Origin: Psilocybe cubensis
Taxonomy: Eukaryota
Assembly: GCA_017499595.2 (NCBI GenBank)
Contig: CM039001.1
Span: forward strand, 1,860,001-1,924,000
Reading direction: 5' to 3'
Length of the DNA: 64,000 bases
This document shows, piece by piece, positions 1-64,000 of the stretch. How positions within the stretch are numbered: position 1 is the stretch's first letter; every line of letters starts with the position of its first letter. The notes under the pieces are model-generated. The model had not been told where the DNA came from. It worked only from the letters and a program-made list of their open reading frames with translations, and searched no databases. A program made the translations under genes and the position numbers.

Positions 1-2449
1 TATGCTGCCTCCGTTTATCTGTGCAGGTGCTGACTGAGATGCACGTACTTGATCACGGAAGATCTCAAACATCATCTCAAAGGTGAATGTGCTTTGTCCG
101 TTTGTATTGAGATGAACGCTTGCAATAAGAAGACATATTGCAGGGTAAGATAGATCTGATTTCAGAATTAGTTCATGTCGGCAATAATGAAAATACGGGG
201 ACATACTATCCGCATGAAGGCTGGAAGGGCGAGAGCGCTGCGAATGGGCTGATTGGGAAATATGTTTGAGGGTGAGGTAAGGTTGTGCCAGGGTTAACAA
301 TGAAACAGATTGCATCTAATGCACGACGCACACAGAGTCAACATTTTTTACGCGAAGCTCGGCACATTAAACGTACCAGGATACGAGCGATGACCTTTAG
401 CTCCCTGGTGACACTATATGTTTCTTTCAAGATACCCAGAACTTCGTTGTTCGCAAGAAAATTTTCCACATGGGCATCCCACAGTTGATTCCACTCAGTT
501 TGCCCCAATGAAGTATTGTCCGGAGCAGAGGACTGAAGACTAACCCGTACGTACGAGAGGCAGACATCAAAACCGCTAGATGGCGCTGTACGTATCGTTC
601 TGCCTGAGAAACGGCTCTTGACACGCTTTTCGAGCAGTTGGATAGTGTCCAGGCGGGAAGTAACTCCGATAACCGCAATGCCTCTACTTTCCGCGCTTGC
701 ACGACAATTTTGAACGGTATCCAGAAGGCAGTAGAGCAAGGATTGCCGGGGATGGGAGGCAAAAAGATCAAAAGCGTCCAAGATAACGACTACCGGCTGC
801 TTCAAAGTCAAGAGAGCAGGAATAAGGGAGTGCAGGTGTGAAGCAGGGGGTAACGACGTAGTAGAAAATGCAGATTCCTCGTTTGGCTGGTCATGAGTGA
901 TGAGAAAGGGATTATCATCGTCTTGATTAGTGTCTGTAGCGGGGTTTGTTGGGTCGTTTACAATATCTGAAAACAAGGCCGATCCTGTTTGTTGTAGAAG
1001 TTGTATGGCAATTTCGCGTATTGCATGCCGGTCCGTACTTTGAACCCACCCAGAGAGGCGGATAATAATAGGTTTACTCGGAAGATTTTGAAGACAGTCT
1101 TCTAGGATCTGGTTCCACAAATAAGACACTAGTGGTAACACAATGTAGAAAATTGAATAACTCACAGCGGACTTTCCGCTTCCCCTGGGTCCAAGCAGAA
1201 GACAGCTATTACCTTCTGCCCTCATCACCGTCCCTTCAATTAGTTCGGCTAGTTGACTGGCCGCAACAACATTCACAGAAACTTCCAATTCAGGCGCGTC
1301 GACCTTGAAGATTGGACGTTGGAGCATCTTCATTATGCTGCGCTTCTGAGTGTAGAAGAAAGGATGTAGGTGTACTGGGAGAGCAGTCGAAGCCTCTGTG
1401 AGTGGTACTTTTTGTAAAGCAGCAGAGTTCGGAGGTATAGAGATATTTTGCGCAAGAGATGAGCGTCCATCGAGATATGTTGGTGTCGGGGTCAAAGACG
1501 ATCGAGGTCTTGTCATAGACACATTGTCGTCGATACTTTCTACCTCAGAGAACAACGGAGATCCTTCAACTGTTTTGAAAAGCTCTTCTACCTTAGAGCC
1601 GTCGATTGTTGATACCGTTTCGGGAGGTTCAGAGTAATTGGCCCGACTAAGCTCTTTTGTATGGACAACCTCTACGGAGTCAGGCGCTTCCAGATATGTG
1701 TCCACAATTGTAGTAGAGCGGGTTCGCCTAGCACGTTTGTTTTTGGGTATATTTGGGACAGTATCAGTTTCGATAATTGTAGCGGCCGTTCGACGTCTTG
1801 TCATTCGTTTGGGAGGGGCTTTTGCTTCGGGTTCCTCGACCATTGTTTCTAATTCACCGGCCACAGTCGTAGTCCTCCGTCTAGACTTCTTCACCGTTGG
1901 CGTTTCAGTGGAATCTGCGATTTCTTTCAGAATGGTCGAGTTAGAGGTCGTCCGCTTAGCGGTCCTTTTCGAAGGCGCTTTAGCATCTGGCATGACGATG
2001 ACGACTTCTGTCGTAGTGCTACTTCTTAATTGCCTGTGCACCGGCGGATCATCATCGGGGGAAGTGTGCGTTTCAATGCTATGTACAGTGTCTTTCCTTG
2101 TCCTGGGTCTTCCTGTGGAATTGTTAGAGGATGAGTTGGAAACGTAAAACTAGTAGTAGCACGTACTAGCAGCCTTCCCATAAACCTTGGCCACCCCTGC
2201 CTTGCGTAGTAGACTTTCATTGTCAATGATAGCTACAACATTATTTGGAATGTTACTGTTTGAAGCTGACGCGTCAGCTTCACCTGCGTCCTTCAAAGGT
2301 TTTCTGGTCGAAGATTTGCGATCCTGACGAGATGGTGTGACGTGGTTTTCCGTTGGAGGGTCTACTACAGAAGAGTTTCCACGCGTGCGAGGGCGTTTGG
2401 ATTGGATTTGAACCTCTGCTTGGGGAGCCTGCTTGCGTTTGGGAGGCAT
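1..2449 (-). CDS. ORC4: Origin recognition complex subunit 4 (AAA+) with a long basic N-terminal extension; 3' end runs off the window
   Basis: Walker A in EGNSCLLLGPRGSGKS, Walker B region VVVILDAFDLFASHPRQSLLYCLLD, and IGVTSRLDTIQLLEKRVKSRFSGR, all typical of Orc4. ATG at 2449 (MPPKRKQ); a GT-AG intron at ~2166-2113 joins ORF 2150-2560 to ORF 338-2041. Confidence 0.93.
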
Positions 2450-2646
2450 GAGTGTGGGTGTTACTAAAATGAACAACCAATGAACAACTTCACTCCTGTA
2501 GGTCACAACGCGATCAGTAACAGCACATGATTTGTGACTGTTCTGTGAGCCCTTTGTCACTCTGATTTAGTCGCATAGCATTTCATTGATTCGAACTTTG
2601 CCCAACACTACCTGCATTACATAAATCTGGGTAAGGAATATACAGG

Positions 2647-3704
2647 ATGGGATTTACTGGGTACGTATTAAACAAACCTTTTTACTAGTACTGTTCAAGC
2701 GGTGCTTGATGCACTCTGTCTCGAAACTTTACGCAGATTAGCCCGATGGCTCAATGCACCCCCCAACGGCCTTGACATCGTCCAGGCTAATCTTCGCGCC
2801 AACCACTCTGTATGGTCTTTGCACTAGTCTTCTGTTAGTGAGTTGACTGACAAGATTAGGCGGCATTCCACTCGCGATGGCACCTTTCCATCAAGTCATA
2901 TCGCTCTGTGTTGACCCAAACCCCCGATTCCACCGTCCAAAGCGAACGAAACATGTTTGCGCTGACGATGGATGACAACGTTTTTATTCACCTTGAAGAT
3001 CCTGCAGCACCTACCAGAGCAGACGTCCTCGCTGTGGCGCCACCTGGACAGGAAGCCATGTATTTGAAGAGTCCCTCCCATTATAGAAACACCTTTCTTG
3101 CCATGAGACCCCCTGGTGGACTGGAGCAATTGTTGGCACAAATAAAGGCTCGCTGGATCTCGGTTCGTCAAGCTGCAGGCCAGAGAAATAATATCACCGG
3201 GCAACAGTTAATCATAGAAGGACGAACTTATTCCATTGGGACGGACTGGATGGTGCGCGTCGGGAACGTCCAACTGGCTGGAGGTGCTATTAAAGGGATG
3301 TTGTTAGAGGTAAGATCATTCTTTGCACCAAACACTTGATTCATTCTATACTCACATTTCATAAGGCTGAATACCTCCCCCTTCCTCTCCTACGATCTGC
3401 TGCCACTGACAATACATCTGAACTTCTTTCCAATCTGTTAACTTCCATCTTACCAAATATCCCCGATGCCAAAACGGTCGCAGTGACATTCAATGACGCA
3501 CATTGGCAGGATCAGCTTTGGGACCGTGAAAAGGAACTGAGCGAAATGAATGATCCGGTCGCAGTGGTGGACAACGATGATCCCTACGCATGGGACAACA
3601 CCGATATTGCAGAATGGAAGCAGGGAGACTGGGCAGGCGTAGATAGAGAACAGCGATCTGCTTATTTGATCATAGGAGCGCTCCGTTCAGAAGGGCTTTT
3701 GTAG
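2647..3704 (+). CDS. MED20: Mediator complex subunit 20 (4 exons)
   Basis: Spliced translation MGFTG|LARWLNAPP...IIEGRTYSIGTDWMVRVGNVQLAGGAIKGMLLE|AEYLP resembles the Med20 family; canonical GT-AG introns restore the frame. Confidence 0.75.
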
Positions 3705-4021
3705 ACCACTGTTGATCCACATTTAACTGAACCACTTCGTGTCTATATTGCACGACCAAGACATCAACAGCTACATGTCCCGGTGATCCAGATATCGGTA
3801 TGCAAATGGTACACTATTGTCTAACCGACTTTGCAGAGATAAAAAAAAAAGAGCAAACTAACCGATTTGTCGAAGATGCAGCTTCGAAATGAAATAACCC
3901 TGAATACGACAAAGCTTGATATATAAACAAAATGTGTCTACCGTCCTTGAGAAAGTGAGGATGCAAACGACAATTGTACCAGACATAAATAGACAACAGG
4001 ATAGACAAGTGGCGTGAGTGG

Positions 4022-5743
4022 TCATGTTGGATGAGAGTCCCCTCTGCCGTTCTGTGAGGAAGAGTTGAGGGGTGGGAAAGGAGTTTGACTTGAATTAGGT
4101 CGGGAGTCAGGGTGACCAGATTGGTTCTGAGAGGTTTGGTGGGGCTGAATAAGAGGTGGGGGGAAAGGGGGAAGGATGGGTTGACCGTATGCATTGTTAT
4201 GCGAAGATGGGCCTGCACCAGAATTGAATGATTCTGAGCGCTGTGCATGAAGCTGTTGTCTAAGCATGCTATTTTCTGCGGCCATTTCTTGGTGCGACTG
4301 TTTCAACTGAGCGACAAAATCGATTGCTGGAGAAATAATCTTAGCACAGAGAGATGGACAAGAAAACAAGAGACACCTTTGCTCAGAATCTCCCACTTGC
4401 TGGCCTTCATTCCCCGATCCGCAGGCAATTGTGCCCGGAGCTCGTCAAACAACTCTTTCATTTCCTTTCTTCTTTTTCTCTCAGCAAGTTTGTGAGATAC
4501 CCTCAATTCTGGAGACCGAGAGTACGGTGTCAGTCCAGTGTCCCTGTCCTTGCCTTTAACGGCAGTGTTTGGGGACGAAGTGCCAGAAGGTTCCTCCTGA
4601 CCAGATGATAAACCAGAGTGACTGTTGGCATCTGTGTTCTGACGAGACGGAGGGCGAGACCGTGAATGACCGCTCCTTGAGGAAGGGTGGGTGAGATTGT
4701 CCGGAACGGACATTCTACGATCGGGTGCATAACTTGTAGGGGGCGGAACGCTTAATTCATGTACAGGATCAAAAGTCCTGTTGCTATAGTTTGATTCGTT
4801 TTGGAGGGAAGATGAATTGGGGCCCTCGTTAGCGGGCCAAGAGAATGAAGCGATGCTTGAAGAGACTCGACTGTGATGAGAGTCTGAGGAATTAAAAGAG
4901 TTTATGCCAGGAACACTGGGGAACAAGGAAGGAGCTGAGTCCCGTCGATCATTCAACATCCAATGGGCACCGCGAGAGTCGACCGAATTGCGACGATCGT
5001 TGAGACTCAGCTGGGCGATACGCTGAGTGTCTATTGTCGAGCCCCGCCGTTTTGGTGCTGGGGCATCGACATCGACGTCCATAACGCTGGGCATACCTGG
5101 GCCCACGAGATGGGTGTCGGGGTCTTCACCGACGGGAGCAAAAACACTGCGATCTGTTGACATTTTACGCTTTGTACCATGGAGCGTAGAGGAGAGATTA
5201 GGGAGGGTTATGGGGTTCTGGCCGACGGCGATGGAGTGCCTGCGCATGCTAAAGTCGAACGCGGGAGGGTTGTCGCGGATGCTGGGGCGCGCATATGGAA
5301 GCCTGTCGGAGTCATGCTGGACAAGGGAGTGGTCCTTGGAAGGAGAGTTTCCTGTGAGAGCGGATTAACGGAGAGAGGGAAGAAAAGCGGCGGGGACAAG
5401 TACCTGACTGGGAGCGTGGATGGCGAGGGACAAGATGGTCAGAAGAAGGGGAATGGAGGATCTTCCTGAGCTGGGAGCTTGGCTCTGGATGGGAGGAATG
5501 GGGAGTAGCATCGCCAAAGACGAAGGGGGAGGAGGGGCGGGTGTCGTGGGCGGGGGCGGGTGCGGGGAGGGAGTCGGTGTGGTGGCGGAAGGAGGGGGAG
5601 GGCTTGTTGGCGGCGTGGAGGTAGGGGTCTGTGATGGAGCCCCTGCGCTGGATCTGCTGGAGAGACTCGAGGGAGGCGAGGGCGGCGGCGGGGGAATGGT
5701 GTCTGCTGTTGGGCGGGCGGTCGCGGGCGGTGTTGGAGGCCAT
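4022..5743 (-). CDS. bHLH transcription factor, DevR/Esc1-like
   Basis: b[63 protein letters not shown] closely resembles the Aspergillus DevR / S. pombe Esc1 basic region; ATG at 5743 (MASNTARD). Confidence 0.9.
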
Positions 5744-5773
5744 TGTTTGAGGGGAGCGGGGAGCGGGGAACGG

Positions 5774-5794
5774 CGAGCAACGAGCAACGAGCAA
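5774..5794. repeat. Tandem repeat (CGAGCAA)x3 just upstream of the bHLH ATG
   Basis: cgagcaa cgagcaa cgagcaa read directly. Confidence 0.8.
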
Positions 5795-5870
5795 GCCAAA
5801 GACGATATCCACAAGTCCAAATCAGGATATATTGCTCACGTAAGCACTAAGTATCTCATCCACGCTACAC

Positions 5871-8737
5871 TCACGCTCCATCCACGATACCAAGTCCTGT
5901 GCTAACTACTATCCGCCGTCCCGTCTCGCTTAGCGCCATTCTCCGTACATAGTCGCTCCGCCCGCTATTCCGTGTTTTGCGCATTCCCTGTCCCTGTCCC
6001 TGCAATCGTATCCGCTCTTCTTCCGCCTCGTCTAGGACCACCATCCACCGCACATACGGCAGATACTCCAGCGCCAGTCTTCGTGTCCAGGCCCGCACTG
6101 GTCTCACCTCCTCCAGCACACGCAGCACCTCCCCGTCTTCTCTCGCCTCTTCAGGCACATCATCGCCGTGCACTTTCTGTCCACTTTCTACCGCACAACA
6201 TATTATGTCTTCGTGCTGTCCAAAGTCCTCCCTGTCTGCCCTCTGTCGATCATATAGTATGGTGTGTCCTGTCTCGTCGTCGTTGGTCGGCACATAGCTC
6301 GCTAGCTCTGCCCCCTGTGCTCATTGTCAGTTCATCATCATCCAGCATCCCCAATAGTGTCCAGACACACCGTAGCAATCCCAGACGAATCTCGGACGAG
6401 CTCTGCGTCTAAAAACGACAGAAACTCGCTCTTCTCGCCAAATGCCATCCTGCGCACCACACCCGGGCCGTCTTTGCTTCTATCTCTCTCCTCATTGGCC
6501 GTTGCTCTTGTAAATCTCCCGCACTTGATTTGCAGAGCATTGATTGTCCGCCGGAGATCACGACCAGCTGTTCGACAACTCGCTGAATATAGCCCTGTCC
6601 GATCTCCTTCAAGGGGATAAAGGTACATCCGCGAGATAAGATTGCGGTCCACTTGGTAGCCCTCCGACAAGCATACTGCTTGCAGATATGACGCTGCTAC
6701 ATCAGTCGGGCATGGCTCAAACTCAATGATCGTCTGCAGAGGCAGATCCTGTGTCGGCACCAACGTCGGGTCTGCATCATTGAAAAATAAGAGACACCGC
6801 TAGTCAAGATTTGATTTTGCATACCGTTGCATGTGCAAATCACAGGCCGTTTGCACTCTTTGATGATCCGTATAACAGTGGTCCAAAAATTAATATCTTC
6901 CTTGTAAAGTATATCAACTTCTTCCAATAAAATAAGCGATTGGCGAATAGGTTTTGAATCGTTGACTGGTTCTTCGACATCGAATGGATCTTTATCCGTC
7001 CTCCTTTTCCGAGGCGAGTACGATGCCACCAGCGACTCTTGCGGTGCCTCTGTATTCTTCTTTTGGGACAGAAAGCTCTTCAAAACATCGCCGTTCCTAC
7101 GATTCTGAAGCACAAGATGGTTCTTCCCAACCTCACCAACAAGGTTGTCCACGTTTGCCCCATTTCGTCGTCCCACACCAGGATACACCTCAAAAACATC
7201 CCAGCCCAACTCCTCGCTACATGCGTAGACACTCGCCGTTTTGCCACTTCCTGACGGGCCTGAGAGCAATATTGTATTGTGCAGCTGCCCCAGATCCTGT
7301 TCTGTACATTCAACGAAAGAGGGTGGCAGGTCGTGAGTAGACGAAGACTGGGAGCTGCTCGCGGGAACCTCGGGTAGTAAGATTTCTCCAAACTCGTCCA
7401 GCTCTTCAAAATTGACTTGCTCTTCCTCAGATTCATCATCGTACACGATCCAATCGTCATCTTCTTCGTCCGAGTCCAGGCGTGACTTCTTCCTGCTTTT
7501 ATCCACCGTTCGCACGACACGAACCCGCTTCGTACCCCTCCCAGCGTTTGCTTTGGATTTTCCTTTCATGGTATTAGAGCCCTCTCCAAACTTTGCGCTG
7601 TTGTCATGATCGCTTTCCAATTGTAGTTCGAGTGCGCGCAGCCAGTTACGAAGATAGATCGCACTGTTTTCATTGCCCAGAACCTCCTTTGCGCACGACG
7701 GACGCCACTTCTCAGACCAGGGACGACTCGACGTCGGTAAACAATCCGGTCCGTTTTCCACGAGTCGCGCAATAGCCGGGTGATTATGGATATGTTCAGG
7801 TGGAATGTCAAGAATGGAGGGTTCATTAGGAGTATCAGCCTTGGGATGTATCCAAATATCGCTCGCTTTGTCTACCACGATGTCAGGACGGCCGATTAAG
7901 AATTTATAATTCGTCATCCCTAGGGTCATCTGGCTAGGAATAGTCCGAGATCGGTTTGGAAACGATGCGACATAGGTTTGGGTCGCAGTCTGAGGTCCTT
8001 TGACATGCTGGGATTCGCTATTTGGAAAAGGTGGACCCTGGTTCGGTAGTGCATTTTTAGATGTTTTAGTGGGCAATGGCGTAGAAGAAGCGGTAGGCTT
8101 TGCTTTGGACATGAAAAAGGGGTGTACAGGCACATTAGGCTTGGGATTTGTTGACTCCTTGATGGGTGAGGATGGTATAACGATCGGCTGGTCTCTAGTG
8201 TAACCTTCCACTTTGGCTTTGGATTTGCTCGTCTGAGACGAGACGGCTTGAGATACTTGGATAGCTGCATCTTCCTCTAAAAGTACAATAGAAGGGCTCC
8301 GTCGGGTTGCATCCACAACTTGTACAACTGTACCCGATTCGTCTAATTCCACATCCGGAGTAGTTAGGTCTAGTATTTGAGTAGGTCTTGCTTCCAGCTC
8401 GACATCTGGGATGGTCACGTCTAGTAAGGGTACAATGGTATCGTCGAGTTCTAATGGTAGAATTGAGTTGTCTACCGATGGAGTGGCAGGGCCATCCACT
8501 TCAGTGGGAAGAAGGTCGGGAGGGGGTACAGACAATTGGTTATTGCCACCAGCTTTGTCATTTTTGTTGCTTTTCACAACAAAGGATTCGAGTAAACTCT
8601 TCTGCTTTAATGTAGTTTTATTCTGTAATATATCATATTTGTCAATCAGTATAGTTTGACCGATACTATGTATAGAAGCCAACCTTGGAACCAGACGCCT
8701 TTGCCACGCCTGCAAGCTTCTTCCTATCGGTCGACAT
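5871..8737 (-). CDS. ELG1: Elg1/ATAD5 alternative RFC large subunit (PCNA unloader)
   Basis: PWSEKWRPSCAKEVLGNE, Walker A LSGPSGSGKTASVYACSEELGWDVFEV, Walker B SLILLEEVDIL, KRPVICTCN, DLRRTINALQ. ATG at 8737 (MSTDRKK) is spliced to NKTTLKQK. Confidence 0.9.
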
Positions 8738-9050
8738 TGCACTGGAAAGGCAAAAGACGAGTATGGAGGTGTCGTACAGATGTCGAGTGGCTCGAGTGTT
8801 TATATATTGCTCGATTTCATTATAATCAAGCAATGATATAAGTTTGTTTGAACATTGTCGTCAGGAAGAAGACGTTAGAATGCAAAATACGCAGAGTCAC
8901 AATCGCGTCTCAATGTTCGGCAAGTCACGAGGTTGTCGCGTTTTGTGACAAGTCTTGGGTGCCTTTGACTGCCGCATCCATTATATGATGTACATCGCTC
9001 ACACTTTTCTCTTATCATTTGCTATTCTCCAATAATACGCCCACCTAAAC

Positions 9051-10432
9051 ATGGATCCTTCTTTCCTGGAAGCTGCAAAATTTATTTCTAACGAATACAG
9101 AGGCACGTTAAAGCCTTACACAGCTCTGTGGTAGATGATTAAACTGATTTCAGGGTCACTCGCTTAGATCTAAATGGGACTGGCATTGAAATTTTGGATC
9201 ATCCACCCTCTGCCATAGAGTTCAGTCGAGTAATTCACATATCTCGTCCAACAATTATCAAAGGTGAATCACAATCTACCGTCCGGAAAGATTACAACCT
9301 AATCGTGCTCTAGGTTTCCGATTTCCTGCTCTGGATCTCTGGACAGATGAATATCTAACAAAAAAGATGAAGGAAAATCCAATCTCCATTGCCACAACTC
9401 CGAACGGGTGTGTAAATATACTCTTTAAAGTGACTTGTTGACAAATTTGTTCAAAGACTGGCAGATTCAATTTGTCGCGCATCAGATGGCCGTTTGTATT
9501 TCGTCGAGCCCTTCATCGAAAAGATGACAATGCAGCAACTACTTTTCAAGCTTGGCTCCAGTGAGTGATATACTTCCCTTATGAGTTCGAATAGTAACAA
9601 ACTCTCAGAAACAACATCACCAAAACCCGAAATCTATTACCTTCAGTCTCAGAACGGAAATCTCTTCTCGTCGAGCTCTTTTGATTCTGAATCCAACGAA
9701 GCGACTGACAACAACTCCGAATTTTTCCCATTGTTGTCAGATGTACCAAAAGAAGTGCCATGGTGCAGTGAAGCTCTAGGTTTGTCAATCTGCTACAAGA
9801 ATGGAGCTACACTACATATCATACTACCTTGTAGGACAACATCCGGACGCTGTCAATCTATGGATTGGAAATGAACAAAGTATAACCAGCATTCATAGCG
9901 GTATGCTTGCTCTTTATATCACTGCTCGGTGACCTCACAAAGCTTTCAGATCCTTACGAAAATATATACACCGTTGTGCGCGGAGAAAAACATTTTGTCC
10001 TTCTTCCCCCAAGCGATTCATGGTGTCTCAAAGGTGCTTACAAGTTGAAATAGCTTGATATCACTTGACGTATATATTGGAACAGAGCGTTACTACCCGC
10101 ATGCAACGTATACTCGAACATCCTCTTCCGAAGCTCTCGAAATACTTCCCTCGACGGAGGATATTCCTCAAGTTCGATGGTCTTCCATCCTGGATCCTGA
10201 TTCACCGAATGCCTTCCCGAGTGAAATAACGCCAATCAGGGTGACTCTCAAAGCTGGAGAGTCCTTATACTTACCTGTTGGATGGTGGCACTATGTTCGC
10301 CAATCAGGTCTGACCATTGCTTTGAATTGGTGGTATGACGCTGAAATGAGGGGAATGTCTTGGACTTTGCTAAACTTTTTGAGAAATTCGACGACTATAC
10401 ATGATGGTAATTATAATGATAATACAGATTAG
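9051..10432 (+). CDS. JMJD7: JmjC/cupin-8 2-oxoglutarate oxygenase, JMJD7-like
   Basis: YYLQSQNGNL, PDAVNLWIG, iron ligands in SIHSDPYENIY and LYLPVGWWHYVRQ, IALNWWYD; the first intron is GC-AG. Confidence 0.88.
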
Positions 10433-10652
10433 CTGTTTATTTACAATCTACTCGCTGATGTTTTGTGTGATGAAATATTTTGCACATTAGCAAGAACGTT
10501 GGCAGGGAGTGCTATTTTTGCCCTCATTGCGTCGGCCCGCGATCCCGGCATGTTACCAGTCTAGTCACGTCACACTAATTTCTTGGTTGCACTTGCACAA
10601 CTAAGCGTGCTACTATCTCTAGAGCTTTTCTTATTCCTTCGTCCCTCTAGCC

Positions 10653-11383
10653 ATGGCCAAAGACAAGTCGGAGAAGAAGAGGAAAGAAGCTCCTGCGTCG
10701 GATAATGAAGATGTCGATATGGGAGACGCGACTATTGAAAAGGTGTGTCCCATACTTTTATATTTGTTGCTTTGCTCACCTGGCTAACCTTTGGCTTCTA
10801 GTCGCCAAAAAAGGCCAAGAAGGACAAGGAAGAGGTCTCAATTGCCGTGGAAGATCTCTCTCCTATTGCACACCCCCTCGCACAGAAAAAACTCGTAAAA
10901 AAGTTACACAAAACAATTAAAAAAGGTGTGTATGATGATCCTCGTAAGTATGCGCGCTAATCAACTAACAATTATGAAGCCTCTAAAGCCCGCCAGGTCA
11001 AGCGTGGAGTTAAGGAGGTCGTGAAGGGGATCCGAAAAGGAGAGAAAGGGTATGTCCAATTTCTTTATGTGTAACCCGTATGCTAATGATTGTCTAGTCT
11101 CCTTGTTCTTGCCGCCGATATTAATCCCATCGACATCATTTCGCATTTACCCGTATTGAGCGAAGAAGCTCAAATACCCTATATCTTTGTCGCCTCCAAG
11201 GAGGAACTGGGACATGCTAGCTCAACCAAGCGACCAACAAGCTGTGTGATGATCTGCCCCAACCAAAAACGCAAAACCAAGCGGAAAGAGGGCGAGGGGG
11301 AAGACAAGGAAGACGAATACCGGGAGTTGTACGACGAGGTTTATCAGGAGGTGGAAAAACTGGACAACAAGGTTGTTTTCTAG
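10653..11383 (+). CDS. NHP2: H/ACA snoRNP subunit 2 (L7Ae family)
   Basis: SPIAHPLAQKKL...KRGVKEVVKGIRKGEKG|LLVLAADINPIDIISHLPVLSEEAQIPYIFVASKEELGHASSTKRPTSCVMI. Confidence 0.93.
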
Positions 11384-11597
11384 ATTCCAAGTAGCTTACT
11401 CTGATGTATTACTTACTCTTCCCCTTCATTTCTGTGCATTTATTTACGTTTAATTTTCTATTTGTTTAAGTGCTGGAAAAAGGTTTTTGATTAACTTTTC
11501 GCACGAGCTTTCCCAGGTTTTTGATTCACTAAAATTACACGCTTACCCGGCTTGACACCACTTTCGAGTTTCCACGTATCCTCTCCTTCGTTCTACC

Positions 11598-13379
11598 ATG
11601 CCAGCTCCTAAATCTAAAACTGCCTCCAATGCCAACGGTGCCCCTAAGGGAAAAACCGCTTCTACAAGCGGAACTGCTACTCCTGTCTCGGCCACTACCG
11701 GGGAGAAAGAGACGTTGGACCAGCTAGCAACATATGCTGGACGGCCAGACAAGAATGTGTATGACGCCGAGCAAGCCAAAATCAAATCGGAGATAGACGC
11801 TTTGCAGGCAAAACTGGTGCGTTTTTGTGTTTAGTCAAACCTGCTATCATGTTCTAAACTCATTGACGTCAGGGTGTTGTTCGTGACAAAATTGCTCTTG
11901 CCACGAAATCCGGTCCAGGAAACGACCGACGAAATGCTCTTCGCACTGAGCTTGACAGTATTCGCGACGTACAATCTGCGAATAAGGCGTCCAAAAGCAA
12001 ATTGGAAGACCAGGTTAAAATTCTTCAGGATGGTATACAGAAGAAGGTATTTACTCATTACCAACGCTCTCCTGTGTATACTAAAAGTAGTGTAGATTAA
12101 AGACCTGCAATCTGCCAAGTCAAAAATCCCATTCAAAACTGTCGCTGAAGTTGATGCCCATATTAAGTCAATATCTAGTATATCTTTTTGGTGTCTCATA
12201 TTATTGACATGATTTCATAGAAACCTGGAGAAACAGGTCGAATCCGGCAACATGAAGCTTGCCGACGAGAAACGAGCTCTCCAAGAAATTTCCACCAGCA
12301 AGAAAAACCGCAGGGTTGTGGAAGGATTCCAGACTGACCAAGAGAGCATCGAGGCAGATCGCGCCAAAATTGAAGAGCTTCGCAAGGAAATTTACAATCC
12401 TGCCGCCACCGCTATTTCCGAACGGTATACTGCCATTCGGGCTGAACTCGACCAATTGAAGAAGGAAAGTGACGAAGCCTATGCAGGCCGTTCGAAATTG
12501 TTCGAGGAGCGCGATAACATTCAAAATCAGCTCAAGGTTCTTTTCGATGCTAAGAGGGAGTCCATCACAAACTACCGGGAAGCCAACGACAGGTACTGGA
12601 CCAAAGTAAACGAGGACCGCGCCAGACGTGCCGAAAAGGCCAGGCTTCAGCGCGCCGCTGAGGAAGCGCAGAAGAAACAAGAGTACGCTGAACGTCTTCT
12701 TGAAGAGGCACAAGTACCTGCCTTCCAATCTCAAATTGAGGATTGCCAAACTCTCATTGATTACTTTTCTGGAAAATCTACTGTGGTTACTTACAAATCG
12801 ACTGGCCTCGCTACCAGGGCCGAGGTCACCTCGGTACCCAAGTTGGAACTACGAAAGGTGGAAGAAGCCCCTGAAGGACTTGTTGCTAGAAAAAAGAAAT
12901 CTGAGGAGGACGACACCTATTTCAAGGCCGCTAAGAAGGGCAAGAACAACAAGAACACGAAACCTGCCGTCAAGGCCAATGGCAATGCTAACGGTGCAGA
13001 GACGACACCAGTCGCTCCTACAAACACCTCGCTTAACGTACCTCTTCCTACCCTCGCCGCACTTCTCTCCCTTTCTATTCCTCCCCCTGCTTCAACGACC
13101 GATGTACCTCGATTAATCGAGGACTTGAACACAAAGAAGGCATGGTTCGAGGCTAATCAAGATCGTGTGACGGCAGAGAACGTCGCGAAGGCTACTGCTG
13201 CTATCCAGCGTTTAACGAAGGGAGAGACTCCCTCTACACTGGACACGTCATCACCTGCCGAACCTGAAAGTCCTTCCGAGCCTGTGCCTACACCTCAGGC
13301 TGGCCCTGCATCTGACCCAGTGCAGAGCGAAGCTGTCGTCGACCAACTGGAGGCTGTTGCAGAAACCGTTGAGAGCTGA
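11598..13379 (+). CDS. BFR1: Bfr1-like coiled-coil mRNP / nuclear segregation protein
   Basis: RPDKNVYDAEQ, KSKIPFKTVAEVDAHI, VESGNMKLADEKRALQEIS, PAFQSQIEDCQTLIDYF, LSIPPP...EDLNTKKAWFEANQ. Confidence 0.8.
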
Positions 13380-13816
13380 AGCAGGCTTACCCAGAAATTA
13401 GTGATAGCATAGATTATACACTTATCGGATATGATTTCGGCAGATTAATTTGTCTGACCGCCTACCATCTTACATTCATTTACGGAAAGAGAGGAAAAGC
13501 AAAGAAAGAGTGAGAGAAACTTTATTAAGTTAAATAAGAAAGGGATTGAGCACGGTTATTTAAGTATACCAAAAATCAAAATCCGCGGAGATCTCATACT
13601 CTGTACAGATATTAAAGGCCTAGAGAACGAAAAGAGAAAACAGCAGGAAAGAAGTAAACATCGATACAAGGGGAGTTTGTTGAGACTAAGCATATAGAAA
13701 CAAAATGGGCTAAGCACGGAACCCTGGACACAAGACCAGCGAGACAACAAGAAATAGACGTAAAAAGAAAGCGTTCGAGGAGCAAGACAAGAAATAAGTA
13801 AAATAAATTGTCAATG

Positions 13817-16800
13817 TCACGCAGCAGATTGTTCTGTTTTTACCGGCTCTGATTCATGGTCAGATTCACTGGCTGGTGTTACAGGAGCGTTTAGTCCGAG
13901 ATCCTGAGAGGTGAAACTTGAAACATCGAATGTACTCCCGGAACCACTGAAATCAGGAAAAGACAAGCTGGATTGGTGACCAGAGCCGAGGGCGTCATCT
14001 TGAGCAGCCGAGGTGTCCATGTACGACATGGGTCCGTAAGCATCTGAATTAAAGGCTGATGCAGCTGAATCAAGGGAGGTTGACCCATATGAATCGTGCT
14101 GAAGGGCAGCGAGCATGCTTGACGTGGTCGGTGTGTGGGCCATCAGATGCTGAGGCCGAGCATCCACTGACCCGAAGCTTTCCTGTCCGGCCATTGGTGA
14201 CATAGAGAAAAATTGTTGTTGCATGACCGGCTCCACCGAAGCGGCCACTGAATTAGTGGACAAGGCCACACTTCTCAAAACATTAACCGCGATCCAGTCG
14301 CTAAAAAAAAGAATGATCGAAATAGATCAAAAAACTGTCTGATGAAGGCTGTGAATGTCAATCACGCACTCGAGGAAGAGTTTCAGTATCTGGAATGCAC
14401 CGAAAGCAGGATCACTGCGAATTGTCTAGTATTGCAGGTTAACTGTGGTCCAAGAAGCAAGGGAATATTTTGAAGTACTCACAAGGTCTCTCATTACTTG
14501 ACTTGTAACATATCCCCATCTGATGAGAACACTTCGAGAACTCATGGTTCCTCTTTCTTCCTGTCCGTTATGACCAGCGTTGCGGCCGCTTCCCATCAAC
14601 CTTTCGCAACATTTGTCAGCCCAACTCATCACTTCGCGTACAGGCTCGTTGGTTTTTGGTAGGCTTTCCAACAGAGTGACGAATTCGACTTCGAGGAGTT
14701 GAACAAGATCTTCATGGCGACAATTGCAGACCAATGCAGATTGATTACGAACAGATTCAAAGTCAACCTTTTGCCATGATCTGCGCATTTCGCTCAGCTG
14801 CTTTTGATTGGTGAGAACAGTGTTCAAAGCCTGAGTAACCTGGTAGATATCCAGGAAGCGCACTGCATGCATTGATTGATGTTCAGCAAAAGAACACGAT
14901 CACTTCGGATAAAAAGATTTGGAAAAAAAAAACTCACAAACGAGATGTCCAAACCGAGCCCCGAGTTCAACCTTTGGCTCCACGAAAGTGTTATAATATC
15001 CTTCCAACGCCTGGAGGAGAACCTTTTCCATCTTGAGAGCGATTTGACGAAGAGCAGATAGTGAATTAGGAGGCAGCGGTGAAAGCATCTGTGATCGTAA
15101 CACCTCGAGAATTTCCTAATTTTAGAAGCACCAGTTAACCCCGTCAGGTGCGGCAAAAAGAAATCATACATACATCATAAACGATAGCATCTGCTCTTGC
15201 CATAAGACCAGCGATGGCCGGAACCTGTACAATTTCCCTGTGCACGCCATTCAAGTTTGGCCAAAAGGTGCGAAGCTGAATTTCAAATTGGTCTATTCGG
15301 AATGTTCGCACACTTTCAAGGAGCGTGTCGAGATGGTCCTGGAACCATCCCCAGACTTCTCGAGCAGCTACAGTGTGTGCAGAAGTGGAATTTGCGACTG
15401 CATCCTCAATAGATGGGAAGTGGGGTAAGTTGCGCACCGAGGTCGTTTGTTGAGGAGAAATATATGCTCCTGAATTAGGGGTCGACGGAGAGTGGGCCTG
15501 AAGTGTGAGGTTTGGCTCCTGTTGGGGGTGACGACGAATAGAAGCGTGGGGAGGGAAGGTGCCGGATGGGCGCCCCGCCGACTGCGCCTGGGATAACAAA
15601 GTAGCGGCTGTCGGGGTCTTGTCGCTCAAATCATCTGCGAAGGCCAAATGCTTGATCTCCCCTGATAGAGTGAGAGAGCTACGCTTGGAGCCAGGGACAG
15701 AGTTATTGCCCTCGGAATCGTCCTCTTCATCTTCGTCAGACCTATCCTCACTCCTAGTAGCAGACTCGGACTGGTCCTGACTGAGGCGAGCAGCATTGAC
15801 AGAAGCTTGGGCCGCATTATTATTTGATTTGTGAATATAGTCTTGAAGCCACTCAGCCTCGGCCGAGGTTGCGGGTCTGATGCCGCAATCTATCACACAA
15901 TGTCAGTATCTGAAAACAAGAATGAAAGCTGTCGTGCGAAAAAGACACCCACAATGATACTTGCTATTGCCTCTGACGCCCAGGCGCCTAGTTTTAATAG
16001 TCGGGAAACAAAGGCGAATGGCCTTGCCCAAAGTAGCGGTGTTGATGTGGGGGATACCATACTGGTCACAGACCCTGCGATAAGAAAAGTAGAGGCCCTG
16101 CCGAGGTACATTGCCATCAGGATATGGTGCGTAATTCGCACTCAACCTAAGAACAAGGGGGGAGGAGGTTATGTGTCAGGGGCGCGGTCAAAGCGAACTA
16201 CGGAGCGAACAATAAGGCACGGACCAAGCTTGGACGAAAATTTGTTTGGCTCTGTCTGAAGCACTTGTGGTGGTCGCTGCGCGGACGTTGGCGGCGAGTT
16301 TTTCCAGGGCATGGTCCGGGTTGATGGTCATCCTACCAAAGGCACCTGCGGTATGAATGGCCTCCTGGCTGGGTGCCATTGTTGGGGCACCTCCAAACAT
16401 GGACTGATAGTCAGGGGTAGAGTTTGCAAGATACATGGAGATGTCCTCGGTCTCGCTCGACGAAGAGTGTACGCTGTCTGTATCGCGGGGATAGGGAGAG
16501 ACAGCGACACGAGCACCGCGAATATGATTGTTGTTTGGACGAAGGGGACCCTTGAGCGCCGGATTCGCGAGATTGTGGTTCGGAGGGGGCTAAATGGACG
16601 AAAATGAGGGCAAAAAGAGAAAAAAAGAAAAAGAGAGACGAACGGGATCGCTGTGCATGATGCCCTGATGCCCCAGATGATAAGATGCTCTGTAGAGGTC
16701 GTCTGCGGATGGACCCAAGTTCTGCTGGATCCGATTGATGCTGCCGTGAGAGGACTGTGGGCGAGAATGGGAAGAATGGGTAGAAGAGGAGGAGACCGAG

Positions 16801-16880
16801 TTGGATCTTGAATGCTGGGGATGAGCTGGGAGAAAATCGAGAGGCGGCATACTAGACATGTGGAGATTGACTGCTGTCAT
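13817..16880 (-). CDS. RFX1: RFX winged-helix transcription factor (Sak1/RfxA/Rfx1-like)
   Basis: RFX DNA-binding domain QAWLSANY...VPRQGLYFSYRRVC...[34 protein letters not shown], followed by the dimerisation-type C-terminal region (WGYVTSQVMRDL|TIRSDPAFGAFQILKLFL). Confidence 0.9.
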
Positions 16881-17177
16881 GAAGGAAGAGATATGCGAAC
16901 GAAATCAAAGGACAGTGGGCTCCTGGATGGAGAAGGAGGCGGGCCAGCCGGACAGAAAAAAAGAGAGATGGACAAGGAAAGAAAGCAGGAGAGAGAGAGG
17001 TTGAGGCTCCCGCCGACAAAGATAATTGAGCGGAATGGCGGTTTTGAGAGTCGAGCAGTTCGGAATGAAGTTGGTTACCAGATCACCAGATGTGCTCACG
17101 AATGTAGTCAAGACAACAGCAGCTCTCTTTAGTATTAAAATACTTTCCCACAATTTACAAATACAGTCAACTGATCA

Positions 17178-19802
17178 TCATTCTCTTATCTCCTTCCTCT
17201 TCAAATACATGTATTTACGAAACCTCTTTCGCAGTTTCTGCCGTTTATCGTCCGCCAGTCGACCTGCAAGCCGTATCCAGGATCGAATCGTCAGGTCCTC
17301 CATTCCGTACGGTGCGTACCTGCTCTTCGCGACCCCAGGGTCTCGTAGTTCCTCAGGGAGAAGCTTCACGGGAACCGGGTATACAAATTCCCGCCCCTCT
17401 CCCTGCGGATGCAGCTTCTCCACTGCGTAGGTCACATACTCCAGCTCGACAAGAGGCCCGTGCGTCTTGTTCGCCAGCTCCAGCGAGGGCATAAAGTACT
17501 GTGTATTAGTTAGCGCCCCCGTCCAAATATGAGCTAATGCAACCGAACCTGTGCATATCCCAAGGGTGTCCACCTTTGATTCATCCTTGATGGAGCACTA
17601 GGGTCAGAGTTCCACGGTTGATCAAAATGACACCGCCATGTATTCTGATATTCTTCCGATTCGCACTGGACGGTTTTATTGCCTTGATCTCCCCGATGGT
17701 GTCCAGGCCTGCGTTTAGGTTTCCTCGGCTTCCGCCTCGCTGTCATGTGCGCCGTTGTTTCTGCGAGCCGCCCACCAGCGCCAGTCACGTTATATGAAAA
17801 TATTCTGAACGCTGGTGTATATGGGTTTGGTACGACAGACGGCGCGACATTAACAACCGCATAATCTGTCATTTCCGGTGATTTTGGCAGTGCTCTGTAA
17901 TCCTGCAGCAGGGAATTGAAGAGCCCCTTGTCACTCGTCATGTCCACCTCGCCATCGTTCTTGTCAGGGAAGATTTCCAGATCTACAGCCTCTAGAAAGA
18001 AAAACTGGAAGATGATGAGTAATCATTCCGGCAATGGATGTATGCAACCGTCCATCAGACGACGTGAAACTTACATGATCTACGTTCATGTGCTATAAAC
18101 ATAACCTGTCAGTAACAAAACAGATTGTTTAAGTCAACGCTCATACCCCGTACAAATGACCTAGAATGGTATCCTGAAAACGCAAAGCAAGTTCCACATA
18201 GCGAACGTACTGTCAACGACGGTTATCCATTAGCTATGATCCACGATGATTGGGATACTAACGCATTCTGGAAAGTAATTTCCGCGAGAGGGAGGTACAT
18301 GGCCTGATATAATCAAATTGTTAGACAGTTAGTTGAATAAAATGATATTGTTTGCAGCATACCTGATATCCAAACCTGATTAAATCAAGTTAGATCAACA
18401 GAAAATTGACGAGGTCAATGATGATTTTACCTGCATGCCCCTGTCGTGGTACATTTGGAGCTGCACCTCGAGCCAGTCGATTTGAAGATTCCCGGGATCG
18501 TTCGGCTCTGTGTAGGCACATCCAGATACAACTATAGGTATTGATTCAACCGGCCTTTGTCAGAGGATAACGATAGGCCAAAAGAAAAGAAATTGCACCT
18601 TTGTTTGAATCATAAAAATACATTGTGTTCAGGCTAATGACAGCCACTTCATCCGGGATGACTTCAACAGCATAGTATGCACCTCGCTGAAAGACCTGAA
18701 GATAGGGAAATGGAATAAAGGAGTCCCAAATGCTGTTGTCCAAATGTTGGGTTATGCTGTGAGTTGTAAGCAGGACGGCGGACTTACGAAGCAAAGGTAT
18801 TTGTGATACTGTTGGGGCCTATTTCAAGATTAAAATCAGAACAACTTGAAACATTAGGCGACAAATCATACCTGGAGCCAAGATGTTCTAACACGGGTAT
18901 GCAAGCCTTCAGTCAAATGTATAGCAATGCACCTAGACTAAAAATAACCTACATGTGCTGAGATGACGTTAGGACAACCGATATGCACACAAAATATCCA
19001 TGGACTTACGCCAGACATCGTTATTCCCTAGAAAAGAGCCCTATATATTTGGTCACTCGAATTTATGGAGCATTTCATGCCACGAACCGAGACTTGGAAC
19101 CACAGGAATCCCTTTTTTGACGAAAACGCTCTGCATTTTTGCGGCCACCGCGCGGTTGAGGTCATAGATTTCTGACGGTGTGCGAGGAACCTTGCGGTCA
19201 TTGTCATGCCTTGAGAAAAAAAATTTCAACAAAGTTCAGCGCTGCAGTGCTAAGTATAAGCATGCTGACCTGGCGCTATCTCCAGTCCCTAGCCCCTAAT
19301 TCAATCAACTGTGGCCACAAAATCAAGGAGGAATAAGACTTGCAGACAACAAAATCTATCTCATTTGCCCAATTATCCTCCAGATAGTCTAGTGTAAAAT
19401 TGGTAAGTCGAAAAGGCGAGTCGCATTCCCTGCGGTTAAATGAATGAGATAAGCGATGTGAATGATGACGTTGACGATTTATTACGACGCACGAATAAGG
19501 TGTCCCAAACAAATTGGCCTCGTCTTTTTTCTTTTTTGGCTTTTTCCTATGGCAAGCTGTTGATTGGGACGTTCTTGGAGCATAGTGCGGATCTGGATGC
19601 ATATCCGTGATGTGTAGAAAACGCCCATGTAACTTTCTCGGCTCTTTTAGGTGGGGGTGGGTGAGTGTTATTTGTAGCAACGAATGCGCTGATATGACTG
19701 ACTAGCTGAGTCTAACTGAAATGGGGTCTGGGTCGGGAAGGAAGCGACATTGTGAAGAGAACAGGTTGCGATTAGTAGAAGAAATGAGGTTGACCAGAAC
19801 AT
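17178..19802 (-). CDS. PPN1: Endopolyphosphatase (calcineurin-like metallophosphoesterase); many very short exons
   Basis: Signal/anchor MFWSTSFLLLIATC; LHGRFLHITDMHPDPHY, CDSP, GDSARHDND, VPSLGNNDVWPHN, GHVPP, GHLYGHMNVDHF, APSVVPNPYTPAFRIFSYN. Confidence 0.9.
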
Positions 19803-20192
19803 GAATGAGGCAAGACAAGTGAATGCCTGCAGGAAGAGCAGATGGATAAAGGAAAGGAGCTCGCACGTTCGTGCAATGGAAGAATCGTGTTGATGTCACT
19901 GTTAGAAAATTATGGCTTGCAAGCTGTATCATCTAAAAGCAGGATTTCACCGTATCTCCATTGGGAAATTTCCGAGGATTGTGATCCTTTGAGCTTGAGA
20001 AATTTACGCCGAGCAAAGATCAATTCTAAATATATAATGTGCTTTGAACGCCGATGGTCAACTGAGTATGTACAAAGGCCAGTAAGGAGTACAAGATAAC
20101 TAATACAAGACATGGACACAAGTGCGGTGGTATACAATACGGGAAAGGCAGGGCGACAAGAACGAATAAAGATAAGGAAAATGATGGCAGGC

Positions 20193-20800
20193 TTACTTCA
20201 GCCTGGTCGCGATAGGACGCGCATTATTGCATTCTTCGGAATCATGATTGGAATTGGAGGGCCGATGGAGAGCAAGGAGGATGTCGACATTGTCTCCGGT
20301 GTTGAGCACGTCGCGAATGGACTTTTCGGCGAGATGACAGACCTAGAAAACGAGACTAAAAAGTGAGCAAAAAAAAAAGAGAACAAGCACGGGGATAGAC
20401 GGACCCTACTGTACCCTCCCGTCTGGAGCTGCGAGCGACTGCTTGCAATGGCATTGTGGATTGCGTCGTAGGCGTATCTTCTCCTGAAGCAAAAAGCACG
20501 ATCGGTCAGCGGAAGAAATATGAGGAGACGAGGCCGAGATTACAGGATGCTCTCCAATTCGGCGCGGGTCCTTGGCAGAAGAAAGATGTCGCTGCCCGAG
20601 AGATAGCGGTCAAAGGCACGATAAGAAGCGCATCCCGAGATGAGAGACTCGTCGACGGAAGGCTGGTCTGTGTGCCAGTTGAAGCTGTTTTGGCTGTGGA
20701 CGCGTCAGCAAAGAAAGGGAGAAAGAGGACGGACGAGAACAAACCTGAGGTGGTAGTGAGCGGTGGCCTCTGGAGTGTGAGGAGCAAGAAGTCTGTCCAT
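20193..20800 (-). CDS. Uncharacterised 144-aa protein; 4 exons (20800-20745, 20693-20544, 20483-20405, 20342-20193)
   Basis: Three canonical GT-AG introns (51, 60 and 62 nt) join into one open frame MDRLLAPHTPEATAHYHLSQNSFNW...LRRYAYDAIHNAIA...GGYSRVCHLAEKSIRDVLNTGDN...ATRLK*. Confidence 0.8.
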
Positions 20801-21081
20801 GTAAGGATGACAAAGAGAGAGAGAAAGTTGCTGGGATTTATAGGATGACAAGGAGAACAAACGTGAGCTTGAAAGCACTGTCATTTTCAATTAAAACCCC
20901 GATCGGCCATAACCCAAATTCCCCACATTGCAAACGTGCGCCCGGCCCGAACGCATCATGCCGAATTCGGTTACCGCCGCCGCCGCCGCCGTGATTACGT
21001 TTCACACTTCACTCTGTGTCTTCGGCCTCAATCTACCCCACTCCTCCACTTCTCGCTTGGCATTCCTCTCTTCTCATCGTC

Positions 21082-23977
21082 ATGTCCGCGCTCTTGACAG
21101 TTCAACACCACGCTCGTCCTCTTTTTCTTCCCCAGGATCCAGTGTCCTCTCCAGTTTTCCGTTTCCTCCAAAGGGTTAACTCCGCTCACGCTCTCGCTCT
21201 CGCCTCCTATTTTGATCTCTATATTTGGTCTACCGCGCGACTAGACGCCTTCTGGGACTTGGTGTGGGACGAGACAAACATCATTGGAGTCAAGGGATCT
21301 CATGTCGTCGACAATACAGCCTTGCCATCCGCTAATCCTCTTTGGTCCGTCCTCCGACGTGTGTGTTGATTAATCTCATTCTTAATTGATCCATCTTTAC
21401 GTCCAGGTTCAAAGATGCACGCGTCAATTGGGCTGAGAACATGTTGCACTGCCGCTCAGAGCTTAGGATCGCTCTCATAGAAGCCAGTTGCGTGATTTCT
21501 GTCCATCGTAATTTGATACCGGAATCCTTGACGCCGATCTTCCAGTTGAGCCCACTCCGGATCTCCCAAATCCCCGTCTCAGGCAGCTCTCCTATGCTCA
21601 GTTGTATTCCCTTGTAGCAGACGCCGTCTCCGCCTTGCTTTTTTACGGCGTTAAGCCAGGGGATAGGGTCGCTTCTTATTCTTCTAATTGCATAGTTTGT
21701 ATCTCGTCGATTGGAGAAACGCATCCCAATTTATCCTTGTTCGCAGGAAAACGTCGTCGCTTGTCTAGCAACCTCTGCCATCGGTGCAATTTGGGTCAGC
21801 GCAGCTGCTGATTTTGGTCCTGAAGGCGTAAAAGAGCGGTAAGGTTGATGGTAGATATATTTTGTGCCCGACCATCTGATATCTATTCAAAAAGTTTTGA
21901 ACAAGTACAGCCCAAGTTCATTTTTGCCGTAGACGCAGTCGTGTACGTTACCATCCTATCTTCTACCATGCCTTTCTGGAACATACCCTTCGTTCGCCGT
22001 AGATACAATCACAAGGTTCACCCACACCTGCCCAAACTTTCACGTCTCCTGTCAGGCTTGGCGGATTTAATTTCCCCACCCAAAATCGTCATTATAAACA
22101 CGTTTTCTCATGACCAGACCAGTCAATCATGGGGCGAAGACTGGATTGCCTGGGAAGATTTTCTTAGCAAGGGCCATCAAAGTAACCTCGGTCGCACAGA
22201 AACTGGTGAGATCAAGTGGAATCGACTTCCCTTTGATGCTCCTCTTTGGATCCTTTTTAGCAGTGGGACCACTGGTCGACCAAAGTACGTTGCTTTCACA
22301 CGCATGCAATTCCCTAAAACAGAAACTTTTCCAGGCCTATTGTCCACCGAGCCGGTGGTATGCTTCTTCAGGCGAAGAAGGAGTTTGCGATTTGTGGCGA
22401 CCTTCGTCCTGACGACGTCTTTTTCTACTACACTACAACGTCGGTTAATTATTATCTCTGAGTTAATCGGTTGGTCCTATGACTCTGACATGAATCTTAT
22501 CAGGGGATGGATGATGTGGAACTTTCTCGTGAGCGGCCTTAGTATTGGTTGCACTCTCGTGCTATACGATGGCAGTCCGCTTCGGGATCCCAGTCTTCTG
22601 TGGAAGCTCGTAGATGATTTGGGCATCACTATTTTTGGGACCAGTGCCAAATATCTGGACCAGCTTTCTGTATTTGTTTTTTCTTATTCCATCATAACTC
22701 ACCACACCGATGATTGACTAGAAAGGTTATCGTCCTCGAGAACACCATGATTTGAGTACATTGCGACATATATATTCTACTGGATCTCCTCTTGCTCCTC
22801 CGTTGTACGATTATGTTTACGAACACATCCACCCCAAAGTTCTCCTAGGTTCCATTACAGGTGTGCTTCTTATGGTTGCTTATATATTCTTGTCATAATT
22901 TCTCAAGCAATCTTACAGGTGGGACAGACATTTGCTCTTTATTTGCCGGAATGTGCTCTGCCCTTCCAGTGTATCGAGGAGAGATCCAATGTAGAATGCT
23001 TGGGATGGCAGTTGAAAGCTTCTCTGCTGCGGGTACATTGAATCCACCAGATGAGCCTGGTGAACTCGTTTGTGTTAAGCCATTCCCATGTATGCCTCTT
23101 GGCTTTTGGCCATTGCCCGGATATGGGACTGAAGCTGATGTCGAGGCTGCTCTTAAACGCTTCCATCAATCCTATTTCTCAGAGTTCGAAGGAGTGTGGT
23201 GTGAGTGGCTGTCTTGGTGTCTCTTTCTGATATGGCAAGGAGCTCACAACGCAAAGACCACGGAGATCACATTCTAATTACAGCTTCCAAATCAGGGAAC
23301 GGGGGTGGCATAATCATGCTCGGACGTTCGGATGGTGTGCTGTATGCCTATTTTTTTTGTTTTCTAACTAGTCGCTGAGGAGCGAGTCAGCTGACTTGAT
23401 ATGGAAAGGAACCCCGGAGGCATTCGTTTTGGTTCTTCTGAGATTTACGAAGTTCTAGACTTGTGTTTTTCGCATCCTACTGCGGAGTTCATGGTCGTAG
23501 ATTACCTGGCCGTCGGCCAGAAAACAGAGGGAGGGGCAGACGAACGGGTTATTCTTTTCGTCAAACTTCCGCCGGGTCAAAAGATTACTCCCGAATTCGA
23601 GCGGAAGGTAAAGGCAGAAATCCGAGCGCGCAGAAGTCCACGGCATGTCCCCGCCAGGGTATGTATGTTTTGCACAATTGCACACGGTAAAAATAGACGC
23701 TTCAGCTGACATTCCTCCCCGCTCGTTCATGGCGCCATTGCAGATAATCCAGGTTTCTGATGTTCCGTACACACTCAACGGAAAGCGCGTGGAGGTCTTG
23801 GTTAAAAAGGTAAACATGCTGCATACACAACGCGTGTTCTCCGCGAGTTCTGAGTCACATTCGCAGATTATCAATGGTGCCCCATTGTCCTCCGTTAATC
23901 CGGCTACGCTGTCTAACCCCGAGTGCTTGGAATTTTACCACAATATTGGACAAGAGCTGCGACAAGAGTGTCCCTAG
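21082..23977 (+). CDS. AACS: Acetoacetyl-CoA synthetase (acetoacetate-CoA ligase)
   Basis: YFDLYIWS..DAFWDLVW, NWAENML, AMP-binding PLWILFSSGTTGRPK, GWMMWNFLVSGL, GTSAKYL, GGTDICS, GELVCVKPFPCMPLGFW, GRSDGVLNPGGIRFGSSEIY, RSPRHVP, PYTLNGKRVEV. Confidence 0.93.
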
Positions 23978-24412
23978 GCGCACTCGATGTATACCGAATA
24001 TACCCAAAATGTAGCCAGAGAATGCAGAAAACATGAGGTTTTGGAGCAGACTAGCGTAGAGGGCGGATTGTTGGCCACCGTGAGAGTTTTGATGTCGAGT
24101 TGATTGAGTGCTCTAAGAATAAATGTATGAGTGGCTGTGCTGTGCGCCTCGAGGCATGATAACTCCGTTCATGGAGGCCTCTTGAGGCCATCGGGCTTAA
24201 TTTTTCTCTTTCTTTCGGGTTTCCTCTCGACCTCGCTGTTCGCGCGTTTTCTGGAGGCTTGTCTGGTTGGCTTGTCTGTCTGCTGTCTGCTCAGGATATC
24301 CGGGTCTCTGTCTATCGTCCTTTATCATCACGTCCCCTTACGCTTCAGACCACGCATTCCCTGTTCCGGGGTTCATGTTCGCCTCGTGCCTTTAATTGCA
24401 TACTCTTTTATC

Positions 24413-25805
24413 ATGGCGTCTGCAGCACAGCAGCACACCTCTCGCCCAAGTCAACCTACTGTCTCTAGAGCTCGCATGAAGCTATTCAACACCATCCGAT
24501 ATTCCATCTATGGTGAGAATCCGTTCGCATTGTTCGCAGAACAATGGCCACTGACAATGAACAACAGGCACAGTCATTCTCTTCACTGTAATATGCCTGG
24601 CAATGGCGGGGAAATTTCAGTCGGTGTTGGCTGCTTCGGACCTCAGTAAGTACTGTCTTCTAGATGGTCATTTTCTTTACATCGCTCATCCGAGACTTTT
24701 CAACCGTAGCTCGTTTTGTCCCATTCGCCATCTTCGTATGCTCCGTGAGCTTGCTTATTTTCCTGGTCCTGTAAGTTTAAACTCCTTTTTCAAAGATCTA
24801 AATTAACAAACGTATCTGCCAGGTCATCTTTCAGCTTTTTCCTTCGGGGAAGGAATCCTATTTCTACAAAGATAGAATTGGCTTGTCTGGGATTGGCTGG
24901 GATATTCTGGCTTGGTGAGTTCGTACGTCGTAATTGCATGCGCAGCCGTTAAACTACACTGTCTTACAGTACTTGGTGTTTATTTAACCACTTCTGACGC
25001 TCAATCAGCGGATGTCGAATGCTTTTCTTCGGATGACGTTTCCGAATCGACACCTGTGGACGATGCATCTGCTGCATGTATGTGCCCGATGTTTTGCCAT
25101 AGCCATGTCTTGATCAGTACTGACATCTTCCTAAAGTCCATACGGAGCAATATCAAGCGATGTACCGTGTACTGAATACCTTTGCGTTGTTGAATGCGAT
25201 TTTAGGTGTGCCAAAGTTTATATAGTTGGATCTAACTATATCTGATAACAACTATAGTTCTCTTTGCGTTGTTTGCGCTGCTTTTTCTCGCAGTTCGCAG
25301 ACACAGAAGAGGCGACGAGCATATGTGGCATGGACCAGTCACATCTTGTGCTTGGTTCAACAACTACGAAAATACCCAGCAGACCCGCGGAAAGACGAGC
25401 AGTTCTAGCATTCTACCTGTTGCTTCTGCCTACATGGGAGAACCTGTATTGACCGAGAAACCAGAAAGGAAAGCTAGTGCTAGACGCGCTGAGCGCGATC
25501 AGAACCGCGACTACCCATCAACACGACCTTCCCAACCGCGAAACCCCTACCCAACACCCCCCGAACAATCACGAAATCCGTACATGACACAGACTCAAAC
25601 GCAAACAAACCCATCACGAAACCCCTACCCAACACCTCAGAAGACCCAAACACCCAGTAGATATCCGACGCGTCATGACTCAGGAAGGTCGCGCACAGGT
25701 CCGACACGGCAAGACTCGGGAAGATCACGGAGTGGAGCCGTGGCAGACCTTGAGAACGGAGGAATGCTGAATCCATACAGCAGCAGAACGCGCGGGACAC
25801 GTTAA
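24413..25805 (+). CDS. Four-TM MARVEL-like membrane protein with a repetitive Pro/Tyr/Arg tail
   Basis: Manual splicing gives four hydrophobic segments (YGTVILFTVICLAMA, FVPFAIFVCSVSLLIFLVL, IELACLGLAGIFWLVLGVYL, TFALLNAILVLFALFALLFLAV). The E..C.GL.G.FWL pattern is MARVEL-like. Confidence 0.7.
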
Positions 25806-26338
25806 AGGCATGTACATCATTGAAACCCAGATTTATTGTAGCATTTTTTTTTCTTTTATGTATTGTCAACTCGGAAAAGGATATATAGATGACGGCTCGG
25901 ACACTGAACCGCCTCATTGTGTAGATTAGTACAGTAGCAGTAGTATAGGAATGATCACATATTGAACTGTGTTAGTTTCGTAGCATTTCATTTGAGGGTA
26001 ATCTGCGAAATTAAAGCGCAAACATATGGTATACTATAAATTTACTACAGAATAATATTGATATCTAAGGTTGCACGAACCAAAGAGCTCCAGCAAGTAA
26101 TTGATGCAGTATTGATTTAATTTACGTCATGTCAAGCTTCGGTTGGCCAACTCCGTTGAAGGCCAACCCATACTTGGATTTCCGGAGATGAACGCAGGAG
26201 AATCCAGCGCTCTGTACAGGTTCTTCTTGTTCCTCCATTTTATCCGCTGATACCCCCCCAGATATCCTTTCCTTTCCCTCGTCTTCAGTCTGAACTGTTT
26301 CTCTGAACGATTGCCAGGAGATCGCAGGTGAATTCAAC

Positions 26339-27529
26339 ATGACCGTACGCTTTGGGAACAATCGACTGGGATTCTACGGTGCGCTCCATGGCTTCCAACG
26401 TTATCGGCGAACCAATCTGATCCCTATCCTGTTTTGCAGTTGCTGTAATCATACTCTCAGGTATGACTTGCTCGAGTTTGCTGATGTCACAGATGCCAGT
26501 GCATTTGTCCTGAACATGGGATTGACTACATTCCCAGGCGTTGTGTTGGGATTGGGGGCTAATTTCGCAAACGAATTCCTACCTCACTTACGTCGTGAGT
26601 AATAAAACTACAAACTTGACGAGTTTTTTCAACTGATTATCTGTTGATTCTAAAGAGAATTTCACTATATTCTCCATCGTCGTATCGTCATTTACTATAC
26701 TGACCTTTTTGCTGACGTTCGTTTATCTTTCACGATGTGTTGTGCTATGCTTATATGACCTCAAATTTATTTACAGTTTGCAATGGGCGACACCCTACTC
26801 GGAGGCTGTAGTTTTGTTTGTTCTGGGAACACTGTGGTTGGGTGAGTACAATCTCAGTAAGACAAGCTTTCTTTACAAAATGCGTTTGCCGCGTAGCAAT
26901 GGGCGCCTGGTCAACGTAAGCTTGGTTTCTTGACATTGCTAGAAATAATATATTAACTCAGAGAAAAAGAGATGTTATTGGACCGATGCAGTGTGATGCA
27001 GTTGCGGGACAAAAGACACCCTCCAAAAATGGGGAAAGTAAGTAAACCATTGAACATTCCCATCCTTATGTCCTTCGCCAGCTAAATTATCACGTCTATA
27101 GCGAGCCTACAAGCATTCTGCTATGAAATGAAAGTTATACAGGCATTTTCATGGACCCTTTTCATTCTTTTTGTGATTGCATTCTACGTCCTTCACCAAC
27201 TCGTCAACCAGGCTATGCGATTCGGAAGACATAAAATTTGGTCAGAACCTATCAGAGGTCGGAGTTTTTGACTGCCTTGCTCTGTATAATTACTTACCGA
27301 GCTAGCAGAATTACCCTGGTTTGAAGAAGCGCCTGGATATTATAACACCAATACCTACGGACCGAATATGATGCAATATCCTCCTCCTTCTGCAGGTGGC
27401 TATGGTTACCCCTACCACCCGGCAATGGGTGGGATGCCTGTGCCCAATCCTGGACATTCTATCATAATTCAACCTGGAATGAATGGCGCACCACCTACAG
27501 TCACTCAAGTACCTATCTCGACGGTTTAG
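26339..27529 (+). CDS. Second four-TM MARVEL-like membrane protein (~9 exons) with a Pro/Gly/Tyr-rich tail
   Basis: Spliced MTVRFGNNRLGFY|VAVIILS|GVVLGLGANFANEFL...FTIFSIVVSSFTILTFLL...EAVVLFVLGTLWL|AMGAWST|...CYEMKVIQAFSWTLFILFVIAFY...TVTQVPISTV*. Confidence 0.72.
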
Positions 27530-28766
27530 CGAAACCCGCATACGTTTTTCAGAAATTCCTCTACACGTTTTCAATGATGTAAATGCTCTGATAATGGTCT
27601 TACACGAAGGGAATTGATCTTCTTGATGATGAATTATGTGTTTTATCTGTGCGCTTGCAGGGCCTCATGGGGTCAGCATGGCAGTACCTCGTGTAATGTA
27701 GTATATTGTACGTTCCTCGGGTTTTTCTTTTTGCTATTGTACATATCTTCCTCAGCTCTACACTTCAGTATCTTTTGAATCTTTTTATTGCACCCATGGC
27801 TCTTTTCAGCAACAACCCTATAAGATCTGCAGCAATAGGTAGCGAAGTTGGCCTCTAATGCCTTGATCACATTTTTCTGACTCTCATCGATCGAAATAAG
27901 CTGCTGTGGTTGTCTCTATAGCACACTTCGCGACGAAGTTCCTGTCCTCTTTCAGTGAGCCTGACCCAGAATGCTTGGAGGACAACAGAACTGCAGTACC
28001 AACTAGAGAGTATCACAGATGCTTTCCAGCTGACCCAGACATCAATCGCGATACTGTCCATCTCGGCTCTTTTATTCATGTGAGCTGCTCTCTTCGCTGG
28101 CGCATAGCGAGCCATCTTACAGTGATACTGCTAGGATTATGATGCACCATAAGAGGGATGGCCAGATGCTTACCCAGTCGCAAGAAGAGATGGCAGTGAT
28201 TGGGATATTTGCATTGTTTTGGGTTGGTACGTCTGCTGACTATATGCCAGCCAAGGAGTAATTCGACGTGCATTCCAGTTTTCCTTGTGGGATACAAGTT
28301 GTTAACAACCAAGCAGAACGGCGGCGGGATTGGAGGTGGCGCTCCTGCTGCTGCAGAGGTTGGGTTACCCAAGGTATCGCAGGCTTCGCCGCGTTGGCGA
28401 GATCCGTGTGCAGACGACGATGTCTACTGCATTTACGAGGAGTACACGTATTTCTAGTAGAGCGACTCCTGATTATTTCTGGAGGGCTGTGGGAGTAGTA
28501 CACGAGGCAATGCGAGATACCGAGGCATTCCGGATCATGTCCAGAACGGACAAAGAAGAAAATTGCATGGAGGTGACAATACGGTGCCAGCAGGCAGAGC
28601 TGCATTCCAAAGGTCGTGATTTCGGTCGTTTCCGATCGTTAATTCCTGCTGCCCTTGCTTACTCGACGACCGCACCTTATCTCCCGTTCCTTGCATTCCT
28701 ACCCTCTCCGTAATCTCTGTCTGTACATCTGCCCCCTGCTGACCGCCCTTTTCTTTGATTTCTACT

Positions 28767-29658
28767 ATGATAAGTCTGGCCATTTGCTCGCGTCGCTCTC
28801 TAGCCTAATTGTTGTTTCATATCTACGCCAATCCTAACAAGCGCCGCATTGAGACGGATGTCATGAAGATGTACTGTCTTTGAGCGCATATATTCAGCAT
28901 GTAGCTCACCTCAGAGTTTGTCAGGCTCATGTCGGATTACGAGGTCTCTCTCGTAAATGACAATATGCAAGAGTTTTACGTCCGCTTTCATGGTCCCTCC
29001 GAAAGTGAGGCTTCTTGCGCCTAGTTGTTGTGGCATTTGCTTGGGTGACTGACTATGCCGCTTTCGCTTTCGCTCAGCCCCCTTTGCTGGTGGTGTATGG
29101 AAGATACATGTCGAACTCCCTGACCAATATCCTTTCAAATCGCCCAGCATCGGATTTATGAACAAGATATTCCACCCCAATATCGACGAACTGTTCGTGC
29201 CGTTTTGCCGCTATCTGATTGTTTATGACTCTGAGCAACACGTGTTGTGTAGTAGCGGCTCGGTCTGCCTGGATGTGATTAACCAAACCTGGTCACCGAT
29301 GTTTGGTCAGTCGTGTGCAGTCGCTTTCCATTATCTGGGTCACTGAAAGTTGTCATGCTTAGATATGATCAACATCTTTGAATCATTTCTCCCTCAGTTA
29401 TTGCGCTACCCAAACCCTAATGATCCCTTGAACGGCGAGGCGGCAGCTCTCCTGATGCGACACCCTAAAGAATATGATGCGAAAGTGAAAGGTACGCGCC
29501 ACTACCATTTATTGAAGCTCGAATGTTGATTTTTCTGGAAACCAGAGTATGTCCAGAGGTATGCAACCAAGGAGGCTGCCGACGCCGCTAATACCAACGA
29601 CGATGACGACCAAGACGAAGAAATGAGCGACATTGGAAGCATCAGCGATGGCGAGTGA
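28767..29658 (+). CDS. UBC8: Ubiquitin-conjugating enzyme E2 (Ubc8/UBE2H)
   Basis: [34 protein letters not shown]...[36 protein letters not shown] with the catalytic Cys and an acidic tail. The start at 28767 depends on an AT-AC intron (see findings). Confidence 0.93.
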
Positions 29659-29934
29659 AATGGACACCTTACCTTCCTTATCTCCGCATCTTTTCCAGGT
29701 CACCGGATGATGTTACGTTTCTTCATGGACATTTTACGAACCACACACTGCCACTATCCCTTTAGCTAGCTGTATTACCATTTTTACCACCGCGCGCTAG
29801 GCCGCGTCCATTGTTGTTAACTTTTACCAGGTTTTTGATGTTTTGTTTTTGAATTACAGGTTGTACAATAAATGAGCTATGAATGTAAAATGGATACATG
29901 GAAAGTGGATGAGAGACCAAAACTGATGCAAGTG

Positions 29935-30763
29935 CTACAATGACATAGTCCGAGAATCCTCGCCTGCTTGTGTGGGTATTGGTTGGACGAGCTCGTCGAC
30001 TTTTTTCTGAATTTCGGTAGCGGTCTAAAAATATGTTTGACCAAACATCAAGAGAAAGTCAAATGCGATCAAAGGAGGAATACATACTTTCATGAGTGTT
30101 TCAATATGAGCCTTGACACTATCCATTGTGGTTGATTTGGCTTTACTCTCTTTGAGAAGCTCTTCCTTTTGCTGCATCAGTTCTTTTTTCTTGAGATCTA
30201 GTCTTTATAGGCAGCAGTAATTAGAACAATGCTAGCACGGGTAATGCAAAGGGAATACCGTTGGCGTTCCGCGAGCTCAAAGGTCAGTCGGTTGAGCATA
30301 AGCTGATGTTCGTCGGCAAGTATTTCCTCTGTGCGAGATTGTTCAGGCGCCAGTAGGTTATATTCTTCGAGAGTATAAAGCGGGATATCCTGGTATATCG
30401 ACCTAGCGACAGAAACAGAACGTCAGTGAGGATCTCGGCTGGCACCCAAAGACAAGACACGGACGCAAATTGGCGACATTTCTCAATCTCCCTCTCGAGA
30501 TGGCGCTTTTCATAAAGCAGATTCTGAAGGTTCAGATGAGACTGGTCCATCTCCTGACGGGCCTCTGCGGTCTCCTCTTTGCGACAACGCGTTGCTGTGT
30601 TTGCGGCGCGGTAAAGCGACTTTAGACGCCCAATGAGGGCCATGGCGCGTATGTGCATGGCGGCGGTGTCGTGTGTGAGAAAGGCGGGGGAGCAGAGATT
30701 GCGCAGCTGGTCAAGGACATCGTCTGGATTGGGGGGCAGAGGGGACGACTTGTCAGAGTGCAT
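29935..30763 (-). CDS. THOC5: THO complex subunit 5 / Fms-interacting protein
   Basis: KEETAEARQEMDQSHLNLQNLLYEKRHLEREIEKCRQF, then YQDIPLYTLEEY and DEHQLMLNRLTFELAERQR. Confidence 0.87.
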
Positions 30764-30964
30764 GTGGGATAGTTGTGACCGGCAATGAAGAGAAATGAGG
30801 GACGGTGCTCGTCGGGGACCATGCGTGGGAATGGATGATGAACGGGCCGAGAGATTCATTGGGAGGTATGATAAGATTTGTGTTTCTACGCTGACTACAC
30901 CCACAAAATAACCTTATCCCACATCACTCATCATCGCCCCTCCCAGGCTGACCCTCTATAGCCG

Positions 30965-31020
30965 GTATGTATATCTTCCCGTCCATTTCCTTCTTTCTCA
31001 ATAACCACCATCACCTATAG
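30965..31020 (+). other. Probable 5'-UTR intron of G6PD
   Basis: GTATGT donor, pyrimidine tract and TAG acceptor; 56 nt long, ending 26 nt before the ATG. Confidence 0.55.
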
Positions 31021-31046
31021 TTCCATTTCCCCCACACAACTTAGCC

Positions 31047-32981
31047 ATGCCTCGCGAGCGTTCAATGTCGGGCACCATCCCGTCCATGGAGACTGCCCAT
31101 GATCAGCTCAAAGATAACACAATCATTATAGGTGAGTTGCTCTCTTGGTTGGCTACGCCCCCATGAGCTCAACGGGTCTGCTGCAGTACTTGGGGCCTCG
31201 GGTGACTTGGCAAAGAAGAAGGTCACTCTTGCTTTCTCTCAGTTTCGCCAGCCATTAATATTTTCAATCAGACCTTCCCTGCTCTTTTCGCTCTGTATCG
31301 CCAGCAATTCCTTCCCCGAGACTGCAAGATCGTCGGCTATGCTCGCACAAAGATGGACCAAGCAGATTTCGAGAAGCGTGCTACTTCCTACATCAAAGGC
31401 TCCGACGAACCATCGACTGCTAATACAATCGAAGCTTTCAAGCAACTTCTCACCTATGTTTCAGGAGACTACGAGGACGGTGCCGCTTATGATAACCTCC
31501 ACGCACATCTCCAGGAAATCGAATCAAAATACCAATCCAAAGAAGCTAATCGTATCTTCTATTTGGCGCTCCCCCCTTCAGTCTTCATTCCAGTGTGTAA
31601 GAACTTGAAGGAACATTGTTACAATGCAAAAGGGGGTGTCAATCGCATCATCATAGAGAAGCCGTTCGGCAAAGATCTCGAGTCAGCTCGTACCCTCCTC
31701 GGCTCTGTCAAGCAATACTGGACTGAAGACGAGACTTTCCGCATCGATCATTACCTGGGGAAAGAGATGGTCAAGAATCTTCTTGTCCTTCGATTCGCTA
31801 ATATTACCATGGGCGCTGCATGGGACAAAAATTCGATCAGCAACGTCCAAATCACCTTCAAGGAACCCTTTGGCACCGAAGGCCGTGGAGGCTATTTCGA
31901 TGAATTCGGAATCATCCGTGATGTCTTACAGAACCGTCAGTATTGTTCTTCTGTCAAATGACGCATTTGTATCCTAATTTGGCCTCTAGATTTATTGCAG
32001 GTATTGAGTATCTTGACTATGGAGCGTCCTGTTTCTTTTGCCGCTGAGGACATCCGCGATGAGAAGGTCTGTGATACTTTTCACCGCCTCAATCCACTCC
32101 TGAACAGTATGGGGGATTAGGTGAAAGTCCTCCGCTGCATTCCTCCGATCGAGAGAAGCGACACACTCCTGGGTCAATACGTAGCTGCAAATGGAAAGCC
32201 GGGATACCTCGATGACGATACTGTACCTCCCAACTCTGTGTGCCCCACATTTGCCGCGACAACCTTGTGGATCCACAACCCAAGATGGGAAGGAGTTCCC
32301 TTCATCCTCAAGGCCGGAAAAGGTTTGTGTGACGCTTTAAATAGTTCTTTCCAGGGTCGCTAATGATGTCCCTGATAGCACTGAACGAGAGCAAGGTCGA
32401 AGTCCGCATTCAATTCAAAGACGTCACCCAGGGAATTTTCAAGGATATTGCTCGCAATGAACTTGTGATTCGTATTCAACCATCCGAAGCTGTTTACCTT
32501 AAGCTCAACTCAAAGACACCTGGACTGCACACCCGTGCCATTCCTACAGAGATGGACTTGACATATAAGAGACGTTTCTTGGATGCTAAGATACCCGAAG
32601 CCTATGAGGCCCTTATCTTGGATGCTCTTCGTGGTGACCACTCTAATTTTGTCCGTCACGATGAACTTGACGTTGCCTGGAAGGTGAGTATAAACACAAT
32701 TTTAATCAAATTTATTTTACCGAACACCACCACATCATTAGATTTTCACACCCATTCTTCACTGGATAGAAGGCTTGGAAGGGCCCCGCCCACGTCCCGT
32801 CCAGTACCCATATGGATCGCGAGGTCCCAAAGAATTGGATGCCTTTATTGGAAAATATGGATACAGAAGAAATGCTGAAGCCTAGTAAGCCGTTTGCTCC
32901 AAATTCTACAGGAATAGGGTGAACTCATTTGTGTCTTGCTATTACAGCTTTTGGCCTGTGACAAACATGGCGGCTCTGTAA
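31047..32981 (+). CDS. ZWF1: Glucose-6-phosphate 1-dehydrogenase
   Basis: [27 protein letters not shown], signature [56 protein letters not shown]. Confidence 0.97.
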
Positions 32982-34363
32982 CCCTCTTCCCAACATCAAA
33001 TTAATTGTAAATGACTTTAGAAAATCTCATCTGCAACTCGGCTCCTGTCGCTTCGGACCCGACATTGATCTCTTGAGAGACCTTCCGAGCCGTACTGAGA
33101 GACGTTGACCTGCATAATGTTAATATATTCTTGCGTGCAATTGTAAAAGAAAGCCTTTATGATCTTCCGCTAAACTGTTGACGCAAAGGTTGCGAATCAC
33201 TATACCACTGTTAGTCCCGAGTATTTTATTCAGAAATTTAATCGATATGATTGCGTAAGTGGAAAATTGTGGATTTGTAACTTGCGGTCTCATTCGGGTT
33301 TACGGGTGAGGGGTTCTTCCGATTATTACCCAGTTCTGAAGTCTTAGCTAGGTGCCGAAAGTTGGGGAGGCATAAAGTTTGAGTAAACTTGCTGATTAGC
33401 GATAATAAAGCATAGCTGCGCTTACTTGCGTTATTGAAAGAGAAAGGCCTCGTTAATTTGAGGTTACACTGGAATTTACAAGGTTGTATGTAGTCATCAA
33501 TAAATTACATTTGAAGTAAATTTCTAATATATTTCTTCCTCAAACTCCTAGCTAATTTAAAATGTCACCACACTAGGACTTCCAGCATTTTTTTGCAGTA
33601 AAAGCGAGCATTTAGTGAAAGGACTTTTAAAGGCACCGGGACAATGGGACGAGAGCCGCCACAATCTGAGGCAGTTTCCTCTTTAGGTATTTTAGTGTGT
33701 AGTTAAGCGCTCGTAGAAAACGTCTAAAATTAAGTGTCCTACGTTGATCAACAGTGCCTCTATTGTTGATTATTTTGTATGTATTGGCAATCTCATATGT
33801 CAAGGATAATACCTACCGGAGAACAACGGGGATATAGCGCATTGGCGATGTATTATCAACCTCGTGGGGCATAGACCAACTTAAAATTCATAGCCTTCAT
33901 CCGTTTTAGTCTGTGAAGTTCTGAAAAATATTATGTGGAGATTACAGAGTACTTGTCAAGTTAAGGCACAGTAGAATCCAAGTCATGAGTGACCCAACCT
34001 TGAACCCTCATGACGACAGTACAAAGTCCACTCGGATAGGGGGGCACGCCCACTGCTGTTATGAAAGAAATGTCTATTATGATTTCGGAACAATGGCTTT
34101 TACTCGTGTCCGAAGCATAGATGGCCGGGCGGGCCTACGTATGAAAATCGAAGTACCTTGTAGAGCGACCGTAAAGATAACGACCATTTACTCGAGGATG
34201 CAGTACTCCATCAGGGCATAAGTTCCATCCCTGTGTGAAAGTGAAGAAAGAATCCGCCGTATGGCGGTTAGATATACAAATACAATACATACAGATACAA
34301 TAGTAATACGGCAGGAAGATCCCAATAGGAAGCAAAATTCATCACAAAATGTGCATATACACG

Positions 34364-34961
34364 TCAAGGGGCATATATACGTTCACCTGCATTCCAACGA
34401 ATAAAATTATATGCAAGCATCTAATAAGAGATATTAAAAACAGAATTCACCTTTGTATGTTTTGTCAGGATCCAGAATTTTCTTCAGCTTCTCAGCTGCT
34501 TCTCGTACACACTGCCTACATTCGGCCAGCCCCCTCCAGTTCCCAGTTGCCGTCCAGCATTCTGAACAAGCTCTTGATGCAGAGTTAAGAGTTTCGAGTT
34601 CGAGCTCATTTCTTCTGTGGAGAACGATGACCAGGTCCACGAGGCGGAGGAGGCCGGTGGACCAGGTGCCTGCCCCGCATCGAGGGTCTATGGCTGTGTC
34701 TGTCATCAGGAACGACGAAGCAAGGGACAAGCAGTTGCGCAAAGTTCTCTGGTCGATGGAATTGGAATCGTTATCTCGCTTTCCGCGTGCCAAGGACCTG
34801 GTAACGAAAGTACCATAATCTGTAGGTGTTATCTGAGCACTGTCAATGTCAACGACGAGGAATAAAACGACAAGAGGAAAGAGAAGAAAACCGACTGGCG
34901 ATATATCGATTGGGAAGGTTGGAGGCTCAGGATCTGGAGCGACGGCAGCGGTGGTGGCCAT
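34364..34961 (-). CDS. Small uncharacterised helical protein with two CxxC motifs (3 exons)
   Basis: ATG at 34961; an in-frame pyrimidine-rich intron follows DISP; terminal exon GERIYAP*; contains RACSECW and AECRQCV. Confidence 0.65.
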
Positions 34962-35126
34962 GGTCAAGCATCAAGACGGGCAGGGCCAGCATTGAATGGC
35001 GGGATGCTGATCAACTGAAAGGCTAAACACTCTCGCCAATCCTGGGGAAGTTGGTCGTTCGGCAGTTGCCGTACCGAGCAGCAACTGACTCTGTCTTTCG
35101 ATACTCCTTCACGTACGAAGGTCAAA

Positions 35127-36631
35127 ATGGCTTCATTTTTGAATACCTTTTTCCAGTCCATAACTCCTCCTCCCGTTGTTACTCCCGAACACTACGACGG
35201 CTACGAGCTCAGATGGAAGGCCCTCGTCTTCAGGCCAGCCTGTATGTCCCAGTTTTCGCGACGCGTACCCCTCACTGAGCAACTCGATTCTTTTTGCAGT
35301 GCTCAGGACTGAAGCTTATCTTTTGGTCGGAATTTTGTTTTACGTTCTCTTTGGATATCTGGGTGCTTCCGTGAATGCGAGGAAAGCAAAGAATTGGTTC
35401 GTCTGTCGCTGTCTCTTTTCATTCAGGCGCGATCATTGACAATACCCCCTGAGAAGGCTTGCTGTTCACCTCCCGACTTACGAACGCCAGTTTTCGAGGC
35501 CACAAGCAAAGGGTGGTTTGATCTCGGACGGAAACTCCGACTTCTTCAACTTTTCTACCGGACGGCGCAATGTTGCTTCTTTGCACACGATCTTTACTTT
35601 ACGGCCACGTCATGATTTCTTCCAATGGGTTTTCCAACTAGGCCGCACCTTCGTAGACCTGCACTATCGACCCGTTGACGATGTACAGCTGGACTTCAAG
35701 CTTGCTCCAGGGGCACTCGCGGATAACTTTGTATGGGCTGTCGTAGCCAAAGATGAACTCCTCTCTGTGAAGAACAACCGTTGGGATTTGGTGCGTGAAT
35801 TTTTTTAAGGTTACTGTACGCGCGCCTAATCTACGCTGCAGACTTTCCTCAGGTCCGGTGAAAACCCCACTCTTCCGCCCCACTTTGTGGTTATGACTGG
35901 TAATAAATACTATCTTTGAACGCGAGCACTAAGTTGATTTTATTTCATAGAATTTGCGGATGTCACTGAGAACCTTCTCAAACCTCTTGGCAATTTCTCA
36001 TTGCTCTCTGTCCTGCAAGATCCCAAAATTCTGCCCTTCTTCCGCTCACTCTCCGTGAGTCAATACTACAGTGTAGTGTTTAGTAAAAAACCAATATTAG
36101 TCTAGATTACTGACCAGCCACGAGAACGCCCGGTATTACCTCTTGCCCCAGAAGAGCGCGAAAAGCATGTCATTCTGACTCTATCTGCCGACTCTTCATA
36201 TGCCGAGGAGACCATTCCTCTCGTCAACTCCATCTTCCAGCTCATCGACTCTCTTAACAAGATCAGCCTTCGACCAGAAACGAAGTCCAAACTGAAAAGG
36301 TTCCGGGAAGACATGGACAAGGCTCTCAAGGAGGACGCCGAAAAAGAAGCTAAGGAGGAGGTACGTTTTTCTTTGACTTTTCAATTCGCTTAGGCCTTTA
36401 TCAATCAATCGAATCTTTACCCTCAGGCCCAGGACGCCAAAATCGCCGCGAAGCGTAAGGCTGAGCAAGAGCGTATTGCAAAGCTTAGTGCCGCGGACCA
36501 GAAGAAGGTGAGGTTCAATAAGGCTTGTAGCATCCTGTCTGCATTTGTTTATGCATTTTGTTCTGCAGGAACTTGAAAAAGAGCGCAAGCGCACCCTGCG
36601 TAAATCGCAGGGCAAGGTCGTACGCAAGTAA
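35127..36631 (+). CDS. CCDC47: DUF1682 / CCDC47 (PAT complex) ER membrane protein
   Basis: TM segment then GASVNARKAKNW, FFNFSTGRRNV, LRPRHD, FVWAVVAK, RWDL, VMTEFADVT, SITDQP; C-terminal coiled coil LSAADQKKELEKERKR. Confidence 0.85.
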
Positions 36632-36860
36632 CTTGCTTTTGCTTGTGTATAGGGGTTGTTTATTCAACCCCTGCTTGACATATTCGTTTTATCGCTTTTC
36701 TATACACATTACTTTTTAAGTATGATATAGCACAATCACTATCTGTCGGTAATATATTTATTTAGGGATGGTATATCGATGTATGTAGACTTGCTTTGCT
36801 AGCACAGTGTATGAATATCAGTGTGTTATCATTTGGATATAATGTTTGTACACATGCGCT

Positions 36861-39800
36861 TCAGGCGCTCGGAGATTCTGGAAGGGTATTTTTCATCTCA
36901 GGTTTTTCCCCACCGGGGTCAGTAGAGTCATGATTCGGTTTTGACTGATGGCGGGCCTCTTCGTTGTTGCGCGGTGCAGACTCGCCACTATTCTCCTTTT
37001 GTATGGGGGTAGGAGAAAGCGCACCACTCGGAGACGGGGTCGCTGCTGCAGAGGTAGCAGCCGTGGCAACGCTCCATCTGGCACCCCAGCTCGTAAAGAA
37101 CCTCAAAAGCCACATCGGCTTTATACCGGGATGCTCTACCACGTCGCCCTCGTCCTCGTCTGGCGGCAGCTCGCGCTTCTTTTCCAGCGGCGTTGCAGGC
37201 GCATCCATGGGTAGGACGGAAGGGAGCTCATCTAGCCGGCTCTCCTCTTCGGCCTCGCTCTCTGTACGGCCGCGGTAGTCGACAACGCGCGAGCGGCCGT
37301 CAAGCGTCCACTGCAGACGGTTAAAGGGCCCATGCGCGCCGTGTACACCCGCGGGGAGGCGGCGCCCGCCGGTGCCGAAAACCTTTTCGCGGAGCTCGAA
37401 TACTTTGCGGCGGGATTGGCCTGCAGTCTGCCAAAGGTCGTCGACGAGGAATTGGGCGGACTCGTACTCGAGGGTGTTGGTCGACTGCACAATCTTGAGG
37501 GAGCGCAGGCGCTCGGTTTCGAGATCGTTGAGGATGGTGGAGTCAGCGGCGATCTTGGAGAGCGTGGGGAGGTGGGTTTCGTAGTGCTGACGCTGAGCTA
37601 GGTTGATTTTGGACAGAGATTGTGTGACAAGCTATGGGGGGAATGATTAGTCTTTATGTTCATGGGTGGAATAAAAACTATTACCCTTGCACAAGTGATG
37701 ACGTTCCGAAGATGTTCCTCTCGACGCCTTATGATGAGGAGGTGGCCACAAATGTCCACATCGATTTTCATCCATTCAGGAGTCAACACTTCTATTCCTT
37801 CAAATGTTTTCAAGTCATGAAAACTGCGTCGCCTGGTAAAAATATATTAGGAATTGAATTGTTCAAAGAAATATTTGCACTCACCGACGAGGTTCAAATC
37901 CAGCCCTCCTCCGTTTTTTCCAAATACCCTCTATATCCACCTCATCCATCGAATACGCATCCTCTTCGTCCTCGTACTCTGACTGTTCCATTGGCTCTTC
38001 CACAAGCATCCCCTCACCATCCATCACGCTGAGCAAGCTATGAAACCTGGCCTTTTCTTTTTCCTTGCCCTTGCGCTTCAAAGAAGGTCCCAAGCGACTG
38101 ACATCGCTCTCCTCCGCCTCGCTGTCCCGCTCACGGCGGTGCGGGGCCTTACCAGGCGAGCGCGAGCGCGGATATCGCTTTTCAAAACTGCGCATGCTTG
38201 CTACCTCCTCTCCTTCATCTGCTTCATCTTCTTCTTCGTCTTCCTCGTCTTTGGTGGACGCAGACAAGGGATCCGCCCAGCTCGCGACGCGCGCGGTCTG
38301 AGGCACGCGCCTGTCCGTCCAGGGCCGTTTCTGGGCTAGGAGCTTGGCGAGGGTGCGCTCGTATTCCTGCGAGCTGATGCCGGCGAGATTTGTGGTTGAG
38401 CCTTCGGCAGAGGCGAGAGTGTGCGAATTGGAGGCGCTACTTAGCATATTGAATGGGTTTGGTCTGTAGTCGCCTGTATTCATGGTAAATGTCAATTTTT
38501 TAAAAAATATGATCAGAAATACGTACTCAGAGGAGAGACCTGCCCGCTGCTGAGAAGATCGTCGTCGTCTCCTTCGCTGTGTATGTTATATTAGCTTGAT
38601 TTTGTAAAAGTGACCATATACTCACCCTGAAAATACCATAGGGGGCAGTGTAGGTGACTGTGCGCCGGATCCGGTCGTCGTGGATCTACGACTGGCAGAA
38701 GGACGACTGCTCATGCTGCCGCTACCACTAATGACGAGGCGGGGTGGCGGATGGGGTGGGCCAGCGTTAACAGGGACCAGATTATTCGGTGAGACTGACA
38801 GCTGCTCCCTCTCCTTCTCTTTTCCTTTTAACGGCGTAGATAGGGCCGGAGGAGTTTGGCTCAAATCAACACTTTGGGTTTTCTTCTTTGCCAATCTTAC
38901 AGTGCATCAGATTTTTTGACCGAGTTGTGAATACGGAGAAACAACATACCCAGCCCATGTGCCCAACTTGCCTCGCACACGGCCACCCCACATACCGCCA
39001 AACGAATGCACACTGCCGGGCATGGAGGTCGAGTTGGAGTTGAATACATCGCTCTCCTCCTCGGTCGAACGACCGTCGTAGCCGCGCTTTTCTTTCCACG
39101 ACTCTTCCCCGTCGCTCGCGGGACCGCGCCTCGTCCATTTGTCGCGTTCCGCCAAGACAGTCCTACTATCGCCATGGCCCATGCCGAGCCTGTGCGCGGC
39201 GGAGGTGCCCTCTGCATCCTCGCGCATGCGCACGAGCTCCATCACACGACCGCTCCATAGGGCACGGATGGTGCCCGCTATGACATGATCGCGCTCGCGC
39301 TCATAGAGAGCAGCACTGCCGGTGCCAATGTCCATGCTCTCTCCGCGGCGGGCGCGCTCCTTGCTCTTCCTCCTCGCACGCTTCTCCCTGCGCGAGAAGG
39401 AAGAGGCACCGGTGCCAACGGCGAGGGTGACGAATCCGGGGAGGTCGAGGGTGGGGGACATGACGGCGCCCGGATCGCCATGGGTGGTGCCGGTCGTTGT
39501 GAGCCTGGCGAGACTGCTCCCTATGCCGCTGAGCAACTGACCGCCACTAGAGCCAATGGAAGGGACACTGGAGCTGCCTTCGGCAAGACCTGCTTGGGCG
39601 GGGGAGCGGTCGGAGGCGGCTTCACCTCCACTAAGAGTTAGACTGAGGGTGTGCCTGCGCTGGTCGCGCAGAAGGATATCGCTCGAGTCTGCTGCGCCAT
39701 CGCTGTCGGCTGCTGCAGCGAGACGGTTCTTGATGACACGACGAACCTTTCTGTTCTCTGCCTTGAGCTTGGCGTCGTATGCAGCGGATATGGACTCGAC

Positions 39801-41009
39801 GAGCTCGCGGGTAAGAACTGCGCCAACGGGAAGCGACTGAATTGTGGCGGCAGCAGCAGCAGAGGCAGCGGAGGCAGAGAGAAAGTTGGTAGGAGGCGGG
39901 GCTGGGGGGATGAGTGGGGTAGAGACATGGATAGAAAGATGCGGGGTAGAAAAGGTGCGGTTGTTCTGGGGCGGGTGGGGGGCAGTAGACTGGATATAGT
40001 GGCTGATGGCGAGAGAAAAGGCGTACGGGTAGAGAAAAGGGTCCCTGGGGAGGATCTGAGAGGTGTGAGCGGAAGAGAGTAGTACGATGGAGTTTGGCGT
40101 ACAAAAGAGTAGCCGAGATAGGCGAGCTTGTTGCGAACAGAGAGGACGAGGGTGAGAATGGCAGAGACAAAGAGGGGATCAGCGATGCGCTCTGTGGGCT
40201 GGATGGGGTCAACTGGCTGGGGATGGGGGGACGCGCGGACAGCATACCTCTAGGCCAACGCAGGGAGCACCGACGCGGGCTGTCCATATGCGAATGCCCT
40301 GCACAGTCTGGTCGCATAAAAGGCCGTCGAGAACAAGAGACTGGGGAACGGAAGAGGCGGAGGCGGAGGGGTAGAGGCCGAAGAGGGCAAGACTTGCCTG
40401 GATGAGCTTTACGAGCTCGAGAACGGTATGGCGGAGTGCTGGTCGTGGACGGGGACGGGGACCAGGAGCGGGGGCTTGGGGGTTGTGGGGATCTGGATCA
40501 GGGAGACTGTATGCAGAGACAAAGCGCTCGCGGGTGGCATCGCTGGGGTCCTCGAGAGAGAGGGCAGCGCGTGGACTGCAGCCCATGCGGAGAAGACTGA
40601 TGTTGGCATGGAGCTGGTGCTGGACGGTGGCATAGTTGCCGTCGGGGACGAGGACGATGTTGTAGTCTGAGCGAAAGTGGGCGAGGGAGGTGACTATGAG
40701 GGTGCCGTGGGGAGTCTGCTTTGGGCGTGCGCCGTCTGCACGAAGGAGAGCGAGGGTAGAGTCCCAGACGGCGGGGGTGGCGGGAGCGAGGGCATCGAGG
40801 AGAACGCGGTGGTCGTCGTTGGCGGTGTAGACGAGAAGACAGGGAAAGGGGCGGCGCTGCTCGACCCAGCGCTGAACCGCATAGAGCTGGTACTGAGGGA
40901 GAAGAATCTGGGGCTTGGCAGAGGCAAACTCAAACTGGGGCGGCGGACGTACGGCATGGGGAGCGAGCAGAATGAGGTCGTGGTTGGGCATAGAGGAGAG
41001 GAGAGTCAT
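36861..41009 (-). CDS. STB6/STB2-like (Sin3-binding family) large protein, multi-exon
   Basis: YQLYAVQRWV, GARPKQTPHGTLIVTSLAHFRSDYNIVLVPDG, NISLLRMGCS, TVLELVKLIQASLALFGL, DGLLCDQTVQGI, SVRNKL, PRDPF resemble the Stb6-like N-terminal domain. Start at 41009 or 40991. Confidence 0.7.
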
Positions 41010-41080
41010 GTGACGGAACGATCTGACCCCGCCATCGAGCGGGTTGGTATATATAGACTGGCAAGACTGAGTGGGACTGC

Positions 41081-43095
41081 ATGCTGTCCCCAAGCGAGCT
41101 CGCCGGCCTGCTTGTCTGTCCGTTCTGTCTCTGCCCACAGGAGCAGCCGACGACTCTCCTCTGCGGCCACTCTGTCTGTTCCCGCCATACCTTCTCTGTC
41201 TGCCCCGTCCCTGTCTGCTCTCCCAACCCACCTGCCAACTCCCCTCCCCGCATCCCCCCGCACTCTACCGTCCGCTTCCACCCTGCCCCACCCCCCCACC
41301 AACCGACCCACCCGCTCCCTAACACACCCGACATCCCCCGCCGCCCCGATGTCGTCCTCACCAGCCTCGCCGCCCTCGCTGCACGCACTCTCGCTGCCCT
41401 CCATCCCCCTCCTCCCGACGACGACGACGACCAGGACAATCGCCCTCGCAAGCGTCGCAAACACACTCATACACACTCCGATTCCGAAGACCTCCTCTCC
41501 CATCTTCGCTCCTCCGCCCTCCGCCAGCGTCTCACCCCCTCCGATGTCCCCCTCATCTCCCCCACAACCGACACCGCCCTCGCAGAGTACGACAAGCGTC
41601 TTCTCGAAGAGCTTACCTGCCACATATGCTATGTTCTTTTCTATCAGCCAGTGACCACCCCCTGTCAACATGTTCGTTTCCCTCCTCCCTCCCCATATGC
41701 CTCTCACCTCTCTTTCTCCAGACTTTCTGCGCAAAGTGCATCCAGCGCTCTATCGATCACAGTCCAAAGTGTCCAATCTGTAGAGACGACATTCCCCATT
41801 CCTATTTTCACGATCATCCAGTCAACAAGCTGCTGCTTACTATCAGTTTGTCTCTTTCTCACTTTCCACCCTAATCTCTCCTCATTTCTCCCAGTTCTCA
41901 GAGCTTTTCCTCTCCTCTATCGCGAGCGCGCAGAATCTATCCAGCAAGACGAACGCCATGCACGTCTCAATACCCCCATATTCCAGTGCACCCTCGCCTT
42001 TCCCGGCATCCCAACCCTCCTTCACATCTACGAGCCCAAGTTTGTCGCCCTGTTCCCTCCTTTTCCCATTGCCTCACACACTATATCAGGTATCGACTCA
42101 TGCTCCGCCGTTGTCTCGAATCTCCCCGTCCCTCTTTCGGAATGGTTATGCCTCCAAAGCCTGGTTCTCCAGAGACAAACTACGGCACCATGCTCGAAAT
42201 ACGCAGCGTTCAGATGCTAGCAGACGGCAGAAGCATGGTTGAGACCTGGGGTGTCTCGCGCTTTCGTATCCTAGAGCGGGGTACACTCGATGGCTACATG
42301 GTCGCCAGGGTAGAGAGGTGCTGTTTATTCCCCCCTCTCTCATCTCTCTCCCCGCGCTCACTCCAAGCAGGATAGACGATTACCCGGATGAACTGACCGA
42401 CGCCCTTCTCGACGTCCCTGAACCCCCTTCCCCGACTCCCTCCCCATCCTCCACCACTACTACGCGCCGTCGCACAACTCCCTCTTCCTCTCGCACATCC
42501 ATATCCCCTCCCCGCACTCCACCATACCCAACAAACGAGGAGCTCATCTCCACCTGCAAAGCCTTCGTAGAATCCATCAAGCGGGGATCCGCCCCTTGGG
42601 TTGTCCAGCGTCTCTCAACCACATATCTCGTCATGCCATCCGACCCTGCCCTGTTCGCATTCTGGGTCGCCCACGTTCTACCCATCGAAGAAGAGGAAAA
42701 GGCCAAGATGCTCCCCATCCGGAGCTCCCGCATGAGGCTGTTGCTGGCAGTCCATTGGATTGAGCAACTGAATAACAATTGGTACGCGACTACTTCGTCA
42801 AGTCTTTTTGTGTTCCAGCAGAGGGTGCTGAGGTGGTTGCTTGTGGGCCCTGTCCCCCTGCTGTTCCCGCTGCTGTTGGTCATTTGGTTCTTTGTGTCTC
42901 GTGTGTTTTGGAGTTTGGGTGCGGGTTCAGTTGTTGCAACCACCTCTGGTCTGGGTTCTGGTTCCGGCAGGGTGTGATGTTATTCTGTAAACCGAGTTTT
43001 ACTTACGGTCGTCTTTTTTTTTTATGGTACTGTTTGTTGTTTTCTTTTCCCTCGTGTGTCCCAGGTGGTTCACGAATGGATGCACGATTCTGTGA
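41081..43095 (+). CDS. crgA: RING-finger and LON N-terminal domain E3 ligase (CrgA/LONRF-like)
   Basis: Cys-rich CPFC...TTLLCGHSVC, RING CHICYVLFYQPVTTPCQH|TFCAKC...CPICR, LON domain LAFPGIPTLLHIYEPK|YRLMLRRCLE...YGTMLEIRSVQMLADGRS. The spliced C-terminus is GCTIL* (CaaX). Confidence 0.85.
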
Positions 43096-44659
43096 CAATC
43101 TGCCTTGCTTGATCTTTTTGCGATCTCCTCCTTTGCTTTTGTACTCTCTTTTTTTTTTTCTTGGGATATCTAGGGTAGGTGATTTTCTCCTCGCGACCGC
43201 TCGTACGCTGATTCTACTGCACAGTCCACTCTATACACCGGCATCATTAATACTCATATCAAGGAAGTTTGCTACACTCGCGGAACCTGGGAGAGAAGTC
43301 TCCTATCATCATCATTTTTGGGAGTTGGATCTAGTTGTATCTACCTAGTATTTGGATTGATTAATGCTCGCGTCGATTGGACGCGAAGGTTGTTGACGGT
43401 TGTTTATGTCTGTGGGTGGGCGGTCGATCGATCGGCGCGGTTAGGCTTGGCGGCGGCGGGCGTGATTAATGGTAGCGCAGGATGATGAATTGTCCAGACT
43501 ATGAGCTGATGTCATTGGTCTTGTTTCGCATCAAATCTGGCGTGCATTTAAAAAGTGCCATGAGATACTCGGCTCAATCGTAAACTACCGATTAACGGTG
43601 TTCCCATTCTCGGACTCGGCCAGTTCTGCCAGGGCGTTGGTCGTGGCTACAGCGGCGATTTGTTCCCCACTGGCCCAGCGCGATGTGATCCCGTAGTATC
43701 ACCGCATCAGCATCAACTTCTTTGCCTGGCATTGGCACTGAGTGTGGGACAACAACCCTTGAGGTCTCGACCACATCAACTAGTTACTATTACTGTACAT
43801 CAACGTACTGGTTTAATGGTGAGTCGCGTGTGGTACCAATCTCACAGTGGGCACAGGGCTTTGAAGAACCGTGGAACGTCGGCGCATGGGTATGAGCGGA
43901 GACTTGAGAAAAACAACCAGATCCACCAGTCTATATCTTATACAGCTCCTTGAAACCCCCTTTGGTACTTGGCTCTGCTTTTTTAACATCCACGTACCCG
44001 GATTTCTGGTGGCTGTCCCTTGGGAAACCGTTCATGGACGCCTGAAAGAGAAAAATGAAGGAATCAAGCTGTTTCGGGATCCAGCAAACGTCAAGTTGTC
44101 ATGCAATATCCTCGATCCTGATGCCGGTGGTTGGAGACAAGGAAGACGTTATATGTATGTAAATGCTCCTCTTGCAGTGGCAAGATCCACGCCTATAAGT
44201 CAAGTACCACCGTAACCTGGCTTATCTTTCGTAAGGTAAGTTTACTTTTAAAAAAATGCCTCTCTGACCGCTTCCATGCCTGCTATAGTACAGCCGAACT
44301 TATTGCAAAGAGGGATATAATCGATTGACGCCACTGTAATATCCACCTGTCCGACATCGGCCAAGATGCGAGGGTGCGCCTAAAATTCGTACATAACACC
44401 ACTGACGGCCCACGATACGTCCATTGCTTCAGAACCCTCTGCCCAGGCTGTAGCAATCCGCATATTTGGACAAACCGGCTGAACGTGCTAGCTCGCTCGG
44501 AACCACAGGAATTCCTTGAGCGCTCCTTTGTCATTGGGTTGGCATATGGAACGGGTCACTCGCGACATGCAATTGGAAGAGTATTTATTGTACACACGAT
44601 TCATGCCTCGGAAAACTTATCATCACTGCGAAATTTTTGTGTCTCAAGCACTTTCAGTG

Positions 44660-45620
44660 AATATGGTTTACCTGCTCATGTGGTTTGAAACGAGCATTAT
44701 TGCAAATTTATCCAATGAAGGACAGATCTTGTTACTCCCTTCTCCTAGTGTCATTTATTCGAATATCGTCTTGGGCGCTCGATTGTTCGAGTTATGTATT
44801 GAGGTGATTGAAGTCTGTAGTTGAAACGATGCTATGGAAGGCACAGAATGAATCCCGTTGAACAAAAGCCAATGTTAAAAACCTCGTGAGCTTTGACTCT
44901 CAAAGATACATGAATACCAAGTTGGTAAGCGGGTCGGATTTCTGAAATTAAAACGAACTATTAAAAAAGTTTGGACGGAATATCTGATGTAGTCTCCTGT
45001 ATTCTCTCCCAAAGTATCCTTTGAAGTATGGATCATGCGCAGAGTCCGTATCATCACAAGGGCATCACTGGTCCCGCAGATGCGGCAAGTAACATGATCT
45101 CAAAATTTGGACAGAGAAGAAATCGTAGACACGGAGTCCCGTTCTTTCTGCCTTGTGCACAGTCATAGGAACAGTGGAATACTGTGCTGCTTGAACTGCG
45201 CGATCAAGCCACTGATGAATTTTCGGTTTTCTGATTTATTAATACATACTATTGGATAATGTTCCTCGTGGAGACTGTGATGAAACTTGGTATTGTTAGA
45301 TAGATGGTATAATACCTGCCAATCAGTCAACCGAACGTGAGATTGCAAGAGATGAGAAGATGGGCGCCTATTGGACCCGTGTCCATGCCCTGAAATAGTA
45401 CAGGGTCGATGGATTTTATCAAGAAAGGCATTCTGTGGAAACAATTAAGGAGAGGAACTAACAGATGGCCGAATAGCCCACCACATGATCGACCATCTAT
45501 ACTACCTACTCACAAGTTCCCTCCAAATGATAGTACTAGTAGTACGCTCCAATATTCAATATTCAGGCATTAACCAGAATAGTGATACCAAGTAAGTCTC
45601 CCTCCCTAACCTTGCATGCT
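44660..45620 (-). pseudogene. Degenerate cytochrome P450 remnant, paralogous to the neighbouring CYP
   Basis: Collinear decayed segments ILVNA*, MVDHV|, AFLDKIH, LYHLSNN..LHEE..PI, QWLD, VPMT, RMIHTSKDTLGE and NPTR match the adjacent P450; stops and frameshifts throughout. Confidence 0.7.
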
Positions 45621-46315
45621 ACCATCCGACTGCCAGACAAGCCCACGAGTCCGATGTATTTCTATCCCTTTGGCTGTACAAGCTGGCACGATCAAGGGTC
45701 AGTAAAAGCCCGATCACAGGATGACTGTTTGCAAAATGACATAGTCAATACAAGATCATAAACTGTTACTTAAAAAAAGTACAATTATCACGTCTTAGAG
45801 AAGGAGCTCATGCACATACTCTAGGAGAATACCACTCATTGGCACTAGTAGTATAATCTGTTCAACGAATTGTGTTGTCGTCGACAATGTGTGTTTGATT
45901 CCATAACGGATTTACTCACTAACTGAGCTATTGTCGACATCTGAGCCGAAAGAGGATTGCTAAGGGGCGGGCCAAATATACCCTTGAAAGGAGAAATGTC
46001 AATCAACCTAACAAAAAGTCGAGCCCACAACAGCACGGACTATGTGTTTGCATTAAGATTAAAGAAAACTTTTCGCTGGTAATAGCGGCAAATCTGATGC
46101 AAGCTTTAGTTCAAGATTTGATAGGCCACGGTCCTAACCAAAAGACTTGAAAGACCTGGGCCTGACCTGACGTGTTTAATGCCTTCAATCACATATGGGA
46201 CAAGAGATCCTGGAATGAACCTGATTATAGAAATTGAATCCATGGAAGCTTGTTCCAAAAATTTCGCTTAAAATATTGGATTTTTTCAAAAGAAAAAGTC
46301 GGTCGGTTTAAAACA

Positions 46316-48675
46316 TTATAGTTTAGAAATCTTCTTTACTCTAAGGGGCATCCCATCAGTAGGTTCTGTAAGATGTGTTAGAATGTCCAAGAATAACGAC
46401 AGAAATGACGAGCAATTGAAACGTGAACGTGGGAGGCGTGGTGTTGGAAAGGGGTCAAAAAAGGTGGCAGCTTACTGATGGTGATCGCAGCCGCAGGCTT
46501 AGCTACCTGCCCCGCATATGCTGGCTCGAATTCAAAGTTAACGATCAAAGCACTGTTAGGGATTGATTTATGGAACGGTAAGAATGGGACACAAGCAACA
46601 GATATCAAATGCTGAGATACGAACGATAGCACAGCTTTCATCTCAATGATAGCCATGGTCTTGCCAATACAGGCATGTGGACCGGCAATGAAAGAAAGCA
46701 TGGAATATGTGGGGTGATAGTTTTTAGGCAACTGGAGCCATCTTGCTGGATTAAATCTATTGATAATATAAGAAAAATTTAATCAATGCATGCCCAATAC
46801 TGAACATACTGTTCGGCGTCTTCGCCCCATATCTTTTTCCAAGTGTTAACGATTCGTATCTAGAAGAACAGTCAGATTAATGAAGAATACGACACTGGTA
46901 TGAGCCTTAGTAGTACCGGTATCCAGAATAAAGTGCCTTTCGGTACAAGCACGCCGTCAATGTAATCTGTTTTGGCGGCTACGCGAGCCGTCAATGGGAC
47001 GGGTGGCATAACGCGAAGACTTTCCATACTGTTAACAAGAGTCCATATAAATTCTTTGTGGTCAGATATCACTATGACACCTACATAACGCAATCGAGCC
47101 ATTGGAGATCCTTTAAAGTACGATAATCTGGTCGTGCATTATTAGCAAATATAGGAGCGAGCTCTTCACGGAGACGCTGTTGGCATTCAATGTTATTGGA
47201 GAGATGCCACAAGGTCTATATGTCAATGAGTACATTGGTACGTGACGGACTATTTCTAAACATACCCATGTTAGACCAGATGCAGTAGTTTCGTGGCCAG
47301 CGCCAAGAAATGTGAGCTAAAATGAAATCATCAGAATAAATGTCAGAAAATTTTCAACGCCGACTTACTACTTGGTCCATCATTGCTCGGTCACTCATAG
47401 CAAAGTCCCCTTTACCTCCATCCATTTCCACCTTTCGTGCGCGAACAAGAATGCTCATGATGTCTCTCTTTGCGCTAATGTCAGTGTCAATCAGTATCGA
47501 ATCCTTCATTTTCTCTTGAAGCATTTGCGCAGAAAGCTTCCTGATGCGATGCATGGCATCGACCAGTTTACTTGCTGAAGCTAAGAAATATTCGACGTTA
47601 GTTTTCCCACAACGGTTAGACCATGCGACTGACATAGAAAAGGAATCTTCTCTAGCCAACGCCGGTGATAGTAGGCCCATTCTGAGGCAAGGAACCGGGT
47701 GCCACCAGGAAGAGAAACCAGGAGAATAAATTTGGCAAGATTTGGACCTATGTTATGTCAAATTGTCAAGAACTCCATACGGACTGTAAAGTGTGAAGTA
47801 CCGGATTGTAAGCTGAGAAGAAGTTCGTATGCTTCTGCAAGTTCGTTGTGGGGGTTATGAAGCGAATCCGCTTTATATCCAAAAGCAGTTTCGCATATAA
47901 TGTCCAGAGTTACTTTGCTCACTGAAAATGCGAATGTAAGCACCGGTTTAAAAAATGTATGCGAGAGACATACTCCAATCATAGACATGTATTTCCTTTC
48001 CTTTCTCAGGAAAACTCGTGTTATCAATTTCGTTCTTGATAATCTCGATCAAACTACGAATATAACGTTGGACAAGTAGCAGAAAGCCCATCCAAGATAA
48101 GAACCTACCCATCAATAGGTTCAAAGTACATAGATGTTTCTAGGACACCCATGAGCCACCTGAAAGTGTGATGTAGATGACTGGACTTACGAGCCATGAG
48201 GTTAGGAATTGAAAAGGCAGGGTTCATAGCCTTGCGCATTTGCTTATGATCATTGCCGGTAACGGTCAATAGTCCATAACCAGTTACCAAGCCAAGAATA
48301 TTTTTCAAGAAGGCAGGCTATTGTAGAACTTGGAACGAGAACCTTGACTGACTGCACAAAAAAACGTACTCTGGGGTAATCCAACCAGTCCTTGACAAGA
48401 ATCTGGTGCAGCGCCTCTGGATTCATAAAGATAAGACGCTCAATACCCACTGGTCCTACGACTCGAACGATCGGACCATGCTGCTTGACCCATTCCCGCT
48501 GAGGAATGCCTGTTTCGCTACGTATGATATAGGGAGACTGGCCCCAGATAGGATTGCCTAACGGTGGACCTGGCAGGTTCCTAAGCGGGGAGAGGAAATA
48601 GGGCCATAGAATGAGCCTATGTATGATTAGATACACGACGTAAACTAGAGAATACATTAGAAGGGGTAGTGCCAT
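46316..48675 (-). CDS. Cytochrome P450 monooxygenase (~12 exons)
   Basis: N-terminal anchor then SPLRNLPGPP, GLLTVTGNDHKQMRKAMNPAFS, I-helix AGHETT, K-helix ESLR, FNPARW, heme signature FIAGPHACIG. Confidence 0.95.
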
Positions 48676-48978
48676 GAAAGACAGAAAAGGTACCAATCAA
48701 CCCATAAACGACGTGGATGGGCTCAATGAAAAGGGCTGGGTGAGAGGTGGGGATGATAGAGAACATGAGAAATGGATATAGAATGGAACATCGCAGATAT
48801 AGGTGTTTTCGAAAGCAGAGGAAGGCTCATGATTATGGGGATGGATGAGAAAATGATGGAGAGAGAGTCATGTGTGTTCCCTATGTGTGAGTGAAGGTGT
48901 CAGTGACGGCGACTTGCCGATCATAGACGAATGACGTCTCGGTAATCACCTTGGACAACCTTGCCTCTCGCCCTCAGA

Positions 48979-51900
48979 ATGCCCGACCCAAATCAGACAG
49001 ATAAGCCGCCAGCACTCCATCAACGCGAAGGCGAGCCCACTGAGAAATCAGATCTCACACCCATCCGTGCTCACTATCTCAAGAAGGCCCTCGTCCAGCT
49101 CCAGTTTGCCCGTGAGCTTGATCTAATCTCAACAGAGGGTCCTCCCAATGTCTCGACTCTGTCATATCTTGGGCCTCCATTTACCTCCCCACCAAAGGAT
49201 GCTCCTCCACTAGACCTTCCTTTTCTACGCTATATCTTTCGTCAATTCGTGCTGACGTTTCCGTTTATGGCTGCGGCTCCTAAAGATTTCTACTCGTTGA
49301 AGCTTCAACCTTTCGTTGGTGCTGTTCTTGCTAGAAACATCACTCAGGGCTCCGTTCTTGATGACGCCGAGTCAGAGCAAGCATCCCGAAAAAGGCTGTT
49401 GGCTAAGGTGGAACGAAACCTCTCGCTTTTCGTTAATGCTGCCACCAAGCTGGTAGAACCGGAGGAAGTCGTCAGGTTGTCACAAGCCGATCTCGATAGA
49501 TTAGAGGTTTTGTCCAGAAAGCGGCAGCGTCGATTGGCGAAAGACAGAGATTCATTTGAGGTCAATATCGTCAGTGTACGTACCGTGGTTGACAAAGGAC
49601 GCATGCGCAGTCGTGCTCACGAGGTAATTGCTAATCTCATGTTTCATTCCCGGGAAGTAATGATTTTTCTTTGCAGGAATTTATTATCAGAACGAAGCGG
49701 TCTCGCTATCCAGATGTATACGTCTCCAGGCGCTATGGGGACTTCCGCACTCTTGCTGCTGAAGTAGGCGCTTGTTCTTCGAGAGAAAGCAAAATATTCA
49801 CCGTCGGCATATAGCTTGCTAAGATGCACCCTCAAGAAGAGATACGCCTCCCCCCGGCAAAGGATAAAACATATAGTTCAGCGCCTCCAATGACACCGAC
49901 TACTTCCCAACCTCCTCCATCACGCCAAGCTACGTCTTCGACATTCAATGATTATAATCTAAACAGTCCTACTGGTTTATCTTCGGAGAATTTTCCTGCA
50001 CCTTCACGGCTCACCAGAGAGAAAAATCGCTTGACTCTTCGCTCATACCTCAATTCCCTTTTGAGCTCGTCAACCATAGCTTCTTCACCTGTTCTACGGT
50101 CTTTCCTTCTTTCCGGGCCAACGACATTGTCTCCTGAAGAGCTAGAAGATGCAAGGCGTAGGGAGGAGGCAGACAGAGTAAGGGAGGAGGGTAGGAAAAA
50201 GTTTGCTAAAGAGATTGCTGGGCGTGTTGATGGCCTTAGGGAGGCCGTTAAAAGCGTTAAAGGAGATATAATGGGCAAAGGTGAATAAAGAACCCTTAAT
50301 TGTCTGTGGTAATGTCCTCCCTCAACTCATATAACATTTAGATGGCTTAACACGCATTTTTGCAACCATCAAGGTTACTCCTGACATTCGAGATTTGCCC
50401 TCAAACTATCATGCTGTTGTAGAATGGGCCAGAATATCGTGAGAAAGGATCTTTGATAGTCAAACGTTCTAGAATACGCGCTCATTTATAACGTTCACCA
50501 GTCTAGCGTCCACTGTCTTTCAAATGTTCGTCGCCTCCGATGATGCATCAGAGACATTTTCAGGTCTGAAAAGAATTCATGGGTTAATGCCTTACTTTAT
50601 GATGAAGACAGCTCTCAAAATAACAAACCCAGTAGCTATGATACGCAGTGCGTTGAGATTTTGTTTGAAATCGCAAACTAATTTACTCAAGTCTTTTAGG
50701 CATGTTGGATCTTTTCCTTGCGCAGCCATTCGGGGGGCGCAGCCTTTTGCAACGGCAAGGGAGCATTTTGAATTGCTATTCAACCTTTACTGATGGCTCT
50801 TCTCTAGAATGTTCACCAGTTCGTTGACGGAAGAAGTCAAAGTTTTGGAAGAGGAAATCGAAGCTGTCAAAGAAAAGGTGGACGATCCAATCATGTGCGA
50901 GAAAGTTCGACAATTTGTATACGCCCCCCGGGAAATCCAGTCTATGTTTAAGGATGATGCAGGTCTGCTGCCCCTTGCATGAGATAATCGATTCAAATGT
51001 TTAATATCCTTTTTAAAGCTTCTGAGCAGATGCATGTACTCACCATTGTTTTGAGATCGGCTGAGAATCCCGTTTTATCTCGTGCACAGATGCATCGACT
51101 TGCTCGGGCCCATAAAGCCCATATTATCTATACAAAGTATAGAGAATCCCTGGCCGATTCAGATGATGATGATGGACCTCAGGACGATGATGCATGGCTT
51201 CTAGAAGACCTCAAGGTTCTCGCTAATTTGTATTCCAAGCTCAAAGATCGCGAGCAGCTAATTGAATTAATTTTTGAGGTATGTTATAGTCCTACCTCTG
51301 GGTGACGAAAACTAACAGGAATACAGGGTTTTACCTCCGAACTGTTAAAGGATATAATCACAATTTTTTATTCACCTCTGGCACAAGTTTATAGGGCAGC
51401 CAGTATTGCCGACTCTCTTAGTGATTTACAAAATTTTATCAATGATCTTATCAAGACTGTGGAACAGGTTGATGGACGTGAGTCTTTTAACATTGATTGT
51501 ATTATACAACCACTGAGAACCACTTTAGTTAGTCAGGATGATCCTCACCTGACTGTACAGGCCTTCGTCAACCTGATCATACGACATGAACAATCTTTCT
51601 ACCACTTTGTTCACAAGGTCCATGCCAAAGGCGAAGGATTATTCGACAACCTTATGCGTTGGGTAGAATTGTTCTTGACAGCCGTCCGGGATGGTCTCGG
51701 TGAACCCATCAGTTTGGAGTATCTTCTGCCACACAAAGGTCAAGAGCGTGCAGATATATTTGCCGAGGTCGATAAAATCGCACAATACCATTACAAGTTG
51801 AAAGTACTATACGAAGATAAGCTTCGTCGACGATTTGGAAGGGCGCAATCCAACGAAGCAGATGCTGAAGATGAGGCAACTCAAGCTATGGTGAATGGTG

Positions 51901-52725
51901 TAATTGGCGAAATTAGTTTTGGAGAACTAGTTCAAGGGGACGCCGTTGACCTGGCGGCCGAGGAGACAGACGAAGCAGACACAACCAGCGAAGAAGAGTA
52001 CTCATCCAGTGAATATGAGACCGGAAGCGAATCAGACAATGGGTCGGATGAATTTAGAACGGACAAGATAAAATCCAAGCATCCACCGTCATTGCCTACC
52101 TCACCACTTTCACCCTCGTATTCTAGCAGTGCAACTTCACAATCTCTGGCTCATTCGCACGATAGACAGCCTCGCAATCACATTCAAACATCGCCACGGA
52201 AGCATGCACAGCATGCTTCCACTACAGGTTCCTCGAGTAACATAAGCTATCCTCCAGAGCCGAAGCGAAAGCGATCCCTGTCTTTACATAGAGCCAAATC
52301 TTTGACCTTTTCATTGGGTAAACGCAACCAGGACGTTCCTCCTGTCCCTTTAATACCGGCAATCCCCCCTGTATCTCCTGTTTCAACCAACCCAAAAATC
52401 ATCCCACCACCGCCGTCTAGACCTCTTCCGCCCAGTCCATACAGCGACGATTCACCCCCTCCTGTTCCCTCAAAGGATTCTCCTTCTGAACAATATCGGG
52501 CCATGAATTCAACAACGCCCAATGCTTCTCCACACAATGTTTCTCTCAAAGCCAAACGCAAAAAGGTATCTCAAGGGTTAAAACCGCCAGAACTCCAGCA
52601 TATTCCTCAGTTGCTCCCTGTCTTTACCGAAATGGTATGTATTCTTAAATAGTTGCAGTTTGACGCTAACTCTTCCGTTGTATTAGATGAAACCTCTTCT
52701 TCTAAGGAAATCACAAGTGGAGTAG
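48979..52725 (+). CDS. PX-domain protein of the PXB/PX/DUF3818 (yeast Ypr097w/Lec1) type
   Basis: LTPIRAHYLKKAL, LPFLRYIFRQFVLTFPF, VSRRYGDFRTL, REKNRLTLRSYL, IHGLMPY, DLFLAQPFG, LKDIITIFYSPL, RHEQSFYHFVHKVH. Confidence 0.8.
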
Positions 52726-53108
52726 TCGTTTAGAATCCTGAGTAACATTTGTAATCAATTCGTTGAGTACATCGAACTTATTTACTACTAACCTACATAA
52801 AAGCTACTGTATCATTAAAATCGACATCTGTATCTCATAAAAATACATTTTTTGTTTAAAGCATCAGTACATTCTAAGACCTCTTGCTTCCTATAAATCC
52901 TTGGTCAAGATCATGCTACCTTTTTTTACTTTATACAACTCATCCACGCGACTGAGGGATTTGAAAATTGGCAACAGAATTTGCGAAGAACAAATATACC
53001 ATCAATATACTCAGAGTCATGATCATAATGAGATGCTCAAAACAAAAAATAAACAAAATACTTAATTAAGCATAAAGATCTTTCATGGTACTATCGTTGT
53101 ATCTTGTA

Positions 53109-56100
53109 TCATTCAACACCGTCCTCCTCTTCATCCTCCTCTTCATCATTAGCCGTAACGATTAGCTGCTCATTAGTCGAAGAAAAATGGCTTTGTGTTT
53201 CTGTTCCCTGCTGAATTTGAGGTGACAAGATCTGCGGCTGTGATACATGTTGCCTATGCAACAGCAAACTACCGGGAGGACCACTCGGAGACCTGAGTAT
53301 TCTTGGGCCTGTTGATTGACCAGGGATCATTGGACTGGAAGAACCTAAACCGAGCATGTATATAGTTGATGATGTCGCCCGTGTTCTCGGAGTGGAAACC
53401 ACGGGGCTCATAGAAGATATCGTCATCTTTCCGTAGCCACTACTATTAGCTCCAGTGAAATGCGCACTCGGTACTACCAAAGCAGGACTCGCAAAACTAG
53501 GCATTGGAACTTTTAAACCAAGCATAGAGAGCGGGTCTTTTATTTGTTCTGTTGCATCTCCTAGGCCTAACCCCAAAAAGCTGCTTTTTCGAGACCTTGT
53601 CGAATTTTTTTGGACGGTACTCTGATGAAAATTTCCAGTAGAAGATGGAGACCGAAGTCGTGGGCTTGTCATAATGCTTCCAAACGTTGGTGAAGGTCCA
53701 AGTGACGCTGTGACTGGTGCTGGACTGCTTGATCTTGAAGAAGGGCCCCGGATCCATGTCGTCCATCCATTGTCATGTTCAGCATGTAGCGAGACAAGAC
53801 TGGAGGGCGAAGATTCGGAATTAGCAAACGAATCATGGGTCTGCATGGATTCAGGATCGTGGATAGCTTTCTTCAATACCGCGATATCATGCTGAACATC
53901 TTCCAACTTGCGAGCAAAGATATCCCGTGCCCTTCGAACGGCGGGATCTGTTCCATCAACGAATGCCTTAATTTGTTTCTCCACCTCCGATTGCTTGGGA
54001 AGTAGATCGCTATCTTTCTGTGATTCAAACATGCCATGGGTGTCTAGAGGCTGTTCTTCTCCCTGTTGATGCTCGAGCAATGCACCTGGAACGCTTAGGA
54101 GAGCTTCAAACCCTTTCGCAAGCAAAGTTTCGTCACCAACACGGATCTCCAGTTCAACACGAGTGTCCTCAGTGTAATCATCTAAGCGTCCCAAGGCTGC
54201 TAGCAGAATTTCTTCTGGTATAGAAATAGAATTCGGAAAAGGAATGGGTGTATTCAACGGGGACAGAACAGAAGAGGTGGAGGGGTTATGTCCGAAAGCC
54301 ACAGCGGTTGGATATCCGTTTTTCGTTGAAAAAGTAAAGCTCAGACTTGCCTTCAGGTCTTCCAGTGCAAAATGGCAATCCCTAAATGCACATTGTAAAT
54401 CGTCATAGCGTTTGTGAACTTTGGCGAGCTCAGCAAGCATAGGGTGTAGCTTTAGTGCCGTATGAGGCTCTGATGTTGAGGTGATGTCTGATACCTTTAC
54501 TGATGGCGGTGATGAAGGAATTTTGTGGGTGAGGGTTGAGACAGAAGCCGAATGTATGGATGATGGTGATGATGTAATGGTCAAATCGTCTACAGATTCG
54601 GTGTGAGCTTCAAAGATGTCCGTGTTTTGATCATCTTTTGCGAGTGTCGCGATATCTAATACGTTTTCTCGAACTTCAATAAATTTATCATCGAGTGCAA
54701 ACATGTCGTTGGCAGTGTGCATCTCTTGGTCAATTGTCGGTATAGTTAAAGCGTCTTCGATCACGTCAGGCGACTGTGTTACTTTTTGAAGAGAATCTGT
54801 TGAACTTCTAGAGGGAGGGCCGAGAATTGAGTTGCATTGCTTAGAGCTTTCTACGCCTGGAAACTCAGACATATCTGCTTGAATTCCAAATGATTGAGAC
54901 GACCTCGAGGAGGCAATCTCCGAATCATTTACGACAACAGGAGGCATTGGAAGCGGCGGGGTAGGAAGATTTTTAACGTTGTGTGGAAGTAGTGGTTTCT
55001 GTAAAACTTGAGGGTCGCGCATTGTAGATCTATCCGTATTCTCAGAGACCGTGATATTGAACCCATCGGTCGCCATCATCCGTTCCAATAATAACCTCCT
55101 TTCGGTTTCGTTGCTCAGTTCTTCTAAAAGACCGTCCAACCCAATGCGAACAAGGACCTTCCGTGCACGACCTCCTGAAAAGGACAGAGCAGTTTCCACA
55201 TCAAAAATTCCGTTGTCCAAGCTATCAAGTAAGATGCGAGCATGCTGGGCCATTTCCAAGAGCGCTTCGCGATATTTTTGAGAATTATGTAGTTCTGCTT
55301 TACGATCATGCAAGCGGCTAAGCATCTCGTCTCCACGGCGAATCCATCTCCGCAAACCCTCTACAACCCTCTCCTCTCTGGCAGTCATACGGATGCGTTG
55401 AGCGATTTCCCGTCGACGTCCATATGCCTCTTTCATGATTTCCCCGCCCAGCTCATCCAACGCACTAAGCACTCGCTCATTCTGAGATTCGAGGGATCGT
55501 AGTTGGGTGGAGAGTGTGTGATTTTGTGAAGATAGTGTGGAAACTGTACTGGCGTGTCGAGATTGAAGAGCGTTGAGAGTGTTCAGAAGCTTATTCGTGG
55601 ATGTCTGTGAAAATCGCCTTTGGAAATAACGATTTAGGTTATAGGCAGATTTTTGAGAAGATGATATACGTGCATGTAGTGAGACACCATCTTCGCTGCT
55701 GTCCCGTCCTCCAATTGAAGTTTAGATAACTCTGTTTGTGTTCTTCCCAGTTCTGCTAGAACTGCTTCATTGGCCTTTCGTTCAGCATCGAGTTTGGAAT
55801 TGCAGACCTCTAGTTCGGCACTCTTTTCTTCGAGTTTGCGTGCCAAAGTGTCGCATTCGACTTGAATACCGCTAAATAGGTGATCGAGTCTTAATTTGCC
55901 TTCTTTCAAAGTCCCTTGAAGGTTGAGAGGGTTTGCGTCAGACGAAGATCGAGTTTGCATGCTTCTCACTAACGCCGCATACTCTTGCACCACTAGATCG
56001 GACATTCGCAGTTCTTCTTCCAGTTTCTTTATTCTCTGTTCCAAATCCCGTTGCCGCACCAGAGCTTCCTCCTCACGGCCTCGAACACGCGCGCCCAGTT

Positions 56101-56563
56101 CGTAGGCATTCTCTGCATTTGCGGATGCCTTCAGGGCTGCCGCATGGGCTGCCGCCAGCTCAGTTTTTGTTGCAAGTAAAGCTTCTTCGGTCAAGCTCAG
56201 CCTTTGAGAAAGTCGACGTAATGAAAGAGAAAGTTCTTGAACCTGATATTGACTATCCGCTGGAGATGTTTGACCATCTGGTTGAGGATTTGCACGTAAA
56301 ATAGCAAGCTCAGCTTTGAGCACGTCGTTCTCCCTCTCTAAGAGGACAACTCGTTCACGGTTTCTTACAGCATCAAGAGAATGTCTCTGGAGTTTTACTG
56401 CAGATGAATGTGCTTCATCCTAGATTTAAAATAAAGATGTATTTAAGTTTAACAGACTGCGATGCAGGAAGTGCTGACCGTGTACCTGAAAACGCCTGAC
56501 TGATGCTCTGAGACTTTGTAGCTCAAGTGACAATGGGGCTTCCTCTGTGAGGGACTCCGCCAT
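53109..56563 (-). CDS. Uncharacterised coiled-coil protein with a Ser-rich low-complexity C-terminus
   Basis: Long ORFs (787 and 229 aa) joined by GT-AG introns from ATG 56563 (MAESLTEE); heptad-rich N-terminal half; no catalytic motif recognised. Confidence 0.75.
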
Positions 56564-56868
56564 CCTCCAGGGTGAGCTACTGCGCCGCTGCCGTAGAGAT
56601 GACCACGACCCACCAATTGTCATGCCTTGAATGTCATATCACGTGATTTCAATTGAATTTGAACGTCTATCTTTGTTGTATGCTGTTTAGGTGAGTGGGG
56701 AAATTCATTAACCCCTGGGCAGAGTTGCAATGACTAGCATCATCGTTTGAATCACTCCGAAGCTCTTTCTTGCCACAACCGCCTCTAGGCAGACCTGTAT
56801 AGAAGCGTATAGGTACCCGTTACGTTCCCAAGTATCTGGAGGCACTTCCTTACTGGTCGAAGATTAAC

Positions 56869-59800
56869 ATGCATGCCGGTATGCCTCATCGAGGCAATGG
56901 AAAATCTGAGGCCCCAACTCCTGATCTCAAGACACTACTCGCCGAAGACTTTGTCAATGAATCGTGTGTCATATCATAACTTAACATAATCGAATTTTTT
57001 TAATTTTTTCCCGTACAGGCATATGGAAGCTTTTTGCCATGCTTTACAATTAGACGAATCCTACTTCGACCACCAAGGTGATGCAACTTCACCCCAAATT
57101 CCTGGAACCCCGGTATCCAATGCATCACGGATTCGAAAGGTATCAGCGTTATCCGACTTTGCACCTGTCAACCTCAAGGTCAAGAGGTATATTTTCACCC
57201 ATTGAATGTTTACACCCCTATTTTATGTTCACCTCTAGACGAAAAAAGCGAGGTAGAGAGGACAAAAGAAGCGATTATCTTTTTATCATTCTCCGGTGGC
57301 CTCTTCTGGTATGCTTTCTTTACTTCTTTACCACTGAGATGATATTGCTTACCTTTGAACCTAGTTTTTTATATTTTTGTTCATTGCAGCAGAGTTTGGA
57401 TTTTATGTGGTGATCAGACAAATGGTTAACACAAAGGAGTGGATATCGGCTTGTACGTTTATGACCTCAACGTATCAAGTATCGTCATTCATATGCATGC
57501 CAATAACTTAGGGAGGGGCCAAAAAGGTAGATTACGGAAGAAAATGAGGAGTGCCAGGAACTATGAGGTGCGTGTGCAAGACAGGATATGATGTCGTAAA
57601 GCTAAAGGATGTCTAGGAATGGAAAAGTGCAGCTGTAACTTTGGATAATTATCTTGGGTTTGACGAGTGGAAAAACCATGATGAGGACCAGTACTACGAC
57701 TGGATGCTTGTCCGCAAGGTACTGTGAAACGTGGTCTTCCCGTAGCATATTACTGCTCATACGTGTTCTAGGTTAAGAAATCTTTAAAGACAATGAGAGA
57801 GAAGAATGACGTGCGAGGGTGTTTGGGTGTGTTGGAAACTTGCATTCGTTCTAATTTTGCTGCTGTAGAATCATCGAGGTGCGACTTTGTTCCTCATTAT
57901 CACATCTCAATAAAAATTCTCACTTTTGTCTTTTTAGATTGTATAGCGAAGTACCCAACGTTTGCTATGCGTGATATCATGATGAGATGCTAACTTTGGA
58001 GCCAGACCTTTCTGGGAACGAAGAACTTGATTGAATGTAAAGACTTTTTTAATGCGATACGGCGTGGATGTTGATATCCTTAACAGCTTATTTTGACGAA
58101 CTCGAATTATCGCTGCAGTTCATTCGGGAGACACCCGAACTCAGCGTAGACGAGAAGAAGCGCTTTTTTAAGAGTGCTAATACTAATTTGGGTGAGTAAC
58201 GCGGAATTTTTCTCCCATAAAAACTGTAACAATATTTTAATTTCAGGAATCTCTGCCCTCTGCCTTTCTGGAGGAGCATCTTTTGGTTACTGTATGCTCA
58301 ATGCTAATTTACATTTGCTACGACACTTAAATTAAGTTGGATCAGATCACTGCGGAGTTATCAAGGCACTTCTGGATGCTGGACTTCTTCCCAGAGTTAT
58401 AACAGGAACGAGTGCCGGAGGTTTGATTGCTGCTTTAACTTGCACGAGGACAGATGAGGAACTCAAGGTTCTACTTGTTCCCGAATTGGCAAACAAGATC
58501 ACAGCGTGCGAAGAGCCTTTAAGTGTGTGGCTGAAGAGATTCTGGAAGACAGGTGCTCGTTTCGATAGTGTGACGTAAGTTCTTCCTTTCAATTTACATA
58601 GGCAAACTTTGACGTCTTCACGTAGGTGGGCAAGAAAGGTATACTTGCTCTTTAGTCAACGATTGGATGACCAGAATATTGATGTTACCACAGTGCACAT
58701 TTTTTACGCGAGGTTCTATGACTTTCAAAGAAGCCTATATCAGGACAGGGCGCATACTCAACATATCTGTCATCCCAGCTGATAGACATTCGTTAGTAAA
58801 GTGGCATTCACTGTAACAAGTCATTCACATTGACAATTATTTCTTCAGACCGACCAAACTTCTTAACTTTTTAACAGCTCCTGACACAGTTATTTGGTCT
58901 GCACTTTTGGCTTCTGCAGCAGTTCCTGGAATTTTGAACCCGGTCGTTCTAATGCAAAAGCTCAAGGATGGAAACATCGTTCCGTGGAGTTGGGGTAGTA
59001 GATTTAAAGATGGATCTTTAAGGTGTGACACTTTTTGTGGGAATATAACTTCGTGCTTAAGTTTTACTATCAGAGTTGACATTCCAGTTCAAGCTTTGAA
59101 TCTCTACTTTAACGGTTTGCACTTTTGCCTTCCTCAAAAATCTATAAAATTCACATCCTTCATAGTCACCCACCCCATCGTTTCTCAGGTTAATCCTCAT
59201 GTACACTTATTTTTTTTTGCTCCCAGAGGGTCAGCAGGGAAACCAGTTGCCCATCGGAAAGGGAAAGGTAATCTAAACTTACTCGAAAACTCATTGTTTA
59301 TTGATTCACTGCGCGTGGAGGGTGGAGAGGAAACTTCCTATTATCAGCAGCGGAACAATGGCTCAAACACGAATTGACCAAGAATTTCAAGGTTATACGT
59401 GACCTTGAGCTCCTTCCTCAATTGTTGGGCCAAGATTGGTCCAGTGTCTTCCTGCAGCGCTTTGATGGAGCTGTGACGTAAGGTCTTTTCAATTAGCTGC
59501 ATCGTACATGTCTAAAATTCATTCTTAGAATTTGGCCAAGAACGAGATTATGGGCATGTCTTACACACCTTCAATGCACCCATATATTGATAGCCAAACC
59601 AACAGGACTGGTTTCGAATTTTGCATGACCCAGATCCAAAAGAATTGGAAAGAATGATGCATGTTGGGCAAAGTGTTACCTGGCCCAAGGTGTGTGATAT
59701 GCTTCTACCGGTATTCCATGGCTGACCTTGGTGATTTACATTTAAGCTCCATATGGTTGAAAACCGGTTCAGAATTGAAAAAGAGATATTACTTGGGCGT

Positions 59801-60358
59801 CAGATGGTTCATCGAGCGTCCAAAAGCAAGTCAAAGAGCGACGTGCACGATCCTCGCTATCTTTTGTCGCATAGAATGATGCCTGAAACATCGTCGCGCT
59901 CACCACAGAACTCCACGTCTCATTCCCCGCCACCTTCTGGATCTGAGCCACCATTATCTGTTGATACAGATGCGGAAGCAACTTTTGCAAGAAACTCCCG
60001 TTTGTACAGACGAGGACGTACTCCGAAGGAGGTATATGTACCTCGTGGTGGTCACGGTAATGGTGTATCTAGCATATCATCACGGCGTCGAAAATGGGGT
60101 CCCGAACATGATGTAGACGAAGATGCCAATTTCAAAGTACCGGAAGCAGAGTTGACCCAGTTGGCACCTGAAAACAATCCATCTTCACCTTCGTTCTTTT
60201 CCAGGATCAGAGCCAATTCTATTTCCAAGTTAACGCTGCCTTTTTCTTTTGAACACGGATTAGGTTCTAGGAGAGAATCCAGCGCTGACACCAAACAGGA
60301 AAACAACTGGAGCAGTGACAGTTCGACAGACGACGATTATCATCTTCAGGACCCTTAG
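56869..60358 (+). CDS. Patatin-like phospholipase / triacylglycerol lipase (Tgl3/4/5-like), about 20 exons
   Basis: ALCLSGGASFGY oxyanion motif, nucleophile ITGTSAGG, TFKEAYIRTGRILNISV, LLNFLTAPDTVIWSALLASAAVPG, catalytic FKDGSL, IVSQVNPHV. Confidence 0.92.
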
Positions 60359-60452
60359 AAAGTGTCAATTATGTACAAGGTTTATATGTATACATTCTTT
60401 TAATGCTTCACAGCCCCTAATTAACGGTAACACTTTGCCCCAACATATTATT

Positions 60453-62557
60453 CTACTGTCCTATGCATTCCGAAGGTTCTCCATCCTCCGGAGTGGCTGC
60501 AACCACAATATTGACATCACCCAGAAGAGATGCAATGCGAAATCTAGGGAGTGGACGTGTCGCACTCATACGTTGATTAGTCTCCAGAATAGCCTCCGCA
60601 TTTTCTGTTCTCGAGAAAGCACTGGGTTTCGTGGTTGGAGCGAACAACTGAGAGTCAAGGAATCAGTGATTCTGTGATAACATAAGCGCAATGTAACGCA
60701 TGCCTTCACTGTCGTGTCAATACCGCTCACAGCGATCAGCGGTAAGTGAGGGTGACCTTCAATTACATTGACAACAGATCCATCGCCTTCGTATATGCCC
60801 TTCAAGGAACCATTTGCTTTATTCCATATGAAGAAATTACCATCATCAGATCCAGAGGCAACCCAATCGTCATCTGGACCCAAGAAATTGACTAAACAGG
60901 CAGAAGAACCTACAATTAAACAACAAGCAGTCGAAGAGCAAATATAACTTACCATCTTTCACTGTCATTACATTCCTAGCTCCAACATAGCGTCGACGAG
61001 GGAAAACGACTGGCACTGAGAGATTTCCTTCAGAAGAAACGGGTGGCTCGTTATTCCTGACAATATCGTTTAGGGTAGGGTTCCCGTCTCGAAAATTCTC
61101 GCGTTTATTTGGATCAAGTATCTGGTAAGAGTTTGTCTGATCTTCATAAAAATACATTCACAGAAAATATTGCTTGCGCACGTTAGGTGCCGATGTGGAT
61201 GATGTTCCCAGAGTATGGCTGTCTGCAAAGGTTGGTTCGTCTTTAGTTGAAAAAAGATAGACACCATCTCTGCTGTACGCTACAAGTGTTTCACAGTTTC
61301 AGTGGCGTGGTCAACAGAAGACGAAGTCCAGACTGACAGAGAATAATCTGGATATTGAGTCATTTGAGAGAAGAATAACCTCAGAATCTGCATAAAGCTT
61401 TACCTCGTATCCATTTGACATTGACATCCGAGAACCCGTTATGTGTTCGCGGCCTATGTCTCGCACACCCGGTGGTAATCTTTCACGTCCGAATTTTCGG
61501 ACACATGTTGTTAGTTCTTCCCCAACTCTAGGTAGTGAACCCCAATCAGTCTCTAGCTTTCGGCATAGATGACGTCGATCATAGAGGTATCCCTTGTAAG
61601 ATGATAATAAGAAATTTGAAAAATAAAATGATCAAATAAGCATACAAAACGTCCTTCTCCAGCGACAACGAATTGATATGGGACGAGTGGAGAAAGTGAT
61701 AAGGTACATAGTTCATGTCCTATTGTGACAAGCGGTTCTGGACAAGCTCTTCTAGAGCAAGTATGAGATGTTCGAAGATCATGCTGCCTAACCGTCCCAT
61801 CCTGAAACAAAGTATGTTCAGTAAGACCTGAACATTATACCAACACCGGATTGACCATAAATGCAGACATAGACACGTACCTCGGATACTGACAAGAATA
61901 AATCAGGACTCTCTTCTGTGATGATCTTTTTCACCGAGTCATGGTGGCACCGTAGTGTGCGTAGATTGCAATTATTTGCCGAATAAGTAGTCTCAACGTC
62001 ATCACCATGAGTCAAAGAAGAGTTGAGAGCGGTTGCTGCATCAAACACTCGAACTTGCATATCGCCAGCAGCAGTAGCTCTGATGCATTCTAAGTATTAG
62101 CAAACAAAAAGCCTCGAAGCACCGCTTACATGCGGGAAGAAAAGGGTAACACTTTAGCGCTGAAAATGTTTCCTCGGTGCCCAGTTTCTAAAACGGACCC
62201 ACAGAAAAATGGGTAATCCTCGCTGGTATTAGTTTGACGCATACACCATGTCCTGACTGTCGTATCGTCTCCAGCAGTAAGAAGGACATTTCCATCGTGG
62301 GCCCAGCTCAAAGCATTGACACAACTGATAGGTTTGTTATCTGGAGAACGTACAAGTCATGCTTATAGCCAGACTTGCCCACTATGACCGTAGCCATTAT
62401 CGTTTCCGAGAACTGCCACTCTATCGAGATTGTTATCGAGCGCCTGAGACAAGTTGTACCTCCTTCTTCGTTCAATGTCTGGTATTGAAGGTAATTGAGA
62501 CAACAAAGAAATGCGACTCTGAAAAAGACCTCGGGTTATAAACTTCGTATTGTCCAT
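60453..62557 (-). CDS. WD40-repeat protein, DCAF6/DCAF8-like CUL4-DDB1 substrate receptor
   Basis: GHSG|CVNALSWAHDGNVLLTAGDD, GHRGNIFSAK, SVSE|DGTVRQHDLR, RRYVGARNVMTVKD|VNFLGP..VASGSDDGNFFIW, VVNVIEGHP..IAVSGIDTTVK. Confidence 0.85.
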
Positions 62558-62844
62558 AGAGATAAATTATGAGGGAATTCAACAAGAGTGGTAGTTGGGT
62601 TAATGGTGCTAAGTTTGTGTTGAAGAGGGGTCATGTCACATGCCACCATTATTTAATGGCAAGGGCCGTCTCGACTTTTACTGGTATAAACCGAACTCAG
62701 ACTGCTAGTGGTCGCAGCTATCCATTGTCACAGGCTTGTTGGCAATTTACAACAATTTTGGCACCGATACAGGTGACCATTTCTATTGGTGTTAGCAACT
62801 GAAGAGCTGCTGTTTCTAAGCTGCAATATAACACAACTTTGGTG

Positions 62845-62907
62845 GTAAGTTTTTCAAGAATGACGGTATGGTACCTATGTAGTCTGACTCAAATTCTATG
62901 TCGATAG
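62845..62907 (+). other. Probable 5'-UTR intron of the last gene
   Basis: GTAAGT donor, CTGAC branch point and TAG acceptor; 63 nt. Confidence 0.5.
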
Positions 62908-62947
62908 GTGCTTCCGGCCCTTTAGATCGTCATTATTAGTCTTCCCA

Positions 62948-64000
62948 ATGCGACAGGGTAAAAACAAGCGGTCAAGGGGCAGCAAAGACGCTGATGTTGA
63001 TATTTACATGAGAGTGGGAGACGACATTTCTCCCGAAACCTATTCCCGGCCCCATAATTCTTTTCATCACCCCGAAAGTTATCGCGCATCAAACGCAGGT
63101 AGAGGAACGTATTCTAGCGGGCGCGATATGTCTTCTGGATCTCGCAGGGGCGGAGATTGGCGACACGCAGAACTCGATCATGAAAGATATTCGTTTACCG
63201 ACCCTTTTGCACGAGGAGAGAGAGCACAATATGACGACAGTGGTCCCAGAAGTTCAGGGGGGTGGGGACCTGTCAACGATTCTTATGTTCAATCTCGAAA
63301 CAGTTGGCCTCCGCGCTATGACAACGGCGCCTCTTCATCATCTTATGCAGAGCCCTCCACGTGGACTGTTCCAGATCATCCTTCCTACGACAGCTCTCGT
63401 ATTCCTTATCATGACCGTTGGGAAACCAATGAGCCGAGAGAAAGTATCGACGATTGGAATCCCGAACCAATGCGAAACGACCATCGGACGGATCGACGAC
63501 ATCACGACTGGCGTCCAGATAGTCAAAGGGATAAAAATTCAGGGCATAGGTTTCGGAGCGACTCTGGATGGGACTCCAGACGTCGTGACAGAAATTGGAC
63601 AAATGAACCCATAGGACGGCATAACGACCTTCCTCCAGATAAAAGACAGGCTGGCACGGAGGATCGGTCCTGGGAACCAGCCGCATCTTGGGTATCCTCG
63701 ACGACTAATGATTATTCACAGCAACGAGGGCAAAATGGCCAGCGAAGTTATCATCATCAAAGACCAAAACGAGTGCAGAATTACAATAAACATCGAAGAG
63801 AATGGCGTGCTGACGACGGAGAACTGAATAAGTGAGCATCTTTACCTATTTCTCATTGGCTTACATTTTAACTATTTCTATTTAGTTGGACAAGGCGAGA
63901 TACTAGTCGTGGCGGCGTAAATAAAACTTTTCCAAACCAAAATTTTGCGAAACGAAAACATCTACGATCTCCGTCCCGGTCGCGGTCTCGTAGCAGGTCA
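62948..64000 (+). CDS. Arg/Asp/Trp-rich then RS-rich low-complexity protein, 5' part only
   Basis: 295-aa ORF with RD/W motifs; GTGAGC intron at ~63831; the next exon reads ...RKHLRSPSRSRSRSRS to the window edge. Confidence 0.65.

Follow-up and report, generated by a model that had tools for sequence, protein, structure and literature searches.

A probable U2-type AT-AC intron directly after the start codon of UBC8, conserved among mushroom-forming fungi

The UBC8 gene described here carries, directly after its ATG, an intron of 57 nt that starts with AT and ends with AC. It is very probably a genuine U2-type ('type II') AT-AC intron spliced by the major spliceosome, a reading to which a probability of about 0.9 is assigned. 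The gene lies in a stretch of 64,000 nucleotides that was analysed as a whole and is referred to below as the window. Judging from the loci that were compared, the AT-AC intron of UBC8 is old and clade-wide, occurring in many mushroom-forming fungi.

By its sequence, the gene, which has seven exons and spans 28767-29658 (Table 1), is an agaricomycete ortholog of UBC8/UBE2H, from Psilocybe cubensis or a species very close to it, and its spliced ORF encodes a complete E2 of 178 aa. The ORF at 29053-29346, which covers exons 4-5, contains the UBC core domain PF00179 (UQ_con; E = 1.8e-17), with the HPN motif and the catalytic Cys present. The product has the UBC fold, its best named matches in the protein search were 'E2 8' or 'E2 H', and its N-terminus and acidic C-terminal tail are common to UBC8/UBE2H orthologs. 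The start codon at 28767-28769 is the first in-frame ATG past the stop TGA at 28740-28742, and from 28827 the sequence continues with GCC AAT CCT AAC AAG CGC CGC ATT GAG ACG GAT GTC ATG AAG. The initial annotation had proposed that removal of an AT-AC intron restores the N-terminus, and the residues between the intron and the conserved motif do match those of orthologs, which begin with MANPSKRR, MANPSRRR, MASPSKRR, MAGQ(S/T)KRR or MAAPSKRR; the product of the window begins alike. It is presumably the E2 of the GID/CTLH ligase, after yeast Ubc8/Gid3 and human UBE2H.

Table 1. Exons and introns of the UBC8 gene in the window, with the evidence for each (joints are those of the RNA-derived contigs X10 and X11).
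Feature	Position	Strand	Evidence
Exon 1, start codon only	28767..28769	+	Sequence and frames; X10 and X11 contigs unbroken to 28769, then jump to 28827
Intron 1, 57 nt, AT...AC termini, U2-like	28770..28826	+	Joint 28769->28827 in X10 and X11, one contig each; no difference inside in X9 DNA
Exon 2, encodes 14 residues + 2 nt	28827..28870	+	Gene model; piece present in X10 and X11
Intron 2, 54 nt, GT..AG	28871..28924	+	Joint 28870->28925
Exon 3	28925..29004	+	Gene model and RNA-derived contigs
Intron 3, 73 nt, GT..AG	29005..29077	+	Joint 29004->29078
Exon 4, UBC core, HPN motif	29078..29192	+	Gene model and contigs; Pfam UQ_con on ORF 29053-29346
Intron 4, 60 nt, GT..AG, in frame, stop-free	29193..29252	+	Joint 29192->29253; ORF 29053..29346 reads through
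Exon 5, catalytic Cys	29253..29305	+	Gene model and contigs
Intron 5, 57 nt, GT..AG	29306..29362	+	Joint 29304->29362; cut 1 place rightward fits equally
Exon 6	29363..29491	+	Gene model and contigs; 100% identity to P0122 and P0123
Intron 6, 54 nt, GT..AG	29492..29545	+	Joint 29489->29544; cut 2 places rightward fits equally
Exon 7, acidic tail, stop TGA 29656-29658	29546..29658	+	Gene model and contigs

All sequence elements on which the initial annotation had built its intron are in place. The 5' splice site ATAAGT (28770-28775, +) is GTAAGT with G1 changed to A, and the 3' splice site (28824..28826, +) is TAC in place of YAG, the intron ending in ...TATCTAC. Between them lies a predicted branch-point-like CTAAT (28805-28809, +), whose A at 28808 precedes the final base of the intron by 18 nt and which contains the in-frame TAA at 28806-28808. 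The length was rightly called typical, as introns 2-6 measure 54, 73, 60, 57 and 54 nt. Frame reading also confirmed that unspliced RNA yields only a peptide of 13 codons from the ATG at 28767, and no ATG is found between the TAA at 28806 and the conserved N-terminal motif of UBC8.

The predicted junction 28769^28827 was seen exactly, with a skip of 57 nt and AT..AC ends, in RNA-derived contigs of X10 and X11, and its position is without ambiguity since no letters are common to the two sides (both = 0). These are assembled contigs from one study whose RNA nature was guessed from the data and is backed by six intron-sized joints; as they also remove all five GT-AG introns of the gene model, they evidently derive from spliced RNA. 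Upstream they are colinear with the DNA over 28278-28769. At six positions the RNA strain and the window disagree, and three of these six variants are shared by X9, a DNA contig of another study that spans 28200-29900 in one piece. X9 differs from the window only at 28337, 28701, 28882, 28943, 29124 and 29277 and by an insertion at 28240; it thus keeps A28770 and C28826, and the termini did not turn out to be GT/AG in independent DNA. A further data set, X12, from a relative with a small share, gave scattered conserved pieces only, with no coverage at exons 1-2.

The same contigs bear on whether the true first intron could be a canonical GT-AG or GC-AG intron leading from a further-upstream exon into the AG at 28840-28841, or whether translation could start at the internal Met of ...DVMK. 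The initial annotation had found no AG acceptor that could be joined in frame to a nearby ATG, and in this it went too far: by enumeration, 72 in-frame GT/GC...AG joins are possible on paper, e.g., ATGGAG/GTGACA at 28567 to the AG at 28841, or ATGATAAGTCTG/GCCATT (a slash marks the exon-intron border here and below). However, poor donors or intron lengths of 149-681 nt mark all 72 candidates except two, which have poor GC donors (GCCATT and GCCTAA), and the RNA-derived contigs use none of the 72. Both contigs use 28769->28827 only, and none of their listed joints leads from an upstream exon into 28842. Moreover, in orthologs the ANPN codons, which precede 28842, are retained as coding sequence. 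An upstream canonical exon or an internal start is therefore extremely improbable.

The initial annotation had pointed to related fungi as a place to look for the AT..AC termini, and there they are widespread. The metagenome scan yielded at least 112 UBC8 loci, including 71 evaluable loci without an in-frame ATG and 37 evaluable loci with one. Among the matches listed, 68 of the 71 show in-frame ATG/ATNNGT...YAC/, GT-AG in the same register occurs in none of the 71, and the ATG/ATNNGT...YAC pattern occurs in none of the 37. When the upstream sequence was shuffled, 0.045 loci with ATG/AT..GT...YAC were expected, against the 68 observed among the matches listed, so the arrangement is far beyond chance. 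Many of the 68 loci are close relatives of each other; they fall into at least 41 clusters at 85% intron identity, with 12 of the 68 in one cluster. Excision could be followed outside the window as well: what the cDNA-like contigs L101 and L022 lack is precisely the AT...AC stretch found in their genomic relatives (L073 and L074, and L098 and L100, respectively). In some lineages exon 2 starts with A, which leaves the cut ambiguous by 1 nt.

Placement of these loci by tblastn is noisy, as the protein varies little and intron read-through occurs in many named models. With this limit, a group beginning with M+STP is Russula-like, L101 and P0067 showing 100% identity across the aligned stretch; L050 is Suillus-like (...HVELQAEYPYK... 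in common), and L003 is Gymnopilus-like when compared with named proteins. The most divergent AT-AC locus among the matches listed is L077, for which the search found no named close relative; among 28 named proteins Serendipita was nearest, sharing 53 of 64 residues where the runner-up shared 51, a lead too slim for a placement.

It is extremely unlikely that the AT and the AC stem from faulty sequencing or assembly, or that the junction is an artefact of reverse transcription or assembly. Nothing speaks for such an error beyond the rarity of AT-AC introns. On the other side, the A and C of the intron are also present in the independent DNA of X9, template switching at a repeat is unlikely for a junction without letters common to its two sides, the same termini recur in the 68 metagenome loci among the matches listed, and two other cDNA-like contigs show the same excision.

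The splice signals of the related loci are also informative about the type of the intron. The donors of the 68 loci (among the matches listed) are ATAAGT in 39, ATGAGT in 20, ATATGT in eight and ATACGT in one, and ATATCC in none; the 3' ends are CAC in 47 and TAC in 21, and a (C/T)TNA(C/T) motif lies mostly 17-23 nt from the 3' end of the intron. At the second introns of the same loci the donor is GTAAGT in only 3 of 68. The AT-AC donor is thus unusually near the consensus, as would be expected if it compensates for the A at position 1.

The U12 branch motif is of the TCCTTAAC type, and in the last 30 nt of intron 1 (...CTCTAGCCTAATTGTTGTTTCATATCTAC) only the U2-like CTAAT is present. Likewise, the donor in the window reads ATAAGTCT and differs from the U12-type 5' splice site /ATATCCTT. 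Most AT-AC introns of animals and plants are U12-type in published accounts, and intron 1 could in principle belong to the same minor-spliceosome class. However, neither the donor nor the branch region fits, ATATCC is missing from the related donors listed, and a published survey reports for Basidiomycota no minor introns and the loss of most or all minor snRNAs, Dikarya being without a minor spliceosome. A U12-type intron is therefore very unlikely. The donor fits the U2 type except at +1 (for the criterion of U2-type 5' splice sites in AT-AC introns, see Sheth et al. 2006, PMC1557818), and its six letters are those of the consensus /ATAAGT given for U2-type AT-AC introns in PMC5029451. The view of the initial annotation that the signals are U2-type in a fungus lacking the U12 spliceosome is thus supported, and from the signals together with the reported absence of minor snRNAs and introns in Basidiomycota we infer dependence on the major spliceosome (U1, U2, U4, U6).

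As a U2-type AT-AC intron, intron 1 would be recognised like any short fungal intron, with U1 and U6 reading TAAGT at +2 to +6 and the CTAAT region, 18 nt from the 3' end, serving as branch region. The major spliceosome would then remove it, the A at the first and the C at the last position replacing the usual G-G non-Watson-Crick contact of the second catalytic step. Evidence for such a contact between first and last base, with A...C for G...G, was reportedly obtained by Parker and Siliciano in 1993 with a yeast intron having A first and C last. A change of the A or the C alone would be expected to block the second catalytic step; an A...C pair would thus be hard to revert by point mutation and could persist very long without any special function.

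The pair could also have been kept because its splicing is slow or conditional, in which case intron 1 would throttle Ubc8, as the initial annotation suggested, and through it the activity of the GID/CTLH ligase. This is compatible with a U2-type AT-AC intron and competes only with the explanation of its persistence. In its favour, the AT-AC intron persists in at least 41 sequence clusters, none of which has gone back to GT-AG, a retained intron 1 would yield the 13-codon peptide only, and inefficient AT-AC sites are possible: in S. cerevisiae the AT-AC isoform of RPL30 makes up about 1-2% of RPL30 mRNAs (PMC5029451). However, the near-consensus donor argues for efficient recognition, and the persistence is explained without function if two simultaneous changes are needed to revert. 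The only contigs seen for UBC8 are fully spliced, although rare forms drop out of assembled contigs, which are silent on splicing efficiency, retention and rare isoforms. A regulatory role is therefore improbable, though less so than the other alternatives to the reading preferred here.

The origin of the AT-AC intron can be outlined tentatively. It may be a molecular fossil of the whole clade of mushroom-forming fungi that arose from an older GT-AG intron by a slide of 2 nt in one step, a proposal to which we give somewhat less than an even chance. Other fungal UBC8 genes, namely L007, L038 and L068, read ATGAG/GT...AG/Y, and agaricomycete-type genes read ATG/AT...AC/AGY. The UBC8 gene of S. 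cerevisiae, which we take to read ATGAG/GT...AG/Y as well, would have a first exon of 5 nt. If the old donor lost two G's, ATGAG/GTAAGT would have become ATG/ATAAGT, with an intron that starts with A. Such an intron would be unable to pair with the old AG acceptor, and the AC two bases upstream would be usable; exon 2 would then begin with the old AG, leaving the mRNA (ATG AGY ...) unaltered. After the slide, the A...C pair would be locked in because any single reversion would be harmful. If true, UBC8 would offer a clear case in which the sliding of an intron went together with a change of its terminal dinucleotides.

The conserved AT-AC intron helps explain why gene predictors so often err at UBC8. 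The window matches public protein models of 79-82 aa, named Psilocybe cubensis, that are mere stumps, and of the 30 named agaricomycete UBC8 models examined, 18 are cut short, merged with the gene upstream or run on into the intron. When the ORF reading through intron 4 was used as query, it drew mostly mis-predicted proteins that retain intron 4. Work on the mushroom GID/CTLH pathway would start from wrong proteins.

Introns of this class are rare in general. Sheth et al. (2006; PMC1557818) counted 24 U2-type AT-AC introns in five species with about 610,000 introns in total, found the borders in animals conserved from human to pufferfish, and mentioned such introns in filamentous fungi as a hypothesis only, for xylanase genes. 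The intron in UBC8 is RNA-supported, and only its removal gives access to an N-terminus that looks essential, in organisms without a minor spliceosome. It resembles the type II AT-AC introns of human SCN4A and SCN5A, as these are described there, in its AT...AC termini and otherwise U2-type 5' splice site. However, it differs in lying in a basidiomycete without minor spliceosome, directly after the start codon of a seven-exon E2 gene, and in being only 57 nt long, and U2 dependence has been shown biochemically for SCN4A and SCN5A whereas for UBC8 it is deduced. With U12-type AT-AC introns it shares the terminal dinucleotides only; the 5' splice site and branch site differ, and their machinery is absent from Basidiomycota.

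Introns of the same class are on record from the same class of fungi. In Ganoderma lingzhi, 13 AT-AC sites (0.014%) were reported, two of which were targeted by RT-PCR (PMC11590231), and AT-AC introns made up 0.03% in SnowyOwl gene models (PMC4084796). The genes named in these reports are others (chr6g0094801, chr1g0010881). As in UBC8, an unrecognised AT-AC intron broke a gene model in such an annotation report. UBC8 is absent from both reports in their accessible parts, where no conservation across species is described, and no description of an AT-AC intron in UBC8 or of a clade-wide AT-AC intron in basidiomycetes was found in the full-text collection searched, most subscription journals lying outside it.

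A further fungal parallel is RPL30 of S. cerevisiae (Gould et al. 2016, PMC5029451), which also has an AT-AC junction in a Dikarya fungus without minor spliceosome. However, the RPL30 isoform is a side product of 1-2%, nested in the RPL30 intron and with a 5' splice site unlike /ATAAGT, whereas the intron in UBC8 has this consensus and is the only route to the protein. The engineered AT-AC intron of Parker and Siliciano is reported to be spliced in yeast as well (cited in PMC5029451). That intron is a laboratory construct with the same compensating pair, whereas the one in UBC8 is natural, conserved across a clade and, as far as the contigs show, constitutive; its at least 41 diverged variants, all keeping A first and C last, form a ready-made set of natural mutants for examining how the first and the last base of an intron make contact.

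The sequence elements that the initial annotation had placed at the start of UBC8 were all correct when positions 28200-29900 were read. The UBC8 model comprises 7 exons, with an ORF of 537 nt and a protein of 178 aa. As had been claimed, the frame opened by the ATG at 28767 was computed to be only 13 codons long if intron 1 is kept. An in-frame TGA (28740-28742) closes the frame upstream, and this ATG is therefore the first possible start in the spliced message. A Pfam UQ_con match was obtained in the ORF of exons 4-5 (E = 1.8e-17), and the best named relatives in protein searches were "ubiquitin-conjugating enzyme E2 8" or "E2 H". Enzymes of the Ubc8/UBE2H type are established as the E2 with which the GID/CTLH ligase works. 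Exon 6 encodes 42 residues that matched two public models labelled Psilocybe cubensis (P0122, 79 aa; P0123, 82 aa) at 100% identity, so the window comes from this species or a very near relative. Both models contain the last two exons only, and the N-terminal 96-99 residues are absent.

Coordinates of UBC8 features in the window
Feature	Position	Strand	Basis or remark
Start ATG	28767-28769	+	window sequence
Intron 1 donor ATAAGT	28770-28775	+	window sequence
CTAAT	28805-28809	+	holds in-frame TAA 28806-28808
Intron 1 3' end ...TATCTAC	last base 28826	+	window sequence
Coding start of exon 2	28827 onward	+	GCC AAT CCT AAC AAG CGC CGC ATT GAG ACG GAT GTC ATG AAG
Exons	28767-69, 28827-70, 28925-29004, 29078-29192, 29253-29305, 29363-29491, 29546-29658	+	gene model
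Introns 1-6	57, 54, 73, 60, 57, 54 nt	+	gene model
GT..AG joints	28870->28925, 29004->29078, 29192->29253, 29304->29362 (cut +1 also fits), 29489->29544 (cut +2 also fits)		X10, X11

Runs X10 and X11, which belong to a single study and are presumed to be RNA (60% of sampled words present), each gave one long contig over 28200-29900 in which six stretches were skipped. At the predicted junction 28769^28827 both contigs skip 57 nt with AT..AC ends, and the cut is not shiftable in either (both = 0). The remaining five skips are exactly the predicted UBC8 introns, all GT..AG. Since six exact intron-sized deletions are present, five of them with canonical ends, the contigs derive from spliced RNA. 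The initial annotation had seen no AG that could be joined in frame to a nearby ATG. Taken literally this did not stand, as 72 in-frame GT/GC...AG combinations could be enumerated on paper; the donors are poor in all of them (e.g., GTGACA, GCCATT, GCTGCC), and most would require introns of 149-681 nt, compared with 54-73 nt for the other UBC8 introns. Over 28200-29900 the X10 and X11 contigs show no joint into 28842 and, around the start codon, none besides 28769^28827; both are assembled contigs of a single study, where rare forms are lost and the efficiency of splicing is invisible.

An independent DNA contig of 98 kb from a separate study (X9) spans 28200-29900 unbroken, and its only departures from the window sequence are at 28337, 28701, 28882, 28943, 29124 and 29277, together with an insertion at 28240. 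All of these lie outside 28770-28826, so A28770 and C28826 are the same in both assemblies, and a sequence error at the AT/AC ends was ruled out. The RNA strain, known here from its transcript contigs, carries six differences from the window, located in exons or upstream, three of which are shared with X9; the AT..AC ends in DNA are read from the window and X9.

Immediately upstream of UBC8, and likewise on the + strand, is a small gene (27900-28457; peptides ...AVVVSIAHFATKF..., ...MMHHKRDGQMLTQSQEEMAVIGIFALFW... and ...DPCADDDVYCIYEEYTYF*) that gave no Pfam match. Its 52-nt GT..AG intron (28226-28277) is removed in the X10 contig and kept in the X11 contig, and a TA-rich length polymorphism at 28240 within it adds 10 bases in X11 and 14 in X9. 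Both transcript contigs continue unbroken into UBC8, so transcripts of the two genes overlap or read through. A homolog of this gene is fused to UBC8 in models from Gymnopilus (P0088) and Grifola (P0098).

Conservation of the AT..AC ends in ubc8 of related fungi had been proposed as a check and was borne out. At least 112 loci were found when metagenome contigs were scanned with a degenerate pattern for the conserved 10-residue N-terminal motif. An in-frame ATG lies 1-8 codons before the K in 40 of the 112 listed loci, most of them showing MSSPKRR and an ascomycete-type ...PYKSPSIGFVNR... motif. With one locus left out that had only 3 nt upstream (L103), 71 evaluable listed loci were without such an ATG, and in 68 of these ATG is followed directly by ATNNGT, with an in-frame YAC 49-124 nt further on, just before 1-5 codons and KRR. 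No GT...YAG intron in the same register occurs in the 71, and the AT...AC pattern is absent from all 37 evaluable listed loci with an in-frame ATG. When the 200 nt upstream were shuffled, a mean of 0.045 of the 71 listed loci showed the pattern. Among the 68 listed loci, the donors are ATAAGT (39), ATGAGT (20), ATATGT (8) and ATACGT (1), the acceptors CAC (47) and TAC (21), and a (C/T)TNA(C/T) motif lies mostly 17-23 nt before the 3' end. Apart from six bases at the start and three at the end, the intron sequence varies freely. The 68 include redundant near relatives; clustering at 85% intron identity gave 41 groups, of which the largest has 12 loci. All 68 have further downstream introns and thus represent genomic DNA.

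The diagnostic stretch of these 68 listed loci is as in the window in 36, a second variant in 6 and ...PYKSPSIGFVNK... in 1, and lies beyond the locus ends in 25. Russula-like, Suillus-like and Gymnopilus-like groups were recognized among the listed loci; on these rough placements, the intron would date back to the divergence of several agaricomycete orders or earlier. A very divergent pair (L077, L105) has introns of 121 and 124 nt. Two loci, L101 and L022, have contiguous coding sequence without introns and 5' leaders matching genomic AT-AC loci: compared with L073/L074, precisely the 61 nt ATATGT...TTCCAC are missing from L101, and compared with L098/L100, precisely the 59 nt ATAAGT...TGACAC are missing from L022, the second intron likewise being gone in both. 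Exon 2 starts with A in these lineages, leaving a one-base uncertainty in the position of the cut; in the window the position is unambiguous. Three loci nearest to a ustilaginomycete protein (L014, L016, L010) have an in-frame MTSP/MASP start and fully contiguous coding sequence, either from an intron-free genome or as cDNA.

Thirty named proteins from genera that we take to belong to Agaricomycetes, hand-chosen and read as protein models alone, were also compared. A proper start (M, 2-6 residues, then (K/R)RRI) is present in 12 of the 30 (MANPSKRR, MASPSKRR, MAGQ(S/T)KRR, MAAPSKRR, MSTPKRR, MSSPKRR, MTSANPKRR), with which the spliced window product MANPNKRR... agrees; this suggests that some annotation pipelines captured the AT-AC intron silently. 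The other 18 are cut off (beginning MSDYEV or MKMLMSDYEV), joined with the gene upstream (the Gymnopilus and Grifola models and Russula P0067) or extended, some apparently into the intron, as in Dentipellis P0050, whose MIS would correspond to ATG ATA AGT, and in Coprinopsis P0053 (...YY/SLPGKRR) and Sanghuangporus P0066 (...LY/SNPSKRR), whose Y would be the reading of ...TAC/, and others further upstream (Lentinula raphanica, Amanita, Panus, Trametes maxima). P0053 and P0066, together with P0323 (MH/SSSKRR) and P0294 (KY/STPKRR), begin too far upstream and carry the Y or H before the N-terminus that is expected from read-through of an intron end ...(T/C)AC. The KY/STPKRR model is from a rust fungus, a hint from protein models that the intron is perhaps older than Agaricomycetes. 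Intron 4 (29193-29252; 60 nt) is in frame without stops, an ORF (29053-29346) running through it, and its equivalent is kept as an insertion after ...HPNIDEL in many database predictions (e.g., P0005-P0016).

The window donor is a U2-type hexamer with only G1 changed; ATAAGT is the published consensus for U2-type AT-AC introns (Gould et al. 2016, PMC5029451). None of the 69 introns (window and 68 listed loci) starts with ATATCC. Larue and Roy (2023, PMC10639083) describe Ascomycota and Basidiomycota as having no convincing minor introns and as having lost the minor snRNAs wholly or for the most part, and they write of "complete absence from ... Dikarya". The AT-AC donor is nearer to consensus than its neighbours: the five GT donors of the window gene are GTACTG, GTGAGG, GTTCGT, GTCAGT and GTACGC, and second-intron donors in the 68 listed loci include GTGCGT (22), GTATGC (12) and only three GTAAGT. 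This is in keeping with compensation for the +1 mismatch.

The remaining three of the 71 evaluable listed loci may indicate how the intron arose. L007, L038 and L068 read ATGAG/GT(A/G)(T/C)GT...YAG/(C/T), their GT-AG intron being placed exactly 2 nt downstream of the AT-AC position (108, 221 and 55 nt; donors GTATGT or GTGCGT). The first exon of S. cerevisiae UBC8 is presumably also 5 nt. We hypothesize, with the polarity presumed, that the AT-AC intron arose from a GT-AG intron by a 2-nt slide. Loss of GG would turn ATGAG/GTAAGT into ATG/ATAAGT. Splicing to an AC that precedes the former AG by two bases would then bring back the frame as well as an A...C pairing, with no change in the mRNA. 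The first exon 2 codon is Ser in 23 of the 41 AT-AC clusters of listed loci and AGY in 22 of these 23, so many of these genes read ...YAC/AGY; elsewhere in these peptides, 14 of 16 Ser codons are TCN. AGY is also codon 2 in 23 of 35 intronless listed loci with Ser second, and the window itself has TAC/GCC.

Intron 1 is excised exactly, its termini are stable and it is conserved clade-wide. U1 and U6 would recognize it through +2 to +6, branching would occur at CTAAT, and the usual G...G contact of the second step would be replaced by one between A(+1) and C(-1). Single reversions (GT...AC or AT...AG) would each be expected to be defective, which would make the A...C pair an evolutionary trap; such a trap alone can be sufficient to explain its persistence. 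The initial annotation had raised the idea of slow splicing as a hypothetical brake on Ubc8. The experimental ground for a contact between first and last bases is an engineered yeast AT-AC intron (Parker and Siliciano 1993, as cited in PMC5029451).

Neither a UBC8 AT-AC intron nor a clade-wide AT-AC intron in basidiomycetes was found in full-text literature searches; the supplements of PMC11590231 and PMC12230235 could list it. These papers report 13 annotated AT-AC sites in Ganoderma lingzhi, with RT-PCR aimed at two other genes (PMC11590231), and, for Coprinopsis, a pooled class of AT-AC, GT-AG and GC-AG introns (PMC12230235). Fungal annotations also list small numbers of AT-AC introns (Frey and Pucker 2020, PMC7072748), and the share in SnowyOwl gene models is 0.03% (PMC4084796). 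For the U2-type, 24 were reported in five species (Sheth et al. 2006, PMC1557818), the relevant passages mentioning fungal xylanase genes only as hypothesized cases. U2-type AT-AC introns are an established but very rare class, which the UBC8 intron would join.

Follow-up and report, generated by a model that had tools for sequence, protein, structure and literature searches.

CrgA of Mucor circinelloides is a repressor of light-induced carotenogenesis, and LONRF1-3 of animals are ligases that combine RING fingers with a LON N-terminal domain; we know of no lipid or membrane-spanning anchor in the LONRF proteins. CrgA carries a pair of RING fingers at its N-terminus, a LON domain, and an isoprenylation site at its C-terminus, and CarS of Fusarium is a related RING-RING-LON regulator without that site, as described in section 7 of PMC5715946. 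The gene reported here lies in a 64,000-nt stretch of Psilocybe cubensis DNA (contig CM039001.1, positions 1,860,001–1,924,000), the whole of which is called the window. Its product likewise has RING, LON_substr_bdg, and CaaX elements, and the CrgA-like architecture put forward in the original prediction thus agrees with the CrgA description in that section. No glutamine-rich regions were noticed in the window protein, in which it differs from CrgA, and section 7 of PMC5715946 describes no alternative membrane-spanning tail for CrgA. Unlike CarS, the Agaricomycete family retains the isoprenylation site almost universally. With LONRF1-3, going by the general description given above, the window protein has the domain pair in common.

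Exitrons are protein-coding retained introns that lie within an exon and mostly have a length divisible by three. The intron described here also codes when retained, but it is the last intron of the gene and sits at an ancestral position, and the stop codon is often formed by its 3' splice site. In Ustilago, alternative splicing or read-through reportedly swaps a C-terminal targeting signal, producing peroxisomal PTS1 isoforms. In both cases a small 3'-terminal choice would change the targeting end of an otherwise identical protein, but here a prenylation box would be exchanged for a membrane-spanning tail, and it is the intron that encodes the alternative end. SKI7/HBS1, as set out in PMC3597508, is an ancient fungal splicing choice that is conserved across large clades and yields two functional proteins; it concerns another gene and mechanism, and involves no change of membrane anchor. 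A literature search, which included PMC10282164 (part of the text) and PMC12232718, found no description of a splicing choice between a CaaX end and a membrane-spanning tail. For the P. cubensis gene we consider it probable, though well short of certain, that a single RING/LON ligase is given two different ends, a CaaX end when the last intron is removed and a tail-anchor-like end when it is retained.

The gene is on the + strand with its ATG at 41081 (Table 1), and the first four introns are 50, 49, 50, and 53 nt long. The spliced coding sequence of 1530 nt ends with the TGA at 43093–43095 and encodes 509 aa. Exon 1 is colinear with the orthologues P0003, P0005, and P0013, and in the Pfam profile search it gave weak RING matches at residues 13–34 and 180–197, while the exon 2 match fell short of the Pfam cut-off for zf-C3HC4_2, which is 27. 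These RING matches are below threshold because intron 1 cuts through the finger; the C-x2-C...C-x-H...C-x2-C pattern is present in the spliced protein, and the same three orthologues carry the precomputed domains PF00097, PF13923, and PF13920. Exons 4 and 5 both exceeded the PF02190 cut-off of 28.7 bits. Exon 5, which closes with ...HWIEQLNNN followed by TG, matches the P. cubensis protein P0001 with 100% identity, and the NCBI name of the P. cubensis protein is 'LON peptidase N-terminal domain and RING finger protein 3'. The deposited model ends in the retained form, and it also reads through introns 1 and 2. As part of the two-end reading, and with the same better-than-even confidence, the gene is taken to encode an E3 ubiquitin ligase of CrgA/LONRF type; it has two RINGs, of which RING1 is degenerate, and a LON substrate-binding domain.

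Table 1. Features of the P. cubensis RING/LON gene, in positions of the window
Feature	Position	Strand	Description	Support
Exon 1	41081..41671	+	start codon, degenerate RING1, first half of RING2	GT/AG borders
Exon 2	41722..41845	+	second half of RING2, TFCAKCIQRSIDHSPKCPICR...	zf-C3HC4_2 E 2e-5, 24.8 bits
Exon 3	41895..42039	+	colinear with orthologues	
Exon 4	42090..42317	+	N-terminal half of LON substrate-binding domain	PF02190 E 1.1e-8, 35.7 bits
Exon 5	42371..42781	+	low-complexity linker and C-terminal LON half	PF02190 E 9.5e-7, 29.4 bits
Terminal intron	42782..43064	+	283 nt, phase 2, ancestral position; donor gtacgc, acceptor cccag	
Retained-frame tail	42780..42977	+	W plus 64 codons, TGA 42975-42977	
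Hydrophobic core, candidate membrane-spanning segment	42834..42911	+	WLLVGPVPLLFPLLLVIWFFVSRVFW	maximum KD19 2.44
Possible in-phase alternative donor gtgatg	42974..42979	+	overlaps stop	read from sequence
Candidate branch point cttac	43002..43006	+	59 nt 5' of acceptor; followed by T-rich tract 43010-43059	
Last mini-exon	43065..43095	+	G plus WFTNGCTIL plus TGA; CaaX Cys codon 43081-43083	

The last intron interrupts the first W codon (TG/G), and its splicing gives a protein that ends in ...NNNWWFTNGCTIL with the CaaX box CTIL. In this box Cys is at −4, a1 is Thr (non-aliphatic), a2 is Ile, and X is Leu; prenylation is a prediction, and a Leu at X favours geranylgeranyltransferase I. The direct end W-WF..GC-a-a-X (NxNW-WFxxGC-a-a-X) was found in 73 of the 137 homologues, including members of the Boletales, Russulales, Polyporales, Hymenochaetales, Atheliales, Cantharellales, and several Agaricales, with L, I, V, F, S, G, M, A, C, N, or T as the X residue across the family. 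As part of the same joint judgement, NxNW-WFxxGC-a-a-X is probably the ancestral C-terminus in Agaricomycetes.

Among 73 related metagenome loci, 68 have the W codon and, after an AG, a downstream mini-exon reading WF..GC to a stop, which is intact in every one of these 68. An intron occupies the same position in 66 of these 68, and the two that are intronless there (L022 and L029) both come from short-intron taxa. The introns fall into two classes. In the short class (33 loci, 47–73 nt), GTAC/GTAT donors are absent and the retained frame reaches a KD19 of at most 1.38. The long class (33 loci plus the window, 84–337 nt) has GTAC or GTAT donors throughout, reading W-Y, and a KD19 of 1.5–2.87, save for 1.16 in the lineage of L034–L036 and L054, where a 2-nt indel shifts the frame of the tail, whose read-through is then less hydrophobic. 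The donor, the branch point, and the acceptor are all retained in the long introns, and 8 of 12 lineages have a terminal intron whose length is 1 mod 3. The retained frame ends precisely on the acceptor TAG in 10 of the 16 distinct long-intron sequences, which represent 6 of 11 lineages by our own grouping, versus 1 of 28 distinct short ones. In those loci the CaaX end and the tail end are mutually exclusive.

The mini-exon is intact in all 33 long-intron loci, with its phase, the Cys at −4, and the stop preserved, and the variants of its CaaX box are conservative only (CTIL, CTVL, CNVL, CNVV, CHIV, CVIL, and CNIL). Diverged loci share 20–28 of its 31 nt, and the adjacent 3'UTR is at baseline; as mere 3'UTR, the mini-exon of the long-intron loci should have decayed. 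These data, together with the maintained splicing signals, weigh against the view that these mushrooms make the retained protein alone, as in the deposited P. cubensis model, and that the CaaX mini-exon is a relic. The 32 of 137 deposited or predicted models that end in the hydrophobic tail, and the one cDNA-like contig that keeps the intron (see below), would fit such a view, which we nevertheless regard as very improbable.

In P. cubensis, the product of the retained frame has 564 aa, and its tail reads WYATTSSS...WLLVGPVPLLFPLLLVIWFFVSRVFWSLG...GRV. As in a tail anchor, there is one C-terminal hydrophobic segment, the remaining protein being non-hydrophobic by eye; 21 residues follow the core, and in Hebeloma-type relatives 0–3 residues separate the segment from the end of the ORF. 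G makes up 33% of the ORF part of the last intron versus 6–13% of introns 1–4, and T makes up 52% of the last 87 nt. The candidate branch point there matches the CTYAC motif of related long introns and is similar to the ctcac found in introns 1, 3, and 4. A 37-nt mini-intron (42782–42818, acceptor ttccag), leading to the end ...NNNCRGC, was considered and rejected, as it is under the family minimum of 47 nt and no homologue matches its product. The original prediction had described the intron at 42782–43064 (TG/gtacgc...cccag/G) as several times the usual size, its splicing as giving a CaaX box ending in Leu, and its retention as reading on in frame for about 65 codons to a stop at 42977 with the look of a tail anchor; all of this was borne out, the other introns being 49–53 nt long and the segment reaching the KD19 value given in Table 1.

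That prediction had also cautioned that T/G-rich intron DNA can translate as hydrophobic by chance. Among 20,000 mononucleotide shuffles of the intron, 3822 were open for at least 65 codons, 1292 had a KD of at least 2.44, and 736 had both. The composition of the intron is A-poor and G/T-rich, so that openness and hydrophobicity are to be expected fairly often; moreover, a different frame here stays open over 190 aa, and each of the three frames is almost free of stops. Because shuffles are so often open and hydrophobic, these properties of the window frame were set aside as weak evidence, and the argument rests on conservation across species instead. The similarity of the tails does exceed chance. 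A chance open frame in T/G-rich DNA, devoid of conservation, would account for the shuffle results and for the other open frames, but is contradicted by the cross-family conservation and the z-scores that follow, and we consider it extremely unlikely.

The P. cubensis tail, when compared with those of P0002, P. cyanescens, Gymnopilus, Galerina, and Agrocybe, gave z-scores of 28, 15.3, 8.9, 7.5, and 3.3, respectively, and in 300 composition-matched shuffles the score against each of the first four was never matched. The Hebeloma tail gave z-scores of 8.7–21 with Crepidotus, Crassisporium, Cyathus, Cyclocybe, Pholiota, and Agaricus, and it is also linked to Gymnopilus (z 6.2) and P. cyanescens (z 4.3). 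The GP..P-plus-hydrophobic motif of the core is common to the Hymenogastraceae and Hebeloma-type tails. A related hydrophobic tail is shared by many families of the Agaricales. An unconserved intronic frame had been named beforehand as a possible refutation, and the frame was found to be conserved. As DNA, the window intron is at baseline (0.48 versus 0.46 with L006, and 0.51 versus 0.49 with L005); since it cannot be aligned above that level, the evidence from its own lineage is at the peptide level and comes from read-through gene models, which are biased by ascertainment towards open frames, though not towards similar ones.

Among diverged Hebeloma-type loci, the nucleotide identity of the intron was 55–76%, versus 43–47% in shuffled controls, and that of the 3'UTR control was 38–46% in five of six cases, the sixth value (0.62) coming from just 21 aligned columns. 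Pairwise Nei-Gojobori counts on seven sequences gave a pooled pN/pS of 0.69 in the retention frame versus 1.09 and 0.92 in the shifted frames, with the retention frame lowest in 8 of 9 pairs. The pairs and lineages compared lack phylogenetic independence. The codon signal is weak, the pN/pS of the tail being 0.21–0.92 versus 0.06–0.22 for the LON domain. In most pairs exon 5 is close to saturation at its synonymous sites (pS 0.66–0.95; 0.30 in the closest pair, L005–L007), and the pS of the tail (0.53–0.72) is below that of the exon in most pairs.

This last figure indicates constraint at the nucleotide level, and with the weak codon signal it is among the observations that would be expected if the spliced CaaX protein alone matters, the frame reflecting composition, the conservation reflecting splicing signals or a regulatory RNA, and the retained transcripts being noise. 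The frequency of open hydrophobic frames in shuffles and the frameshifted tail of the L034 group point the same way. Conservation at the 3' end is indeed partly that of splicing signals, as CTYAC lies within the 'VLT' codons, the last ~21 nt are near-identical, and both are conserved at synonymous sites as well. On the other hand, the mid-tail motif GW..GP..P.L.W is conserved even though synonymous changes have occurred, as have indels of 9, 21, and 24 nt, and pN/pS is lowest in the retention frame. Every one of the tail classes of unrelated sequence (the Hebeloma type, the LLLIG type of Lyophyllaceae, the two-segment type of Psathyrellaceae, L033, and L011) is hydrophobic when read in the retention frame, and in 9 of 12 lineages that frame surpasses the others in hydrophobicity. 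The excess of acceptor-TAG stops in long introns and the G content of the last intron, far above that of the other introns of the gene, argue in the same direction, and we judge the CaaX protein alone to be an unlikely explanation. From the comparisons, purifying selection appears to act on both alternative coding ends, with a modest signal in the tail; both tails are conserved and mostly mutually exclusive.

A membrane segment and a CaaX box could also be joined on one protein in P. cubensis, perhaps as a third isoform, if a 91-nt intron with its donor at 42974 and its acceptor at 43064 were removed to give the end ...SGSGRV-WFTNGCTIL. The GT at 42974 is in phase, the donor gtgatg resembles the gtgctg of intron 4, the branch point and the T-tract lie inside the 91 nt, and in Lyophyllaceae models and P0012 the tail runs in frame into R-WFSNGC-a-a-X (P0046, P0059, and P0134). 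Such an arrangement, however, is impossible wherever the stop is the acceptor TAG, and L006 has no in-phase GT 5' of its stop. Furthermore, a CaaX box that follows one membrane span would lie on the lumenal side, opposite to the cytosolic prenyltransferases, which counts against this isoform, and we hold it to be improbable. On the two-end reading, the last intron constitutes a conserved reading frame for a predicted membrane-spanning tail, and its retention most likely gives a tail-anchored end.

Transcripts and annotations of related species include both ends. L007, a Hebeloma-like contig of 1019 nt with a terminal A18, is without the 54-nt intron 4 of its close relative L005 but keeps the 94-nt terminal intron with an open tail frame; its poly(A) lies ~330 nt 3' of the CaaX exon and not within the intron. 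It is a single contig whose A18 is possibly genomic, and intron 4 is absent from genomic DNA in species of the L001 group. No other poly(A)-ended contig was found among the 73 loci, L038 being ambiguous. The spliced form is represented by the Laccaria-cluster ORFs P0048, P0155, P0156, P0158, and P0159, which are uninterrupted to ...NWWF[ST]NGCTIL, whereas in P0152, the gene model of L. bicolor, an intron at the Laccaria splice position is read through. The retained (Hebeloma-like) and spliced (Laccaria) forms thus come from different species, neither of which is P. cubensis. The homologue search gave no P. cubensis transcript ORF among its matches, and when restricted to the Hebeloma tail it returned eight proteins, all previously found, and no transcript-derived tail isoforms. 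P0142, of the Amanita muscaria cluster, is an uninterrupted ORF of 441 aa with a hydrophobic tail, and in L009, a related genomic locus, the sites of introns 1, 2, and 4 hold inserts or stops; since L009 is interrupted, P0142 is either a transcript that retains the last intron alone or a copy without the other introns. The Agaricus Logan members look genomic, as P0140 runs into intron 1 and P0139 begins at the first Met of exon 5. Agaricus bisporus (P0014 versus P0015 and P0138) and Termitomyces (P0046 versus P0073 and P0088) are each annotated both ways, as is Lyophyllum, in different species (P0047 of L. atratum versus P0038 of L. shimeji). The two alternative ends proposed for one ligase in the original prediction are supported by the conservation of both the intronic frame and the CaaX mini-exon, and by the retained and spliced transcripts of relatives. 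Public annotation of this gene is divided between the two ends, with 73 of 137 models ending in CaaX and 36 of 137 carrying hydrophobic tails; the finding indicates how to correct these models, with two isoforms annotated for the gene.

In the mechanism that we propose, the last intron of Agaricales would have grown from ~50–70 nt to 84–337 nt and become a continuation of the reading frame. Removal of the intron would let the 31-nt mini-exon supply the CaaX end, and the ligase would be peripheral, attached by a prenyl lipid. If the intron were kept, translation would enter it and stop there, at TGA 42975 in the window and, in many relatives, at what would be the TAG of the 3' splice site, and the ligase, now without a CaaX box, would be inserted in the membrane by its C-terminus. 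As this is the last intron, no exon junction lies 3' of the retained stop, and the retained mRNA should escape nonsense-mediated decay. That P. cubensis makes both isoforms, that they are prenylated and membrane-inserted, respectively, and that the choice is regulated, we infer.

More tentatively, and with a likelihood that we place a little under even, the dual-use intron may be Agaricales-wide and about as old as the order, consisting of a W-Y-A donor, a tail-anchor body, a V-L-T branch point, and a splice-site TAG that is also the stop; it would let the cell hold the ligase at a membrane either reversibly, by a prenyl group, or permanently, by insertion, and light or development might control the switch. 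Conserved functional alternative splicing across a large clade is rare in fungi, and this would be a case of an intron evolving into coding sequence while its splicing signals persist, with the TAG of a splice site doubling as a stop. If true, the location of the ligase would change, from lipid-anchored and releasable to membrane-inserted, and with it the substrates that the ligase meets.

The gene for the CrgA-like RING/LON ubiquitin ligase consists of six exons (see table). When all introns are spliced, the CDS is 1530 nt and codes for 509 aa ending in ...HWIEQLNNNWWFTNGCTIL*, and when the terminal intron is retained, the protein continues with W and 64 codons (WYATTSSSLFVFQQRVLRWLLVGPVPLLFPLLLVIWFFVSRVFWSLGAGSVVATTSGLGSGSGRV) to a TGA at 42975–42977, for a total of 564 aa. 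The LON substrate-binding domain was detected by Pfam in exon 4 (35.7 bits) and exon 5 (29.4 bits), the cut-off being 28.7 bits; the RING finger, also matched by Pfam, is split by intron 1. Exon 5 shows 100% identity to the deposited P. cubensis protein P0001, named 'LON peptidase N-terminal domain and RING finger protein 3', whose model carries the retained C-terminal end and also reads introns 1 and 2 as coding. In this 597-aa protein the two introns are in frame (window 41672–41894, ...CQHVRFPPPSPYASHLSF...) and the second RING finger is broken; besides the choice of C-terminal end, P0001 is likely a gene-model error at introns 1 and 2. The original prediction, that the last intron may toggle between a CaaX tail and a transmembrane tail, was correct in all its coordinates and sequences when checked on the window DNA.

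Features of the CrgA-like ligase gene (window positions)
Feature	Position	Strand	Remarks
Gene	ATG 41081	+	six exons, gene model of the present analysis
Exons	41081-41671, 41722-41845, 41895-42039, 42090-42317, 42371-42781, 43065-43095	+	
Introns		+	50, 49, 50, 53, 283 nt; each GT...AG
cttac, then T-rich tract	43002-43006	+	3' intron end of window

The CaaX C-terminus is the family norm. Among 137 homologous proteins (P numbers), 73 have NxNW-WF..GC-a-a-X directly at the C-terminus, 32 extend by read-through into a hydrophobic tail (maximum Kyte-Doolittle 19-residue mean, KD19, of at least 1.6), 4 read through a hydrophobic tail followed by R-WF..GC-a-a-X, and 14 read through into non-hydrophobic sequence; 8 are truncated and 6 are without the anchor motif. 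The CaaX form is present in Boletales, Russulales, Polyporales, Hymenochaetales, Atheliales, Gloeophyllales, Cantharellales, and several families of Agaricales. Because the 283-nt splice in the window restores this family end exactly, W-W junction included, both its splice sites are genuine and ancestral. A metagenome scan gave 73 related loci with DNA (L numbers). In 68 of these the W codon and, after a downstream AG, an intact mini-exon (WF..GC...*) are present, and five are cut by contig ends or without the motif. The Rhizoctonia and Ceratobasidium models (P0024–P0037, P0128; Cantharellales) end in ...NNNWWFSSGCVVG or ...NNNWWFSSGTWIILQLFRR, pointing to an intron that lies five codons downstream of the Agaricales one and to a putative CaaX box in which X is, unusually, Gly.

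In the proposed mechanism, removal of the terminal intron would produce the CaaX end, which would presumably be prenylated. The X residue is Leu in the window protein and highly variable within the family; Leu at this position points to geranylgeranyltransferase I. Retention would instead turn the last ~45 residues into a tail anchor, with no CaaX box. Since the intron is terminal and no exon junction lies downstream of the stop, the retained mRNA would not be expected to be a target of NMD.

Judged on the window alone, the retained frame is hardly beyond chance. The terminal intron contains 10% A, and when it was shuffled 20000 times, 3822 sequences were open for at least 65 codons, 1292 had a KD19 of at least 2.44 (the observed value), and 736 combined both. 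Another + frame is open for 190 aa (window 42776–43348), spanning intron, last exon, and 3' flank and illustrating the scarcity of stop codons in this A-poor DNA. One internal feature is nevertheless conspicuous: the ORF part of the terminal intron is 33% G, versus 6–13% in introns 1–4. At the end of the retained ORF (42940–42971), a short repeat of the GGT/TCT type codes for GLGSGSG. It looks like a repeat expansion and not a conserved feature, because the Gly/Ser-rich ends found at the corresponding place in the tails of P0002 and P. cyanescens differ in length.

Across the metagenome loci, the terminal intron is absent in two, and the others fall cleanly into two length classes. In the short class (33 loci, 47–73 nt; donors such as GTTCGT, GTGAGT, and GTCTGT), the retained frames stop early or are non-hydrophobic, with KD19 of at most 1.38. 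In the long class (33 loci plus the window, 84–337 nt), every intron starts with GTAC or GTAT, read as W-Y, and KD19 is 1.5–2.87, with the exception of the L034 group. Ten of the 16 distinct sequences in the long class are open in the retained frame over the entire intron, with the 3' splice-site TAG as the stop, against only 1 of the 28 distinct introns in the short class; by our own grouping, these represent 6 of 11 lineages (L013 group, L007, L009, L033, L005, L001 group). In those species a membrane tail and a CaaX box are impossible on one protein. The TAG-stop introns differ in length by 9, 21, and 24 nt, and viewed as codons, the branch point CTYAC lies within conserved V-L-T codons, ~28 nt before the TAG. 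For the window and L006, whose stops precede the acceptor by 87 and 56 nt, respectively, an ordinary 3' intron end remains.

Two further variants of the terminal intron were observed. In L059–L061, L063, L064, L072, and L073 it is 60–66 nt long, a multiple of 3, and its read-through is open, hydrophilic, and mutually similar (...REI(N)DPDAF[TI]R), and would add 20–22 residues before the CaaX end; these loci may simply be close relatives. The Agaricaceae-type intron exists as an 85-nt version (L013 group), with an open hydrophobic tail and its stop on the TAG, and as an 87-nt version (L034–L036/L054), which shifts frame midway, has lower hydrophobicity, and continues into the CaaX exon. The latter lineage may have lost the tail isoform.

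Conservation of the intronic hydrophobic frame, a check proposed with the original prediction, was found at the peptide level in P. cubensis and its relatives, with scores above those of composition-matched shuffles after exclusion of donor-encoded residues. For the P. cubensis tail, z was 28 with P0002, 15.3 with P. cyanescens, 8.9 with Gymnopilus, 7.5 with Galerina, and 3.3 with Agrocybe pediades. For the Hebeloma tail, it was 21.4 with Crepidotus, 21.2 with Crassisporium, 13.7 with Cyathus, 13.3 with Cyclocybe, 12.2 with Pholiota, 10.4 with P0006, and 8.7 with Agaricus, and this tail is also linked to those of Gymnopilus (6.2) and P. cyanescens (4.3). Separate tail types occur in Lyophyllaceae (LLLIG type) and in Psathyrellaceae (two hydrophobic segments); by eye, each is similar within its group and unlike the others. 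Read-through into strongly hydrophobic tails was also seen in P0102 (Neolentinus, Gloeophyllales; KD19 2.44) and P0136 (Obba, Polyporales; 2.39), so that such tails may be wider than Agaricales or of repeated origin.

In the DNA, Hebeloma-type introns are 55–76% identical versus 43–47% in shuffled controls, and 3'UTR controls gave 38–46% in five of six cases, the sixth (0.62) covering only 21 aligned columns. In the neighbouring exon, most pairs are close to saturation at synonymous sites (pS 0.66–0.95; 0.30 in the closest pair, L005–L007). The pN/pS ratio was 0.21–0.92 in the tail versus 0.06–0.22 in the LON domain; pooled over nucleotide alignments, it was 0.69 in the retention frame and 1.09 and 0.92 in the shifted frames, and it was lowest in the retention frame in eight of nine non-independent pairs. 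The codon-level signal in the tail is thus modest, which fits an anchor that needs hydrophobicity, not a particular sequence, and that is overlaid by splicing signals. Counting against a coding tail are the DNA identity of the window intron to L006 and L005, no higher than baseline in the alignment; the L034–L036/L054 lineage, where a 2-nt indel frameshifts the tail (KD19 1.16); and the last ~21 nt, which are conserved at synonymous sites too.

Transcript-like evidence came from relatives; no P. cubensis transcript of the gene was found among the homologue matches. In the 1019-nt contig L007, the last 180 nt of exon 5 are 90% identical to those of L005, a genomic locus of the Hebeloma type. 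The contig is without the 54-nt intron 4 present in that locus, keeps the 94-nt terminal intron with an open tail frame to the TAG, and ends in 18 A, ~330 nt past the CaaX stop. The simplest reading of this single contig, whose A-run could be genomic, is a spliced, polyadenylated mRNA retaining the last intron, with the caveat that intron 4 is absent from the genomic DNA of the L001 group. In the Laccaria cluster, the ORFs P0048, P0155, P0156, P0158, and P0159 cross all intron positions and end in the spliced form (...NWWF[ST]NGCTIL), P0157 retains intron 4 alone, and in P0152, the L. bicolor gene model, the terminal intron is read through. The 441-aa ORF P0142, from the Amanita muscaria cluster, runs without interruption and carries the hydrophobic tail, and the related genomic locus L009 (1719–3029) has interruptions at intron positions 1, 2, and 4. 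For P0142 there are two readings, a transcript with a retained intron or a gene copy poor in introns; if its contig is genomic, the intron-loss pattern would be unusual, with the 3'-most intron spared.

P. cubensis might also make a third product: the GT at 42974 is in phase and would define a 91-nt intron, whose removal would fuse the hydrophobic segment to WFTNGCTIL and place the CaaX box beyond a single membrane span, on the far side. In three Lyophyllaceae models (P0046, P0059, P0134) and the ORF P0012, the intron length is divisible by 3, and on read-through therefore the hydrophobic segment, an Arg (acceptor AG/G), and WFSNGC-a-a-X stand on one protein, joined without any splicing. This joint arrangement cannot be general.

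In fungal peroxisomal signals, 3' splicing choices reportedly exchange C-terminal targeting signals. Conserved alternative splicing in fungi is also described for SKI7/HBS1 (PMC3597508). Mucor CrgA combines two RING fingers and a LON domain with glutamine-rich regions and an isoprenylation site at the C-terminus, a site that Fusarium CarS lacks (PMC5715946); by this described domain layout, the window protein shares with CrgA the RING-LON-CaaX architecture. The literature searches turned up nothing on an exchange of prenyl box and tail anchor, on a terminal intron that is coding in the CrgA-like ligase family, or on mushroom isoforms of this gene.

The observation of a terminal intron with CaaX versus hydrophobic ends is confirmed. 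For P. cubensis, and for any regulation of the choice, the interpretation in the original prediction, one ligase with two alternative membrane ends set by splicing or retention, is a hypothesis; it draws its support from comparative genomics and from individual transcripts of relatives.
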